Positions 1 through 64,000 of a stretch of 64,000 nucleotides of DNA are shown in pieces. The stretch comes from Adineta vaga (lineage: Eukaryota; Animalia; Rotifera). The stretch is taken from assembly GCA_021613535.1 (NCBI GenBank), contig CP075497.1, positions 11,408,001 through 11,472,000 on the forward strand, read 5' to 3'. Within the stretch, counting starts at the first letter, position 1. Each line of letters begins with the position of its first letter. The notes under the pieces were generated by a model that saw nothing but the letters and a program-made list of their open reading frames with translations, was not told the DNA's origin and did no database searches. Both the position numbers and the translations under genes were made by a program.

Positions 1-110
1 TTGACAGGAAACGAGCAATTGAATAGATCACATCTGTCCTTCAAGCTTAATTATCCTACTTGAACAATTTCCAATCGATCTTTTCTATTCTTTTTCTAGA
101 TAAATACTAA

Positions 111-3100
111 ATGATGATTAAGATTTTAATTTTCTTCTCGATATTTCTATTAATCTCTTCAAATCATCATTTACATTCATTACCATCCATTGAAATCGAT
201 CCAACTAATTATCCAAATTCCGATTTAATTCTCTACAACTTTCAATCATTCAAATCTCTTCGTTGTTTATTACAAACTGAATCGAAATATTTCTATCTTG
301 ATTCATCATGTCAATTATTAACACGAACATCTTTAAAACCAATCTGTCCATTAAATTATACATTAAAATTAGAATTCGTTTTTCCACATAATACAACGAT
401 CTATCAATTCACTATTCAATTGAAATATTCCAAATCATTTGATATTAATTTAACAAATGATCAATCAACAATAACATTACCATTCTATTGTAATAATAAA
501 AATCAACATGATATTCATCGAAATCAAAAGGAATTATTTGTTGGCAATGCACATTTTCTTCTAAATAAACAATCCAATAATCAACATTGTCAATTCGAAA
601 AAAATCCATATCGTATTCGATTACGAGAAAATGAATTATACAAAAATTTCCTTCAATTAAAAGCTATTTCATCATGTTTAGCAAGTCCAAATTATCTTCT
701 TGCATCATCGAATTCCAAACGAAATTTTGAATATTTTCATTTAAATTCTTCGACAGGATTTTTAAGTTTAATTCATTCCTTAGATTATGAATCGACAACA
801 ACATGGAAATTAGTTATTCAAGGTCATGATCGTTCACATATTCCATTTTACACCTATGTTATCGTTGAAGTTGAAGATATTAATGATTGTTTACCATTAC
901 TAACATGGAATTTTCCATTACAAACAATCGAAATTCTTAATGAAACCGATTCATTTAATATTCATATTGGAATCTATGAATCTAAAGTTGAACAATCCAA
1001 TATAATCATTGCAAATCTAATCGCATCAGATCTTGATGCATTACCATTTCATTTCGAATTGAAATTTAATTCTTCACATCTATTACCTTTTCAAATTCAT
1101 GGTCCATTTGCTGATTCTACATTTGTTTTATCAACTACAACAACACTCGATCGAGAATATCAAGATAAATATCTTCTACATTTAGTTTTAACTGATAATG
1201 GTCAACCAAAATTATCTTCATTCTATCAATTAACCATTTCCATCTTAGATGATAATGATAATTCACCGAAATTCGATAAACCTATTTACTATGTTGATAT
1301 ACAAGAAAATAATTTAGTTAATACAATTTTATTACAAGTACATGCAAATGATTCCGATCAAGATGATAACGGACGAGTTACATATGAATTAAATGATTAT
1401 TTCAATAATTATATTTCAATTGATAATCAAACAGGTATTATACGAACAAAAATTCAATTTGATTATGAACAAATGAAAAATTTTACATTTAATATCACTG
1501 CTATTGATCATCCGAAGAAAGGTAAACAATTGAAAACAACAGCGATGGTTTTTGTTAATATTATTGATCAAAATGATAATATCCCGAAAGTAAGTTGAAA
1601 TGATAAGACAAGGATTTTTGATCGATCAGTATTCTTCAACAATTCGATAGATGATACTCGAGGGAATAATTGAAACTAAATTAAATAGATCGTTGTTGTT
1701 TTTTCAAGAGGCAAGAAAAGAACCTTGAGATATATATCTTTTTTTTCTAGTTCCCTCAATCAACTTATGAATTCTCCATGTATGAAAACAATCCTCCTCA
1801 TAGTTATATTGGTCAAGTTATTGCTTATGATGCTGATAATTCTCCATTAACATATTCTCTCGATAATCCATCTCCTCAAATCGCTTCGCTCTTCGAAATT
1901 TCTCCTTCTGATGGCAAAATCTTTGCTCTCAATCCTCTTGATCGTGAACAATTTAATCAATATATATTCTATGTAATCGCATTCGATGGTCAACATAGAT
2001 CATCTCGAATTAAAATTCATATAAATATTCTTGATTTAAATGATGAAATTCCTCGTTTTACATTTCCCAATGATAATAATGATACATTAATTATCGATCG
2101 ATCTTATTGGCATAGCGATGATTACATTTGTCAAATTGATATACAAGATCACGATCAAATTCCTAATCATACTCTTATGCTTGTAGACAATCTAGATCGA
2201 TTGAAAAATTATGATTATCTATCAGAACAAAAATCATCCTTTCAATTCGATTCTTCGAAATTTTATCTTGATAATCATGCAAAACTTTATTTCAATTCAA
2301 CAAATGGAAGTTCATTGAATGAAGGTGTTTATTATTTAGCATTCAAAGTAAATATTTCTTGATTATATAAGACAAAAATAAATCTTTGCAATTCTCTTTA
2401 GATTATCGATGGTGATAATTATTTTGATGAGAAATTATTGAAATTAATTGTTGTTAATAATTATGAACGTGTTCAAACAATTGTTAAACTTTATGATCAT
2501 CTTGGTTCACATTTAAATAATCGTTTTTCTTATTTACAATATCGTTCGAATACTCATCAACAACAACAGACACATCATATGTATCGATCACGTCCTTCAT
2601 CATCATCATCATCCTTAGATGAATCGAATAAATTCCTTGTTTTTATTGTTATTACTGTTCTAAGTATTATTCTTATTGGTATAACATTTATATTCATTTC
2701 ATTAATACGACGAAAATCATTACAACAAAAAGAATTATTAAAAAAGCAAGATTCATTATCCACATCTTCAGCATTACAACAACAATCTGATAGTTCAACA
2801 ATAAATCTATTCAAATCACCAAATATCAATCCAAATGATAAACGACAAAGTTTACGTGTTAGTAATTGTTATGAATACAATGATATATCATCATCACCAT
2901 CTTTACTTATGTTAAATAAAGATTCCATATTACCAACATCGATTATGAATGATAATTGTTGTTTATTAGAAAAATTAAGTGAAAAAGAAATTTATGATGA
3001 ACAAAGAAATAAAGTAAATTACTTTTAAGAAAACTCTTTTTAATCGTTTATCTGTTTTCTTTTTACTTTCAGACTTATTCATCATGGGTATTATCAACAA

Positions 3101-3795
3101 CAACTCGTCCTGAATCTCGTTATTCTCAACGTAGTGCTGATTCATCAACATTTCATTCACTCAATCGTCTATCTATTCCAACACAAATTCATTCAGCAAC
3201 AAATTTATCGCAACAATTATGTTCTCCAAAACGACATTCAACGATCACATATGAATCGACTGCAACAACTGTTACAACAAATTCAACAACTCAACCAGAC
3301 TCCACACCAACAGATTATAGTATCGCTAATGTATTATCTTCATCAACAAATAATTCTCCACACACACCAGTTAGTTCAGATGATGGTTTTTGTGGATCAT
3401 CAGACATCTCAGATCCACCGATGACAGTTGGAAGTCTGAATTTGTTAACATCACAAGCACATCAATCCTATCGTCAACCGTATACGATGATGAAAGAAGG
3501 GATTATACAGAAAAATTCACATTCACCATCATATACAACGTTATTTAATCGTTTAAATGATCCATCAACATCAACGAATAGTACCGATACGACACGACGT
3601 GTTCGATTTAATCTTGAACCTGAAGATAAACATCAACAAAGGACTATTTTACCGTTACCAACATCGAATTCTCCAGGTCGACTAGCTGATCATGCTTTAA
3701 GACGATTCGAACAACTATATATGAGTCGAGATCATGTTCTAGATAAACAATCACTAGATTCGACAATTCTATATACAAATTCGACAGTCGTCTAG
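111..3795 (+). CDS. Protocadherin (delta-like); exons 111-1589, 1751-2347, 2402-3013, 3073-3795
   Basis: Signal peptide; cadherin Ca-binding motifs (LDYE/LDRE, DINDCLP, DDNDNSPKF, DLNDEIPRF); TM helix; Ser-rich tail with SSDDGFCGSSD and RRVRF. Three phase-0 GT-AG introns join the ORFs in frame. Confidence 0.9.
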
Positions 3796-4760
3796 TCGTT
3801 TGATCTTGCAGTATTTTCGTTTCATTTTTTTAAAAGTATATATATATGTCTGTGCATAAACGCCTGCTGTCTGTTCTTCCTATTTTTTCTCTCCTGGTTT
3901 TCTATTGTGGAATGCTCAGATGTTGTGCATCTCAGTTCTTTTCTTTTTTTTGTGTTTTTTTTAAAATTTCTACTCTTTTTCTGTCTGAATAGTAACAGAA
4001 AGAGAGACTTTGAAACAAATTGAAATATTCAAAAGTATTCAGTGAAGTACAAAGGAATTATATGGACTGAAACACTTGCTTTCGATAGACCATTTCAATG
4101 TACTGCGAGAGTGTCAATTTTACATCGAGAACTTTTGGGCCGCCATCCTTACAGACAAGTGTCTATTATAGTCAGAGCCCATTACAAAAGAAACTCCAAT
4201 TATCGACAGAGTCTCATTACAAATAGACCATACGAGTTAACAAATCGTGGAATATTATCATCGTTTCTTTACTTCCAAATCATCATTCATGACATCATTA
4301 ACAATAAATTTCGTCGAAGGATTTCTTTTCGAATAAATATGTACTTACATCCATTTGTACTATATCATTAATAGTTTGAAGGTGAGTCTCTCATTCAAAA
4401 CCTTATGTTATCAATCTTAAGAGAAAACTTATACATAAAAATAACGAATGACAGTAGTCATCTATCATACAGTATTGTTTATTAACCTTCAAAACAGATT
4501 TCGCAGTTTTTCATATCTATGCACAATGTTAACCTAGAAAATAATTTTCTAATTTTTATCATAATACAACGCTTAGAAAATACAATTAAATATTAATTAA
4601 AATTTTCAAGATAAGAAGCCATTTTCATGCTTCTTTTTTCCTCCACATGCGTACTCGTCATGTATATTGGATGTTTGCTTATCATTTTTATTTCTTTTCT
4701 TCTAAACATTGTATATGTGTGACACGCAAAACGCGAGATAATTATTCAAACGACAAAAGT

Positions 4761-5300
4761 ATGATCAAAGCTATTCTTGTATTTAATACTCGTGGTCAAC
4801 CACGAATCTTACGTTTTTTTGATTCATGTTCAACTGAATTACAACAAAAATTACTTCGTGAATCTTATCAAATTGTATCAAAACGTGACATGGATGCATG
4901 TAATTTTATTGAATATCATGATTATAAATTAATCTATCGTCATTATGCAACATTGTATTTCGTATTTGCTGTTGATTCAAGTGAATCAGAATATGATATG
5001 TATGAAGTTATTCACATGTTTGTTCAATGTTTAGATCAAAATTTTGAAAATGTCTGTGAACTTGATTTCATATTTCATTCTGATAAAGTTAATCATATTT
5101 TGAATGAATTTTTCATGGGTGGTTTTATTGTTGAACGTAGTCCGGATGTAATTTTAAATGAAATTCGTGCACAAATACGTATTGAACGACAAGATTCGGG
5201 TGTTTTAACACAAATGGGATCAAAAATTAAATCTGCTGTAGATACAAAAACGGAAAAATTTAAAATGGATGTCGAGAAAAAATACGATGTGAAATTATAA
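4761..5300 (+). CDS. AP3S: AP-3 complex sigma subunit, intronless, somewhat divergent
   Basis: MIKAILVFN..G.PR, KLIYRHYATLYF and FENVCELD.IF motifs; ATG at 4761 matches the family N-terminus. Confidence 0.88.
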   Translation: MIKAILVFNTRGQPRILRFFDSCSTELQQKLLRESYQIVSKRDMDACNFIEYHDYKLIYRHYATLYFVFAVDSSESEYDMYEVIHMFVQCLDQNFENVCELDFIFHSDKVNHILNEFFMGGFIVERSPDVILNEIRAQIRIERQDSGVLTQMGSKIKSAVDTKTEKFKMDVEKKYDVKL

Positions 5301-5321
5301 TCGTAGAGAAAAGAGTTTCTT

Positions 5322-5915
5322 TTATTTTTTGTCTTTTTTTGTTTCGGAATTAGTAAATTTAATGATTATTAGAAGATAAATGATTGGAACAAGAATTATT
5401 GCAAAAACTAAAATTAAACTTAACGTTAATAGAATATAATAAGTTTGTCGATTAGGTCGAGACCAAAATACAGTACTGATATCACGTTCATCATAATAAC
5501 ATGTATAAATTTGACCGATCTATTAAGAAGAAGAAAGAAAAAGCTATCGAAAAAAAAGAAAATCAATCCAACAACTTACGTGAATTGTCGGATGATTTTC
5601 ATCGATTGGTGAATGACTAATAACTCCTAGATGAACAACACTATCTTCGTCTTCTTCATCTTCATGTTCATCATCCTCATCATCTTCATGATCAACAGTA
5701 ACATTATATCGTACGACAAAATCACGTTTACATTCACATGATAATTCATTTGTACAATTAAATGATGGAATACATATTTCGATTAGACAACGTGTTTCAA
5801 TTAATTTATTGTAATCTATAAATCGATTCTTCTGACAACTAGTTGTTAAACAATCGATGGAATTGATTTGAAGAAAAACAAAGAAAAAGATGAGAACACA
5901 AGAATTGAATAACAT
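5322..5915 (-). CDS. Unknown small membrane protein; exons 5915-5580, 5519-5322
   Basis: Hydrophobic N-terminus, Cys-rich loop with an acidic tract; a phase-0 GTAAGT..TAG intron leads to IGQIYTCYYDERDISTVFWSRP, a TM helix and a KKDKK stop. Confidence 0.7.
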
Positions 5916-6169
5916 TATCTTTTTTTTGAAATTGTTTGTCGTTTTCTTTTTTCGTTGCTTGTTATCATCATTGAAAGATTAAGAAATCTTTGTCGTTTGA
6001 TATATGTATGTAATTTCAAGAAAAATATATGACTCATTTTAGTTTATCCTATTTACAAAACTTTGATATTCCAATATATTTGAACACCACGTGAATTTCT
6101 TCGTATTCTTTGCATATGGAGAAAAATAATAACATTTCTTCTAACGGTCAAACGATTATTTTCCATCGT

Positions 6170-6178
6170 GTATAAATA
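6170..6178 (+). promoter_or_regulatory. TATA box of the H2A variant gene
   Basis: GTATAAATA about 65 nt upstream of ATG 6243. Confidence 0.45.
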
Positions 6179-6242
6179 GTCTGACTCGTGTCTACTTGGA
6201 TTTAATTATTATCTCGCAATTTGTTCGACTATAAACTAAACA

Positions 6243-7030
6243 ATGGTTACAGATTCATCGGCAAATAATAATTATACTCTTCGTTTATCAACCGATTCAA
6301 GTGAGGATCGAGATTATAACAATAATATCATTCAAACATCCGATCAGAATCCGTCGAGTAAGAAAACTAATTCAACGAACAAACGACGTACGAGTCGCTC
6401 ACAACAATCCGTTAGTTTTTCTTTCGATATGTCTGTCATAATAATTCGATTTTCATGATTTTAATAGGGCCTGGTATTTTCTGTTAGTCGTGTTGAAAAT
6501 CATTTACGTAATGGTCGATATGCACCACGTATTAGTCCAAAAGCAGCAGTTTTTTTAGCTGGTGTATTAGAATATTTAGTAAGTGAATTCATTTTGATAA
6601 GATTCATATCTTTTTTATTACATTATTTGGTCTTTAGGTTGCTGATATACTCGAATTAGCTGGTGATATGACTTTTATAGGCAAACGAAAACGTGTTACA
6701 CCTCGAGATATTACTTTAGCGATTAAGAATGATCATGAACTTGTAAGTTTAGACATATTTCTTCTAATTTTATTATATACGACTTTTGTTCAGGCGAAAT
6801 TATGTCCTAATGTAACGATTCCAGAAGGTGGTGTTCAACCGTATATTCACGAAGTAGGTTTATAATTAAAATTTTACTTTTATCTAAAATCGTTGAGTTA
6901 GGTTTTACTCAATAAAAAGCCACGTCGTCGTACTCGTCGTGTTCGATTTGATGAAACTTCTTTTTCCAATAAAAATAAATCAACAACTCCAGATTATGAT
7001 ACTGATGACAGTGATGTACAAATGGAATAA
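6243..7030 (+). CDS. Divergent histone H2A variant; exons 6243-6410, 6468-6578, 6638-6742, 6794-6853, 6902-7030
   Basis: Spliced product has the H2A fold: SRSQQSGLVFSVSRVENHLRNGRYAPRISPKAAVFLAGVLEYLVADILELAG..TPRDITLAIKNDHEL..VTIPEGGVQPYIHEVLLNKK. Extended N- and C-tails; AATAAA downstream at about 7142. Confidence 0.9.
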
Positions 7031-7230
7031 ATGATGATCTTATTTTAACCTTAATTCTGACAGATTTGTTTTTTTTGTTGATATTGTAATGTAAAGACTT
7101 TTTTTCGACTTATTTTATTTATTTATTTATTTTTTATGCCGAATAAACAAGATGATGTGTATTTAATAAAGAAATGATGATATTCACTTACGATACTTTT
7201 CCCTCCATTTTGTATAATATAGAATAGCAA

Positions 7231-7554
7231 ATGTTTATTACTATCAGACTAATATTCACTCTATTTTGGATGTATGCTTGTATATTTCATGTGTTCAGTA
7301 TGAATGAACATCGTTATCTTCACAAAGGACCGGATTACAATGCTAAATTGAACAAATTTTCTCAGGCAAAATTTACCTCTGATCAATATCGAGATTACAA
7401 AAGAAATCCGTGCATTCAAAAAACGTGTTCAATATTAAACAAATCTAATCGAATTAAGAATCCTGATGATAATATTAAATTGAAACAACGTTGTCACCGT
7501 AAAAAACAAGTATGTCAATGGAAAAATAAATATCGTAAAAAAAAGATTACATGA
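7231..7554 (+). CDS. Putative small secreted cationic protein (107 aa, 4 Cys in the mature part)
   Basis: Intronless ORF with a signal-peptide-like N-terminus and Lys/Arg-rich remainder; no recognised homology. Confidence 0.45.
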   Translation: MFITIRLIFTLFWMYACIFHVFSMNEHRYLHKGPDYNAKLNKFSQAKFTSDQYRDYKRNPCIQKTCSILNKSNRIKNPDDNIKLKQRCHRKKQVCQWKNKYRKKKIT

Positions 7555-7700
7555 GATTACATTCGTGATGTTTCGTAACGTCATTGATGAAAAACTTCTA
7601 TTTTGCATCTTTCAAAGCAGAAATAAAATGAATTAGCTAATTCAACTTTAACCTGATGTTTTTATTTTTTCTTTCTAGAAATCTTAAATAAATTTAAGAT

Positions 7701-10345
7701 TTAACCAAAAATGGTAGAAAAGACTGATTGACTGAGAGTTGGTAAAAGGGTGTTTAAATGATTGAGTACAGTTGAGGCAAGATCATCGAAGTTAATACGA
7801 CCTTGGTAAGCAGGAAAAAATTTTTGGAGAAGTTTACGAAGACTACCCAAAACTTTGCTCTTGTCAGTATTTTTGATAAGTTCCACGATTTGAGCGAGTT
7901 TGTCAACTGGTAATTGAGCTAATAATTGTTGATAATTAACATTAAGATCACGTTTACCAAATATGCTGAGAGCACCAATGAGAATGCCTGGAAGAGCATT
8001 AACGACACCATTGAGAGCTTGTTGACCGACTTGTTCCCAACTACAAAGAAAATGAGCTATTAAAAATGTTATAATTTCATTCTTGCACATACTCGATACG
8101 CATAAGACCGAGTTGTGGAACGAATTGAGTAACGAGTTGTTGAATGGTTTGAGCAATAGTGGACAAGTCCCAGTTGTTACCTGCAGCAGCAATAATTGTA
8201 GCGAAGAATTGGTTTTGTAATTGTTGTAATTTATCACCATTTAAAAATTGTGTGATTTGTGGGATAAATTGTTGAATTTGGAGTTTATTGGCCAAAGCAA
8301 CGATGTCATTGAGGTTGACACGAGCATCAACAGCTTCACGTTTACCAAATATGCTGAGAGCACCAATGAGAATGCCTGGAAGAGCATTAACGACACCATT
8401 GAGAGCTTGTTGACCGACTTGTTCCCAACTACAAAGAAAATGAGCTATAAAATATGCAATGATTCTCAAAACATACTCGATACGCATAAGACCGAGTTGT
8501 GGAGCGAATTGAATAACGAGTTGTTGAATGGTTTGTGCAATAGTAGACAAGTCCCAGTTGTTACCTGCAGCAGCAACAATTGTAGAGAAGAATTGGTTTT
8601 GTAATTGTTGTAATTTGTCACCACTCAAGAATTGTGTGATTTGTGGAATGAATTGTTGAATTTGGAATTTGTTGGCCAAAGCAATGATGTCATTGAGGTT
8701 GACACGAGCATCAACAGCTTCGCGTTTACCAAATATGCTGATAGCACCAATGAGAATGCCTGGAAGAGCACCAGCAATACCATTGAGAGCTTGTTGACCG
8801 ATTTGTTCCCAACTACAAAGAAAATGAGCTATTAAACATGCAAGGATTCTCTTACAAAACATACTCGATACGCATAAGACCGAGTTGTGGAACGAATTGA
8901 GTAACGAGTTGTTGAATGGTTTGAGCAACAGTGGCTAAATTCCAGTTGTTACCGGCAGCAGCAACAATTGTAGCGAAGAATTGGCTTTGTAATTGTTGTA
9001 ATTTGTCACCACTCAAGAATTGTGTGATTTGTGGGATGAATTGTTGAATTTGGAATTTGTTGGCCAAAGCAACGATGTCATTGAGGTTGACACGAGCATC
9101 AACAGCTTCACGTTTACCAAATATGCTGAGAGCACCAATGAGAATGCCTGGAAGAGCATTAACGACACCATTGAGAGCTTGTTGACCGACTTGTTCCCAA
9201 CTACAAAGAAAATGAGCTATAAAATATGCAATGATTCTCTTACAAAGCATACTCGATACGCATAAGACCGAGTTGTGGAACGAATTGAGTAACGAGTTGT
9301 TGAATGGTTTGAGCAATAGTGGACAAGTCCCAGTTGTTACCTGCAGCAGCAATAATTGTAGCGAAGAATTGGTTTTGTAATTGTTGTAATTTATCACCAT
9401 TTAAAAATTGTGTGATTTGTGGGATGAATTGTTGAATTTGGAATTTGTTGGCCAAAGCAATGATGTCATTGAGGTTGACACGAGCATCAACAGCTTCACG
9501 TTTACCAAATATGCTGAGAGCACCAATGAGAATGCCTGGAAGAGCACCAACGACACCATTGAGAGCTTGTTGACCGACTTGTTCCCAACTACAAAGAAAA
9601 TGAGCTATAAAATATGCAATGATTCTCTTACAAAGCATACTCGATACGCATAAGACCGAGTTGTGGAACGAATTGAGTAACGAGTTGTTGAATGGTTTGG
9701 GCAACTGTGGCTAAATTCCAGTTGTTACCTGCAGCAGCAACAATTGTAGCGAAGAATTGGCTTTGTAATTGTTGTAATTTGTCACCACTCAAGAATTGTG
9801 TGATTTGTGGGATAAATTGTTGAATTTGGAGTTTATTGGCCAAAGCAATGATGTCATTGAGGTTGACACGAGCATCAACAGCTTCACGTTTACCGACAAG
9901 ACCAAGAACAATACCAGGGAGAGCAGATGTTGCAGCACCGACAATTTGTTGAAGAATTGTATCAAAATCAAGACGACTTTGTGGTTTTGATCCAAGAAAA
10001 TGTTGAAGAATTGGTCGAAGTTTATCTTTGATTGAGTTAATATCAAGACTACCTCCAAGTTGACTTGTGATAACTTGAGTAATTTTATCCTTAAGAGCGA
10101 GTAATTCAGATGATGAGAGAATACCAGAAAGTTGTGGAAGAATTTGGTCAAGTTGACCGAGGAAACCCTAAAAGTTAAAAAAAAGTTGTGATTTATGTAT
10201 GAATTTCTGGATGTAATAATTATACTTGGAATTGAGGCAATAAAGAGATTAATGCATTCAAGTTGTTGACTTGTGGAATTACAAGTTGACCTTGTATGAA
10301 AGCAATACTGACAAAAATGAGAGCAAATCCGGCCAAGAAACGCAT
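7701..10345 (-). CDS. Secreted repetitive prepro-peptide polyprotein (776 aa); exons 10345-10226, 10167-9641, 9588-9253, 9200-8865, 8812-8477, 8428-8093, 8040-7701
   Basis: Signal peptide MRFLAGFALIFVSIAFIQG. GT-AG introns give one continuous 2331-nt frame with six G-K-R sites and a terminal FG-stop. TATA upstream. Confidence 0.85.
7950..9894. repeat. Tandem repeat, about 5 copies of a 384-388 bp unit (336-bp exon + 48-52 bp intron)
   Basis: Anchor ctacaaagaaaatgagctat occurs at 8041, 8429, 8813, 9201 and 9589. Confidence 0.95.
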
Positions 10346-10404
10346 TTTCGGAGGTGCCAAAAATATCAACTGGATATAAATTGATATGCGTAGATTTTTT
10401 TGTT

Positions 10405-10412
10405 CTTATATA
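10405..10412 (-). promoter_or_regulatory. TATA box of the polyprotein gene
   Basis: TATATAAG on the minus strand about 60 nt upstream of ATG 10345. Confidence 0.5.
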
Positions 10413-10542
10413 CGTCTTTTTTATCTAGCTTAATTTTACTTTCATAAATTAACATCAGGTTAGTTTCTCACACCTTCATGTGATGGTTTTTATTATTTGT
10501 TTCTCATGCTTCAGATTAAAAAAGATTACACGAAAATATAAT

Positions 10543-10800
10543 TTAGTGAGGTAAAAAATAGTTCCAATCGAGCCAACGTAGGCGAAGAGCCAATTCAGAA
10601 TGTGACCATTTGGGAGAATGCGTGATGTATTCATGCGCCATCAAATTTGTATGTGCCAGACCATCAAGAAATTCGATGTAAGCAAGAGCTAATCGAAGTG
10701 TATCGATTTTTGATAGACGTTTTTCATATGGAAATCGTGGTATATGTGAGCGAAGTTCAGCAAATGCTGCATTCAGATGTGATAATCGACGGTCGGTCAT
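10543..10800 (-). CDS. HLH protein of the PTF1/Fer (Fer2/HLH-13-like) family, apparently lacking the basic region
   Basis: [34 protein letters not shown] plus a C-terminal W..SEL..RL.W.W motif. Confidence 0.8.
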
Positions 10801-11285
10801 TGTTGTTCAAAGGCAGAAGGAACTGTGACTACTCAGAAGAAGAAGAAGAAGAAAAGTAATGAGTAAATGAAATAAGGAATATTACTCGCACAGCATGACA
10901 TTTTTCAATTTCATCTCACTGAATTTTACCGACATTCGTTCTCTGTTGATGACAGAAGTTAATATACTTGTCTTTTTCTGAATGCTCATCACTTTTTCAC
11001 AGTACTATCACTCACAAGTGAATATCATCTACAAGAAAAGAAAACAAGAACACATTGAAGAATTATTTGTTATCTCAAAAGAATTTCGCTCTTTTTTTGC
11101 CTTGATATAGTTTAATACAGTTTTTTTTGGCAACATTTCTTTCATCTTTTTTTCTTGTTCATTATCCGAAAGATCTGTGAATCTTTTAAATAACTCTCAA
11201 CTTTACAAATGCATTGAATTCGTTGAAGTTTTTGTAGTTTTTTCCTCATCATTCTCTTGTTAATCAAAGTTTATGGCTTTTAATA

Positions 11286-12612
11286 ATGATGCAATCGATT
11301 ATAATTCGTATGAAATTGTTTCATGTACTGTTTAAATTGAATTGTATACATAGTTCATCAAGAACGACTATTCACGAAAGATATGAAATAAATTTAAATG
11401 AAACTAAACAACGATTTTACGATGTAAAACGAGATCCATTCATTGAAATAGTTCATTTTCAAGCATTCATCGAGAGAAAACCAACAGAAATTGATGAAAC
11501 ATCACTACGTGTTCTAAAATACAAGTCGCCATCGTTTATGTGAGAAATTAAATATTAATAAGTTTAGAAAGAAATTTTCGATTTTATGAAATAGAGCAAC
11601 AGCTACATTCCGTTTTCCACCAATATGTTCAAATGAATGTTGGAAAGTAGGGTTTATTCAAGCATGTTAGTATTGCATTCGTAGAATTTGTTATTACGAA
11701 TTGAAATATATTTCTTAAAAGGTGATCATATGGTCTTTCATAATGAATATGGAAATCTTGGCTAGTAAGTAAGTCGATCTAATGATGATTTAAGATAGAA
11801 AAGAATTTTGATATTATTCTTAATTAAGTTCATCATGGGAAGTAAGTGTATGACTACCATCGAATGCTTTATTTTAAAGAAAACAAATAAATAGTTTCCT
11901 CAATTGATTGTTGGTGATATGTCAATGATCAATGATAGTTGTGGTCGTAACTATCCATGGTATGGATCGAAAAATCAAGGTAAGGACAAAATATAATATC
12001 TTCAATTTCAAATTGATTTCTAGTTGTCACAATTCAAGGATCTCTCTGTCAACCAACTGAGTATACTATTAGTATGCGTGATTTATTTGCACCTTGGATT
12101 CCATGGTAAATGAAAAGAGAGAATAGATCATTTTATTTTATTTTTGTTATCATTAGGGATATTCCAACATGTGAAAGTGAACAATGTTGTTTGACACATA
12201 TCTATCGACATCAACGATTTTATGTATGGTTATGTGCAATGAATTGTACGAAGAATGAATTATTAATTGTTCGAACATTACGTTGGACACAAAAAATTGA
12301 AATTAATGTTCAACCTGATCTTGAACAAGGAAAACGAGCAACTTTAATTAGTAATCCTCAACCAAATCAACCAATTTTATTAAAACGAAATCTATTGATT
12401 CCATCTTGTGCTTTACAAGAACCATCAGTAAGATAATTGATTTTTATTATTTTCAGCTCAATTCAATCTATCATCAGGCAAATAATGCCCAATTATTGAT
12501 TTGGAAACCGACAAATGGCGAATCAATTGTTGTTGTTCATCCAAAACATTATGATAATAGTACAACGAAATATCTTCATCAACATCAAACTTCAATCGTT
12601 TCTCCTTACTGA
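11286..12612 (+). CDS. FAM78: FAM78-family protein (multi-exon; start 11286 or 11310)
   Basis: IDETSLRVLKYKSPSF, WKVGFIQAC, SSWE, INDSCGRNYPWYG and ANNAQLLIWKP match my recollection of FAM78A/B blocks. Confidence 0.8.
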
Positions 12613-13576
12613 AGAGTCTATGGATTAACTGAAAGCAAGATATATATATATTGATTCCTTTTCGATATTGGTTTTCAGTGTTGAAAAAAAAAAGACATAA
12701 AAATTAGATAATGAATTGTATAGAGAATGTTCTGACGCGTGGATTATCTCTAATTGATAATCCAAGGACATAGTAACTTTCATGTTCATGTAATAATAAA
12801 AATAAGATTTCTTTTTCAACTTTATTTCAGTTTTCAGACACGATTGAATATCAAATAAATGTACCAACACACACACACACACTGCTCAAATAAATTCAGT
12901 TGGTTGTTTATCCAAACGAATAGAAATCTCTCGTTCTATTTTTTAAAGTTTTTCGTTTCTTCAATAAGAAAATCTTTTTTCTTTGTACAATTTCGTTTGT
13001 ATTTTTCAAAAGAATTTTCTTCGAAATCATTTGATACGAGCAAAATTTCATTTTGAAGAATAACCATTGGATGATTCGATCATGTGTCATCTATGGAGGT
13101 CAAGTTCTACCATCATGGCTACGAAAATCAAAAAGATTAAATCCGATTCGCGAGAGCGACCAAGCGCGTTGTTGTATTATTCTCTCAGAAATATTCTCTT
13201 TGGTTCGATATTCAAAAGAATTCATCAAAGAAATCTGGTTGTAATATGTCATGAAATTGTTTTTTGAGAAATTCTTCATTGAAAAGTCATCTGACGACCT
13301 CTGTTCTTCTATATATAGTCCATCTTGTCTTTTGTGTTCAATAGGAAAGAAAGAACAAGAGAGAAAGAAGCAAAGACGAAGAAAACATCAGAATTTCTCA
13401 TTTCAGATGCGAAAACGACATTTTCAATATTCGATTTTTTTTATTTTGTCGTCATTTCGACTCTTGTCTATATAATTTCTTGTAAGTAAATCTGTTCTTT
13501 TGAATAATTTCCATTGATTACACTCATTTTAATATAGTTTATCATGATTATTGAACATAAGTTCTAAAAAATCAAA

Positions 13577-13690
13577 ATGTCTTACGAATCGACAAAAACA
13601 AGTACGAATTCATCAGTTGGTGAAACAATGACGAGTGATATGCCATCACAATCAACAACAAATAATAATTTTTATCCAAATAATAATACA

Positions 13691-13721
<31 letters not shown>

Positions 13722-16700
13722 TTCGAACACAAGCAATGATAATGAATCCGATGATGGGTAGTGGAGTTTATTATAATGGACCAACGCAAGGTACACCAAA
13801 TCAACATGTTCAAATGACAAATCGTCCAATGTATCAATCACACCCACCATCAGGACCTCCACATCATCATCAAATTGTAAGTTTATGTTTAGTTATTTTC
13901 TTCCTATTTGAATATTTTTGAGAGAAAAAAATATATATAATGAGTAAATCCTATTCAGTCGTCATCATATGATACATACGATTCACGTACAAATGCATAT
14001 TACTCACCATATACACATGATACCGGTGTTTATGAATATCAGCATTCTACAGGACGAACTTATTGTGGAAATTATAGTGAAAATCAAGTCGAGGTAGTGC
14101 ACCTATGTGTGTCTATGTTTCGTCTAATCACCCTTATGTGTTCTTGTTCCTGCACGCATAATAAATATTCAAATATTATTTTTATTGAATATGAAATAGA
14201 AAGAAATATTTTGTATTTTAGTCTTCACCGTATCCTATGAAAGATGGTTCATTATCATCCACAAATAATAATACAGATTTGGTAAGTGTCATTATAAATT
14301 TGATGTAATCATTGAAATAAACAACTATTGTAGAAGAAAAACGAGAAATAAGATACGTAAATAAACAAGTTACCTCTTACATTCTAAACATCACATCTAA
14401 ATTGTATATAAAATATTACATAAATAGAGAAGGAGAATGACGTTTAGGTATATCATAATCAAATAACCTTGATTTACTTTTTTTTCTCTTCATCATCATT
14501 TGTCTCATATGTTATTTTTTATTTTCTATCGGGCTTGTTTTTGTTGTTTTTGGCATGTCAAGAGACACCAATTTCCCTCAGTTTCTTTTTCTCGCTTACA
14601 TTTCAAACAGCTGATCTCATTGACAACCACATGCATCGAGTGTTCTTTAATTGGACATTTACAAATGAGAGTGAGAAACGAAAGAGAAGATTGCCATGAG
14701 AGAAGAAAAAGATCGAGACGAAGAAAGAGAGATACGGTTGATTTATATGAATGAATGAAGTGAGCATGTGCGTAAAAAGATTTTCATTCATCATCATCTG
14801 ATCGACTTACACATATGACGTGCGTTTGTTTGACAAGTTTATTCTTTGACAAAACAAAAAAAAATATATATATATCGAATTTTTCACATGAAGAAAAAGA
14901 AGAATATCGCAATTATTTTGTATCTGTTTGAATAGAATAATAAAAGAAAGAAATAATAAAAACTATTATTTCGATGTATATAAACAAATCTTATCGAATT
15001 TTTATTTTAGAATGCTACAGATTCGACGACAGCACCACCACATGATCAACAACAACAACAACCGCCGAGTGGTAATACGGCATTGGTACCGGGACAAACA
15101 CCATCAGGTAAAATTATACTGACGAATAAAAAAGCCCGTACTTTTCATGTGTATGTTGTATATTGAAAAAGAAAGAGAACTTATTCATTGTCATTATAAT
15201 GTCTGTCCTTTATATTTGTTATTGTATTTCAAGAGTAAGAAAGAATGTACTAAAGGAAACTCAATTGAGCGTGCATCGCTTGTATTCATGTGCTCTTTTT
15301 TTATGTGATACTTTATATGATAGTTTAGTTTTTGTGTGCTGAGAAATTCTGTTGTCATATTTCTTCCAAAAACGTGCTTTTTCTGAACTTAACTGTCATG
15401 ATTTTTATTCTAGGGAATGGTGTTGGTTATAACAATTCCTCCATGATGCCTCCACCTCATTTAGCATCGAAACAACAGCCATATCCCAACTATCCACAAC
15501 AACAAGGTTTGTTATTGAAAAAGAAAAAGAGTTTTTCAAAAGTAGTATCCTTTCTCATCTTCGTTTTTGTTCCTTTCATCATCATCTTCTTGTTTCATTT
15601 GCCCTATTTCTGTCTTTCTCATCATCATTATTATTGTCCTCTATGCGTCGTCGACGTCCTCGTCCAACAAATGCAATGTAAAGAACGTAGTCGTCTTTTT
15701 TTGCGCGTTCTACTTTTCCTTCTTGCCATCTATTCATTGACGACGACGACGACGACGGACAAAGAAGCACGCAGGCAGACTGGTTGCTTGCTTGATTATT
15801 TTCCTGTTCCCTCTCTTCGTGCATGCGAACGAGCGAACAAACGAGCGTAAGCAAGCAAGCAAATGTGTGCTCGTTCTATAGCCTCGGAGAAATGAAACAG
15901 CAAGCAGCAGAAGCAGCAGCAATACAACGAGATGTTATGTGCGTATGTGTATGCGTGTATATGTGTATGTGTGTGCCTGCCTGTCATTTACCGCCATCGC
16001 TTCGCACACTCACATATATTGAAAATAGAATAGTGGCGACGACGGCCACTACTATTACATAGAAAAGCTTCATTCTTTTCTTTTTTTTTCCTCTCTTTCT
16101 CTCCCTCTTTTCGTTCGTTTATTGCACTGCAAACGTTGTACTCGCTTTACGAGCATCTCATTGATCATTATTAAATGCAAGCAAAATAGAATAGCGCCAC
16201 ATGCATTGCTAGTTTGATTATATTTTATTTATTATTATAGGTGACATGTACAGCAGAACATCAAATACCGGTAGTACACCTCAATATGTTCCACAATATT
16301 CACAGTATCCAGCAGGTGGTGCACCGATAATGAATCCAAGATCACCAGCACCAAATTCAAATGCATATCGACCATCATATTCATCTGGATCACCATATCA
16401 AAATGGAATAGCTACATCATCTTCACCTTCATCAACAACATCATCAGGAAAACCTACATCTCGTCCACAACAAGTTTCACCTAAACGCTCAAGTTCACAA
16501 CCAACAACACCACCACAACAACAATCACGTTATCCCTCTCCATATCCATCTTATTCGAATGGACCAGTTGCATATAAACCAGGTGGTTCAAATGGTTATG
16601 CACCTCCTCCACCAATGCAACCACAGCAACAGCAACAGCAACAACAACAACAACAACTACAACAACAATCATCATGGCCTCCACAACCACCACAACGTGA

Positions 16701-19700
16701 TACTATTACACCGGGTCTAGCAAGTAGTACAGGGGATTCCGATTCAAATTCAAGTAATACATCACAACAACCAACGTCATATCCATCATCAACAATGACC
16801 AATGGTCCAACTACGGCTAGTTATCCACAGCAGCAACAACAACAACAACATTTACCTTCTTACAATGCTGGTAATGTCGGTGATTCAACAAATACTAATA
16901 ATAGTATGAATTCAAGTGGGCACAATTATATGGATCAACAGTATTCAAATGTACCACCTCAAAATTATGGTTATCCTCCACAACAAATGCGTAAATTCTT
17001 TATTTTATCTAAAATGAATAAAAATAAATAACCTATATGTTCTTCTTGTATAGATCCTTATGGTAATCATCCGTCACAAATGCATGGACCACCAACGAAT
17101 GAATTTCGTCCTCCACCTGTACAATCGATGGATGATGATAATAATGCTTATCGAAATAAATCATCAACTGGAATAGCAGCTGATCAACAACAATCACATC
17201 ATTCTTCTATTCTTCCTCCTGCATCTTCATTATCATCACAAGCACCATCAGTGTCATCTTCAACTAATGGACCAAAATCACCAAGTGGAACGAGCATGTC
17301 ATCCTATGTTCCTGATGATGCAGATTCTAGTAATTCAAGTTTTCCTGATAGTCCACCACCATCCCATGAAAAAGGTCAACAAAAGCGTAAACTTTCATCA
17401 GGAACATCTAATTCACATAATACACCAGCTGAAGTATTCACTAAACTACGCGAAATGGGAGAAGAATCTGAAAGAGAAGAACGTAATCAATTTGTTGAAC
17501 GTTTACAAAAACTCTGGGAAGAACATCAAATTGTTTGTCGTAATCTACCAACTATATCGAAACAAACTATTGATCTCTATCGTTTATATACATGTGTACG
17601 TGAACAGAATGGTTTTCAAGAATTTTCAAAAGTAGCCAAAAATCGTCATTGGCGTGATATAGCAGCCAAATTAAACATTCCGAATTCATCGAGTGCAGCT
17701 TTCAATGTTAAACAAAAATATATCAATTTAAAATTGTTTCATTATGAATGCAAATTTGATAAAGGCGGTATTAATCCAGAACCTATATTAGCTGAAATTG
17801 ATAAACCCCAAGGAAAACGTACAAAAACACCAAAGAAATCAACGAGTAATAGTGGATCAACAGCTAATAATCTCAATGATAGTACAAATGATAATAAAAT
17901 ATCATCTTCACAAGTACCTCCTCAATCTCAATCATCCGGTTTACCACCACCACCGCCACCACTACATCAACATCAGCATCATCAACAGCAGCAGCAGCAA
18001 CAGACAATGCCAGGACAACCTATGCAAGATCCGTATCGTGGTTATCCACCTCCACATGGACATCCACATCAAATGGGTCATCCACAACAACAACAACCAC
18101 AGTATCGACCAATGCAAATGCCAATGCATCCGTACGGTACGCCTGGTAATGAAATGCAACCACCATATGATCCTTCATCTGGTGGACAAATGATGTATAA
18201 TAGTTCTGAAATGGATTATCAACGTGCTGGTTATCCAACACCACCAGGACAACCACCACCAATGATGAAACCACCACCATCTAATGTTTATGGTATGCCA
18301 CCACTATCTCAAGTTCAACAACCACCTGGACCAATGGCACCACAACATCGACTACCAGGACCATATCCATCAGTAGCTTCAAAATCACAACAACAGATGC
18401 CTCCGTCACAACAACCAGATTATAATACTTCTCAAACATCTAATTTAGTATGTGCACCACCCAATCAACAAGCTCCACCACAATCAACAGGACCTCAACA
18501 AACATACCATTATCAACCTCAACAACCCATGCCAAGGTATTAGAACAAAATAATTGAAATTCTTACATCAAACTATTCTTATCGTTATATATGTATACTA
18601 TGTTCTTTTTCTTTCTCTTTCTAGTTCTTATCCTCCATCAAATTATCCACAACAACAAGCACCTCTACCACCACGTACATCAATGATGGGTGGACCTCCT
18701 CAATCACATGATCCATATCTATCTCAACAAGTACCACCTAATCAAACATATCCAAATCAAACTCCACCAAATTATATGTATAAAAAGCCTGATACTTCTT
18801 CAATAACAGATACATCCAATCTTGATAATCAAGATTCCAATAAAGGAAATAAATTATTAATCAATCAACTTCGTGCTTCATCTTCAAATACATCTATGCT
18901 TTCAACATCATCACCAATTTCTGTTTTAACTAATTCAACTACAGCAACGCCAAATTCAACAATAACACCAACTATTACATTACCTACAACTCATTTTCCA
19001 CCTAATTCGATTGAAGCAACAACTTTACCTCCTAAAATTAAACGTAAAAAACTCACGGCAAAAGACGTCAGTATGTATCTTTTCTTTGTAAATTATCTTT
19101 ACATTCTAAAAAATTTCAAAATCTTCTTTCTAGCTCCAGTTGATCCATGGAAATTAATGATGTCCTTACGTGGTGGTTTACTTGCCGAAACGACTTGGGC
19201 ATTAGATACTATCAATATTATGTTATCTGATGATCAAACTCACACACATTTTCGTTTGAAACAAATGCCTGGTCTATTACAAGCGATTGTTGATATCTAT
19301 GTGAAATGTTTAACATTATTATTTGATGAATTTCAAAATTCACCATCAAATATTGAAAATCAACAACCATCATTAAATGATTTAAATGGTTCATCACATT
19401 TAACTTGTACAACAATAAAAAAACATGAATATCGTCAACAACAACAACAACAACCAGAATCTGTTATCTATCGTGTTGAATCTAATTCATTGAATAGGTA
19501 CAAACGAAAATATAATAAAGAACAATCAGTTGTTTATGAGCGTGTTTGTGATGAACAAGGCATTGAAAAGAAAGATCCAACTAATGTATGTTACTCACTC
19601 ATCGAATCTTTTCATTTGAATTTGTTTCATTCGTTTAGATTTTGGAACTTCAAAATACCAATGATCTATGTTTTATCAATATTCATTTTGATCCATTGCG

Positions 19701-21245
19701 TTTTGATGATAGTTTTTATGAAAAACTTTACTATGGTAAGCTATCGGATGAGATTTCAACTAACGAACATGTTCATGAACCGATAAGAAAATCCTCCAAT
19801 TGTTCATTTAAACGTATTAAAACTTCTGAAGATGAAATAATTAATGATGAATCAACAACATTAGAAAATTCCAACGATTATCGTCATCGTCATCATTCAG
19901 ATTCTGTTATGGAAATCTCAGATAGTAATATACAATTTCTTCGGCGTTATAAACGAAAATTTGAATATGATGAACAACAAAGTTATGAACTTTATTCTGG
20001 TATATGTGTATCATCATCATCATTGATTACAAAATATAATCAAACGAAAGAATTTGATTCATGTTCGAAATCAAGTGATCAACAAGAGAATGTTTCATCA
20101 TTATTTACATATCATTCACTTGCATATGATCAAATTTGTGCACGTTGTACATGTGTATCATCCATTTTACGTAATCTCAGTTTTATCTTGGGCAATGATA
20201 TTGAATTAGTGAAATGTAAAACATTAATTGGTCTATTAGCTCGTCTTATCTTACTCAGGCATGGAGTTAATCATAATGATTTGTCAGATAATCAAACATC
20301 TCTCAATGAAACAGTAAATGATGATCAATCAAAAGTAAATTAGAAAAATACAATCATATGAATTTGTAAGAATTTGTTTGTTTTCTTTAGAATTCGGATT
20401 CGAAATCCTTACCATCATTTTCTTGGGCAGAATGTGTTTTAAATATTCGTGAAAATACACTTGTTACATTAGCGAATATTGCTGGAACACTTGTTCTTGA
20501 TAGTTTTGATTCGGATTTATTATATACACTAATTGATGGTCTTTTACATTGGTCAACTTGTTATTCTGGTGAAGCAATTGATTCTTTACATTCATCCTTT
20601 ATTTCAGCTCAACGATTAGCAATTGAAATTCTAACAAAATTAAGTGTTCATGAAATGAATATGGATTTTATTCTTGCAACACCACCATTTTATCGAATTG
20701 TTTCATTATTTCATGTCCTAACAGATTGGTTAATTGTCGATGAAATCAATGGTGGTATATCTAATTGGCATCCACCTTCTCTAACATCATCAACACATTA
20801 TTATACAAATTATCCTCGACCACAATCGCATATTCAACGTGAATTTGCCATTGTTCTATTAAATGCATTAGTACGCTGTGATTCTTTAGCTGCTAGTGTT
20901 ATTGCTCATATTCCATATGCAATATCATTATTATTGAATTTTCTTGAAGATTATGAAATGAAAACTAATGAATTGATGGCACGTTACGGTCCAGATTATA
21001 TTATACGTTTAACAACTCAGCCATCGAATGCACAACATGCTGAACAAATTTTATTTACAACAAGTGATATGTTAAAACGTGCAGCAACATGTTTACTTTC
21101 GATTGTTAGTTATACGGATAATATTAAAGTAATGAAACGATATGAAGATCGAATATTAAATTTATCTACTTCACATGTTATTGATTCAAATGTTGGACGT
21201 GTTCTTACAGATGTTTTGCACTATTGTTCATTGCACAACAGTTGA
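13577..21245 (+). CDS. ARID1: ARID1/osa SWI/SNF subunit (multi-exon)
   Basis: Q/P-rich N-terminus; ARID domain (IDLYRLY..V, WRDIAAKLNI..SSSAAF); C-terminal BAF250 region (PWKLMMSLRGGLLAETTWALDTINIML, DFILATPPF). Confidence 0.93.
13679..13722 (+). repeat. (AAT)n microsatellite encoding poly-Asn in ARID1 exon 1
   Basis: Visible aataataat run in frame. Confidence 0.8.
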
Positions 21246-21741
21246 CTTCTTTCTTTCTATGTATAGTCTCCACTTTGTATAGATTCTCTATCTTTTGGTT
21301 TCTTTTTTTTCTCTTGTTTGTTTGGCCTTAGTATTAGAAAAAAAACAAAATTTGTTTACAAAGACAAAAAAATTCAATGTACACACTTTTTTTCGAATGA
21401 GAACGAGAAAGGAAGACAAAGAAAAACGAGGAAATATTTGAAAATATCTTTTGTTGTTATTATTCTTATTTATATCCTTCTTGTATGTGTACATTTTTTT
21501 TTGAGAAATGTATTTTTGTGTGGTCATACAAATAACGTTTACTTGTTCTTATGGATGGATGTTGTGTGTGTGGGGGAATTGGTTCTCTCTCGGCCTAGTA
21601 CTACTACTTTCTTCTTCATTTCTTTGTTTCATACACACACACACACACTTCGTGTTTGATTGCTCGTTTGCTGTTCTATATCTTTCTTTCTTGTATACTC
21701 CACTGTTTTTTAAAACATTGACTCTATCTTTGTCTATCATT

Positions 21742-21760
21742 CTCTCTCTCTCTCTCTCTC
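21742..21760. repeat. (CT)n microsatellite downstream of ARID1
   Basis: tctctctc run. Confidence 0.75.
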
Positions 21761-23084
21761 TTTTTTTTTCTCTTCATCTTCTTCTTACTGCGACGAAAAA
21801 TATATAAACACAACATGTGTCAAAATGGATCTTGATTATTATTTCTGTAAAAAGAATTAACAGCTGGTACTTTGTTCTTATAGACTTCATGATGATTTAT
21901 AGAGAAAAAGATTAGGAAGTTTTGACGATAAAAATGACAGATGAGAAATATGTCTCAGATAAATTGGATTGCAATGATCAATAAAAAGACAAATATTGAT
22001 TGAAAATCATATCATTAACGATCGAATCTTTACAACTAAATATTGTATAGTATTCATTTGAATACGACATCTAATTCAATGGTATATCATTAAAATGAAA
22101 GGTGTATTTTAATACAAGGACATATAATGATTCTTTGAAAACCATCCATATTTAACAATACACTGTTTGTATATACTCTTTGATTATAATGACCTCACTT
22201 GTCTATCAACAGTGTTATAGAGAAAAGGAATTTTCTAGTCTCTTTGCTCATACTTTCTTTGCGTTCTGTTATTATTCATCCGTCCGTTCTTTACTTTCTT
22301 TCCTATTCTCTCTCTCTCGCATCTTGTTTCTCTTTTTCTTTCATTTTCTCGTTTCTTCTCGATGATGTTGACCGTGTGAACATGCGTTGTATACAATCCG
22401 AACTGTCGAAGTTCAATTCAAATTCCGCGCCTTCCATATTCTTCATCATCATTCGTCCTATTCGTTTGTTACTATCGAAGTGATAAGAAATTTCAAGCGT
22501 TCGTTCACATTTATTTCAACTAAAAGGATTTACATACTTCGCTTTTTTTTCTACCGATGATAAATAAAGAGAGGTCACATCGAGACGTGTATTTGTGCAA
22601 ACAACAGCAACAGATTAGAACATTGATTGATGCAAACAAGTGTATGAGATGTATTTCATTGAACCAAGTAGACTGATCGCCTATTTTTGATACAGATAGA
22701 AGAAGTTTTGATTAGCCTGTCGTATTTCAAGACAAACATATGTTTTCTTTCTTCTTCTTCTTCTTCTTTACTAAGATTCAATTAATATCAACGACGTCAT
22801 TCTCTATTTCACCCCCTACTAACATTTTACTTGTGCATATAACAGCTTGTATTCATATTGACTCATTTCTTTTCTTTCTTTTTTTTCTCGAAACCATGTA
22901 CAAAGAATACGAGAGGAAGAGAGATGATCAATTGCATTATTTTTTCATCAAACTCACGCATATACTCGTGATATCAAGGATAAAAAATACGAGAGAATGT
23001 TTTGCGAGAAAGAAAAAAGACATACGAAATCGATTATTTCTAACTACATCATTCTATTTTTTGGTTATCTAGATTTCAGATAGA

Positions 23085-25015
23085 ATGATTTCTACGTACT
23101 GCTTCGTATTGGTTACTTTTGCTATATTTCATTATTCATGTAAGTTTTAGTTTTTTGTCTAAATGAAATGAATTGAATTTCTTTTTCTATGAAGATTCAT
23201 TACAATCTGGTTATACATGTGAAACATCTGTCATATTGAAATGTCCAGATGCAACAAAATTAGTTATTTTAGAAGTGATCTATTCATCCGAATGTCCAAG
23301 TTTAAATGAAGAAAAAGAAGGTGGATCATTGTATGCACCATCACGTTGTATGGGATACTCTCGTGATCGCGTAAGTAGTTTATGTAATGGACAACAAACA
23401 TGTACAATTGATAATAATATTGGACAAAGACCATCATTTGAGGTTAATCAACAAGCAAATTGTAAATTTAAAGGACAAAGTATTAATGTTGAATATTCAT
23501 GTGTACCAGGTAAATTTCAAAAATATAAAATGACATTTGTAAATCTCGAAAAATATTTTTTATTTAAGATTTTTATTCGAGCAAATTACCTCGAATTGAT
23601 ATATGTTCATTACAATCATTACATGATGTTACTGAAGGTTTTATTCATACTCCTAATTATCCAAGAGGATATCCGAATAGTCAAACATGTTCCAAAACAG
23701 TTCCATCACCAGCTGATGGTCATCGGTAAGATATTTCGATTTATAAAAGCTTCATGTATTATTTTCTATTTCTTTAGATTGAAAATTTATATTGTGGATT
23801 TTGATGTTGAAGGTTTAAGTGCTGTTCGATTTTTTGGCTTTAAACGTATTAATGATTGGTTACAAATAAATAATAGTGGAGAAAAGATGTATGGTAGTCG
23901 ACGTTCATATACACAAATATTTGATGATGTTATCGAAGCATCATTGATGTTTAAATCAGATTTTGCTAATTCAAAACGACCGTACAATGGTTTCTTACTA
24001 TATTTTATTGGTAAATAATAATCTTTCCATTTCTTTTTTTTTCGGATTAGATATATTTTTTTTAATTTTCAGTGACACCGATTCGTGCTTCTCGTCCATC
24101 ATTAACAACAACAGGAGAAAAAGTATCGTCAACTACTCCTGTTATACTTTCTAATGATGAATTATTAAATTCTTCCAATGCACCACGAGGTGCTGCTCTC
24201 GTTGCAAATGATCAACGTTCAAGTAAATTTCTTTCTCTTTGTTCAATCAAAATCTAACAAAATATTTCCATTTAGATACTGGTCTAACTTTATTAGTTGT
24301 TGCTTTATCATCAACACTTTTCATTATTCTCTGTGCATTTATACTTTACAAACGGTAGGATTAAACAAACATAATTTTGAATCTTATTTTCTTCATCTAT
24401 TTCTTCATTTCTAGTCGTAATGATCGCCGTATTCGGTATTTAACTGATACATTCAATTCATTTTTTCCTACTCGACCAAAAAATGTTACTCTTAATACAA
24501 CTGATTTGAGCGATGAAGTAACATTGAACACAACAGTTCAATCGAAACTTGATGTTTCAACCGCATCAAATAATGGAAAGTTTACGAAAATGAATAATTA
24601 TGAGACAGAATTTGTTCCATCAGCATTGACTAAACATGTGAATGTTAATGAACGACGTGACAGTCAAGAAAAACAAATTTTCATTGAAAATCTTAAGACA
24701 TGTCCATCACCCTATTCAGCGTATCGTCGTTCGGAAAGAAAATTTAATTCGAAAGAACAAATCGATACTGATACAAATAAAAATTCCAATATTTATTCAC
24801 AAGATCCTTTAAATCAATCAAATGTTGAACAACAAAATGATAGAAATTCTCTTTTTTATGAAGATGTTGATTTAAATCCACATCAATCAAGTATTGAACC
24901 AACAAATGAACAAGAAGATGTTATTTATGATGTTATTAATCCAAATAATGAACGACCAGTAGAACAAGAAATCGATTATGAAGCTCCTACATATGCAATA
25001 CCAAAAGATACATAA
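23085..25015 (+). CDS. Type I membrane protein with SUEL/Gal-lectin-like and CUB domains (multi-exon)
   Basis: Signal exon; YTCETS..LKCP, LCNGQQTCTI, VEYSCVP; CUB motifs GFIHTPNYPRGYP and FKSDF..GF; TM; Tyr-rich tail. Confidence 0.75.
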
Positions 25016-26233
25016 TTTTCATTGTTTAACACAATGAATATGAACTTTAAAACGAAAAATCTTGTTAAGCAGATACATACACGTAATTATCTGTGGTTTT
25101 TCTTTGTGTATAATCTCTACACTTGATAATATGCATATTAAACAGAGTGTTTTTGTTTCTCTTCAATTTTCTTTTTTGTCTTTTGATTATTCGCAGATGT
25201 TTCTTCTGAATTTCTGATATAAATTTATTCTGTTGTCATTCTTTTTTTTTGTTTCAATGTAAAATATTAAAATTTACTTATTTAAACATCAAAAAAAAAG
25301 TCTATCGTTCGATTTTATGGTCTGATCAATTCAATTGTCTAGGAAGTTAACCGTGTAAGTGTCAACGACAGTTTTAACAAAATCGTTTTCTTTTTCAAAT
25401 GATTTGAACAAATGAGATTGTTTATCGATATTAATTGATGAGCGAAAGTCAATTTATCAAAGATGTTGTATATTGAACTGATGAAAATATCTTGTTCTTT
25501 GATAATAATCATTGACAGAATGTCGTAAAAACTCGTAAGCAATGAAAGAAAACGTCGCCATACCTATAAATATTCATGGGAAGTTATTCAGATGTTGTTA
25601 TTTGTAAAAAGAATAATGTACAAAATAATAATTAACAAGGATAAAGAATACCAGTCCTTTAGTATCCTAATATATTTACTCAGCAGACTATATTGTACGA
25701 TCTATTTTATGTTTCGTTCCGAGTCTTTTGCATTTATCTATATGCATGCAAACAACTATGACGACGTATACATACTGAGAGAAAAACAGATGGATGAATA
25801 AATGGATTATTTTCCATCTGCTTTGAAAATAATCATCAATATTTCGCTTATCATTTGATCAAATATCTTGATAATTTCGATTTCTTTGAAAACATTTTAA
25901 TAGATGCTATTCGATTCTTCTCATTTTTCCATAATGAACGAGAGTTTAATATTCAATAATCAATTTTTTATTGAAGATAATACTGATGTTGAGTGACATC
26001 TAGAGTAAATCATTACACAACTATTCTCGCTCGTCAACCTATAGAGCCATAGAAGTCACGTTGATGTCGACTTTTCCTTCCATTCTGTTCTGTTGCAATC
26101 TATCCATCTATCTCTCTATTGATGAAATTTGTTATTGTGTATTATGTTGAAATTGTTCAAAAGGATAATCTGTTGTTTTGTTTTCTTCTAGTTTTGTCTA
26201 TGACAATATTATTATTTGTATTTGATCACAGCA

Positions 26234-29048
26234 ATGAAACGAAGGTCCAATTTCGATAGTGTCAAAGTGCGCAAATCTACTCGACGTTCACGTCTTACTG
26301 ATGGTATATATGGAAGGTAATTGCAAAATAGATTCGAGCAAATAAAAACGTTTTTCGAAATTTCATTTCTATTGTTCATATTTTAGTGCTTTCATGTATT
26401 TGAAATTTATTTGTATATGGGGTATTATTATGGCAGCTGATTTTTTATTAGAATTTCGATTCGAATTTCTTTGGCCATTTTGGCTTGTTTTACGAAGTAT
26501 TTGTGATTCATTTAAATATCAAGGATTGGTTCGTTTTTTTTCGAAAGAATTCATTTATTATGATTTATATTTTTAGCTTTTTTCAATCTTCTTCGTATTT
26601 ATTGCATTCATAACCGATCTGACTTGTTATATATTGTTACCAGTTCAATGGTTATTCTTTGCTGCAAGCAGTTATGTTTGGATACAATACGTTTGGCAAA
26701 CAGGTAAAGTTATTTGTCTTTCTGTCGAGAAGAAAAAAATCATTTGAAATTTTGTTAGAACGTGGAATTTGTCTTGGTACAGTTGTGCTCTGGGTGCTTT
26801 TTGTTTGGCTTGAAGCATCTGTACGATTACGTGAAATCAAAACCATTGATCTTTGTCGACCATTTGCTGCTCATTGGTATTTATTTTATTTCTAAAATGA
26901 AAGAAACATATCTACTATCATTCATTTTACTAGTATCGGCTATCCAATGGTAACATTAGGATTTGGTTTTAAAACGTATCTCGCCTATAAATGGCGTTTG
27001 GTAAGAGACGACATTCTTTCTATTTAGTTAATGTTCTGGATCTTTTATTCAATAGAGGAAACAACGTGATGTACGGAAAGTGAATGAAACTTATGTTCAG
27101 TTAATCAATCAAGCATTACCAATTGAAGTTCAACAAGAAGCTGAAAAAGAACGCTTAAGTCGAGAAAAAGGTTTGTTCATTTATCTTTTCATACATAAAT
27201 ATCATTTTTATTCTTTCAATTAGGTACATTTTCTGAAAATTACGAGGATGTATCTCAATCTTCTCTTGATGGAAATTATCCTTCAACGTCTCCCATTTCT
27301 TCGACAATTATACAAAATTCTAGTTCAAATTCTTTACCAAATAATTCAACAGTTAATAATTCCCAAGTCTCATCATCAACGTTTTGTACAGTTTTCAAAC
27401 GTTTATCGAAAAACAATCAATCCGATGGATTATCTTCATCGAATTCAAATACATTTGTACAGTCAACCACACGAAATAATAAAATTCAATCAATGACAAC
27501 AACACCAACGACGAATGGACATGATGACGGTTCTTCATCCTATAAACAACAGAAACAAAATTCAACACTTAACAATGTGAATGGTCAACAGTCGAAAAAA
27601 CAGTCACAAAAATCTTCGACGACATCAACAAATACACAAAGTCGACGACAAGCAAAAAAACAAGAACAAGTTCAAACAGTATCACGAGATTCTTCAACTT
27701 CTCATGTCAATGGCTTCGGAACGAATACATCGATTGAAAATTCAGATATTGAAAAAGAGTAAGACTAACAAATTCAATTGAATTTCATTCTTTTTTTTCA
27801 TTCGATTGATTTAGTCTTCAAATTAATAAATTAGAAGCTGATATTCAACGCTTAAATCAAACCGTTGATAAACAAAAAACATCAGAAATGCAATTACGAA
27901 CACAGATTACCGATCTCAAAAATCTTCGTAAAGAGTTTGAAGATATTCGAATTGAAAATAACGAATTAAAAACAAAGTTTGTGATCCGTTTAAATCCTTA
28001 AAATACTAAAATAAGAATTTTATTTATCTTTAGATATGATGCAGTGAATGTTCAACGTCAACGTGATAAACAACGTCTAACTGAACTTGAACGAAATTTC
28101 AATGAGGAACGACAAACTAAACAGCGTTTAGAATTACAAATCAAAACAGAAAAAACCTTAACAAAGAAACTTCAAGATGATCTAACAAAATTAAGTTTAA
28201 CACCTGCAAAGTTTGTTGTTGTTGTTGTTGTTTTATTCGAAATGAACATCTGATGTTTTCTTCAATTGTAGAAATGAATGTACAGAACAATGTTTAAAAC
28301 GAAAACGAGATTTCGAGAATGACACACGTGAAATTCGTCGGTTACTTAATGATAAAGAAGATCGTATTAAATTATTAGATAATGAAATCAAAGTAAGTCA
28401 TCCGTTTGTAAATATAACATTTGAATATTTATTCAAAAAAGAAACCTTCTAATTACATTTCATTATCATCAATAGTTGCGTGTCATAAAAGAAAAGCGGA
28501 TTGATTCTATTTTAGGCTCTGAAATATCGTGAATCTCAAGCCGATACGGAAGTTCTATATCAACATTTTACACAATTACAAGAACGTAATGCTCAATTAC
28601 AAGAAAGTCTTAGTGCGGAAACTCGAATTAAACTTGATCTCTTCTCTGCACTTGGTGAAGTCAAACGACAACTTGAAATCGCAAACAGTTCGTTGATTTT
28701 CTTTATCTTGAACGAAAACTTTTCATAACAAACTTCGACTTATTTTCAGATACAGTTCGAGAAAAAGAACGTGAACTTATTGCTGCATTACAATCTCAAC
28801 ATTCGGTTACCAATTGTATATTTAATGGTCATCCTCATTCTCGTTGTTCAACATCATCTGGACATTCATCACCGACACATCAATTAATTGATACAAATAA
28901 TAATCCGACAACGACTCCATCATGTTCATCAGCTTTATTTTATCCTCCGACAGCTGTTACACCACCACCATTACAAAATGCCGCATCTAATCTCGATCCA
29001 AATGCTCAAGATTTCTGTCTCCTAACACATTCGACAAATAATAATTAG
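26234..29048 (+). CDS. MACO1: Macoilin (multi-exon)
   Basis: MKRR.., YLKF..W..ADFLLEFRFEFLWPFWL.LRS..DSFKYQGL, DLCRPFAAH; coiled coil with SLSAETRIKLDLFSALG; C-terminal LDPNA. Confidence 0.93.
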
Positions 29049-29688
29049 AAAAAAAAACTGAACGCATTTCAATGAGATTTTCAAAACAATGACGACAGCG
29101 ATTTATATTTTTAGAAAAATATCATCATCTTTCTCGATTCTTCTTTCTTTCTTCTTCTTCTCCTCTCTTCTGGATCGATGTTTATCCTTGATTGTCTCTG
29201 TGTATTTGTTTGTTTGTGTGCATGTGCGTGTGTATGCATTGTGTTATTTTTCTCTTTCTCTATTTAATTAAAGATTGAAAAAAAGACCCGTTTCCTTTCA
29301 CGCATTAACATCTCAGTTCTTCTCTTTTCTATATGTATTTCTCTCTCTTCTTTCTTTATGTATGAAACATCATCATGGTTGTTGTTGTTGTTGTCGTCTG
29401 TTTTGTTTGCATATACAAGAAAACATATTCAAATAATTGACCATATTTATGATGAACTATTGATCTTATTCTTTTATTTCATTGAAATCTTTTTATTTGT
29501 GTTCTCGGTTTTTCAAGAGTTCCAAGTGCAGATTATACTAAACTTGAGCTTGTATAGAAGGAATACGTTAGTTCGGATGAAAAATGAGTATCGCAAAATC
29601 TAAATTTCAGATGAGAAAACAATAGAAATCAATTGACACTTTTCGTTTCTTTTAGATTAAAGAACAAACGAGTGAATTTCATATAAGA

Positions 29689-30928
29689 ATGGTTAATCGT
29701 AAAGTTAAATTATTAATTCCTAAAGATCGTGGAGAATTAATTCCAATATTTTTCGTTATATTTCTTATAGTTGTTTATGTTACATTTGAATTATGTGTTA
29801 TCTTACCAACGATCTATAATAATATCTTTACTTACAAAGAAATCTGTCATCTTATCTTTGGTTTTTATGTAATTTTTAATTTAATTGGCAATTTATTCTT
29901 ATGTATGGCCACAGATACATCAGTTGATACAATCATTTGTCCTGTTTTATTACCCTCACCGTCAATCCATCCATCAACAAATCCCCAACAAGACATTCTT
30001 ACTCATCATTGTAATTGGCGTTATTGTCATCAATGTGAAGTAAATGTTCCGCCTCGATCGCAACATTGTCATTTATGTAAAAAATGTATTTTAAAACGTG
30101 ATCATCATTGTTCATTTCTTGGTCGATGTATTGGTTTTCGAAATATTCGGTATTACATGTGTTTTCTTATTTGGACATGGGTAATTGTCTTCTTTTTTTC
30201 TTTCATCAAATAATTAGTAAATATTGTTGTTGTTGTTGTAATTCTTAGATTGGTTTAGTCTATTGCAATATACTTCATATGGATTATACTTATGAACTTG
30301 TTGGTAGTTTTTCTTGGCGTGTTATTGTTGGTAAGTAAAGATTAGCTAAACAAAAAGAAAGAACGAACGCCTAAAGAAACATCAAAAGCAAATTATGTAT
30401 CGTTCTATTGAAGAAGTCTGTGACCTATTTATCTATTACTTATGTAAACATATTCTTCTTTGGACTAATCAAAGAGAATTTCTTCGAAAGAATAAATGAG
30501 ATAACAGATGTGAATCTCAATACATATTATTTTTTTGATTAGAAACGATTTATTTAACAAATCTTGAACTATATATTTTATTTCTAGCTTGCCTTTTTCC
30601 ATTTGGTGCATGGCTTTTTCGTGTGCTCGATCATTTTTCTCTTTTATTATCATTTATTTGTTCAACATCACTCGTTCTCAGTCTTTATATTTTATTTTTA
30701 ATTATTCAACAAATATTTTTGATTATCAATGGACAAACATGGCATGAGTATGGTAAACGTATTCAGATATACAATAGTTACAAAAATTTACAATCAAATA
30801 TTGAAGTCGTCTTTGGAAAACGATGGTATTTTATATTATTTTCCCCACTTATATCCTCGTCACCATTAGGTGACGGAATGACATATGATTTTGGTGATAC
30901 GCAACGAATGGAAACAAAACGAACATAA
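29689..30928 (+). CDS. DHHC palmitoyltransferase (ZDHHC24/22-like); 3 exons
   Basis: CHQC..PPRSQHCHLCKKCILKRDHHCSFLGRCIG; NGQTWHE; VFGKRW. Confidence 0.9.
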
Positions 30929-31063
30929 TTTTCTTTTTTTTTCTCTGTTACTTTTTGTTGTATTTGGTCAGTATTGATTTATTATAAAGATCAAGACGTT
31001 TTTCTCGTGTTTACTCTTCGATTGTCTCTGTTTGAGAAAAAGAGTTCTTTGCTTCTTCTTCAG

Positions 31064-31633
31064 ATGTCTCTTCCAGGGTCACAACATGCGATGGGTACTG
31101 ATGGAAGTGATTATCAACATCGTGAACGTATTGCTCCACAGTATCGTCTCAGTGCAGAAACAAAATCACGTCTTCGAATGTTGATTTATCTTCATTTTCT
31201 TCTTGGTCTTCTGGTTTTTGCTCATTTGTTAACATACCATGTACCTTTCCTTACCTCATTTTCAGTCCCGCGTCCGCATTTCTGGGAATATATATGGTTA
31301 ATCAGTATTATTCCAGCTGTATGTGGTCTCCTATCAATGAATAAAAATCATGTGTTTTTAATGAAGATTTTCTTTCGTGGAATTGTGACATTTGGTTTAG
31401 GTACAATTTTAACAACAATTATACTCAATTTAAGTGAATTATTCACATTTAAAAAATTAAAAACAAACCATCAATTAGAAGAAGTTGAACCCCAAACATT
31501 TCTCGGTTTACCTTTGTTAGTTCTTTGGTATATATTTTTAATTATTACCGTACAAATTCATGCTTTTAGTTTATATATGGCTAATATTTTATTACATAGC
31601 TGGCAACAATATAAAACAAGCAAACAACATTGA
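31064..31633 (+). CDS. JAGN1: Jagunal homolog, intronless
   Basis: GTDGSDYQHRERIA.QY..S...KS signature and four TM segments. Confidence 0.93.
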   Translation: MSLPGSQHAMGTDGSDYQHRERIAPQYRLSAETKSRLRMLIYLHFLLGLLVFAHLLTYHVPFLTSFSVPRPHFWEYIWLISIIPAVCGLLSMNKNHVFLMKIFFRGIVTFGLGTILTTIILNLSELFTFKKLKTNHQLEEVEPQTFLGLPLLVLWYIFLIITVQIHAFSLYMANILLHSWQQYKTSKQH

Positions 31634-31848
31634 TCTCTTTCTTTCTCTTATTTTCTCTCGTATTTTTTTCAAATTTATTGGGTAGATAAAATGAAAACCC
31701 CGTGCATGTGCAATCCTCGTTTGTTTGTTTGTGACATTTTTTTTCTTCAAAACTCATCTATTAATAAACGACAAGTTTTATCATCATTGGATAGACAAAA
31801 GAAAACCCAAGAAGAAATTCACAAATGAATATCTATATTTCAGACGAA

Positions 31849-33256
31849 ATGTGGTATTTATTGATTTTGTTCGTCTTCCCATCTTGTTCGTTATTGTCGA
31901 ATAGTATGAATGAACAATGTACAAAAGATTCTTGTTCAGCAATAACTTCATCAACTTATTATCTTTTGTATGATGTTAATCATGGCGAAGGTTTCAATCT
32001 TCGTCGAGATGTTTATATTCGAATGGCAAATTTGGTCTCCACATTACGAGAACGAACATTACCTGAATCGAATTGGATTCTTGTTCTTCCACCATGGGGT
32101 CCTCTTTATCATTGGTTTTCCTATGATTTCCAACGAACAAAACTTCCATGGTCATTATTTTTCAATGTGAAAAATCTTGCACAATTTGTTCCTGTTATTG
32201 AATTTGAAGATTTTCTTCGTTTATCTTCATCAGTATCGATGATGACAATTCCATATGTGTTTACATTACAACATTTTAGTGAAGGTTGGGGAGAAAATTT
32301 CGAAGAAAAATTAGAAATACGTAAATGTATTGATGAAGCCATGTATGAAAAACGAAATGATAATTACTATTATGGATGGTTTTTTGGATATGAAGATCGT
32401 GTACGTGTAAAGAAATTCGATTGTCTTTCTGCTCAAGGTTTTGTAACAATATTAGCGGATTATGTTCTGAATAATTTGACATGGTCTCAAGAGATAAATG
32501 ACGAACATCTGATTCGAAGTGTTATGTTTGATCGTGCAGAAACCTTGTTACATGTAGATTATGGCGGTTATAATTATTGGCGAGCACGACGAAGTATGAG
32601 ATATGCTCGACGATTAATTAATCTTGGTGAGAAATAAGTTTTTCTGTTTTCCTGTTGATATCTATCAACAGAAGATTTGTTTTATAGGAAATCGTTTTCG
32701 TACTGATTACTTAAACTCAACAGATATTCATGATCGTACCGTCCTTATCGATGATTGGACTAAAATGAAACGTCATCATGGTCAAGCGTTAGGTGGATCT
32801 TATCTTGGTATCCATTTACGTCGTCGTGATTATGTCAAAGCACGTCCAAATCATGTTCCATCTCTTGAACATGCTGCTCGACAAGTGTGTCATCATCTTC
32901 TTCGTTTGAATCTTTCGATAGCATTTATTGCAACAGATGCAGATGAAAATGAAGTAAATGAACTTCGTCAATATGCATTGAAGATGTGTAATAGAACAAC
33001 AAATCAAATATTAACGTATCGACCTGATGTAAAAATTCTTGAGAAGATTTTAGATGGTGGAAAAGCTATTGTAGATCAATGGATTTGTGCACATGCACGT
33101 TATTTTATTGGAAGTTATGAATCAACATTTAGTTTTCGTATTCAAGAAGATCGTGAGATATTTGGTTTTGAACAAGATTCAACATTTAATCGATTATGTA
33201 CTGATAATGAAGGTATTTCATGTGAGAAATCAACAATTTGGTCAATTGTTTATTAA
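31849..33256 (+). CDS. POFUT2: Protein O-fucosyltransferase 2; one intron at about 32627-32687
   Basis: YLLYDVNHGEGFNLRRDVYIR, LVLPPWG, ARRSM, HLRRRDY, DQWICAHARYFIG..ESTFSFRIQEDREI. Confidence 0.95.
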
Positions 33257-33645
33257 ATAGATCTATTTTTATCTTTTCTCAATGATTTGTTCTGATATCT
33301 GGTATTTCTAAATTTAATTTTCAATGTATGTGAATTCTCAATTGAACAGAATACATTTGTTTTTTGTCAATCATTCTGTCTATGAATCATTAAGTGCGCT
33401 GATTGGTGAAAATACCTGTTAGTGTCACTTTATCAATGAGTAAAAGAAAAAAAAGCACAAAGAACGAACGAAAAGTATGAATGAGTATGTATACACATGC
33501 TTACACTCACCTCATGACATTTTTTCTTTCGTACGACGAAACAACATGATTTGTTGGCAATATATATATATATTGACGAAGCGAAGTGAATAGATATATA
33601 CGCGTGTTTTATAACTGTTTTTCTAGATATTTCTTAGGCTCAAAG

Positions 33646-36290
33646 ATGGAGCTCTTATTTATATCTTTGGATCTAACCACTACTATAATTCTATCTGTAA
33701 TAACCTTAATCGGTGTTTATTGGTTTTGGTTAAAACCACGACTAGCCCCATCTAATTCGTTCAATAATACTATGACAATGATTAAACCTTCAAAATTACC
33801 GTAAGATTTCATTATGTTTAAACTATTTCTGAATAGTTCCTTCTTGTATAATAGAAATGAATTAACTCCAAAACCATCTGGAGCTACACATGAAGGTAGT
33901 TTCGTCGATCGAATGATTCATTCTGGAAAGACGATGGTTGTATTTTATGGTTCTCAAACTGGTACTGCTGAAGATTTTGCTCAACGTCTCGCAAAACAAG
34001 CAAAACGTTATGGAATATCTGCAACTGTCTGTGATCCTGAAGAGTGTGATATGGTTTGTTTGTTTTTCCGATGCACTTTCAAAAACATGATTGGCTTTTC
34101 TAACACGTTGATTTTTCTAGGAAGAATTACAACGTTTAACAACGATTGATAAACATTTAGCTTTATTCTGTTTGGCAACATATGGTGAAGGTGATCCTAC
34201 AGATAATGCACAAGAATTTTACGAATGGTTACGTGAAGATGGTCGAGAATTGAATAATTTACATTATGCTGTTTTCGGTCTTGGCAATAAAACATATGAA
34301 CATTATAATGCGATTGGAAAATATGTTGATAAACGTTTGGATGAAATCGGTGGGGTTCGAATGTGTGAAGTCGGACTTGGTGATGATGATGGAAAGTATG
34401 TTAGAGCATTTTTTTTCTAGGATTTAAAAGTGTTGATGTAATTATAGTATTGAAGATGATTTTATGGCTTGGGCAACTGTCTTCTGGGAAAGTGTTTGTC
34501 AGAAATATGAATTAGTACTAAATGCTGATGGAACTTCGTATGTATTTTTTCGAAAGATTAGTATTTTAAAAAAAGATAGATGAATATATAAATGTATTAG
34601 AATGCGACAATATAAACTCGTTGAAGGACCATTTCCTTCTGAAAGTGTATTTACCGGTGAAATTGGTCGATTGAAATCCTATGAAAAACAAAAACCGTAC
34701 GTTTATTATTGTGTACTTTTTTCGTATTCAACAAAACGTTTTATCTATAGACCATTTGATCTTCGCAATCCATATTTAGCATCTGTTCTTGCTAGTCGAG
34801 AATTATTTCAAAAAGATTGTACTCGATCTTGTTTACATTTAGAATTAGATATATCCAACACACGTATCAAGTAAAAGACATTCTTCTTTTGTGACGAAAA
34901 AATCAAACACATTTTCTACTTAGATATGAAGCGGGTGATCATGTTGCTGTTTTTCCATCAAATGATGAGAGTTTAGTTAATCGTATTGGTGAATTAGTCA
35001 ATGCTAATCTTGATGAAGTTATTTCACTACTTAATGTCGATGGTAAATTGAAAATTCTCTTAGAAAATATCTCGTCTCATCTTCATCTGTTCTTTTATTT
35101 TTTGTAGAAGATGCACAAAAGAAAACTCCATTTCCTTGTCCATGTAGTTATCGTACAGCATTAACCTATTATCTAGATATAACTAGTATATTAAATACTC
35201 AAATACTTAAAGAAATTGCGCAATATGCTACAGATGAAAATGAAAAAGCCCTATTAACATTAATGGGTTCATATAGTGACGAAGGAAAAGTACGTACGAT
35301 ATTATTCGAAAATATATTTTCTTTATCTTTACATTGTGTATTCATTAGATTAAATATAAAGAATGGGTACTTGACGGTTATCGTTCTATCGTTCATATTC
35401 TCGAAGATTTACCATCATTAAAACCTCCACTTGATCATCTTTGTGAATTATTGCCACGTTTACATCCACGTTATTATTCCATATCATCATCACCAAAAGT
35501 TCATCCAACATGTGTTCATGTTACAGCTGTTATTGTTCATTATGAAACACCAACAAAACGTATTGCAAAAGGTGTTGCAACAAATTGTTTCAAAGAATTA
35601 CATGATAAACATCATGTCTTAGAAATTACAGAAGGTACACAAGAAAATGGAACTCATATACCTGGTCGTTTTCCGATTTATATTCGTAAATCAACGTTTC
35701 GTTTACCATTTAAATTTCAAACACCGATTATTATGATTGGTATATTTCGAATTTCGTTTTTTTTTTCAATCAAATAGTTTTGTTTTCTAGGTCCAGGAAC
35801 AGGTTTAGCACCATTTCGTGGTTTTATTCAAGAACGTCATTTTTATAAAACTCAAAATAAACCTGTTGGTGAAACGATTCTCTATTATGGTTGCCGAAAT
35901 CAAGCGGAAGATTATTTATATCGTGATGAATTGAAATATTTTGTTGATGAACAGATTCTTGAATTATATGTGGCTTTTTCACGTGATCAAGAAAAAAAAG
36001 TCTATGTTACACATCTTTTGAAACAACATGGAGAAAAACTGTGGAAATTAATCAAGGATCAGAATGCATCGGTCTATGTTTGCGGGTGAGAAATATTTCT
36101 ATTTTTTTTGTAATCTAATAATTCATACATTGATTTCGATTATAGAGATGCAAAAAGTATGGCTAGAGATGTGCATTCGATTTTAATTGAAATCGCTCAA
36201 ACCTATGGTGAAATGACAAATGAACGAGCAAGTGCATTCGTGAAAGAATTGACACAAAAAGGTCGATATTCACAAGACGTCTGGAGTTAA
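33646..36290 (+). CDS. POR: NADPH-cytochrome P450 reductase (multi-exon)
   Basis: [57 protein letters not shown], terminal DVWS. Confidence 0.97.
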
Positions 36291-36472
36291 TTTCTTTTGA
36301 TTATAAAACAGATTTTACTGTCGTGTTTTCTTTTCCTTTTCGAGTCGTTGCTTTTCTTCTATAGTATTTATTTATAAAATTCCGAATCAAACAAGATTCA
36401 TAGATTATTATTATTATTAAGCTGTTTTTCCATATACTGACAGGATTCATAACAAAAGTCTCGATTCGATTT

Positions 36473-37193
36473 TTAGTTTCGATACATTGTAGAAGCAAAT
36501 AATGCAGTACTAACAAGAATACCAGTTGCAATTGAAACTTGATATTTTGAAACGAATTTTGTCCACGTTGCAAAACACATCATCAATCCAATTGTTGATG
36601 TTAAAGAAAGAAAACTAAATACTTGATCACTCATGGCAATACCATATCTTGAGATGAAAATCGATTGTCATATATTTAATAAGTTAGAAATATGAGATAC
36701 AAACCGACACCAATGAGCGAAATGTTCACAGTTATTGAACATTATGTCGTAACCAGTGAATCCAAGTGCATGATGAGCTCGACGAAGAATTTCATCATTA
36801 GGTAATGGATGAAATAATCGATCTTTACTATTATTTATATATGCAATTGATGAAGACAAGAGAGTATTAAAATCACACAATTCAATTTGCATTTGTTCAA
36901 TCCAATGACCAGATAACATTCGCCAAATGATTTGAAAAATCTATATTTTTTCAATAGATTGATTTGATTATTAAAACTAGTTGTCTAACTTGAAAATTAG
37001 CAAAGAGATTTGAAGGTCCTGGTAAATGTACTATTTGATTCGAACCAATATAAACAGCCCAATGTGAAAAAGGTCCTCGGACATATTCAATCAAATCACC
37101 TGGTACCAATGAATGACGTTTAGTATATGTATCACAACGTTGTAATTTATATGATCGATAAAGAAAACCTAATTTCCAATGAAAATCATTCAT
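36473..37193 (-). CDS. LRAT/PLAAT (HRASLS)-family acyltransferase/phospholipase (3 exons)
   Basis: GDLIE..HWAVYIG..IVHL, Y...NNCEHFAHWCR, SDQV and a hydrophobic C-terminus. Confidence 0.85.
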
Positions 37194-37406
37194 TATTTTG
37201 TTTGTTTGTTGTCAAGCGCCAGAAATGAAAATGAACGAAAGAATTGATATGCATATGAGCAAAAGGTTTATTGAAGAAGATAAAAATTAGTGAACATATA
37301 GACTTAGCACCAGAAGATCAGCTTAGAAAAAGAAAGAAAAGAGAAAAAGAAATTTATGCGTGTGTTTATACTGTTTGATAAATTGATTTGTTGTTGTTGT
37401 TGTTGT

Positions 37407-38721
<1,315 letters not shown>

Positions 38722-38817
38722 ATTTCAAGATTGATTCTTAGAAGATATAGAAAATGTTGATGTTGTTGTGAATAGATTAAACACAGAAGGCAAGCTTCCA
38801 ATGGTTAAGACCTAAAG

Positions 38818-38972
38818 TTATATACAGGCTAGTATTTTTTCTCTTTTTTTCTCCCTCGCTCGTCTTCTCTCGCTTGTTCTCGTATACCGTATTAGGATAT
38901 ACAAGATAGCATATTTGGCATTATCTGTGGTTTTCCTTACAGAAAAAAAAGAACGAAGATTTCCTTTTATGG
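38818..38972 (-). promoter_or_regulatory. Actin promoter with TATA and CArG boxes
   Basis: TATATAA (38824-38818); perfect CC(A/T)6GG at 38963-38972; one-mismatch CArGs at 38887-38896 and 38909-38918. Confidence 0.7.
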
Positions 38973-39030
38973 ACATATAGAGTAGTCCGTTATGAGAAAA
39001 GGGAAACATCATCGCACATATTTATCTATC

Positions 39031-39052
39031 TATATATATATATATATATATA
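39031..39052. repeat. (TA)n microsatellite
   Basis: About 11 TA units. Confidence 0.85.
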
Positions 39053-39907
39053 TGTTGTATGTATTTGACGGTGAACTGTACAAACTCATACGATGCTGTC
39101 CGCCTCGATGTATCGTTATTAGCTTGATGCTATTATAGATAACTCAACTTTCTTTTTCTTCTTGTTAATGTTTATGCATAGCGTTGAAAGAAGAAGAAGG
39201 AAAGAAATAAAAATGGTAGTAATAGTAGCACAAAAAGAAGGCAAGAGTTGGTTATATCCATGCAAATTACCCAAATAGAGATCTTTGAGTATATAACAAA
39301 GCTTCTTCTTCTTCTCTCTATTGACATACAGTACTAATCATGTAGGCAGGAGAATATCATAAAAACAATTTTTGTTGATAGATATTTGCAGTAAACAAAA
39401 TAATAAGATTATATATAGATATTCTGATAGTTAAATGCTGTACAACTTATCATTAAAATAGTTCTATTGAGATTGTTAAGTTATCTCCTTTACAAATCCA
39501 TTCTATGGCATATCCATAGATCAATTTCACAGGATATTCAAATTGTTTCGATCATCTTCATCAACAAAAAAAACTAACCTGAAATATCTATTCATATATA
39601 TGTAGTAATAACAACAACGATAGGAAATCTCATTGAACACGAAGGAAATTATCTTTGTTTGTCATGATATTATGAGTATCAGATGCTTTTGTTATGATTA
39701 TGTAAACTCGTTAATAACATACTGATGAAGAGAATGAAGTATGCATATTTCTTTAGAATATTCCTACTTATTATGCAATACTCTAATTCAACGATCTCAA
39801 AACAGTTGAAATAAAATTTATATCTGAACTTTGTGCTTGTTGTCAAATGAATATTTTGTATTTTTTTCCTATACTATACGAAATTACAATATTAAATGAA
39901 ATGATTA

Positions 39908-40825
39908 TTAAGCAAAATGTTTGATAATTTTATCGATCGCAACTCGACGATAAGAGATTTCATTTTTTCTTTCTTTGGTCATTTCTCCATAAGTTTCTGT
40001 TTCACCTTTTGGTTGAAAAATTGGATCCCAACTAAACAAAAAGCAAGATATAATTATCGAAATTCTACAATTATGTCTTACCCATCATCTTTCGCATAAC
40101 TACCAGGTCGTGGCATGACAATTGTACCTAGAATAAAGGAGATAATCTATAAGAATTCTATTTTTAAATATTCTAGTAAATACCTTCAGCTGTACCAATG
40201 AATAATTCTTCAAAAAGTATTTGAAAAAGAAAACTTTGATTTTTAACTATTGAAGAAAAATATTACTAGGTTCAGTTGGTTCACCATTTTTATCACGTTC
40301 ACCGTAAGCAAAAATAACTTTTGCAGTTGCTCGTTTATCTTCATAAGCAACTAGAATTTTTGAAAGACCTTCCAATTTAAGATCTTCAACAAACCATTTA
40401 ATATATGGACCTGGTAATTCTTTCAACGCATTAAAACAGAGTGAAACATCTTCAATTAACTAAAGATTAAGAAAACTAATCAGATAAATCAACGAATATA
40501 TGAAACATACAACAGGTCCATCAATCATCTTTTGAGCTGCTTTACATTTTTTTATAGAAATCTTTTCAGGTTCACCTTGATATTCATCTAAAAACGAAAT
40601 TTCTTTTATAGAAAGTTAATAGACTCTCTTCTTTTAAACTTACCTAGGTCAATATCTTTAGCAATTAACTATAATGTATTATAAACTATAGAGATTTGAA
40701 GAAAGAATAAAAACTTTTACTTCAAATTTCGGATGACTACCAAGTAGATCATTGACTTCTTCAAGTTTCTTTTTATTTGATGTGATAAAATAAATCTTCT
40801 TCATTTCACCAGATGATGTTGCCAT
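39908..40825 (-). CDS. ITPA: ITPase/Ham1-family pyrophosphatase (multi-exon, missed by the ORF track)
   Basis: Read on the minus strand: [69 protein letters not shown]. Confidence 0.88.
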
Positions 40826-41435
40826 AATAAAAATCGACGTCTCTAAACAATTATTTTGTACTTATATATATATGCACACCAAACGGTTGAGTAGAATAAG
40901 AAATAATCGAACTCATTTTCTCAATCTGAGCTCAAAGGGTAAAACACGTTCTTTATACACGTGATGTCTGGCACCAATGAGAAAATGTCAATGGCGTCGA
41001 CTCGACTGAGAAAAGCTCCTCCACAGACTTGATTCCATTTTTCTTTACTTCTATAGAAAATAATATGCTAGATGCAAGATAAACATAACAAAAGACAATA
41101 ACATATGTTGCAACTCTTAGTCTACTCAAGTAACAATAGATTGTTGATCATAAATCAAATTGAAATTCTAAATTTGAAAGGAAATTCAATGTAAATTTGT
41201 TAGGAGAGAATATTCGACATGTATAAATGATATTTTAACTGAAAGGTGATATAAGATATTGTGGTTGAAGGTCATATATCAGTTTCGACTAGATAAACAT
41301 AAGTAATGCATTATTGTCTGGATCTATTTGTGAAAAATGATTCCGACTGTTGATATCCATATCTGAAATAGAATCAATGACTGAAATTTTCTGTTTATTT
41401 TACATTGAAAATTAGACAAAAAACGAAGACTGTAA

Positions 41436-42014
41436 TTATTGTTTAAGTTTATCTTTGATATATTGTTGTTGTTTCCAAGTTAATTCTTTTCGTTTTTCCC
41501 ATTCTTGAAATTGTTCAAAAGTTCCATAACCAGCTAAAAAACCATTTAATTTAGTGATCATCTGTTTATCTTTACTTTCCCAATCTTCTTTACAACCAAA
41601 TATATCGGTTTCCATCATAGTTCGCTTGAAATTGTATTTCTGATGACGTTCTTCTGCTAAATGAAATTCTTTCAGCAATTCTATACGAACATTCTCGATA
41701 TTCAATTGACAAATTTGTTGATATTGTTCATGATTGTGATAAAAAACAGCAGCGGCATATTGACTACGGGTTTTGACAGTATTTGGCACATGCCATTGAT
41801 TAAAACAGGAAAGTAATTCATGAAAAGAGATCCGAGATGAATCGAATTCAATTTGTATACTCTCTGTATAATCACCAATAGAATGATACGTCGGTTTTGC
41901 TGGATGAGTACCACCACAATAACCGACTTGAGTGATTAAAACTCCATCTAAGATGCCGAATCGAGCATCGGGATCCCAAAAACAACCGAGAGCAAATGTA
42001 GTCGTTTCTATCAT
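41436..42014 (-). CDS. msrA: Peptide methionine sulfoxide reductase A, intronless
   Basis: GCFW active site, VGY.GG, GDYTE, AEERHQKY, KLNGF. Confidence 0.92.
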   Translation of the reverse strand: MIETTTFALGCFWDPDARFGILDGVLITQVGYCGGTHPAKPTYHSIGDYTESIQIEFDSSRISFHELLSCFNQWHVPNTVKTRSQYAAAVFYHNHEQYQQICQLNIENVRIELLKEFHLAEERHQKYNFKRTMMETDIFGCKEDWESKDKQMITKLNGFLAGYGTFEQFQEWEKRKELTWKQQQYIKDKLKQ

Positions 42015-42203
42015 CAACTTTTCTATTTCATTACAATCATCTTAAAATGAAATAGTTTTCATCATATTGTTATACGTAAAGAAAGTGCAATATGCTCCAC
42101 TCATTCTACTTTACAAATCGAAATGAAATATGCTATTCTTTATTTTTGAAAAAGCAACACATACATATGAGAACAACTGATATAAAACTTGTAACATAGA
42201 ACT

Positions 42204-42755
42204 TCACAAAACTTCTCGTTTTAATGAAATCGGTGCTTGACTATCGCCTGATCGATATCTTAAATCAATATCTTTATTTCGTGATTTTGTTGTTCGATCA
42301 ACTCGTCTTAATAATCCAACTAATTGTGCATCCGCTTCTAATAATGATATATGTCTTGATGCACCTAAGAATCTTGCAGCCATTTCCCAAGATTGTAAAC
42401 GTATTGATACTACTGCACCTATTGTATATAGATCGCGTTGTTTTGTTTGTGGTCGTTGAACAATAGCATGAAATTTACCACCAAAATCGACATATAAATC
42501 ATCATCAACAGCATCAACAATACGTCCACTCACTATACGTCCTTTTAAATCACCTAATTGAACAAATTTTGATTGACGAAACATTTTTGCAAATGTCATT
42601 GGTTTCGTTGATGATGATGTTTGTTGACTCGAAGGAGTATTTTCCCGAACATATTCTTCATCAATATATGTATTTGCTAAACGAATTGGAAGATAAGTCG
42701 ATGATGAAAGAACAGGTGATGAAATGAATAGACGAGATGCTAAACGAAGTAACAT
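42204..42755 (-). CDS. MRPS28: Mitochondrial ribosomal protein S28 (bS1m), intronless
   Basis: Presequence-like N-terminus; FAKMFRQSKFVQLG, DDLYVDFGGKFH, LLEADA. Confidence 0.92.
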   Translation of the reverse strand: MLLRLASRLFISSPVLSSSTYLPIRLANTYIDEEYVRENTPSSQQTSSSTKPMTFAKMFRQSKFVQLGDLKGRIVSGRIVDAVDDDLYVDFGGKFHAIVQRPQTKQRDLYTIGAVVSIRLQSWEMAARFLGASRHISLLEADAQLVGLLRRVDRTTKSRNKDIDLRYRSGDSQAPISLKREVL

Positions 42756-42892
42756 TCTCAATTATCTAGAACAAAATTCATTTGTTAATACTTTCTAAAC
42801 GTGCACTGATTACATTTCTCTTCAAGTCCTGAATATTTTGAACTAACCTTAAAGTTAGTTTTATAAATGTTTAAACAAAAACAGATGCAGAA

Positions 42893-43612
42893 TTATGAAA
42901 CAAGACTTTGTGTAAAAAGTGCTTTCAATTGATTAATATTCATTTTATTTTTTGCTCTTTCTAAGAATATCTTTCTCAAAGCAATCATTGTTCGTGTAGT
43001 TGTTGCTTTGATCCACACACGTCCATTAGCTCCAATTGCTATTTCATACGGAATTTCATTTCCTAATTCTTTGAGAAGATTATCATGTTCTATTAAATCA
43101 TTCGCTGCATCAATCGGTAGATCGAAGAGATATCCATTTTCATGTAAGACACCCATTCCATCAGCTTTACCATCTTCATTTACACAGACAATTTGTGGTT
43201 GACATTCACCATCAATTTTTAATCGACCATAAATAACATCACCACGATCCACATTCGGTTTTGTACGTTTTGTTGAACCTTCAAAATCGTACAAAGACAA
43301 TGACGCTAATTCATTATAACCAATATCAACAAGTAACGATTCAATTTGTCGACGTACAACAATACCAAGAACAAGATCATCTGTCGAAAGTGTTGATGCA
43401 CTAGGTCGATGACCATCAACATAATAAGTTAATGATGATGGTTCACGTATATGACCACAGGAATGTGACGTAAATGCACCTGTATCTTTATCATAATGTA
43501 AACCAGGACCAAGTGTTATTGCATTTGAAGAATCAAGTGGACTAGGTAAGGATGAAAGTGCAATTGTATCGCCTGGTAAAACAAATTCATCGATTTGACG
43601 TTCAATATCCAT
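42893..43612 (-). CDS. EXOSC3: Exosome component RRP40, intronless
   Basis: VLPGD, LGPGL, FEGSTKRTKP, EIAIGANGRVWIKA. Confidence 0.92.
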   Translation of the reverse strand: MDIERQIDEFVLPGDTIALSSLPSPLDSSNAITLGPGLHYDKDTGAFTSHSCGHIREPSSLTYYVDGHRPSASTLSTDDLVLGIVVRRQIESLLVDIGYNELASLSLYDFEGSTKRTKPNVDRGDVIYGRLKIDGECQPQIVCVNEDGKADGMGVLHENGYLFDLPIDAANDLIEHDNLLKELGNEIPYEIAIGANGRVWIKATTTRTMIALRKIFLERAKNKMNINQLKALFTQSLVS

Positions 43613-43814
43613 CTGAAGTGATCGAAAGAAAGATCTTATTAATGTTCGATGATATATTTTTGATAAGAAACAAAAATTACGAAACAGAAAATGAAGAAGA
43701 AAGAAAAACAAAGAAATGATTTTCAATGTTTCGTTTTTTTGCACATTATATTGAAACAAAAACAGAAAAGAAAACAAATAATATGATCTCAAGATTATAT
43801 ATAGTTTCTTGAAA

Positions 43815-46800
43815 TTAAAGTAACATTTCATTGGGTGCATCAAGATCTTCATAACTTTTCATTTGTCGATTCATTCTAAATATCAAAGAAGTTATTTTTT
43901 TTAATTTTCTATCGGATAAGAAACAAACGCAAAAACAAAAACGGAAATGATTTCTTATCTTACGCAGGAGATATTAACATATCGATTGGAATATTTCTAG
44001 ATCGATGGTTAGAAAATGGACAAGAGTGAAAAAAAACACGTTCACTTACGATGCTCGATGCATTGGACCACCAGTATTTTGATACAAAAATGGTGGTCGT
44101 GGATGGCGTGGTTGATGAAATTGATTATAATAAGGATTTGGTCCAGACACTAAAATCAAGTGAAAAAGAAATTGTTGAACTAATTTAGATTTGTTTTGTA
44201 ATATACTTGATGGCCACATATGTGGTCGATTAAATAAACCTTGTCCACCCATTCCTGGTGTAGGTAATGGTAATCCAGATGGATGTGAACCAGTAGGTGT
44301 TGCACCTGGTCGTGTGGAAGGATGTTCTGGTAATTGTGGTCGTTTTGGATCATATAAATAATTATTAAAATAAACAACCTAAATAAAAGAAAATATTGTT
44401 TTATTCTTCTTCTTCTTCTTCTTCTTCTATTTTCAATATAAAATCTTACATTTTTTTTAGCTTCATCAATTTTATCTTGATGTTTATTTAAGATATGTTT
44501 TCGAACAAATTCTGGACCTTTAAATTTCTTTCCACTTAACGGACATGACCATTTATCTTTCCCAACTTCTTGACAATTTGCTTTCATAAATTTCTCAACT
44601 TCTTCCTCTTCATTTCTTAGACCTAATTTCATCGCTTCATCATCATCGATTTTTTCATGAAAATCAATCAATGGTTTTAAACGTGATTCAAATTGTTGCA
44701 TAAAATTTGTCAATTCCGATTCAGTTATCGATGATAATGGTGTACCACGAACGTGTATGACACCACAACGATTCGGCATTGCATCTTCTTGAGCATATTC
44801 AGTTCCATTGTAATAATCAATCGAATGAACAACACGTAAATAGAGAATCAAACGATCAAGTACCTTTGAAAAAAGGATTGAAATGAAAATTTGAAAAGAT
44901 AGTTTTTCTTCTTTACTTTAGTTAATTCTTTGTCCATTTCAAATGTATTTGTTTCATTTGGTTGATTTGTTGAATCGCCAAGTAATTCTTCTTCTTCAGC
45001 ATCGGCTTCTTCAACTAAATATTCAGTTATGTTTTTTAATAATGGATTTTGACTAACAAAACCAATCGGTTTTTTATTTTTCATTGATGAAATAACCATT
45101 GCTGCGGTTGAAGAAGAGATTTCTGAATCATCTGTTGCTGTTACTTCCGTTTTCTTTTCATTATTTTCATTATTTAATGATGACCAAAGATTCCATCGAT
45201 CATCTAATTGTTGAATTATTTTCGATATTAATCGAAGATCATTTCGTACGATTGTTTTATGTTGACCAATACCATTGATCGTACGAATACGATTTTTTAA
45301 ATCTCGATTAACAATAGCACCTACATCTACATCATGTAACTAAATGAACGGAAAAGAAGAAATCGTCAATTTTAATTGATAGTAGAAATTCAAAATGACA
45401 AACTTTATTTGCATTAAGTTCGTAACAAATATTACGAATTTGAACAGAATGATCGAATGTAACCCAGCCTCGACGGGAAAATTTTCGTTCTGGTGCCGGA
45501 TCAGTAATACATACACGACGAAAACCAGAATAGTTCTTACAGATCTAAATTATTTGAAGTTTATCCTTTTTTATGATGCAAGAAAATGACATCTCTCACG
45601 TTTTCTAAATCTTCTTTCGTTGTTTGCATTGCCAAATGACGAAAGAATATTGATAATGTACGATGTAATGCACGTGGTGCATCGGGAACTTCGCCAGCTT
45701 CACGTTCTGTATCTTCTGAAGATGTTTGTTTTTCATCATTTCCTTTTGATTCCACTAAAAACAAAAGAAAATCTTATAATTCATCCAAAAGATCTCTATC
45801 TCTCACAAGTTGTAGATCCATTTTCAATTTTCTTATTTGATTCTTCACCTTCTTCTGATCCATCACTTTTTCCATTTGTTTTCTTCACTACACTTTCTTC
45901 ATCTTCTTCATTGACACCATCCGATACTGCTCCATCATCCGATACACTACCTTCTCGTTTTCGCTATGAAAAGAAAAAGCAACCGAAAACATAACTTTCC
46001 CAATGCAACACTTTCCTCATACTTTCGTTTCTGTTGACTTTTTCCCATTATTCGAGATTACCGTTGTTGTACTATCGCTTTTTTCAGGTTCATTTATATT
46101 TGATGTAGGTTTAGATGGATCTTCATCACCATCATCATTGTCCAAATTTATGTTACTAGATGATGCTGTACTATCAAGTGCAGAAAGATCTTGATGATTT
46201 CCACCTTCTAATTTAATCACAACTAGAAGAAATCAGTTTTATAAGTATTGTTTGATATAAGTAGATTTTTGTCTTACCAGCATCTAGAAATCTTGTTAAT
46301 GTACGTTGACTTTCTAGATTAACACTAACATCATCCAAGTAGCCTTTTTGATATAATTCCATGAATATATCCAAACGCTTTTTAATAATTTCTCGTTGTT
46401 CTTCACGACGTTTAGGATATTCATCTGGATAATATTTATGTTTAAGCCTAATAAGAAAGAAAACAATAATACAATTCTTCAAAATGAAAATTTCTCGAAC
46501 TTAAAAATCTATTTGAGACAAGAATTTATACACTTACGGGTCTTCTCAAAGATGAATTATTGTCATCCATTATATCTTGTAAACGTACGCGCAAGAAAGA
46601 AGAAAGAGAGAGAGAGAGTGAAAAAAGAGAAATTAACGATGAATAATAGCGAATACGAAAACGAATTGGTTTATGGAAAAAACCGAACTGATTCGTTTTT
46701 TAGATCAATTTTTTTTAGAAAAGAATTAGATTCTCGATTTGTTAACCGAAAGAATCTGTTCGCAGCGCAGTGAAAATATTTAGATTTAGATTGATATAAA

Positions 46801-47751
46801 TAATTGAGTGAAGTAGATGAATGAATGATTTTCACTAGAAGAAGAATAGATGAGCTATCTTCGTTGAAATAAAAATAAAAAGAGAAAACTAAAGAAAAAT
46901 TTTACGAACCAATCTTCATCTTTATGTGCATTGAAAAATTCAGCAATTTGAGTTTTTCTAAAATCATTTTTATAATCATTGTAACGTTTAACTGCTTCTT
47001 CTTGATCAATATTATCATCTTGTTCTTGTAGGAAATGTTTAAAACTATACATCGGAGGTTGTGTAGCACCATCCGATGTGTCTCTACAAACAATTAAATG
47101 AAAATCGTATTTAAATAAGAATCGATCTTCTTACTTATTAAATTGATCTTGAGTTGGAGGAACATTTTGTGGAAAATTCGGATGAAAGCCTCCACCGCCG
47201 CCACCACCACCACCATGAAAATGAGATGGTGGTTGATCCGGACCATCCCTAGAAGAAAAAGAAAATGATTGTAAATTTAAAAAAGTAAGATATGAAGAAG
47301 TGTTATACCAATCGCGACGAACACGTTTATGATGTGGTGGACTCATATCGTATCGTGGAGGACTGCGATTGAATCGTGATGGAAAATCACGTCCTGGAGG
47401 TGGTCCTCCATTGCCTGAATATTGTCTTCGATATTGATTAGATCGATCTCTGAAATAGAAAAGATTGTTCGAACTATTGTATAAAATAATGAAACAAATA
47501 GAAAATATTGGCAAATATCTTAGCAATGACATACTCTTCATCATAGTTTATATGAATATGACTGAAATACGAAAGATATGTTTTTCGTCTCGCAAGAGAA
47601 ACCTCAATTTCTTATCTTACCTTCCGTCATTCCATTCGCCACCACCACCACGATTGTGACTACCACGATTTCCACCAAAATCTTCACGTTCACGACGAAA
47701 TTTATCTCGATGATTTCGTCGATTATCAAAATCATCATCACTATCACCCAT
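43815..47751 (-). CDS. SRRT: Serrate/ARS2 RNA effector (multi-exon)
   Basis: [59 protein letters not shown], terminal YEDLDAP. Confidence 0.95.
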
Positions 47752-48645
47752 TTTTGATTTCTTGAATCTAAAAATTGCAATATTAAATATCAAACAAATC
47801 ATATGTGTCTCTATATTCTGAGATATTTCGCAATTTTCTTTGACAAGAAAAACGAAACAATGATTTACAGACAAAACTATCAAATCAACTTAATTCGTTA
47901 GTAGATCATTATACTTAAAAAGATATTCCTTTCCTTTTCTTGGTTTACTCGTCGTCCTCCAATCATATGTATATATCGACAGAACTTCATCAACTGTCGA
48001 CCTCTATCGAACATCGTTTAATCCACACAGAAAAATCAATAATTTCTTGTCTTTTATAGTTTTTTTAATTAATTTTTCTTGCATCATATTTGATATATTA
48101 ACAGAATTGATGCACAACTACTAGATCTAACATTCACTTTGTTCAACAGGTAAGACATAAAGGAATAATTTGTATTATTTTGCTATTTTAGAGATTGATG
48201 ATTGGGAATATTCTAAAAGATACAACTGAGACTTACTGATTACATTCTAATAGTCAATTTATCTTCCCAATATCGCTTGTAGATAATTTTGAATTCAATG
48301 TTTCTGAAAATGTTTTCGTTTTTGGGAAGATTAGCGATGAATAGTATATAGTCTTCTATGATAATAATTTTTTGCTATAATTATTAGAAGATATTATAAT
48401 TTATTCCAACAATATGATAACCATACATAATTTCTAATATTCTCTAAAAAAGCAGCGAAAGATTCAAATTAGTTAAAAATGTTCAATAAAAATGGTTCAA
48501 CATCTTACGACCTCTTTTCTTTCACTCATTCATTTCTCTCATCGAATCCGAACATATCCAAGACATCGTACAGATCTGATGGCTGATGCCTCTTCTTTTA
48601 TGCATACCATCCGCTTTCTTCTATTCAACCTAAATCTTCCTATTC

Positions 48646-50011
48646 ATGGCTTACTGTTTAGTATTTGTGAACACTAATACTTGTCATCCATTACTCATTC
48701 GTTCAACAAGCATTCTTGAACGAAATGAACATACTCCTGAAATGATTCTCAATTTATTAGAACGTCCTTCAGATAATCAAATTCCATTAGCTTTAATTGG
48801 TATTTTAACAAGTTCCTATACATTTTCGACGAAATTCGGTATCCAACTTCGTTCATGTCATACTGATGATTGTCGAATTCATTTTTATGAATATAATGAA
48901 CATCTATTAATGTGTTTGTTAGAACCTACAGAATTAGACATACCAAATCAATGTACACAATATAAATTAGTTTTATTACGAACATTATTTAATATGATTA
49001 TAGGATATGAATATATTGATCAAAAAAGTCAAACAAATTCACAAAAATTAGAAAATGATTTGCATTTAGTGAAATTCTATGTTGATACTATTTTGAATGA
49101 TGAACGAACATTTTCTTTCGGAGATTTAACTCAATGCGCTGATACACTTTGCGGATTTGATCGACAGTAAGTTTTTTTTCAAACGACTTTCTCATTGAAC
49201 TAAACTTCTATTTCCTTTTTCGTTTAGTACAATGTATGCATGTTTAAAATCAATTTCTGATCATTGCAAATGTGATCATGTTTGTATAACATTATCCAAT
49301 CGTATAATTGCATCCAGTGTTGGATGGTCTCGATTAACTCAAGCTGAACAATATATCTTAACACTTTTAATTAGTTTAAATGATTATTCGAATGATATTT
49401 TACCAACAATTCGTGATATGCCTGTCTATTTAGATTCTATTGATCGTTCACGAAATTATCGTTTACTTTCTGTTCGCTTATTTGGACAAATTTATATTTC
49501 AATTCTTTGTTCATCAACACCAAAAATGAGTGAATTCGAAAGTATTGTTGAAAAATATACTCATCCTCATATTGAACATATTCAAAATCTAAATAGTCTT
49601 CTCTATCCACGATCGTTCAATGAAAATATACTCTTTGATCATAATATTCATGCATTGTTATACATCAATCATCAAACACATTTCTGTGTAAGTACATTAG
49701 AACCGACGAAACAAAATTTGCCGATATCAATGTCGATTAAAAAACATCGTTATGGAATTTTAAGAGACTTTTATATGGAAATAATTCGAATGGATAAAGA
49801 AAAAATGTTACCCTATGATAATTCCAAGAATGAGATTCAAATGAATGAAATGTATTTCTTAAATACAGATGATTCAAGTGAACATAAATGTTATTTTCTT
49901 CGTGAACAAGAATTTTTTCAATTATATATTTTATTCGATGGAAATATTCCAAATATTGCAATGCGAGGAATTGCTAAGAAAACATTGTTAATTCTTCGAA
50001 AAAATTTGTAA
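48646..50011 (+). CDS. FUZ: Fuzzy planar-cell-polarity effector (2 exons)
   Basis: PL.LIG.L, GDLTQC.D, GWSRL, RDMPVYL..YRLL blocks resemble the Fuzzy tri-longin protein. Confidence 0.75.
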
Positions 50012-50087
50012 AATTTTCTTTTAATAATTAGAATTGTATTCATCTTTTGGTAGAATCTTATTTAGATATAAATATTTTAGATAAAAC

Positions 50088-50429
50088 ATGACTTCAATAG
50101 AAATTGAAAATCATTCGACGAAAAGTGTACCGATTTATAATGCTTCATCATCTCATGAACATTCACATTCGTGTAACGATCCATCTCATCATCATCATCC
50201 ATCGTTTTATGATTATAATAGTGAACAATTAGCAGCAATGGCAGCGAAAAATGAAATGTTAATGAAACGAAAAGCGAAAAAGACTCAAAATCAAGGTGTT
50301 ACACGTGCGGAAATGATTCCTGGTCATCGAGGTGATAATAGCATCGATGATTTACTTAATTTCATCAATGGACCTTCAACAACAAATCAAAATAATAGAA
50401 ATCCGAAATCCAAAAAGAACAACAAATAA
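50088..50429 (+). CDS. Unknown 113-aa protein with a His-rich segment
   Basis: Intronless ORF, AG acceptor just upstream of the ATG, protein-like composition (IPGHRGDNSIDDLLNFING). Confidence 0.65.
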   Translation: MTSIEIENHSTKSVPIYNASSSHEHSHSCNDPSHHHHPSFYDYNSEQLAAMAAKNEMLMKRKAKKTQNQGVTRAEMIPGHRGDNSIDDLLNFINGPSTTNQNNRNPKSKKNNK

Positions 50430-50793
50430 CTTCATCATTTTTTTGTACTCACTTTGTTAACAAATTCTCATTTACATGATCAATTTTAGTAGTAGAGAAA
50501 ATATTTCTTCGAAAATCTATCTTTTTATTCTTGTCTCTAGGAGATATCATCTTAAAATCAAAAAGCAAAAGTTCACACTTATCCAGAACCACTTTAAAAC
50601 AAGTTGATTTAAAACAAAAACAAACAATAAAACTACACGTTACAAAAAGTCTAGCAAATCATAATCATATTACAGAATAAATAATATAACAAAGTAAATA
50701 ATAAATACATATGGAATAGTTTAGTTGACAGAGAAGATACTGGAAATAGGTTATAGCATAATAAATTGATCAGAAAATGTTTTGGCGTTATCT

Positions 50794-51594
50794 TTAACTT
50801 AAAAATTTCATGCTCATCTTATCATCAGCATCAATACGTTCAAGAGTTTTACAAAATTCTTCAAATGTTATCGATTTATCACCATCGCTATCCTAAAAGA
50901 ATACGTAACATAGACAAATGTTCATTCTTTTCTATGATTAACTTACTAATTCGCCGATTGTATGATCAGCAATAGTGGCTATTTGATCATCATGAATGTT
51001 TCCTCCGACCATCATTTTTAAAACTTCTAATAATTCAGTTCGATCTATTTTCATATCATGATTTCTATCATACATCTAAATAAAAGCGAATTTTTAATAT
51101 TCAACGGATTTCATTTCATTAAAAATTACATACATCAAAGAGAAATTTTAATTTACTGTCACGTGTATTAAATTCTGTTGCTGTTGCTTTGACTTTTCCT
51201 TGACGAAATTTTGCAAGTAAGAATATAAATTGTTTAAAATTGATCTTATTATTTTCACCATAATCATCCATGATAACATCAATTAACCGTTCACCTAAGG
51301 GATTAATGTTGACCTAGTAGAAAGAAATAGATGAAAAACAATGAGTTGTTTTTTAGAAAAAAAATTACTTCTGGAATGCATAAAAGATCTTCACGTGTCA
51401 AAAATCCACAATCACGTTTATCCAATGTTTTAAAACGACTATAAAGACGTTGAACTTGCTTCGCTGTAAAACCTATTTATAGATAATTTATAGAATATTT
51501 TCTTTTATCTTTCAAATTATATTAATAAACCTGTTTGTTGACAAATATTTTGTATATCTTCTTGTTGAAGCATGATACTTGCATTGGATCCCAT
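50794..51594 (-). CDS. CHP1: Calcineurin B homologous protein (multi-exon, missed by the ORF track)
   Basis: MGSNAS myristoylation start, TGF..QVQRLYSRF..LDK, INPLGER, KFLF..YD, LKMMVG, ITFEEF, KMSMKF. Confidence 0.9.
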
Positions 51595-52013
51595 AGTGAA
51601 CGTGCCTACTAATCTAGAACAAGAAAACATTCTCAAATAAAAACTTCGATTGGAACCTTTTTTTCTCTCTCACTATATAAGTGTCAAATATCGATCTATT
51701 TTGATTAGAGATGATTCAATTTATCGTTAAAAACGATTCTATTAAGATATTCTTAAGTATTCTTTTCTTTGTTAAATGTTGTTATTAAGCATAGTGGCAT
51801 GAAAAAGTCATTAAAGGTTTTGATCATTAACAAGAAAAACTGTCAGAAGAGTAACAATAACAACAACAACAACGAGTAACAACGGGTTGAATATAAAAAA
51901 AAAACGAAACGCTCGGCGATGAAGAGAGGAAAAAACATGGTTCTAAACACACACACTGAAAAATCACACATGCACACTTGAAGTTTAATGTCATCCTCTT
52001 ATTGATCATTGAA

Positions 52014-54157
52014 TTATTCTTCTGATTCGCCGGGTAAACGAATATCATCAATTTTAAGAATCATTCGAACTAGTTGTGTTGCCAAACTAATTTGTTGACG
52101 TTTACCAATAAGTGTTTCAATAACTGATTGAGATTTCATATCTAAATCATTCAGAAGAGAATGAATAACGATCAAAATCAAATAGTAAACTTACCAGTTG
52201 TTCCTGTGTTAAGACAATCGACACCTAATCGTGGATTATTCTGTGCAATTTGTTGGGATTTAACATCAGATACTGTTTTAAGTGGTGAATAACCACTATT
52301 TTCAGCCAATGCTAATGGAACAGATTCAAGTGCATCAGCAAAAGCACGAATAGCATATTGTTCAATGGTTGGTATCTAATCGAGAGAAAAACATTCCCCT
52401 TAGATCTAAATTTTCGTCTTCATACCTTATTAGCTTCCTTGGCAACTTCGATAGCGCAGGCAATTTCACAAGCACCACCACCATAAACAATTCGATTATC
52501 ACGAACAAGATTTCTAACAACACATAATGCATCATGTAAAGCACGTTTCGCTTCTTCAACAACCTGAATAAAGCAACATTTACATTATGATACCATATTT
52601 CTCAAAAAACAAAGAAATAAACATTACCATTTTATTTCCACCTCGAACAAAGATCGTACAAGTATTGGATTTCTTACATTCTTCAATACATAACATATGG
52701 TCACCTGTTGTGCCGAAATCTAATTCTCGAACACGTCCAGCAAAACCTAATTTTTCAGCTGTAAGTTCTTGAAATCGTGGAACAATACGACCACCCGTAG
52801 CAATAGCAATCAATTCAATTTCTGGTCCACCAACCCAACGAACAGCAGGTAAAGCATTTGAAAGAAGTAAATGATTTGCTTCATCATCAAAACCCCATTG
52901 ACAAATAACTAAATTTGTACCTGAATCTTTGATCTTAATTGAAAATGAATTAAATTTATTTTCAAAACAAACCAAAGATCCTTTCTTGTAACTTACAGAT
53001 TTGATCATTTCGGTGAATTTTTCTTTTTCATATTCACGTAATTTATGATAATCATCAACTGTAGTAATATCTAATTTGTGTTTTGTTTTTGGTTTTGGTG
53101 GTTCAAATGGGCATGTTAAAATAGCAATTTTAGCATTAAGAACTTCCTAAAAATAATCCAATTCTATAGAGATACGAAAGAGATGAAGAGGCCAACACAA
53201 ACCTTTGGCATTTGAGGATGTGAAAATGTTTTGTCCACAACAACACCTTTGACTAAAAGCGTATCTTCTAATCGACCACCGACTTTACCTTGAACTTTAA
53301 TTAATTCAAAATTCACATCACGTCGTTCCATATCAGCAACGCTCATAATTGCATTGACAGCTATTTCAGCCATCTGACGTTGACATCGATTAATACTAGA
53401 ATCATAGAACATAGATTAGACATTAAACATTCGTTAATTTTACATTTTTGAACCGAGTGTAGTCATAGCAGTATTAATCAATGGATCAAGTTTTTTTAAA
53501 TCAAGTGGATAAGTTTCAGAAATTTTATCCAAATGTTCAAGTGCTATTTTAGCAGCCAATTCATAACCATCAGCAATACGAATTGGATGAATGCCTTTAT
53601 CGAGAAGAGCTTCAGCTTGTTCAAGTAATGCACCGGCCAAGACTATTTATCATAGAGAAAAAAGAAGGAGAGTATGATTATTTCGTAATTTAATTGAAGA
53701 ATATCATTTGCTTACCGACAACACCTGTTGTTCCATCACCAATTTCATCATCTTGAGATTTGGATAATTCAACAAGTAATTTTCCAATTTCATTCTCAAC
53801 ATGCATCATATTAAGAATAGTTGCACCATCATTCGTTATTGTAATATCACCATCGGGCGAGACCATGCATTTATCCATACCTTTACAAACGAAATGGTAA
53901 TAAAAATATTCGACGTAATTATTTGTTTCGTACCTCGTGGCCCCAATGATGTTTTGAGTGTATTAGCCACTGCTTTGGCGGCCAAAATATGAGACTAAAA
54001 TAGAAAAAAAATCCGATAGATATTTAATGATTCTTGAGAATGAAATATATACCTTGTGTGCTTCAATCCCAAATAGACGTTTTTTTGAATCTTGGCCTTT
54101 GAGGATAAGTACCGGGCGACCGAATTCATCGAAAGCAAGAGTTCCTACGGATGGCAT
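52014..54157 (-). CDS. CCT5: T-complex protein 1 epsilon (multi-exon)
   Basis: [45 protein letters not shown]. Confidence 0.97.
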
Positions 54158-54565
54158 TTTGATTGATCTAGATCGAGATTGTATGAAATGAATATACTAT
54201 ACGAGGATGACTGATTTGAAGAAAAAAGAAAAAAAACGTTTGCGATGAATATATGTATATCACCACGACTGCAGCATTTGTTTGTTTATTATATACTCTT
54301 TTGCGTTCTTCCATTAATGATTGGTTTATTATTTGATTATTAATTAAAACGTTTTTTTTCATCTAGTTACATTATTGAAAAAGAAATAGCCGAATCTTTC
54401 TTACTCTTAATCAAATTAGAGTGAATAAACTCTTGATTTTTAAAGTCATTTGTTTTCGTAGAGGTTCTTGCGTAGCAACATTCGTCTGATGGTTCTTAGA
54501 ACAGATGGCGTATTCGTTTCACATATTACGACGCTATTTGTCAAGTATTTGATTTATATTCAACA

Positions 54566-56064
54566 ATGAGCAAACGTTCGACACCAGGTTAAAGTAGGAA
54601 TAGTTTCTCGCTTTGATGTACTATTGCATGCGATATCCCTTCTTTCATTTTATTCGTATCGTATCAATTTTGAATATCTTTTTTTTTCGTTTTCTATTCA
54701 TAACAGGATCTCAACAACAACGAACACCGGCCGCTTATCGTTCATCCTCTGTCGATGTTCCACGAGGTAGTTTATGAATACAAGGATTTCTATTTCTCAT
54801 CTATATTCTTTAGGTTCAACTAATCGATCATTGGTACCAGCAACCAATTCAAGAAATAATGCTTTAGAGCGAGTCGCACAAAATCCCATTCGTTTTCATG
54901 AAGAAAACGGAATGATGGTACCAGATGGTTTGTATATTTACCATCAATGCAGTAGAGTTACTAAGTACTTTTCCTAGGATATACATCACATGTAATTCGT
55001 CCAGCTGCTAGAGGCGATGTGGTAAGTCAAATTTAGGTGGGAATAATATAGGTAGGCAGTATTTGGTTTTCCATAGGTAACAATGGCTCGAGCAATGAAC
55101 CGTGATTTTGGTGCAAAAGCTAAAGCTATGTTTCAAAGTGAAGTTGATGCAGCACGTGAAGCAATTGAACAAGATCTTTATATTAGTTATCGACAACCAG
55201 GTAAAGATTTTGATTGTTATCGTGTTGGTTCAATTGGAAGATGCTTTTGTGGCCATGCACTCAATGAACATGCAAGATTTAATGGTATTGCTATAGTTCT
55301 CTTGTTCTTTCTATACTAAGATTTTGTTTGTTTTTTTGCAATAAAAAGGTAAATCAAGACGTTTAAAATGTAAATCGGGTGGCTGTGCTTGTGATGCATT
55401 TGCTTATATTCCATCTCGACCGGATGAAGCCGGCGAATTTTGGTTAGCAAAACGACCTGGTTTTGATCAATCAACTTGGCGAGCCAAATGTCGATGTGGG
55501 CATGCACATGATCGTCACGAACCCAAATATAAACGATGCAAAGGTATGTTATCTATTTATACAACAATAGTTGAACATTATCCTGTGTGTTTGTTTAGAA
55601 TGTAGTTGCAGTAATTTTAATTCGAATTTTCTATGTGCTGCATGTAACAATCATTGGGAACAACATGAAACATTTATTGAACGTGGTGATGAACGTGAAC
55701 AACAGAAATTACCCACAGGTGAATTCTATATGCCATTTGCCGAACTACCTGATATGCAACAAGTGATATTCACGGGTTCGGATGCACATATGCCAAGTCC
55801 TTATTTGGATGCAGCACCAAGACAAGCTGTTCAACATGGTGGTGGAATGCGTGGGCGTGCAGCTGCATTACGTAAATTTTAGTTTAATGCGAGAGGAAAA
55901 AAAAGAAATCTTTGTTCTCTATTATAGAAGCACCTAATCGACCAGCGATTGGCTATGAACAATATTCAAATTCATCAACACGAAATGATAATAGTGCTGC
56001 TCAGAGAGGCCCTCCACGTGGACGTGGACCGTTACGTGGAAGTCATCGAGCAACTGAAGAATAA
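54566..56064 (+). CDS. FAM221: FAM221-family protein (multi-exon)
   Basis: DCYRVG...RCFCGH, FAYIPSRPDEAGEFWL, WRAKCRCGH.H..H, FLCAAC..HWEQHET. Confidence 0.85.
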
Positions 56065-56680
56065 AGAAATCAATGATATAATATATCCGGTGCTACTTTT
56101 TCCCTGTGTAAATTTTACTTTATTTTTTATTTTGTATTGATAATCTTGCATATTCACATAATAAAGACTTTGGAAAGCAACAAATGTCATGTTTATTATT
56201 TCCCAATCGAGCGAATGGAAAAAGTATCGATGAATCATTCTTCATTCGTACGAACGAGCGAAAAAGAAAAACAACTAACCACAATCAGGATAGGGAAAAA
56301 GAAAAAAACAAACTTCTATTATACTATCGCTTGACGGATTTTACTAAAAACTTTTTTTTTATCAAAGTCTATAGAGAAGTTACAGATATGCGAAAAAACA
56401 ATAGGTAAATAGTCTTCTTGTGGGGTTTTTCCTAGTTGATGTGTCCTATATAGAAGAAAGTTATTTATGCATCATCATGTTCACTATCCGAATGCGCAAT
56501 TAATCTTACAGGTTTTTTTAAATAGGCATTCATTCTAGTGATGTAACGTTCGAGACTAGTAGCGATTTTTTAGGATGAATGACAGATGTGTGAAATTATC
56601 GGATAATTCAATGTTGAATAGATAAACAATGTTACTTTCTATTTTAGATATTTTTTCGATTTTGACTTTTCACACGAACA

Positions 56681-57166
56681 ATGAATCGAACTGAGCTCTT
56701 AAGAAGATTTCAAACTGCATGTGGATATACGTTTAAGAGAAGCGAACTATTAGAAGAAGCTCTCACACATGACAGTAATCGAGTGAATAATCGTGATGCA
56801 CCAACGTATCAACGATTGGAATTCCTTGGTGATAGTGTACTAAATTTAGTCGTTAGCGAGTATCTTTATCGCAACAATCCGAATTTTACAGAAGGTCAAT
56901 TGACAAACAAACGAAGCGAGCTCACCGATGCAACAAAACAAAGACAAATAGCTGACCAACTTGCACTGAAAGATTATATATTATTCGGGCAAAGTGTGGC
57001 GAGAGAACAATTTAGAGGACATCATAGTTTCGTTGAATCAATCATTGGAGCTGTTTATATCGATGGTGGAATGGAAGAAGCTCGAAAACTAATTCGTAAA
57101 TTTTGGGAACTTACTGATGCAGCTCCTGCTGCGGCGGCAGCTGCTGGCGCTTGTTTATTATCATAA
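56681..57166 (+). CDS. Single-domain RNase III (no dsRBD) with C-terminal CaaX, intronless
   Basis: ALTH.S, QRLEFLGDSVL, EGQL...RS.L, VESIIGAVYIDGG; ends AAPAAAAAAGACLLS. Confidence 0.9.
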   Translation: MNRTELLRRFQTACGYTFKRSELLEEALTHDSNRVNNRDAPTYQRLEFLGDSVLNLVVSEYLYRNNPNFTEGQLTNKRSELTDATKQRQIADQLALKDYILFGQSVAREQFRGHHSFVESIIGAVYIDGGMEEARKLIRKFWELTDAAPAAAAAAGACLLS

Positions 57167-57400
57167 TCGTCTAACTTGAGCAATTTCACTACTGAAATTC
57201 ATGATTAACTATATAATAGATTTTTTAAAACATATATTGCCAATAAAATCTTTCTAATGTATGAAAAATCTATTTTAGTACATGAAATTTTGCATTGAGT
57301 TTAAAAACATGATCACATATTGTCCTTATCATCTGTAATAGAATGTTCTTATTGACATTCATATCTTTCAGTAGTCCTTCATCGTCTAAATGATTTATAA

Positions 57401-58261
57401 TTAGTTTGATGTTCCATTTTTCAACACCCATCCTTCCCAAAGTTTCGTATAATGATATAAAATCTTGTGTGTTCTTTCAAATGCTTGCTGGATCTGACAG
57501 TAAATACACGATCCGTCCAGTACCAAACTAATATGTGAAGCAAATTGAATCACTCGAAAATATTGCGTTAAATTATTTAGAATTAATGCAGGTATTATTT
57601 CAAATTCACATCCTTCACAATTGATACTAATCATATCAATCATTCCATTTTTTGTTCTTGTTTGTCGAATTCTATGAATGACTTCAACAATATCAAGTAG
57701 TTCAATTTGAACAATCTTTGATGAATTCAGTGAAGATAACTTTCGAAAAGTACTTGTTCCAGCATTTCCATGATCGATGGGTTCAATCGACAGATTTCTT
57801 GCACGATTACTTAATCCATAAGGAAAAATTTCTACTTTTCGATTGGATTTAAACATATCAGAAAGATTTTTTGCCATAAAACGTAATGGTTCATAACTCA
57901 TTATCCATGGATCGTGAAATTCAATGAATTTAACAGTATCATGAGCACGATTTCCACCGACTTCAATAATGAGTGAAGAGGAATTAAATAGATGTTTATG
58001 TGCTGTATGTCTTAAACTTTCGACAGACCAGAATGATTCATCTTTACCCATACCTATACATTGGTGATACTTTTTTCTATCGATGTTTGGAAAATTTCGT
58101 GCTGGTTTACATGTGAAAGTCTCACGAATAATGATTGGCATTGAGATAGATTTTGTTGAAGAAAATGCAGAAAGTATTATATCTGATCGGAAGAAGTAAA
58201 ATAATAGAATAGATAATATTCCGCTCAATGATAAAACCAATAATTTCATTCGTGATGTCAT
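57401..58261 (-). CDS. FkbM-like SAM-dependent methyltransferase with N-terminal anchor, intronless
   Basis: IEVGGN (motif I), SYEP, FPYGLS, ISINCEGCEFEII. Confidence 0.8.
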   Translation of the reverse strand: MTSRMKLLVLSLSGILSILLFYFFRSDIILSAFSSTKSISMPIIIRETFTCKPARNFPNIDRKKYHQCIGMGKDESFWSVESLRHTAHKHLFNSSSLIIEVGGNRAHDTVKFIEFHDPWIMSYEPLRFMAKNLSDMFKSNRKVEIFPYGLSNRARNLSIEPIDHGNAGTSTFRKLSSLNSSKIVQIELLDIVEVIHRIRQTRTKNGMIDMISINCEGCEFEIIPALILNNLTQYFRVIQFASHISLVLDGSCIYCQIQQAFERTHKILYHYTKLWEGWVLKNGTSN

Positions 58262-58754
58262 TGTTGATAATAACAGTTGAGAAATGTCTAAAAAAATATC
58301 TTGAAACGTGATTAATTTTTATCGTTAGATTTTCTTGTTTCTTTTCAATTTACAAAAATTTAGCTAAACGATACATTTTTTACTTTTTTACCTGATTCTG
58401 ATTTCTGTACAATCTTTTCTCTCTCTCCGCATTTTCTTAAACGAACTAAGGATTTCAACAGAACAATAGGCAAGAATTCCTCATAATCAAAATATGTACT
58501 GCAATACAAACAGAACGAACAAATGCGTCATTTTCAGTTCATCATTGCTTATTTACTTACATTTTGTAGCAACAAGTAACCAATGAAATTATATCTTGTG
58601 AATAGATGGAAATCAATCGTCAATACAGAATACTGAATATGACGCAATATTTTTCAAATAAGTGTTAGACTTCTTCCATAGAATGATTACATGGTATTCA
58701 TAATCAATCATGATCAGATATATTCTACAAACAATTCACCGATAAATAGAAGAT

Positions 58755-59381
58755 TTATTTTTCAATACAAGCTACAGATTTAACAGATATATATTGATGT
58801 ACTTTATTCAATAATGGATCGATGGTTTTGATCTGAATAGGAATTGGTGGAGAATTCCAATCAAACCATTGAAAACCCGGATGTTCAGTTGGATTGATCT
58901 GGAAGATAAAATCATTGTCATTATGAAATAAAATGAAGAATTCGTTCCTACTTGTACTGAATCTGACTTCAGTTTTGCAAGAAATATAACAAGTGTTTTC
59001 TTTACTCGTTCACCACCAAAACGTTTGTATGTTGGATAGTAAATCTAAAGAATGTTATTATATGAAATACCGAGAAAAAATAGAGATAATTACATCTTCG
59101 AAACGGAAATTAGGATCAATGTCGATTTCAGCCGATTGAATTCCTGTTTCTTCATTCAATTCTAAATTAATTTGCACAGAATATTAAAAGAAAACGATGG
59201 TATATAAATATTTACCTCGCAAAGCTGTTTCATGTTCATTTTCTCCATTTTTCATATGTCCTTTGGGTAAATCATAGCGATATTTGTGCTTCATTAACAA
59301 AAAACTTCTATTGGATTTCATCAGAAAAAATCCACAGGATTTCACTTCTCGTAATTCTTTATCATCAAAATTTTCTGCCAT
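58755..59381 (-). CDS. Nudix hydrolase, Ap4A-hydrolase-like (4 exons)
   Basis: SCG, FLLMKH, DLPKGH..GE....TALRELNEETGI Nudix box across a splice junction; TEHPGFQW. Confidence 0.85.
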
Positions 59382-59755
59382 TGAAACAATTCTCTATGTA
59401 TTTCAGGAATCAAATGAAAACTAATCAAAGATAGTATCACAACTATGTCATTTTATTCTTTCATAATCTTGCGCAAGAATGTATTTCTTAACAAATATCT
59501 ACATGAGTCATGCGCATACCGAATACGTCATGATAGAAATTCAATTTATTTATTTATTTATTTATTCATCTAATAATAAGAAGTCGATTTCTATCTGATT
59601 CACAGGTACATATATATATAAAGAACACATCTGAGAAGAAAAAGAAAAATAAATTTCTATTGATTTGAAAGGAGAAATTACACAATCTGACGAATAACAA
59701 AAATAATCTATCTGACCGAATTTATCTTTGAGAAAAATAATCTTCATATCTGTAT

Positions 59756-62991
<3,236 letters not shown>

Positions 62992-63342
62992 CTAGAAAAT
63001 ATCAAATATGATGCATATTTATATTTTCATGTTTGTTTTTTTTTATAGTATATTTTATTTCATACGAATAGAGACAGCAGAAAACGAATGAACAACCAAC
63101 ACGACACAAACAACATGATAAAGAAGAGAAAAACAAATTAGTTTGTTGTTGTTTTTTTTCGAATACAATCTCAAATATACGCATACACACACACACACAC
63201 ATGTACAAATGTGACAGTACCAAACAGAAAATGTCTTACAAGCACTAAAGGGAAATAATCATAGAGTATATGAACTATGTTCAATACATAAACAAAGAAA
63301 TAGAAGAAAACAAACACAGTCTTATTGGATTTTTCAAAAGAT

Positions 63343-64000
63343 TCATTTGCGTAAAAGCAAACATGATTTAAGAATTGTATCGATTAAATCTGGTTGTTTC
63401 GCTTTCAATTCAGTCCAACCCTAGAGAAAAACAAATCAAATATGTTTCTAATCTTCTATTAAATTCAAACTTACCGCTGTTTCCATAACGTTGCCTAAAT
63501 TATTCGCAATATAATCACATGTTGTTTGTTTTAACATTTCCGATTTCATATTATCACTCAACATAAGTAATTCACTAAAACATACGATCAAATATATTCA
63601 TCGAAAGATTATAGAGAAAATTCTTGCTTACCATGCATTATCAACACGAATAATATCTTTAAGATAATATTCAGCATAGGTTTTCAAATCCGGCATATCA
63701 TAATTAGCTGCAATTGTTAATAAATCAATAACAAGTGTATGAGAAATAGCAGCACCTGGTAAAGCTAATTTTTTAATTCCACCTGTGTAAACATATTCAA
63801 GAAAATATAGAATTGTTTTACGATCAATATCATTAATATCAATTGTTAAAAATGATGCATCATCAGTACCACCAACTTGTGTATCGGTTTCCATACTTTC
63901 ACTTGTTGTATTGGCAGCTGAAGCGGTTGCTCGTTTACCATGACGACTAAAATGAAAAAAAATCTATTTTGCTTTGTTTTCTCTTCTTGTAGATAGTTTT
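63343..64000 (-). CDS. BTB/POZ SPOP-like protein, 3' part only (truncated by the window)
   Basis: I.DID..T...FLEYVYTG, LL..A..Y..PDLK, LKQTTCDYI, GW.ELK..QPDL. Confidence 0.75.

Follow-up and report, generated by a model that had tools for sequence, protein, structure and literature searches.

A bdelloid-restricted secretory-pathway polyprotein gene of Adineta vaga with conserved, predicted signals for cleavage and C-terminal amidation

The window analyzed here, a stretch of 64,000 nucleotides of contig CP075497.1 of Adineta vaga, contains on its minus strand a gene whose coding sequence runs from 10345 to 7701 and is divided into seven exons (10345-10226, 10167-9641, 9588-9253, 9200-8865, 8812-8477, 8428-8093, and 8040-7701), as found by frame and splice checks. 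All six introns are bounded by GT..AG and measure 58, 52, 52, 52, 48, and 52 nt in gene order. TRF reported a 388-nt period in 5.0 copies with 93% matches from 7948 to 9894. The original prediction that the spliced repeats form one Cys-free precursor of 776 aa with a signal peptide was borne out: the spliced window yielded a 2331-nt frame with a single stop, and every residue of the encoded protein is identical to that of database record P0055 (“hypothetical protein I4U23_030842 [Adineta vaga]”). Whole-protein searches were run on this record; for the spliced model, each exon was searched separately.

Spliced transcript contigs define a transcribed gene on the minus strand with its ATG at 10345 and its poly(A) site at 7641, where a transcript contig of run X7 ends in a T23 loose end. 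An AATAAA polyadenylation signal is found at 7661 to 7666, with the poly(A) site 20 nt further 3′, and a TATATAA box about 60 nt 5′ of the ATG (10406 to 10412, minus strand) is a putative core promoter. The splice junctions, for which a check against transcripts had been proposed, are represented in the contigs by the joint of intron 1 (10166/10225), the joint of the last intron (8040/8093, in three runs) and the internal joints 8812/9641 and 9588/8865, which are repeat-collapsed; in addition, 10-letter loose ends cross 9253 and 8093. We noticed that a phase-2 intron lies exactly at R-I|D-W, the start of the a-modules described below, and that the corresponding exon junction is read through as R-I-D-W-E in a relative's mRNA contig, which has no introns. 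The odd 5′ end of one contig, considered as a spliced leader, matches part of a ribosomal protein L19e-like gene without a mismatch; this contig is a chimera, and the idea was rejected. Given that full-length mRNAs of relatives turn up repeatedly in environmental metatranscriptomes, the transcripts are taken to be abundant and the gene family is apparently very highly transcribed.

The protein starts with a predicted signal peptide (residues 1-19; 10289 to 10345, minus strand) that consists of MR, a 14-residue hydrophobic core and IQG and leaves Gln at the mature start. Its window is the hydrophobicity maximum of the protein (KD19 2.06), and the N-terminal pattern M-R-hydrophobic...Q-x|QLV(V/I)PQ is kept in homologues. 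The rest of the chain is made of seven units, all encoded on the minus strand, with Lys-Arg between them. Unit 1 (residues 20-132; 9892 to 10288), delimited by hhalign and the peptide listing, comprises an N-terminal helical domain, Arg105, module a1 (106-131) and Gly132, and it spans the intron 10225-10168. Unit 2 (residues 135-244; 9504 to 9885) is preceded by Lys-Arg (9886-9891) and consists of the linker EAVDAR, b1, Arg, a2, and Gly with the intron 9640-9589 inside, and unit 3 (residues 247-356; 9116 to 9497; Lys-Arg 9498-9503; intron 9252-9201), the one modeled with AlphaFold, correspondingly holds the linker, b2, Arg, a3, and Gly. Next are unit 4 (residues 359-468; 8728 to 9109; Lys-Arg 9110-9115; intron 8864-8813), unit 5 (residues 471-580; 8344 to 8721; Lys-Arg 8722-8727; the 48-nt intron 8476-8429), and unit 6 (residues 583-692; 7956 to 8337; Lys-Arg 8338-8343), which contains the last intron (8092-8041), the one with a joint in three runs. 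Unit 7 (residues 695-776; 7704 to 7949; Lys-Arg 7950-7955) has a short C-terminal helical domain, Arg745, a7 and Gly776, directly followed by the stop codon (7701-7703).

The alternation of two modules was seen as originally described, with Arg before and G-K-R or G-stop after each a-module and with Gln-rich b copies, five in number and 73 aa each, after KR-EAVDAR. The a-modules (one LDFD..GLV, five IDWEQ..SIF, and one INFDD..TIF) are 26-30 aa long in the window protein and strongly hydrophobic (GRAVY 0.6-1.3), and across species their length ranges from 25 to 32 aa with variable sequence. All seven have a net charge of -2, which agrees with the earlier remark that they are unlike classic cationic antimicrobial peptides. 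The six-residue linker EAVDAR, an intron and the Lys-Arg site are carried by the repeats; homologues either have the acidic linker whole or lack it altogether.

The window protein has six G-K-R sites and one G-stop. Among 95 distinct a-modules from 41 family proteins, 67 end in GKR and 22 in G-stop (89 of 95), and the remaining six were false pattern hits or mispredicted models. In an alignment of 29 units, which come from seven or more bdelloid species and from environmental mRNAs, the Gly, Lys, and Arg of the site are invariant (29/29), while the mean column identity is 68%. The C-terminal Gly is kept at 27 of 29 family C-termini, and where an IDW-type module occupies the last position (P0007, P0015, P0072, P0075, and P0077), the stop stands directly after Gly, in the place of GKR. 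Candidate enzymes are likewise encoded in the genome: a PHM-type monooxygenase with both Cu2_monooxygen domains (187 and 110 bits) and without DOMON is specified by an ORF of the same chromosome, and eleven P-domain (P_proprotein) matches represent convertases. The original reading of G-K-R and terminal Gly as processing and amidation signals is thus strengthened by their conservation across the family and by the enzymes encoded. Read as sequence grammar, from which we infer cleavage and amidation, this pattern is the signature of convertase cleavage followed by C-terminal amidation, and the polyprotein is very probably cut into amidated pieces.

A two-component secreted system of a and b had been proposed, of which the secreted precursor stands but the separate release of a and b does not find support. 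AlphaFold predicted unit 3, in the order b then a, as a single helical bundle (pLDDT 81.4, pTM 0.74; blocks 71-90 at 88-92) and gave no confident fold for the circular permutation, a then b (pLDDT 51.4, pTM 0.34), with alignments of different depth behind the two jobs (47 and 29 rows, respectively); the proposed modeling of a with b was therefore confident in one order only. The mean column identity of module b (0.65) is close to that of the two halves of a (0.66-0.69), so the a-peptides are not more conserved than the intervening b regions, as would be usual for bioactive peptide precursors. Moreover, hhalign aligned the N-terminal unit with b+a over its full length (probability 99.1, E 6e-19, 100 columns). 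From these models and alignments we infer that b+a is the folding unit and that module b is a part of it, not a spacer. Prediction of a four-copy complex gave an ipSAE, a model score, of 0.51 against 0.01 for the best control, with an interface that takes in tail residues 98-106; at least 86% of contacts were shared between runs, and pLDDT was at least 74. In the calibration, made on two copies of microbial proteins (four copies were predicted here), this mark was attained by 21 of 30 proteins whose solved structure is a pair of one chain and by 0 of 23 whose solved structure is a single chain. Thus, the hydrophobic-tailed units may self-associate.

Database searches identified relatives only in bdelloid rotifers (Adineta and Rotaria) and among metatranscriptome mRNAs, all uncharacterized, and a profile search returned bdelloid proteins only, with no MMR proteins. 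No second copy of the repeat was found elsewhere in the A. vaga genome, where C2:533580-534626 is a distant paralogous locus that matches the N-terminal domain only. Counts of synonymous and non-synonymous changes among the five repeats were too few to inform. Single exons had no Pfam match above the cut-off; with the whole protein, BTB, DUF6942, and FCD came up as sums of partial matches of 28-40 residues repeated five times and were rejected as domains. The PDB sequence profile gave nothing under E 0.2. With the unit model, Foldseek against the PDB found none at E ≤ 0.001 (weak rows included spidroin domains, E ~2), the best Z of VIA-align wide, 7.1, was within helical-bundle noise, and the ESM Atlas searched by shape returned generic helical matches only. 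As the fold has no informative relative, the function is without a structural anchor. The Pfam, PDB-sequence and fold searches hence matched no characterized family, and the family, which had not been recognized from the sequence at the outset, has no described relatives. Literature searches, which covered amidated peptides of rotifers, antimicrobial peptides of bdelloids, Adineta proteomics and the gene's locus tag, turned up no bdelloid peptidomic or proteomic data and no mention of this gene. It is a secretory-pathway polyprotein gene restricted to bdelloid rotifers, and its family is undescribed.

On balance, we lean towards a polyprotein of seven amidated helical units of ~9-12 kDa with hydrophobic tails. 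After removal of the signal peptide, a protease of the furin/prohormone-convertase type would cleave after every Gly-Lys-Arg, a carboxypeptidase would trim Lys-Arg, and a peptidylglycine alpha-amidating monooxygenase would then amidate the C-termini by acting on each exposed Gly and also on the genome-encoded terminal Gly. Seven homologous helical units would result, six of ~12 kDa and one of ~9 kDa. In each, the first helix of module a (WEQVGQQALNGVV) would complete a Gln-rich helix bundle, and the chain would end in an amidated, uncharged, Pro-kinked hydrophobic tail (ALPGILIGALSIF-NH2); the linker R-EAVDA-R, short and acidic, would possibly be trimmed away. Calculated for the seven amidated units, monoisotopic masses are 11982.74 (residues 20-131 with pyroGlu), 11820.38, 12010.42, 11840.35, 11969.39, 11962.42, and 9154.04 Da, and a linker-trimmed unit would have 11369.11 Da. 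The tails, predicted to lie within the self-association interface, would enable extracellular binding of the units to membranes, lipids or hydrophobic surfaces; candidate roles are those of a coat on a surface or lumen, a carrier of lipids, and a membrane-perturbing agent. It should be noted that amidation normally marks short signaling peptides and that the amidated polypeptides known so far mostly have fewer than 75 residues, so amidated units of ~110 aa would be unusually large, which counts against this reading.

Amidated precursors of the regulated secretory pathway share with the bdelloid protein the signal peptide, tandem copies, Gly-Lys-Arg after the copies, Gly at the end of the last copy, an acidic stretch after the dibasic site and, in the genome, the PHM-type monooxygenase and P-domain convertases. 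In contrast to the short peptides and disposable spacers of such precursors, a conserved helical domain of ~110 aa (fold predicted) lies between the dibasic sites here, its C-terminal part is a hydrophobic anionic tail, and there is no sequence relation to known peptide families. A secreted tandem array of helix-rich, lipid-binding units that is cut at regular basic sites into many near-identical small proteins is known from the ABA-1-type polyprotein allergens/antigens of nematodes (PMC3079579). The likeness is in mechanism only, i.e., seven homologous helix-rich units with Lys-Arg between them: Pfam, PDB-sequence and fold searches gave no match to ABA-1, the site is Gly-Lys-Arg, implying amidation, instead of tetrabasic furin, the lineage is that of bdelloid rotifers, and lipid binding would be a property predicted here from the tails.

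The original prediction went further in having the a-modules released as free peptides, which takes, besides the cuts at GKR, further cleavage behind the lone Arg that precedes each a-module and behind the linker Arg. The products would then be seven anionic, amidated, Pro-kinked hydrophobic peptides of 26-30 aa and five separate 73-aa b modules, with b acting first as an intramolecular solubilizer and then as partner in a membrane-active two-component system. Calculated masses are 2622.50, 2976.64, 3033.67, and 3318.75 Da for the free amidated a-peptides and 8197.35 Da for the b modules. Consistent with such cuts, a basic residue is found at most two positions from the [ILFV]-[DN]-[WF] module start in all three unit types and all homologues, the aligned column before the a-modules is Arg in 89%, this Arg lies in a four-residue interhelix loop of the AlphaFold model, and the exon boundary coincides with the module start. 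Another A. vaga gene has the GKR/acidic-linker/AR grammar between peptides of ~41 aa with the b domain absent, and the a-peptides resemble kinked helices of the melittin or alamethicin type. However, b and the first helix of a form one predicted fold, b without a downstream a is not confidently folded, b is conserved as strongly as a, and the net charge of -2 is unlike that of characterized animal host-defense peptides. At the R|I sites, P4, P6, and P8 all lack a basic residue and P1′ is aliphatic, and known (vertebrate) convertases disfavor single-Arg sites with these two properties. Given the folding, conservation and homology evidence together with this site context, free 26-30-aa peptides are possible but rather unlikely, and they are less supported than amidated units of ~110 aa. 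Linear-peptide precursors of spider venom likewise hold many peptides, often amidated, between short anionic linkers bounded by Arg, and their iPQM/PQM rule has the linker start with Arg (Glu within the next three residues) and end with Arg (Glu at -2 to -4) (PMC8290080). The acidic bdelloid linker also starts and ends with Arg, a point for free peptides, and R-E-A-V-D-A-R agrees with the iPQM side, but on the PQM side it has Asp at -3 in place of Glu, and the R|I sites are not PQM-like either, as an acidic residue is absent at P2-P4. Furthermore, the spider peptides are cationic amphipathic helices of ~10-35 aa, whereas the bdelloid a-modules are anionic and joined to a conserved 73-aa domain, and the two kinds of precursor have no sequence relation.

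It is improbable that the chain of ~80 kDa acts intact, as a secreted structural or surface repeat protein in which GKR is structural. The precedent is MMR of Brachionus, with a signal peptide and helical, hydrophobic, acidic repeats of 87-92 aa head to tail, a protein that remains intact on the body surface (PMC2746195). Both are rotifer-specific, with near-identical helical repeats of ~90 aa, variable repeat number and no database relatives, and P0014, an A. vaga paralogue with the same units and zero GKR, would fit an unprocessed chain. In MMR-A/B, however, no introns, linkers or dibasic/Gly sites are described and the 29 kDa MRP acts intact (PMC2746195), whereas each repeat of the present gene has its own intron, its Lys-Arg site and a linker of six residues. 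The MMR-B cluster was the nearest to one unit in the ESM Atlas searched by features, but the score of 0.77 is too low to carry weight and was not confirmed, as the whole protein had no hit there and the profile search did not match MMR, which was otherwise compared by description. A structural role also leaves unexplained why terminal copies stop exactly after Gly and why Gly-Lys-Arg is invariant amid varying neighbors. A precursor of neuropeptides or hormones, with repeated amidated peptides that would act via receptors, could account for the signal peptide, the basic sites that flank the repeats and the Gly-Lys-Arg amidation signals, and amidated neuropeptides exist in rotifers; such a role is nevertheless very improbable for peptides of 26-30 residues with the above GRAVY and the above variation across species, for an intervening b as conserved as the peptide, for transcripts recurrent in environmental metatranscriptomes, and with no similarity to known neuropeptide families in sequence searches. 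Still harder to credit is a multi-pass membrane protein with a-modules as transmembrane helices and KR as positive-inside flanks, although 19-residue windows of the a-modules reach Kyte-Doolittle values of 1.7-1.9 against the usual threshold of 1.6. KR is always C-terminal of the hydrophobic segment, and since it lies on the same side of every such segment, an alternating topology is impossible. The rough insertion free energy of the tails (+3.4 to +4.7 kcal/mol) is against translocon-integrated spans, as are Pro-Gly inside the segments, a protein end made of a hydrophobic segment plus Gly, and the packing of half of each a-module in the soluble bundle of the AlphaFold model. Both the multi-pass and a GPI-signal reading were rejected on topology and composition.

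Whether as ~12 kDa proteins with an amidated tail anchor or as free anionic amidated peptides with a helical carrier, the products might, as we tentatively suggest, constitute a novel extracellular class of amphiphiles that is made from one abundant transcript and coats or perturbs membranes. If so, drying animals could be one place of action, at the naked apical plasma membrane of their syncytial integument, and the membranes of prey or pathogens another; bdelloids are known for desiccation tolerance and unusual pathogen defense. What is unusual here is a strictly conserved amidation signal on the hydrophobic tails of a conserved helical domain of ~80 aa in a bdelloid-restricted family. If confirmed, the products would be the largest known class of amidated polypeptides or an anionic membrane-active peptide of a new kind that brings its own carrier, and either way they would represent a lineage-specific secreted system in bdelloids. 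The GKR/acidic-linker/Arg grammar recurs in further polyprotein genes of A. vaga, which would suggest an undescribed, lineage-wide arsenal of secreted amidated products, and this common processing grammar would provide a handle for finding further members of the secreted repertoire.

The polyprotein gene is carried on the minus strand (CDS 10345..7701), where a tandem repeat with a period of 388 nt is present in five copies (7948..9894, minus strand, 93% matches). Exon 1 is followed by a 58-nt intron, and the repeats contain five near-identical GT..AG introns of 48–52 nt. Joining the seven exons yields a 2331-nt frame with a single stop, which encodes a Cys-free protein of 776 aa (Leu, 13.8%; Gln, 13.7%). 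Single exons were used for similarity searches and P0055 (hypothetical protein I4U23_030842 [Adineta vaga], 776 aa) for the whole-protein steps. The database search found that P0055 is the same as the spliced model at each residue, which confirms the secreted repeat polyprotein that the original prediction placed at 7701–10345.

The predicted splice junctions were examined in contigs from four public sequencing runs compared over window positions 7501–10500, and no polyprotein intron was covered by these contigs. Intron 1 was spliced out (joint 10166/10225) in runs X1 and X9, the latter recorded as RNA, and the last intron (joint 8040/8093) in three runs, while internal exon-exon joints (8812/9641 and 9588/8865) were found in repeat-collapsed form. 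Loose ends of ten letters extended past 9253 and 8093 with the sequence of the following exon, and a loose end of 23 Ts was found at 7641, twenty bases past AATAAA. The environmental mRNA P0056 of a relative (1756 nt, without introns) reads R-I-D-W-E over the matching junction. At the 5′ end of the X1 contig, 21 letters stand in place of the start codon (window 10341). A spliced leader was considered and rejected, as the 21-mer exactly matches a stretch at the 3′ end of an L19e-like ribosomal protein gene located on a different chromosome (G000:C2:2916312-2916332; L007:513-533); the contig is thus chimeric and joins two abundant transcripts. It should be noted that the fourth repeat intron (window 8429–8476) is 48 rather than 52 nt long, a multiple of three without a stop, so that a mechanical ORF (8077..8928) runs straight through it, which could lead ORF-based annotation astray.

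The protein starts with a 19-residue signal peptide followed by seven units, each with a helical domain, an Arg and a module a of 26–30 aa. Module a begins with [ILFV]-[DN]-[WF], has a Pro in its center and closes with hydrophobic, uncharged residues, and the net charge is -2 for all seven copies. Gly comes after every module a, with Lys-Arg next in units 1–6 and a stop codon in unit 7. Units 2–6 open with an EAVDAR linker, which precedes the 73-aa Gln-rich module b. The spliced model matches exactly the arrangement of a-modules, GKR or Gly-stop ends, linker and module b that had been read from the DNA.

The best-supported finding on the polyprotein is its processing signal. Across 29 aligned a-to-b units with a mean column identity of 68%, the Gly, Lys, and Arg never vary. 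Among 95 distinct a-modules from 41 family proteins, G-K-R follows 67 and G-stop follows 22, so the predicted amidation-type signal is conserved in 89 of the 95. Of the remaining six, two proved to be false pattern hits; the other four come from truncated or mispredicted models, in two of which the Gly is still visible. The most telling cases are those with an IDW-type internal module at the last place: here (family proteins P0007, P0015, P0072, P0075, and P0077), the protein stops right after the Gly, at the position of GKR in the internal copies. The C-terminal Gly is thus retained while Lys-Arg is dispensable there, as amidation predicts and a purely structural motif does not. Several P-domain convertases are found in the A. 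vaga genome. On the chromosome of the polyprotein gene, a single ORF (G000:C6:4738391-4739242, minus strand; L008:1892-2743) contains both copper type II monooxygenase domains (PF01082 and PF03712) and is a candidate PHM-type amidating enzyme; no DOMON domain was found in the adjacent ORF. The 23 matches to PF01082 in the genome suggest an expanded family.

The original prediction is supported in part. It also had modules a and b released as separate products, and on this point the evidence leads elsewhere. Module b is no spacer, its columns being as conserved (0.65) as those of module a (0.66–0.69). AlphaFold (47-row alignment) folded the order linker-b-R-a into one helical bundle (mean pLDDT 81.4, pTM 0.74), in which the blocks of the helix at unit residues 83–97, the first half of module a, score 92 and 79 and uncertainty is confined to the final seven residues. 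When the identical residues were arranged in the exon order a-GKR-linker-b (29-row alignment), pLDDT was 51.4 and pTM 0.34, and module b dropped to 45–67; module b therefore needs the downstream a-helix. In addition, profile-profile alignment of the N-terminal unit (N-domain and a1) with b+a extended over 100 columns (probability 99.1, E 6e-19), and thus all units are copies of a single ancestral module of domain, Arg, a and Gly. At the lone Arg ahead of module a, P1′ is Ile, Leu, or Phe, and P4, P6, and P8 are non-basic. Known convertases disfavor sites with such a P1′ residue and without basic residues at P4, P6, or P8. Given these observations, the most economical product is the unit running from Lys-Arg to Lys-Arg, of ~110 aa and ~12 kDa, with an amidated hydrophobic tail. 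Some observations speak for an extra cut at the Arg, which would free the a-peptides and is the less likely but plausible alternative: a basic residue is always found no more than two positions from where module a begins, it lies in a loop of the model, and an intron is positioned exactly there. The linker R-EAVDA-R is likely trimmed off, since it is present or absent en bloc among homologs. It resembles the anionic linkers running from Arg to Arg in spider linear-peptide precursors (PMC8290080).

Exon 2, scanned against all 1.84 billion representatives, identified 51 proteins, and a word-indexed search with family protein P0003 identified 36. All named relatives are bdelloid (Adineta vaga, A. 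steineri, A. ricciae, Rotaria magnacalcarata, R. sordida, and Rotaria spp. Silwood1 and Silwood2); the others are JGI and Logan contigs of 0.9–2 kb. Every relative is annotated as "unnamed" or "hypothetical," and family members contain one to five repeats. A bHLH-domain exon (window 10543–10800, minus strand) lies directly upstream of the polyprotein gene on the same strand. In two gene models of Rotaria sp. Silwood2 (P0073 and P0076), the N-terminus of the upstream bHLH gene is fused to the polyprotein ortholog, so the neighborhood is kept between Adineta and Rotaria. The A. vaga genome (100.8 Mb, six contigs) contains no second copy of the polyprotein repeat. It has two distant paralogs, P0014 (I4U23_005810; 588 aa, five units, without Gly-Lys-Arg sites) and P0038 (I4U23_004801; with G-R-R-A-R sites). 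A distantly related paralogous locus (G000:C2:533580-534626, minus strand) comprises three or more tandem units that match the polyprotein N-terminal domain at 29–34% identity, and is probably I4U23_005810.

The polyprotein has no real domain match in Pfam and no match among PDB sequences, and fold searches with the unit model returned nothing above the helical-bundle chance level. Its grammar of dibasic site and Gly is that of prohormone precursors. Product size, hydrophobicity, variation of peptide length from species to species and conservation of module b make a role as neuropeptide unlikely. In mechanism, the tandem-unit logic is like that of nematode polyprotein allergens, whose helix-rich units are separated by cleavage at regularly spaced basic sites, which yields many small lipid-binding proteins (PMC3079579). 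The Brachionus MMR surface proteins, with a signal peptide and ~90-aa helical, hydrophobic, acidic repeats (PMC2746195), share the general look of signal peptide and ~90-aa repeats. They gave the top Atlas feature score, a weak 0.77, but neither profile search nor whole-protein Atlas query linked them to the polyprotein.

Complex prediction with four copies of the unit gave an ipSAE of 0.51; the best-scoring of three controls reached 0.01. In a calibration that used two copies and microbial proteins, 21 of 30 proteins solved as same-chain pairs reached this ipSAE mark, as did none of 23 solved as single chains. At least 86% of contacts agreed among the four-copy runs, with pLDDT of at least 74. 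The predicted interface involves residues 6–55 and tail residues 98–106, supporting a model in which the tails would be buried between units. The tails have Kyte-Doolittle values of 1.7–1.9, but a rough Hessa insertion-energy sum of +3.4 to +4.7 kcal/mol. A multi-pass membrane protein is unlikely, because Lys-Arg lies on the same side of every segment and the insertion energy is positive.

The uncharged Gln-rich helices, slightly acidic unit (pI ~4.3–4.5) and terminal hydrophobic segment, predicted to be neutral if amidated, suggest that the product may be an abundant secreted amphiphile. The most direct inference is that it binds membranes, lipids, or hydrophobic surfaces, and such binding may serve in a surface coat, a carrier, defense, or desiccation. 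A second A. vaga polyprotein ORF is located ~3.38 Mb before the window (G000:C6:8025712-8026536, plus strand; L010:213-1037), with ~50-aa repeats of the form PLNL-G-K-R-EVEGDLAAR-ISALSF. It shares Gly-Lys-Arg, an acidic linker (EVEGDLAAR) and Arg with the polyprotein gene, but lacks the helical b domain. The grammar common to both suggests that bdelloids may have a wider repertoire of amidated secreted products with one processing code. The polyprotein family is new and lineage-restricted, puts an established processing mechanism to unusual use, and has a function that is directly testable.

What the first reader, a model, noticed from the sequence alone, without database searches (positions are those of the whole stretch)
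56681..57166. Bacterial-type minimal RNase III with a eukaryotic prenylation (CaaX) tail
Seen: an intronless 161-aa protein with one RNase III domain and no dsRBD, PAZ or helicase. It ends in a GC-rich Ala linker and CLLS-stop. The signature E and D (LEFLGD) and the distal catalytic E (FVES) are intact; the position of the fourth acidic residue (E. coli D114) reads Ser and ERLEF reads QRLEF. Established: animals normally have only Dicer, Drosha and inactive mL44, and CaaX ending in Ser is a farnesyltransferase substrate. Inference: a horizontally acquired homodimeric dsRNase retargeted to membranes, possibly for antiviral or dsRNA defence or as an RNAi modulator. I know no description of a prenylated RNase III.
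Basis: partly seen in the sequence, partly recalled or inferred. Interest (0 to 1): 0.85.

Follow-up and report, generated by a model that had tools for sequence, protein, structure and literature searches.

The report
Lipid-anchored mini RNase III of rotifers
This rotifer gene encodes a small double-stranded-RNA-cutting enzyme that has lost its usual RNA-binding domain and carries a conserved lipid-attachment tail instead. Undescribed relatives occur in springtails and fungus gnats, so this looks like a membrane-tethered RNase III family that has not been reported.

Summary
Window 56681-57166 (+) in the Adineta vaga chromosome-scale assembly is a 161-aa ORF with one RNase III domain, no dsRBD, and a C-terminal CLLS. 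It is expressed as an unspliced, polyadenylated mRNA that keeps this 3' end. It lies in conserved synteny (TCP1 / FAM221 / RNase III / FkbM-like) in Adineta, Rotaria and a further metagenome contig, and dN/dS is about 0.04-0.11.

The CaaX box is the key result. 82 of 89 family members end in C-a-a-X behind a hypervariable linker. Of the 7 exceptions, 4 start with an N-myristoylation motif and 1 ends in a transmembrane tail.

The family is not limited to bdelloids. Springtails (Orchesella) and sciarid flies (Bradysia) have it too, with CaaX.

It is monophyletic and nested among class-1 RNase III proteins, the named ones bacterial. It is separate from Drosha and Dicer. No donor can be named.

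E47, D51 and E119 are invariant. The two deviant sites (Q44, S116) match E. coli E38 and D114, where E38Q and D114G kept near-wild-type fitness.

Best reading: a farnesylated, homodimeric dsRNase tethered to endomembranes. The antiviral or dsRNA-surveillance role is inference. I found no prior description. It is a new variant of a known kind.

The parts
56681..57166 (+). CDS of the 161-aa mini RNase III (ATG to TAA), single exon
   Evidence: dN/dS is 0.035-0.11 against A. ricciae and Rotaria orthologues.
56646..57262 (+). Minimum extent of the mRNA seen in RNA-derived contigs: 5' end at or before 56646, poly(A) addition near 57262
   Evidence: Contigs X6 (56646-57143 and 57082-57262, the latter followed by a loose poly(A) run), X15 (56651-57201), X1 and X5. 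No joints. Zero coverage at 56184-56615 separates it from the FAM221 transcript.
56810..56833 (+). RNase III signature motif Q44-R-L-E47-F-L-G-D51 (E. coli E38-R-L-E41-F-L-G-D45); helix alpha3, which is also the core of the predicted dimer interface
   Evidence: R45, L46, E47, F48, L49, G50, D51 invariant in 51 sequences; interface residues 44-63.
56891..56893 (+). E71, equivalent to E. coli E65
   Evidence: E71 conserved in at least 90% of sequences.
57026..57040 (+). S116-F-V-E119-S: S116 is at the E. coli D114 position, E119 is the E117 equivalent (invariant)
   Evidence: In the family the D114 position is S/C/N/Q, E in springtails, and D in Orchesella P0121 domain 2.
57113..57151 (+). Hypervariable, disordered linker (residues 145-157; poly-Ala in A. 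vaga)
   Evidence: AF2 pLDDT below 50 for residues 149-161. The linker is unconserved in alignments A1/A2.
57152..57163 (+). CaaX box C158-L-L-S161 (predicted farnesylation site), followed directly by the stop at 57164-57166
   Evidence: 82 of 89 family members. Strain or haplotype variants at codons 158 and 161 are synonymous.
57242..57247 (+). AATAAA polyadenylation signal, about 15 nt before the observed poly(A) site

Best explanation
The gene encodes a class-1-type (bacterial-type) RNase III catalytic domain that has lost its dsRBD. In its place it has a flexible linker ending in a CaaX box (CLLS). The likely sequence of events is as follows. The protein folds as a canonical RIIID and forms the usual symmetric homodimer, which creates the catalytic valley. 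Farnesyltransferase modifies Cys158 (X = Ser). Rce1 removes -LLS and ICMT methylates the new C-terminus at the ER. With no polybasic stretch or palmitoylatable Cys as a second signal, the dimer then stays on the cytosolic face of endomembranes, held by two lipid anchors. There it cleaves double-stranded RNA using the invariant E47/D51/E119 site, with S116 in place of the fourth carboxylate. Membrane tethering, and perhaps a partner protein, would replace the dsRBD as the means of concentrating the enzyme on substrate.

Shown here: the gene, its expression, the fold, purifying selection, the conserved lipid-anchor signals, and the encoded machinery. Inferred: actual prenylation, catalytic activity, and location. 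The most likely biological role is destruction or processing of membrane-associated dsRNA, for example replication intermediates of RNA viruses or RdRP products. This parallels prenylated OAS1-p46 in mammals, and it is inference only.
For: Gene and expression: an unspliced poly(A) mRNA appears in RNA contigs of 4 studies and keeps the stop and CaaX.

Selection: dN/dS is 0.035-0.11, with dS saturated. Synteny TCP1/FAM221/RNase III/FkbM-like is conserved in A. ricciae, Rotaria and L012.

Fold: AF2 pLDDT is 89.7. The best PDB matches are bacterial RNase III (E. coli 7r97, TMq 0.81, rmsd 1.6).

Dimer: ipSAE is 0.89 against a best control of 0.60, with at least 96% contact agreement and partner pLDDT of at least 88. 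That mark was reached by 21 of 30 proteins solved as pairs of one chain and 0 of 23 solved as single chains. The interface is residues 44-63 and 69-75, the canonical one. The pass may reflect memory of solved RNase III dimers.

Active site: E47, D51 and E119 are invariant in 51 sequences. In the E. coli rnc deep mutational scan, E41, D45 and E117 tolerate no change. D114 is tolerant: D114G has fitness 0.99 and 48% cleavage against 69% for wild type. E38Q has fitness 0.99 and 47% cleavage (PMC10037077).

Lipid anchor: 82 of 89 members have C-a-a-X with a2 = I/L/V/M and X = S (55), M (11), L (7), A (6), C (2), V (1). Of the 7 without CaaX, 4 begin MGNS.. (N-myristoylation consensus) and P0182 ends in a transmembrane segment (KD 2.96). 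The A. vaga C5 paralogue has both MGNAEAK- and -CTIS. Orchesella P0121 ends in a tail-anchor-like segment (KD 1.68). The tail, residues 149-161, is predicted disordered.

Machinery: prenyltransferase beta (PF00432), ICMT and Rce1-like genes are present in the genome.

Precedent for CaaX-directed dsRNA surveillance at membranes: OAS1-p46 (PMC13315676).
Against: There is no biochemical evidence for prenylation, localisation or cleavage.

S116 replaces one of the four metal-binding carboxylates in most members.

E. coli RNase III without its dsRBD cleaved only 2% in the same study, so a dsRBD-less enzyme may be weak, may need a cofactor (as Mini-III needs L3; PMC8708148), or may mainly bind RNA.

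The RIIID is only slightly less acidic than bacterial RIIIDs (median net charge 0 against -3), so there is no obvious compensating RNA-binding surface.

The endomembrane location rests only on the absence of a second targeting signal.

The substrate and the biological role are unknown.
Confidence: 0.6

Rival explanations
1. Lipid-anchored but catalytically dead or very weak. On this reading it is a membrane-tethered dsRNA-binding or scaffolding pseudo-enzyme. It might sequester dsRNA, or poison or regulate other RNase III enzymes by heterodimerisation.
For: The D114 equivalent is Ser, Cys, Asn or Gln in most members, and the E38 equivalent is Gln. There is no dsRBD. E. coli delta-dsRBD is nearly inactive in the reported assay. 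Catalytically inactive RNase III that still binds dsRNA is known (rnc70; PMC8708148).
Against: E47, D51 and E119 are invariant across 51 sequences and about 40% sequence divergence, which is unexpected for a pseudo-enzyme. The two deviant positions are sites where E38Q and D114G kept near-wild-type fitness in E. coli. Springtail members keep all the acidic residues.
Confidence: 0.2
2. An active, soluble RNA-processing enzyme (a Mini-III-like rRNA or ncRNA maturase) whose C-terminal Cys motif is not prenylated or has another use.
For: Domain-only RNase III enzymes that process rRNA exist: Mini-III and plant RTL4 among the structural matches.
Against: A Cys exactly at -4 with an aliphatic a2 in 82 of 89 members, behind a hypervariable linker, is the signature of a CaaX substrate. 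CaaX is replaced by N-myristoylation motifs or a transmembrane tail in the exceptions. No Mini-III chain appears among PDB sequence hits at E <= 1e-5, whereas canonical RNase III reaches 7.9e-19. NCBIfam matches only TIGR02191.
Confidence: 0.1
3. A truncated fragment or retrocopy of the host's own Drosha (RIIIDb) or Dicer, rather than a class-1 enzyme.
For: Human Drosha RIIIDb also reads QRMEFLGD and aligns over residues 7-134 (56 bits). Whole-protein scores of Drosha-like proteins top the representatives search because two domains add up.
Against: Per-domain scores are 120-136 bits for class-1 (bacterial-length) proteins and at most 110 for Drosha-like domains. In the careful tree the family (100/99*) sits among class-1 proteins, while the Drosha A/B and PAZ-bearing clades lie elsewhere. 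The AU test of 'family + Drosha/Dicer as one clade' gives p = 0.024, though that group was named after seeing the tree. A. vaga's own Dicer/Drosha-like RIIIDs match at only 31-44 bits.
Confidence: 0.05
4. Assembly contaminant or chimera, not a rotifer gene.
For: Bacterial-type sequence with no intron.
Against: It lies on a 13.9-Mb chromosome-scale contig between the intron-bearing TCP1 and FAM221 genes. The same gene order occurs in 4 other bdelloid assemblies or contigs. The mRNA is polyadenylated with an AATAAA signal. It carries a eukaryote-specific CaaX.
Confidence: 0.01

Closest known systems
Bacterial class-1 RNase III (Rnc; TIGR02191; e.g. E. coli 7r97, M. tuberculosis 2a11)
   Same: It has the same RIIID fold (TMq 0.81, rmsd 1.6). 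The N-terminus starts at the same helix. It shares the signature helix, the E41/D45/E117 equivalents and the predicted homodimer interface. This is the closest sequence relative outside the family (35-45% identity).
   Different: No dsRBD. The D114 equivalent is Ser and the E38 equivalent is Gln. It has a eukaryotic CaaX tail and is encoded in animal genomes.
Mini-III (MrnC) of Bacillus and chloroplasts, and plant RTL4
   Same: A single RIIID without a dsRBD, of about 140-160 aa.
   Different: It is not a close sequence relative: there is no Mini-III hit at E <= 1e-5 in the PDB search. Mini-III is a soluble rRNA maturase that depends on ribosomal protein L3. No lipid-anchor signal is known to me for Mini-III or RTL4 (own knowledge, not tested here).
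Prenylated OAS1-p46 (human dsRNA sensor)
   Same: A dsRNA-acting protein whose C-terminal CaaX anchors it to the cytosolic face of endomembranes. [quoted passage not shown] It is a functional analogy for why a dsRNA enzyme would be prenylated.
   Different: The fold and chemistry are unrelated (a nucleotidyltransferase making 2-5A, not a nuclease). It is a vertebrate protein.
Bacterial-derived class-1 RNase III genes of arbuscular mycorrhizal fungi
   Same: A precedent for a bacterial RNase III gene acquired and expressed by a eukaryote (PMC5982333).
   Different: No lipid-anchor motif is described for them in that paper, and I did not examine their domain content or tails here. They belong to a different host lineage.
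Drosha RIIIDb and Dicer RIIIDs
   Same: The same domain superfamily. Drosha RIIIDb shares the Q at the E38 position.
   Different: They form separate clades, are multidomain proteins that work as intramolecular pseudo-dimers, and have no CaaX.

Membership tests
RNase III catalytic domain (PF00636 / PF14622) | Significant match to the domain models above the gathering score | tested here: met
   PF14622 97.9 bits (cut-off 35); PF00636 73.9 bits (cut-off 27). AF2 model matches bacterial RNase III structures.
RNase III catalytic domain (PF00636 / PF14622) | Signature motif ERLEFLGD with E41 and D45 equivalents | tested here: met
   QRLEFLGD. E47 and D51 are invariant in 51 family sequences. E38 is replaced by Q.
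RNase III catalytic domain (PF00636 / PF14622) | All four metal-binding carboxylates (E41, D45, D114, E117) | tested here: not met
   Three of four are present. The D114 equivalent is S116. D114 is the one site that tolerates mutation in E. coli.
Bacterial-type class-1 RNase III (TIGR02191 equivalog) | RIIID followed by one dsRBD; score above the equivalog cut-off | tested here: not met
   132.4 bits against a cut-off of 166.25. Only model positions 1-138 of 219 match. No PF00035 hit.
Bacterial-type class-1 RNase III (TIGR02191 equivalog) | Phylogenetic placement among class-1 sequences rather than Drosha or Dicer | tested here: met
   In the careful tree the family (100/99*) is nested among class-1 proteins, and a set of 36 rows with 5 class-1 proteins has 97/93* support. 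AU p = 0.024 against a union with Drosha/Dicer.
RNase III homodimer | Symmetric dimer through the signature helix | tested here: inconclusive
   Predicted: ipSAE 0.89 against a best control of 0.60, interface 44-63 and 69-75. This is a model-based pass that may come from memory of solved dimers. It is not a measurement.
Mini-III (MrnC) | Sequence membership in the Mini-III lineage | tested here: not met
   No Mini-III chain among PDB hits at E <= 1e-5, while canonical RNase III reaches 7.9e-19. NCBIfam returns only TIGR02191.
CaaX prenylation substrates | Cys exactly four residues from the C-terminus, aliphatic a2, X that specifies a prenyltransferase | tested here: met
   C158-L-L-S161-stop. 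By the established rule X = Ser indicates farnesyltransferase. 82 of 89 relatives keep the motif.
CaaX prenylation substrates | Accessible, flexible C-terminal segment | tested here: met
   pLDDT below 50 for residues 149-161. The linker is hypervariable.
CaaX prenylation substrates | Host encodes prenyltransferase beta subunits, a CaaX protease and ICMT | tested here: met
   PF00432 hits of 347, 324 and 173 bits. ICMT at 75 bits. Rce1-like at 49 bits in G000.
CaaX prenylation substrates | Covalent prenyl group on the Cys; membrane association dependent on it | not testable with these tools
   Needs labelling or mass spectrometry, and localisation of wild type against C158S.

The most novel reading that the evidence does not exclude
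A previously unrecognised class of RNase III. It consists of lipid-anchored (CaaX, N-myristoyl or tail-anchored), dsRBD-less homodimeric dsRNases, and is shared by three unrelated soil-invertebrate lineages: bdelloid rotifers, springtails and sciarid flies. On this reading it derives from one bacterial-type gene that spread between animals by horizontal transfer. It would act as a membrane-localised innate defence that destroys dsRNA at viral replication membranes, or that gates RdRP-driven RNAi amplification.
Probability: 0.3. Interest if true: 0.88.

Novelty: new variant of a known kind. Interest (0 to 1): 0.74.

Why it matters
RNase III enzymes are central to RNA processing and RNAi, and their classes are defined by what is attached to the catalytic domain. 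Here the dsRBD has been replaced by membrane-anchor signals in at least three forms, which are kept under selection in rotifers, springtails and fungus gnats. That would add a new architecture and a new cellular location (membrane surfaces) to the family.

It would parallel the recent finding that prenylation aims the human dsRNA sensor OAS1 at viral replication organelles.

It also gives a clean, testable case of a bacterial-type gene domesticated by adding a eukaryotic targeting signal. Its patchy distribution across animals raises the question of gene transfer among soil invertebrates.

It may matter for how dsRNA, including RNAi-based pest control agents aimed at sciarid pests, is handled in these animals. 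That last point is speculation.

Tried and rejected
1. Drosha or Dicer fragment: rejected by per-domain scores, the tree and the AU test.

2. Viral source: a scan of IMG/VR found only relatives at 28-38% identity, no closer than bacteria.

3. A specific bacterial donor: the best genome hits are 35-43% identical and scattered over Atribacterota, Actinomycetota, Bacillota, Verrucomicrobiota, Fibrobacterota and others. No donor can be named.

4. Mini-III membership: rejected.

5. Trans-spliced leader: the 15 loose letters before 56646 in run X6 begin with the same 10 letters as the loose end at 57082, inside the CDS. I read them as adaptor sequence, not a leader.

6. Fusion with FAM221: no RNA contig bridges 56184-56615, so these are separate transcripts.

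7. Host of P0060/P0061. The neighbouring 516-aa ORF has no match in A. vaga and gives only weak arthropod-type Env/F-protein leads in the Atlas. The later search placed these proteins with Orchesella springtails.

8. Orchesella P0121 domain 2 groups with bdelloid clade A, but on a 1.8-long branch, so its placement is not trusted.

9. A compensating basic RNA-binding surface: only a slight shift in net charge.

10. The search of earlier findings returned nothing that bears on this locus.

Full report
**What is there**

The window is G000:C6:11408001-11472000 of a 100.8-Mb, six-contig genome. A paralogue on the same 13.9-Mb contig is named I4U23_027550 [Adineta vaga], so this is the chromosome-level A. 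vaga assembly.

At 56681-57166 (+) there is a 161-aa ORF running from ATG to TAA. Pfam finds one RNase III domain: PF14622 at 6.5e-28 and PF00636 at 2e-20, over residues 21-140. NCBIfam's RNase III equivalog TIGR02191 matches only its positions 1-138 of 219 and stays below its cut-off (132 bits against 166). That is what a canonical RNase III lacking its dsRBD should give. The protein ends in ...AAPAAAAAAGA-CLLS-stop.

**It is a real, expressed, single-exon gene with this C-terminus**

Logan contigs from four runs of four studies were laid on 54600-58900. The runs are RNA-derived. They carry six GT..AG joints of 47-64 nt in the upstream FAM221 gene, and one contig ends in a poly(A) run.

The RNase III gene is covered from 56646/56651 to 57201/57262 with no joint. 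The poly(A) run follows 57262, about 15 nt after an AATAAA at 57242. No contig covers 56184-56615, so the gene is transcribed separately from FAM221. The refutation condition 'splices to a different 3' end' is therefore not met.

Strain or haplotype differences at the Cys158 and Ser161 codons are synonymous.

**It is an old resident of bdelloid genomes under purifying selection**

The gene order TCP1(-) / FAM221(+) / RNase III(+) / FkbM-like ORF(-) is found in several places:
- the window itself;
- A. ricciae, where the RNase III gene is tandemly duplicated;
- two Rotaria assemblies, where TCP1, the RNase III gene and the downstream ORF were called;
- a 1.5-Mb metagenome contig whose orthologue is 57% identical.

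Nei-Gojobori dN/dS is 0.035-0.064 against A. ricciae and 0.11 against Rotaria, with synonymous sites saturated. Contamination or chimerism is excluded.

**The CaaX tail**

Among 89 family sequences collected here, 82 have Cys at -4 with a2 = I, L, V or M. The X residue is S (55), M (11), L (7), A (6), C (2) or V (1). The 12-17 residues before the Cys are hypervariable and are predicted disordered (pLDDT below 50 for residues 149-161). This is the arrangement seen in Ras- and Rho-type CaaX proteins.

The exceptions are informative:
- Four of the seven begin MGNS.., which fits the N-myristoylation consensus.
- P0182 ends in a 19-residue hydrophobic segment (KD 2.96).
- The A. vaga paralogue on C5 (L002 1474-1971, 165 aa) carries both MGNAEAK- and -CTIS.
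- The 1390-aa Orchesella protein P0121, with tandem family-type domains, ends in a tail-anchor-like segment.

So the family keeps a membrane anchor, but the kind of anchor varies. That is hard to explain unless membrane attachment itself is the selected property.

The genome encodes prenyltransferase beta subunits, ICMT and an Rce1-like protease. X = Ser predicts farnesylation by the established rule. There is no nearby polybasic stretch or second Cys. By analogy with other farnesyl-only proteins, this points to endomembranes rather than the plasma membrane. That last step is inference.

**Is it an enzyme?**

The AF2 model (pLDDT 89.7) superposes best on bacterial RNase III: E. coli 7r97 at TMq 0.81 and rmsd 1.6, then the C. 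jejuni, T. maritima and M. tuberculosis structures.

A two-copy prediction passes the tool's mark:
- ipSAE 0.89 against a best control of 0.60;
- at least 96% contact agreement between runs, and partner pLDDT of at least 88;
- the mark was reached by 21 of 30 proteins solved as pairs of one chain and 0 of 23 solved as single chains.

The interface is residues 44-63 and 69-75, which is the canonical signature-helix dimer. Because RNase III dimers are solved, this shows likeness and not binding.

E47, D51 and E119 (E. coli E41, D45, E117) are invariant in 51 sequences. In the deep mutational scan of E. coli rnc, E41, D45 and E117 tolerate no substitution and D114 is the tolerant exception. D114G has fitness 0.99 and 48% cleavage against 69% for wild type. 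E38Q has fitness 0.99 and 47% cleavage (PMC10037077). Springtail members still have E at both positions.

I therefore favour an active nuclease. The main caveat comes from the same study: E. coli RNase III without its dsRBD cleaved only 2%. A dsRBD-less enzyme probably needs another way of engaging substrate. Mini-III uses ribosomal protein L3 (PMC8708148). Here, two-point tethering on a membrane or an unknown partner are the candidates.

**Where the family occurs**

The family is in every bdelloid group sampled: Adineta, Rotaria and Didymodactylos. A. vaga has three loci.

It also occurs outside rotifers:
- Bradysia odoriphaga has a single-exon gene on a 1.2-Mb contig next to Cdc6- and EF-hand genes.
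- B. coprophila and several related Logan sequences have it, all ending C-x-x-M.
- Orchesella cincta, O. dallaii and related sequences have it, ending CVIA, CLII, CAIF and similar.

**Origin**

In a careful ML tree of 88 domains the family is monophyletic (100/99*). It is nested among class-1 RIIID+dsRBD proteins, of which the named ones are bacterial MAGs. Drosha RIIIDa, Drosha RIIIDb and PAZ-bearing proteins form their own clades elsewhere. Holding the family together with Drosha and Dicer costs 20.6 lnL units (AU p = 0.024; the group was named after seeing the tree).

Per-domain profile scores are 120-136 bits for class-1 (bacterial-length) proteins and at most 110 for Drosha-like domains. 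A. vaga's own Dicer/Drosha RIIIDs reach only 31-44 bits.

The best bacterial genome hits are 35-43% identical and come from many phyla. Viral contigs are no closer, at 28-38%.

Within the family, Sciaridae (100/99*) group with the springtail clade (94/86). The finding's orthologues form a bdelloid clade (96/98*), and the base of the family is unresolved.

Taken together, a class-1, bacterial-type ancestry is well supported, and acquisition by horizontal transfer is the simplest reading. The donor, the date and the number of transfers are open. Animal-to-animal transfer, an unsampled eukaryotic reservoir, and an ancient gene with massive loss all remain possible.

**Function**

No paper in the searched library describes a prenylated or membrane-anchored RNase III, or this family in bdelloids, springtails or sciarids. 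The bdelloid RNAi survey counted only PAZ-plus-Dicer-domain proteins, so it would have missed this family (PMC7943196).

The nearest functional precedent is human OAS1-p46. [quoted passage not shown]

By analogy, I propose a membrane-resident dsRNase that clears or processes dsRNA at such sites. An alternative is that it limits RdRP-made dsRNA in animals with greatly expanded RdRP and Argonaute families. This step is inference only.

**Verdict**

It is a new variant of a known kind: an RNase III with lipid anchors in place of the dsRBD. Interest is high because the anchor signals are strongly conserved, the distribution is unexpected, and the decisive experiments are simple.

Noticed in passing
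window 57401-58261 (-): Intronless 286-aa ORF with an N-terminal hydrophobic segment, and a conserved neighbour of the RNase III gene in all the bdelloid loci seen (50% identity to L012:6643-7551). Pfam gives only sub-threshold FkbM methyltransferase hits: E 0.16 here and about 1e-3 in the orthologues. It is covered by RNA contigs. It may be another acquired gene.
   Followed up: partly
L002 1474-1971 (-) = G000:C5:16427147-16427644 (-): Paralogue of 165 aa with both an N-myristoylation-type start (MGNAEAK) and a CaaX end (CTIS), so dual lipid-anchor signals. The public model I4U23_027209 (413 aa, P0198) fuses it with neighbouring ORFs and loses both termini. That is probably a mis-annotation.
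   Followed up: partly
L003 about 1490-1880 (-) = G000:C6:948230-948620: A third A. vaga copy, ending CVIS, lacks the N-terminal helix of the domain in the open frame. The annotated N-terminus (P0059) is unrelated sequence. It may have an intron or be truncated.
   Followed up: no
L016 3036-3527 and 4001-4489 (+): A. ricciae carries a tandem duplication of the orthologue (P0004 and P0002), with dS 0.22 and dN/dS 0.33 between the copies.
   Followed up: partly
P0121 (Orchesella dallaii, 1390 aa): A springtail protein with several tandem family-type RNase III domains, of which only the second keeps the catalytic motifs. These are followed by a long low-complexity region and a C-terminal tail-anchor-like hydrophobic segment. 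It may be a real multi-domain derivative or a fused gene model.
   Followed up: partly
window 54709-56108 (+): FAM221-like gene with six 47-64-nt GT..AG introns confirmed by RNA contigs. Its transcript ends near 56108, separately from the RNase III mRNA. Only one exon (55598-55870) was searched, by reference, and the exons were not joined.
   Followed up: partly
window 56646 and 57082 (run X6): Two RNA contigs of one 2013 run begin with the same non-genomic letters (ACGACACGTA...). I read these as adaptor and not a spliced leader. Whether this mRNA is trans-spliced remains untested.
   Followed up: no
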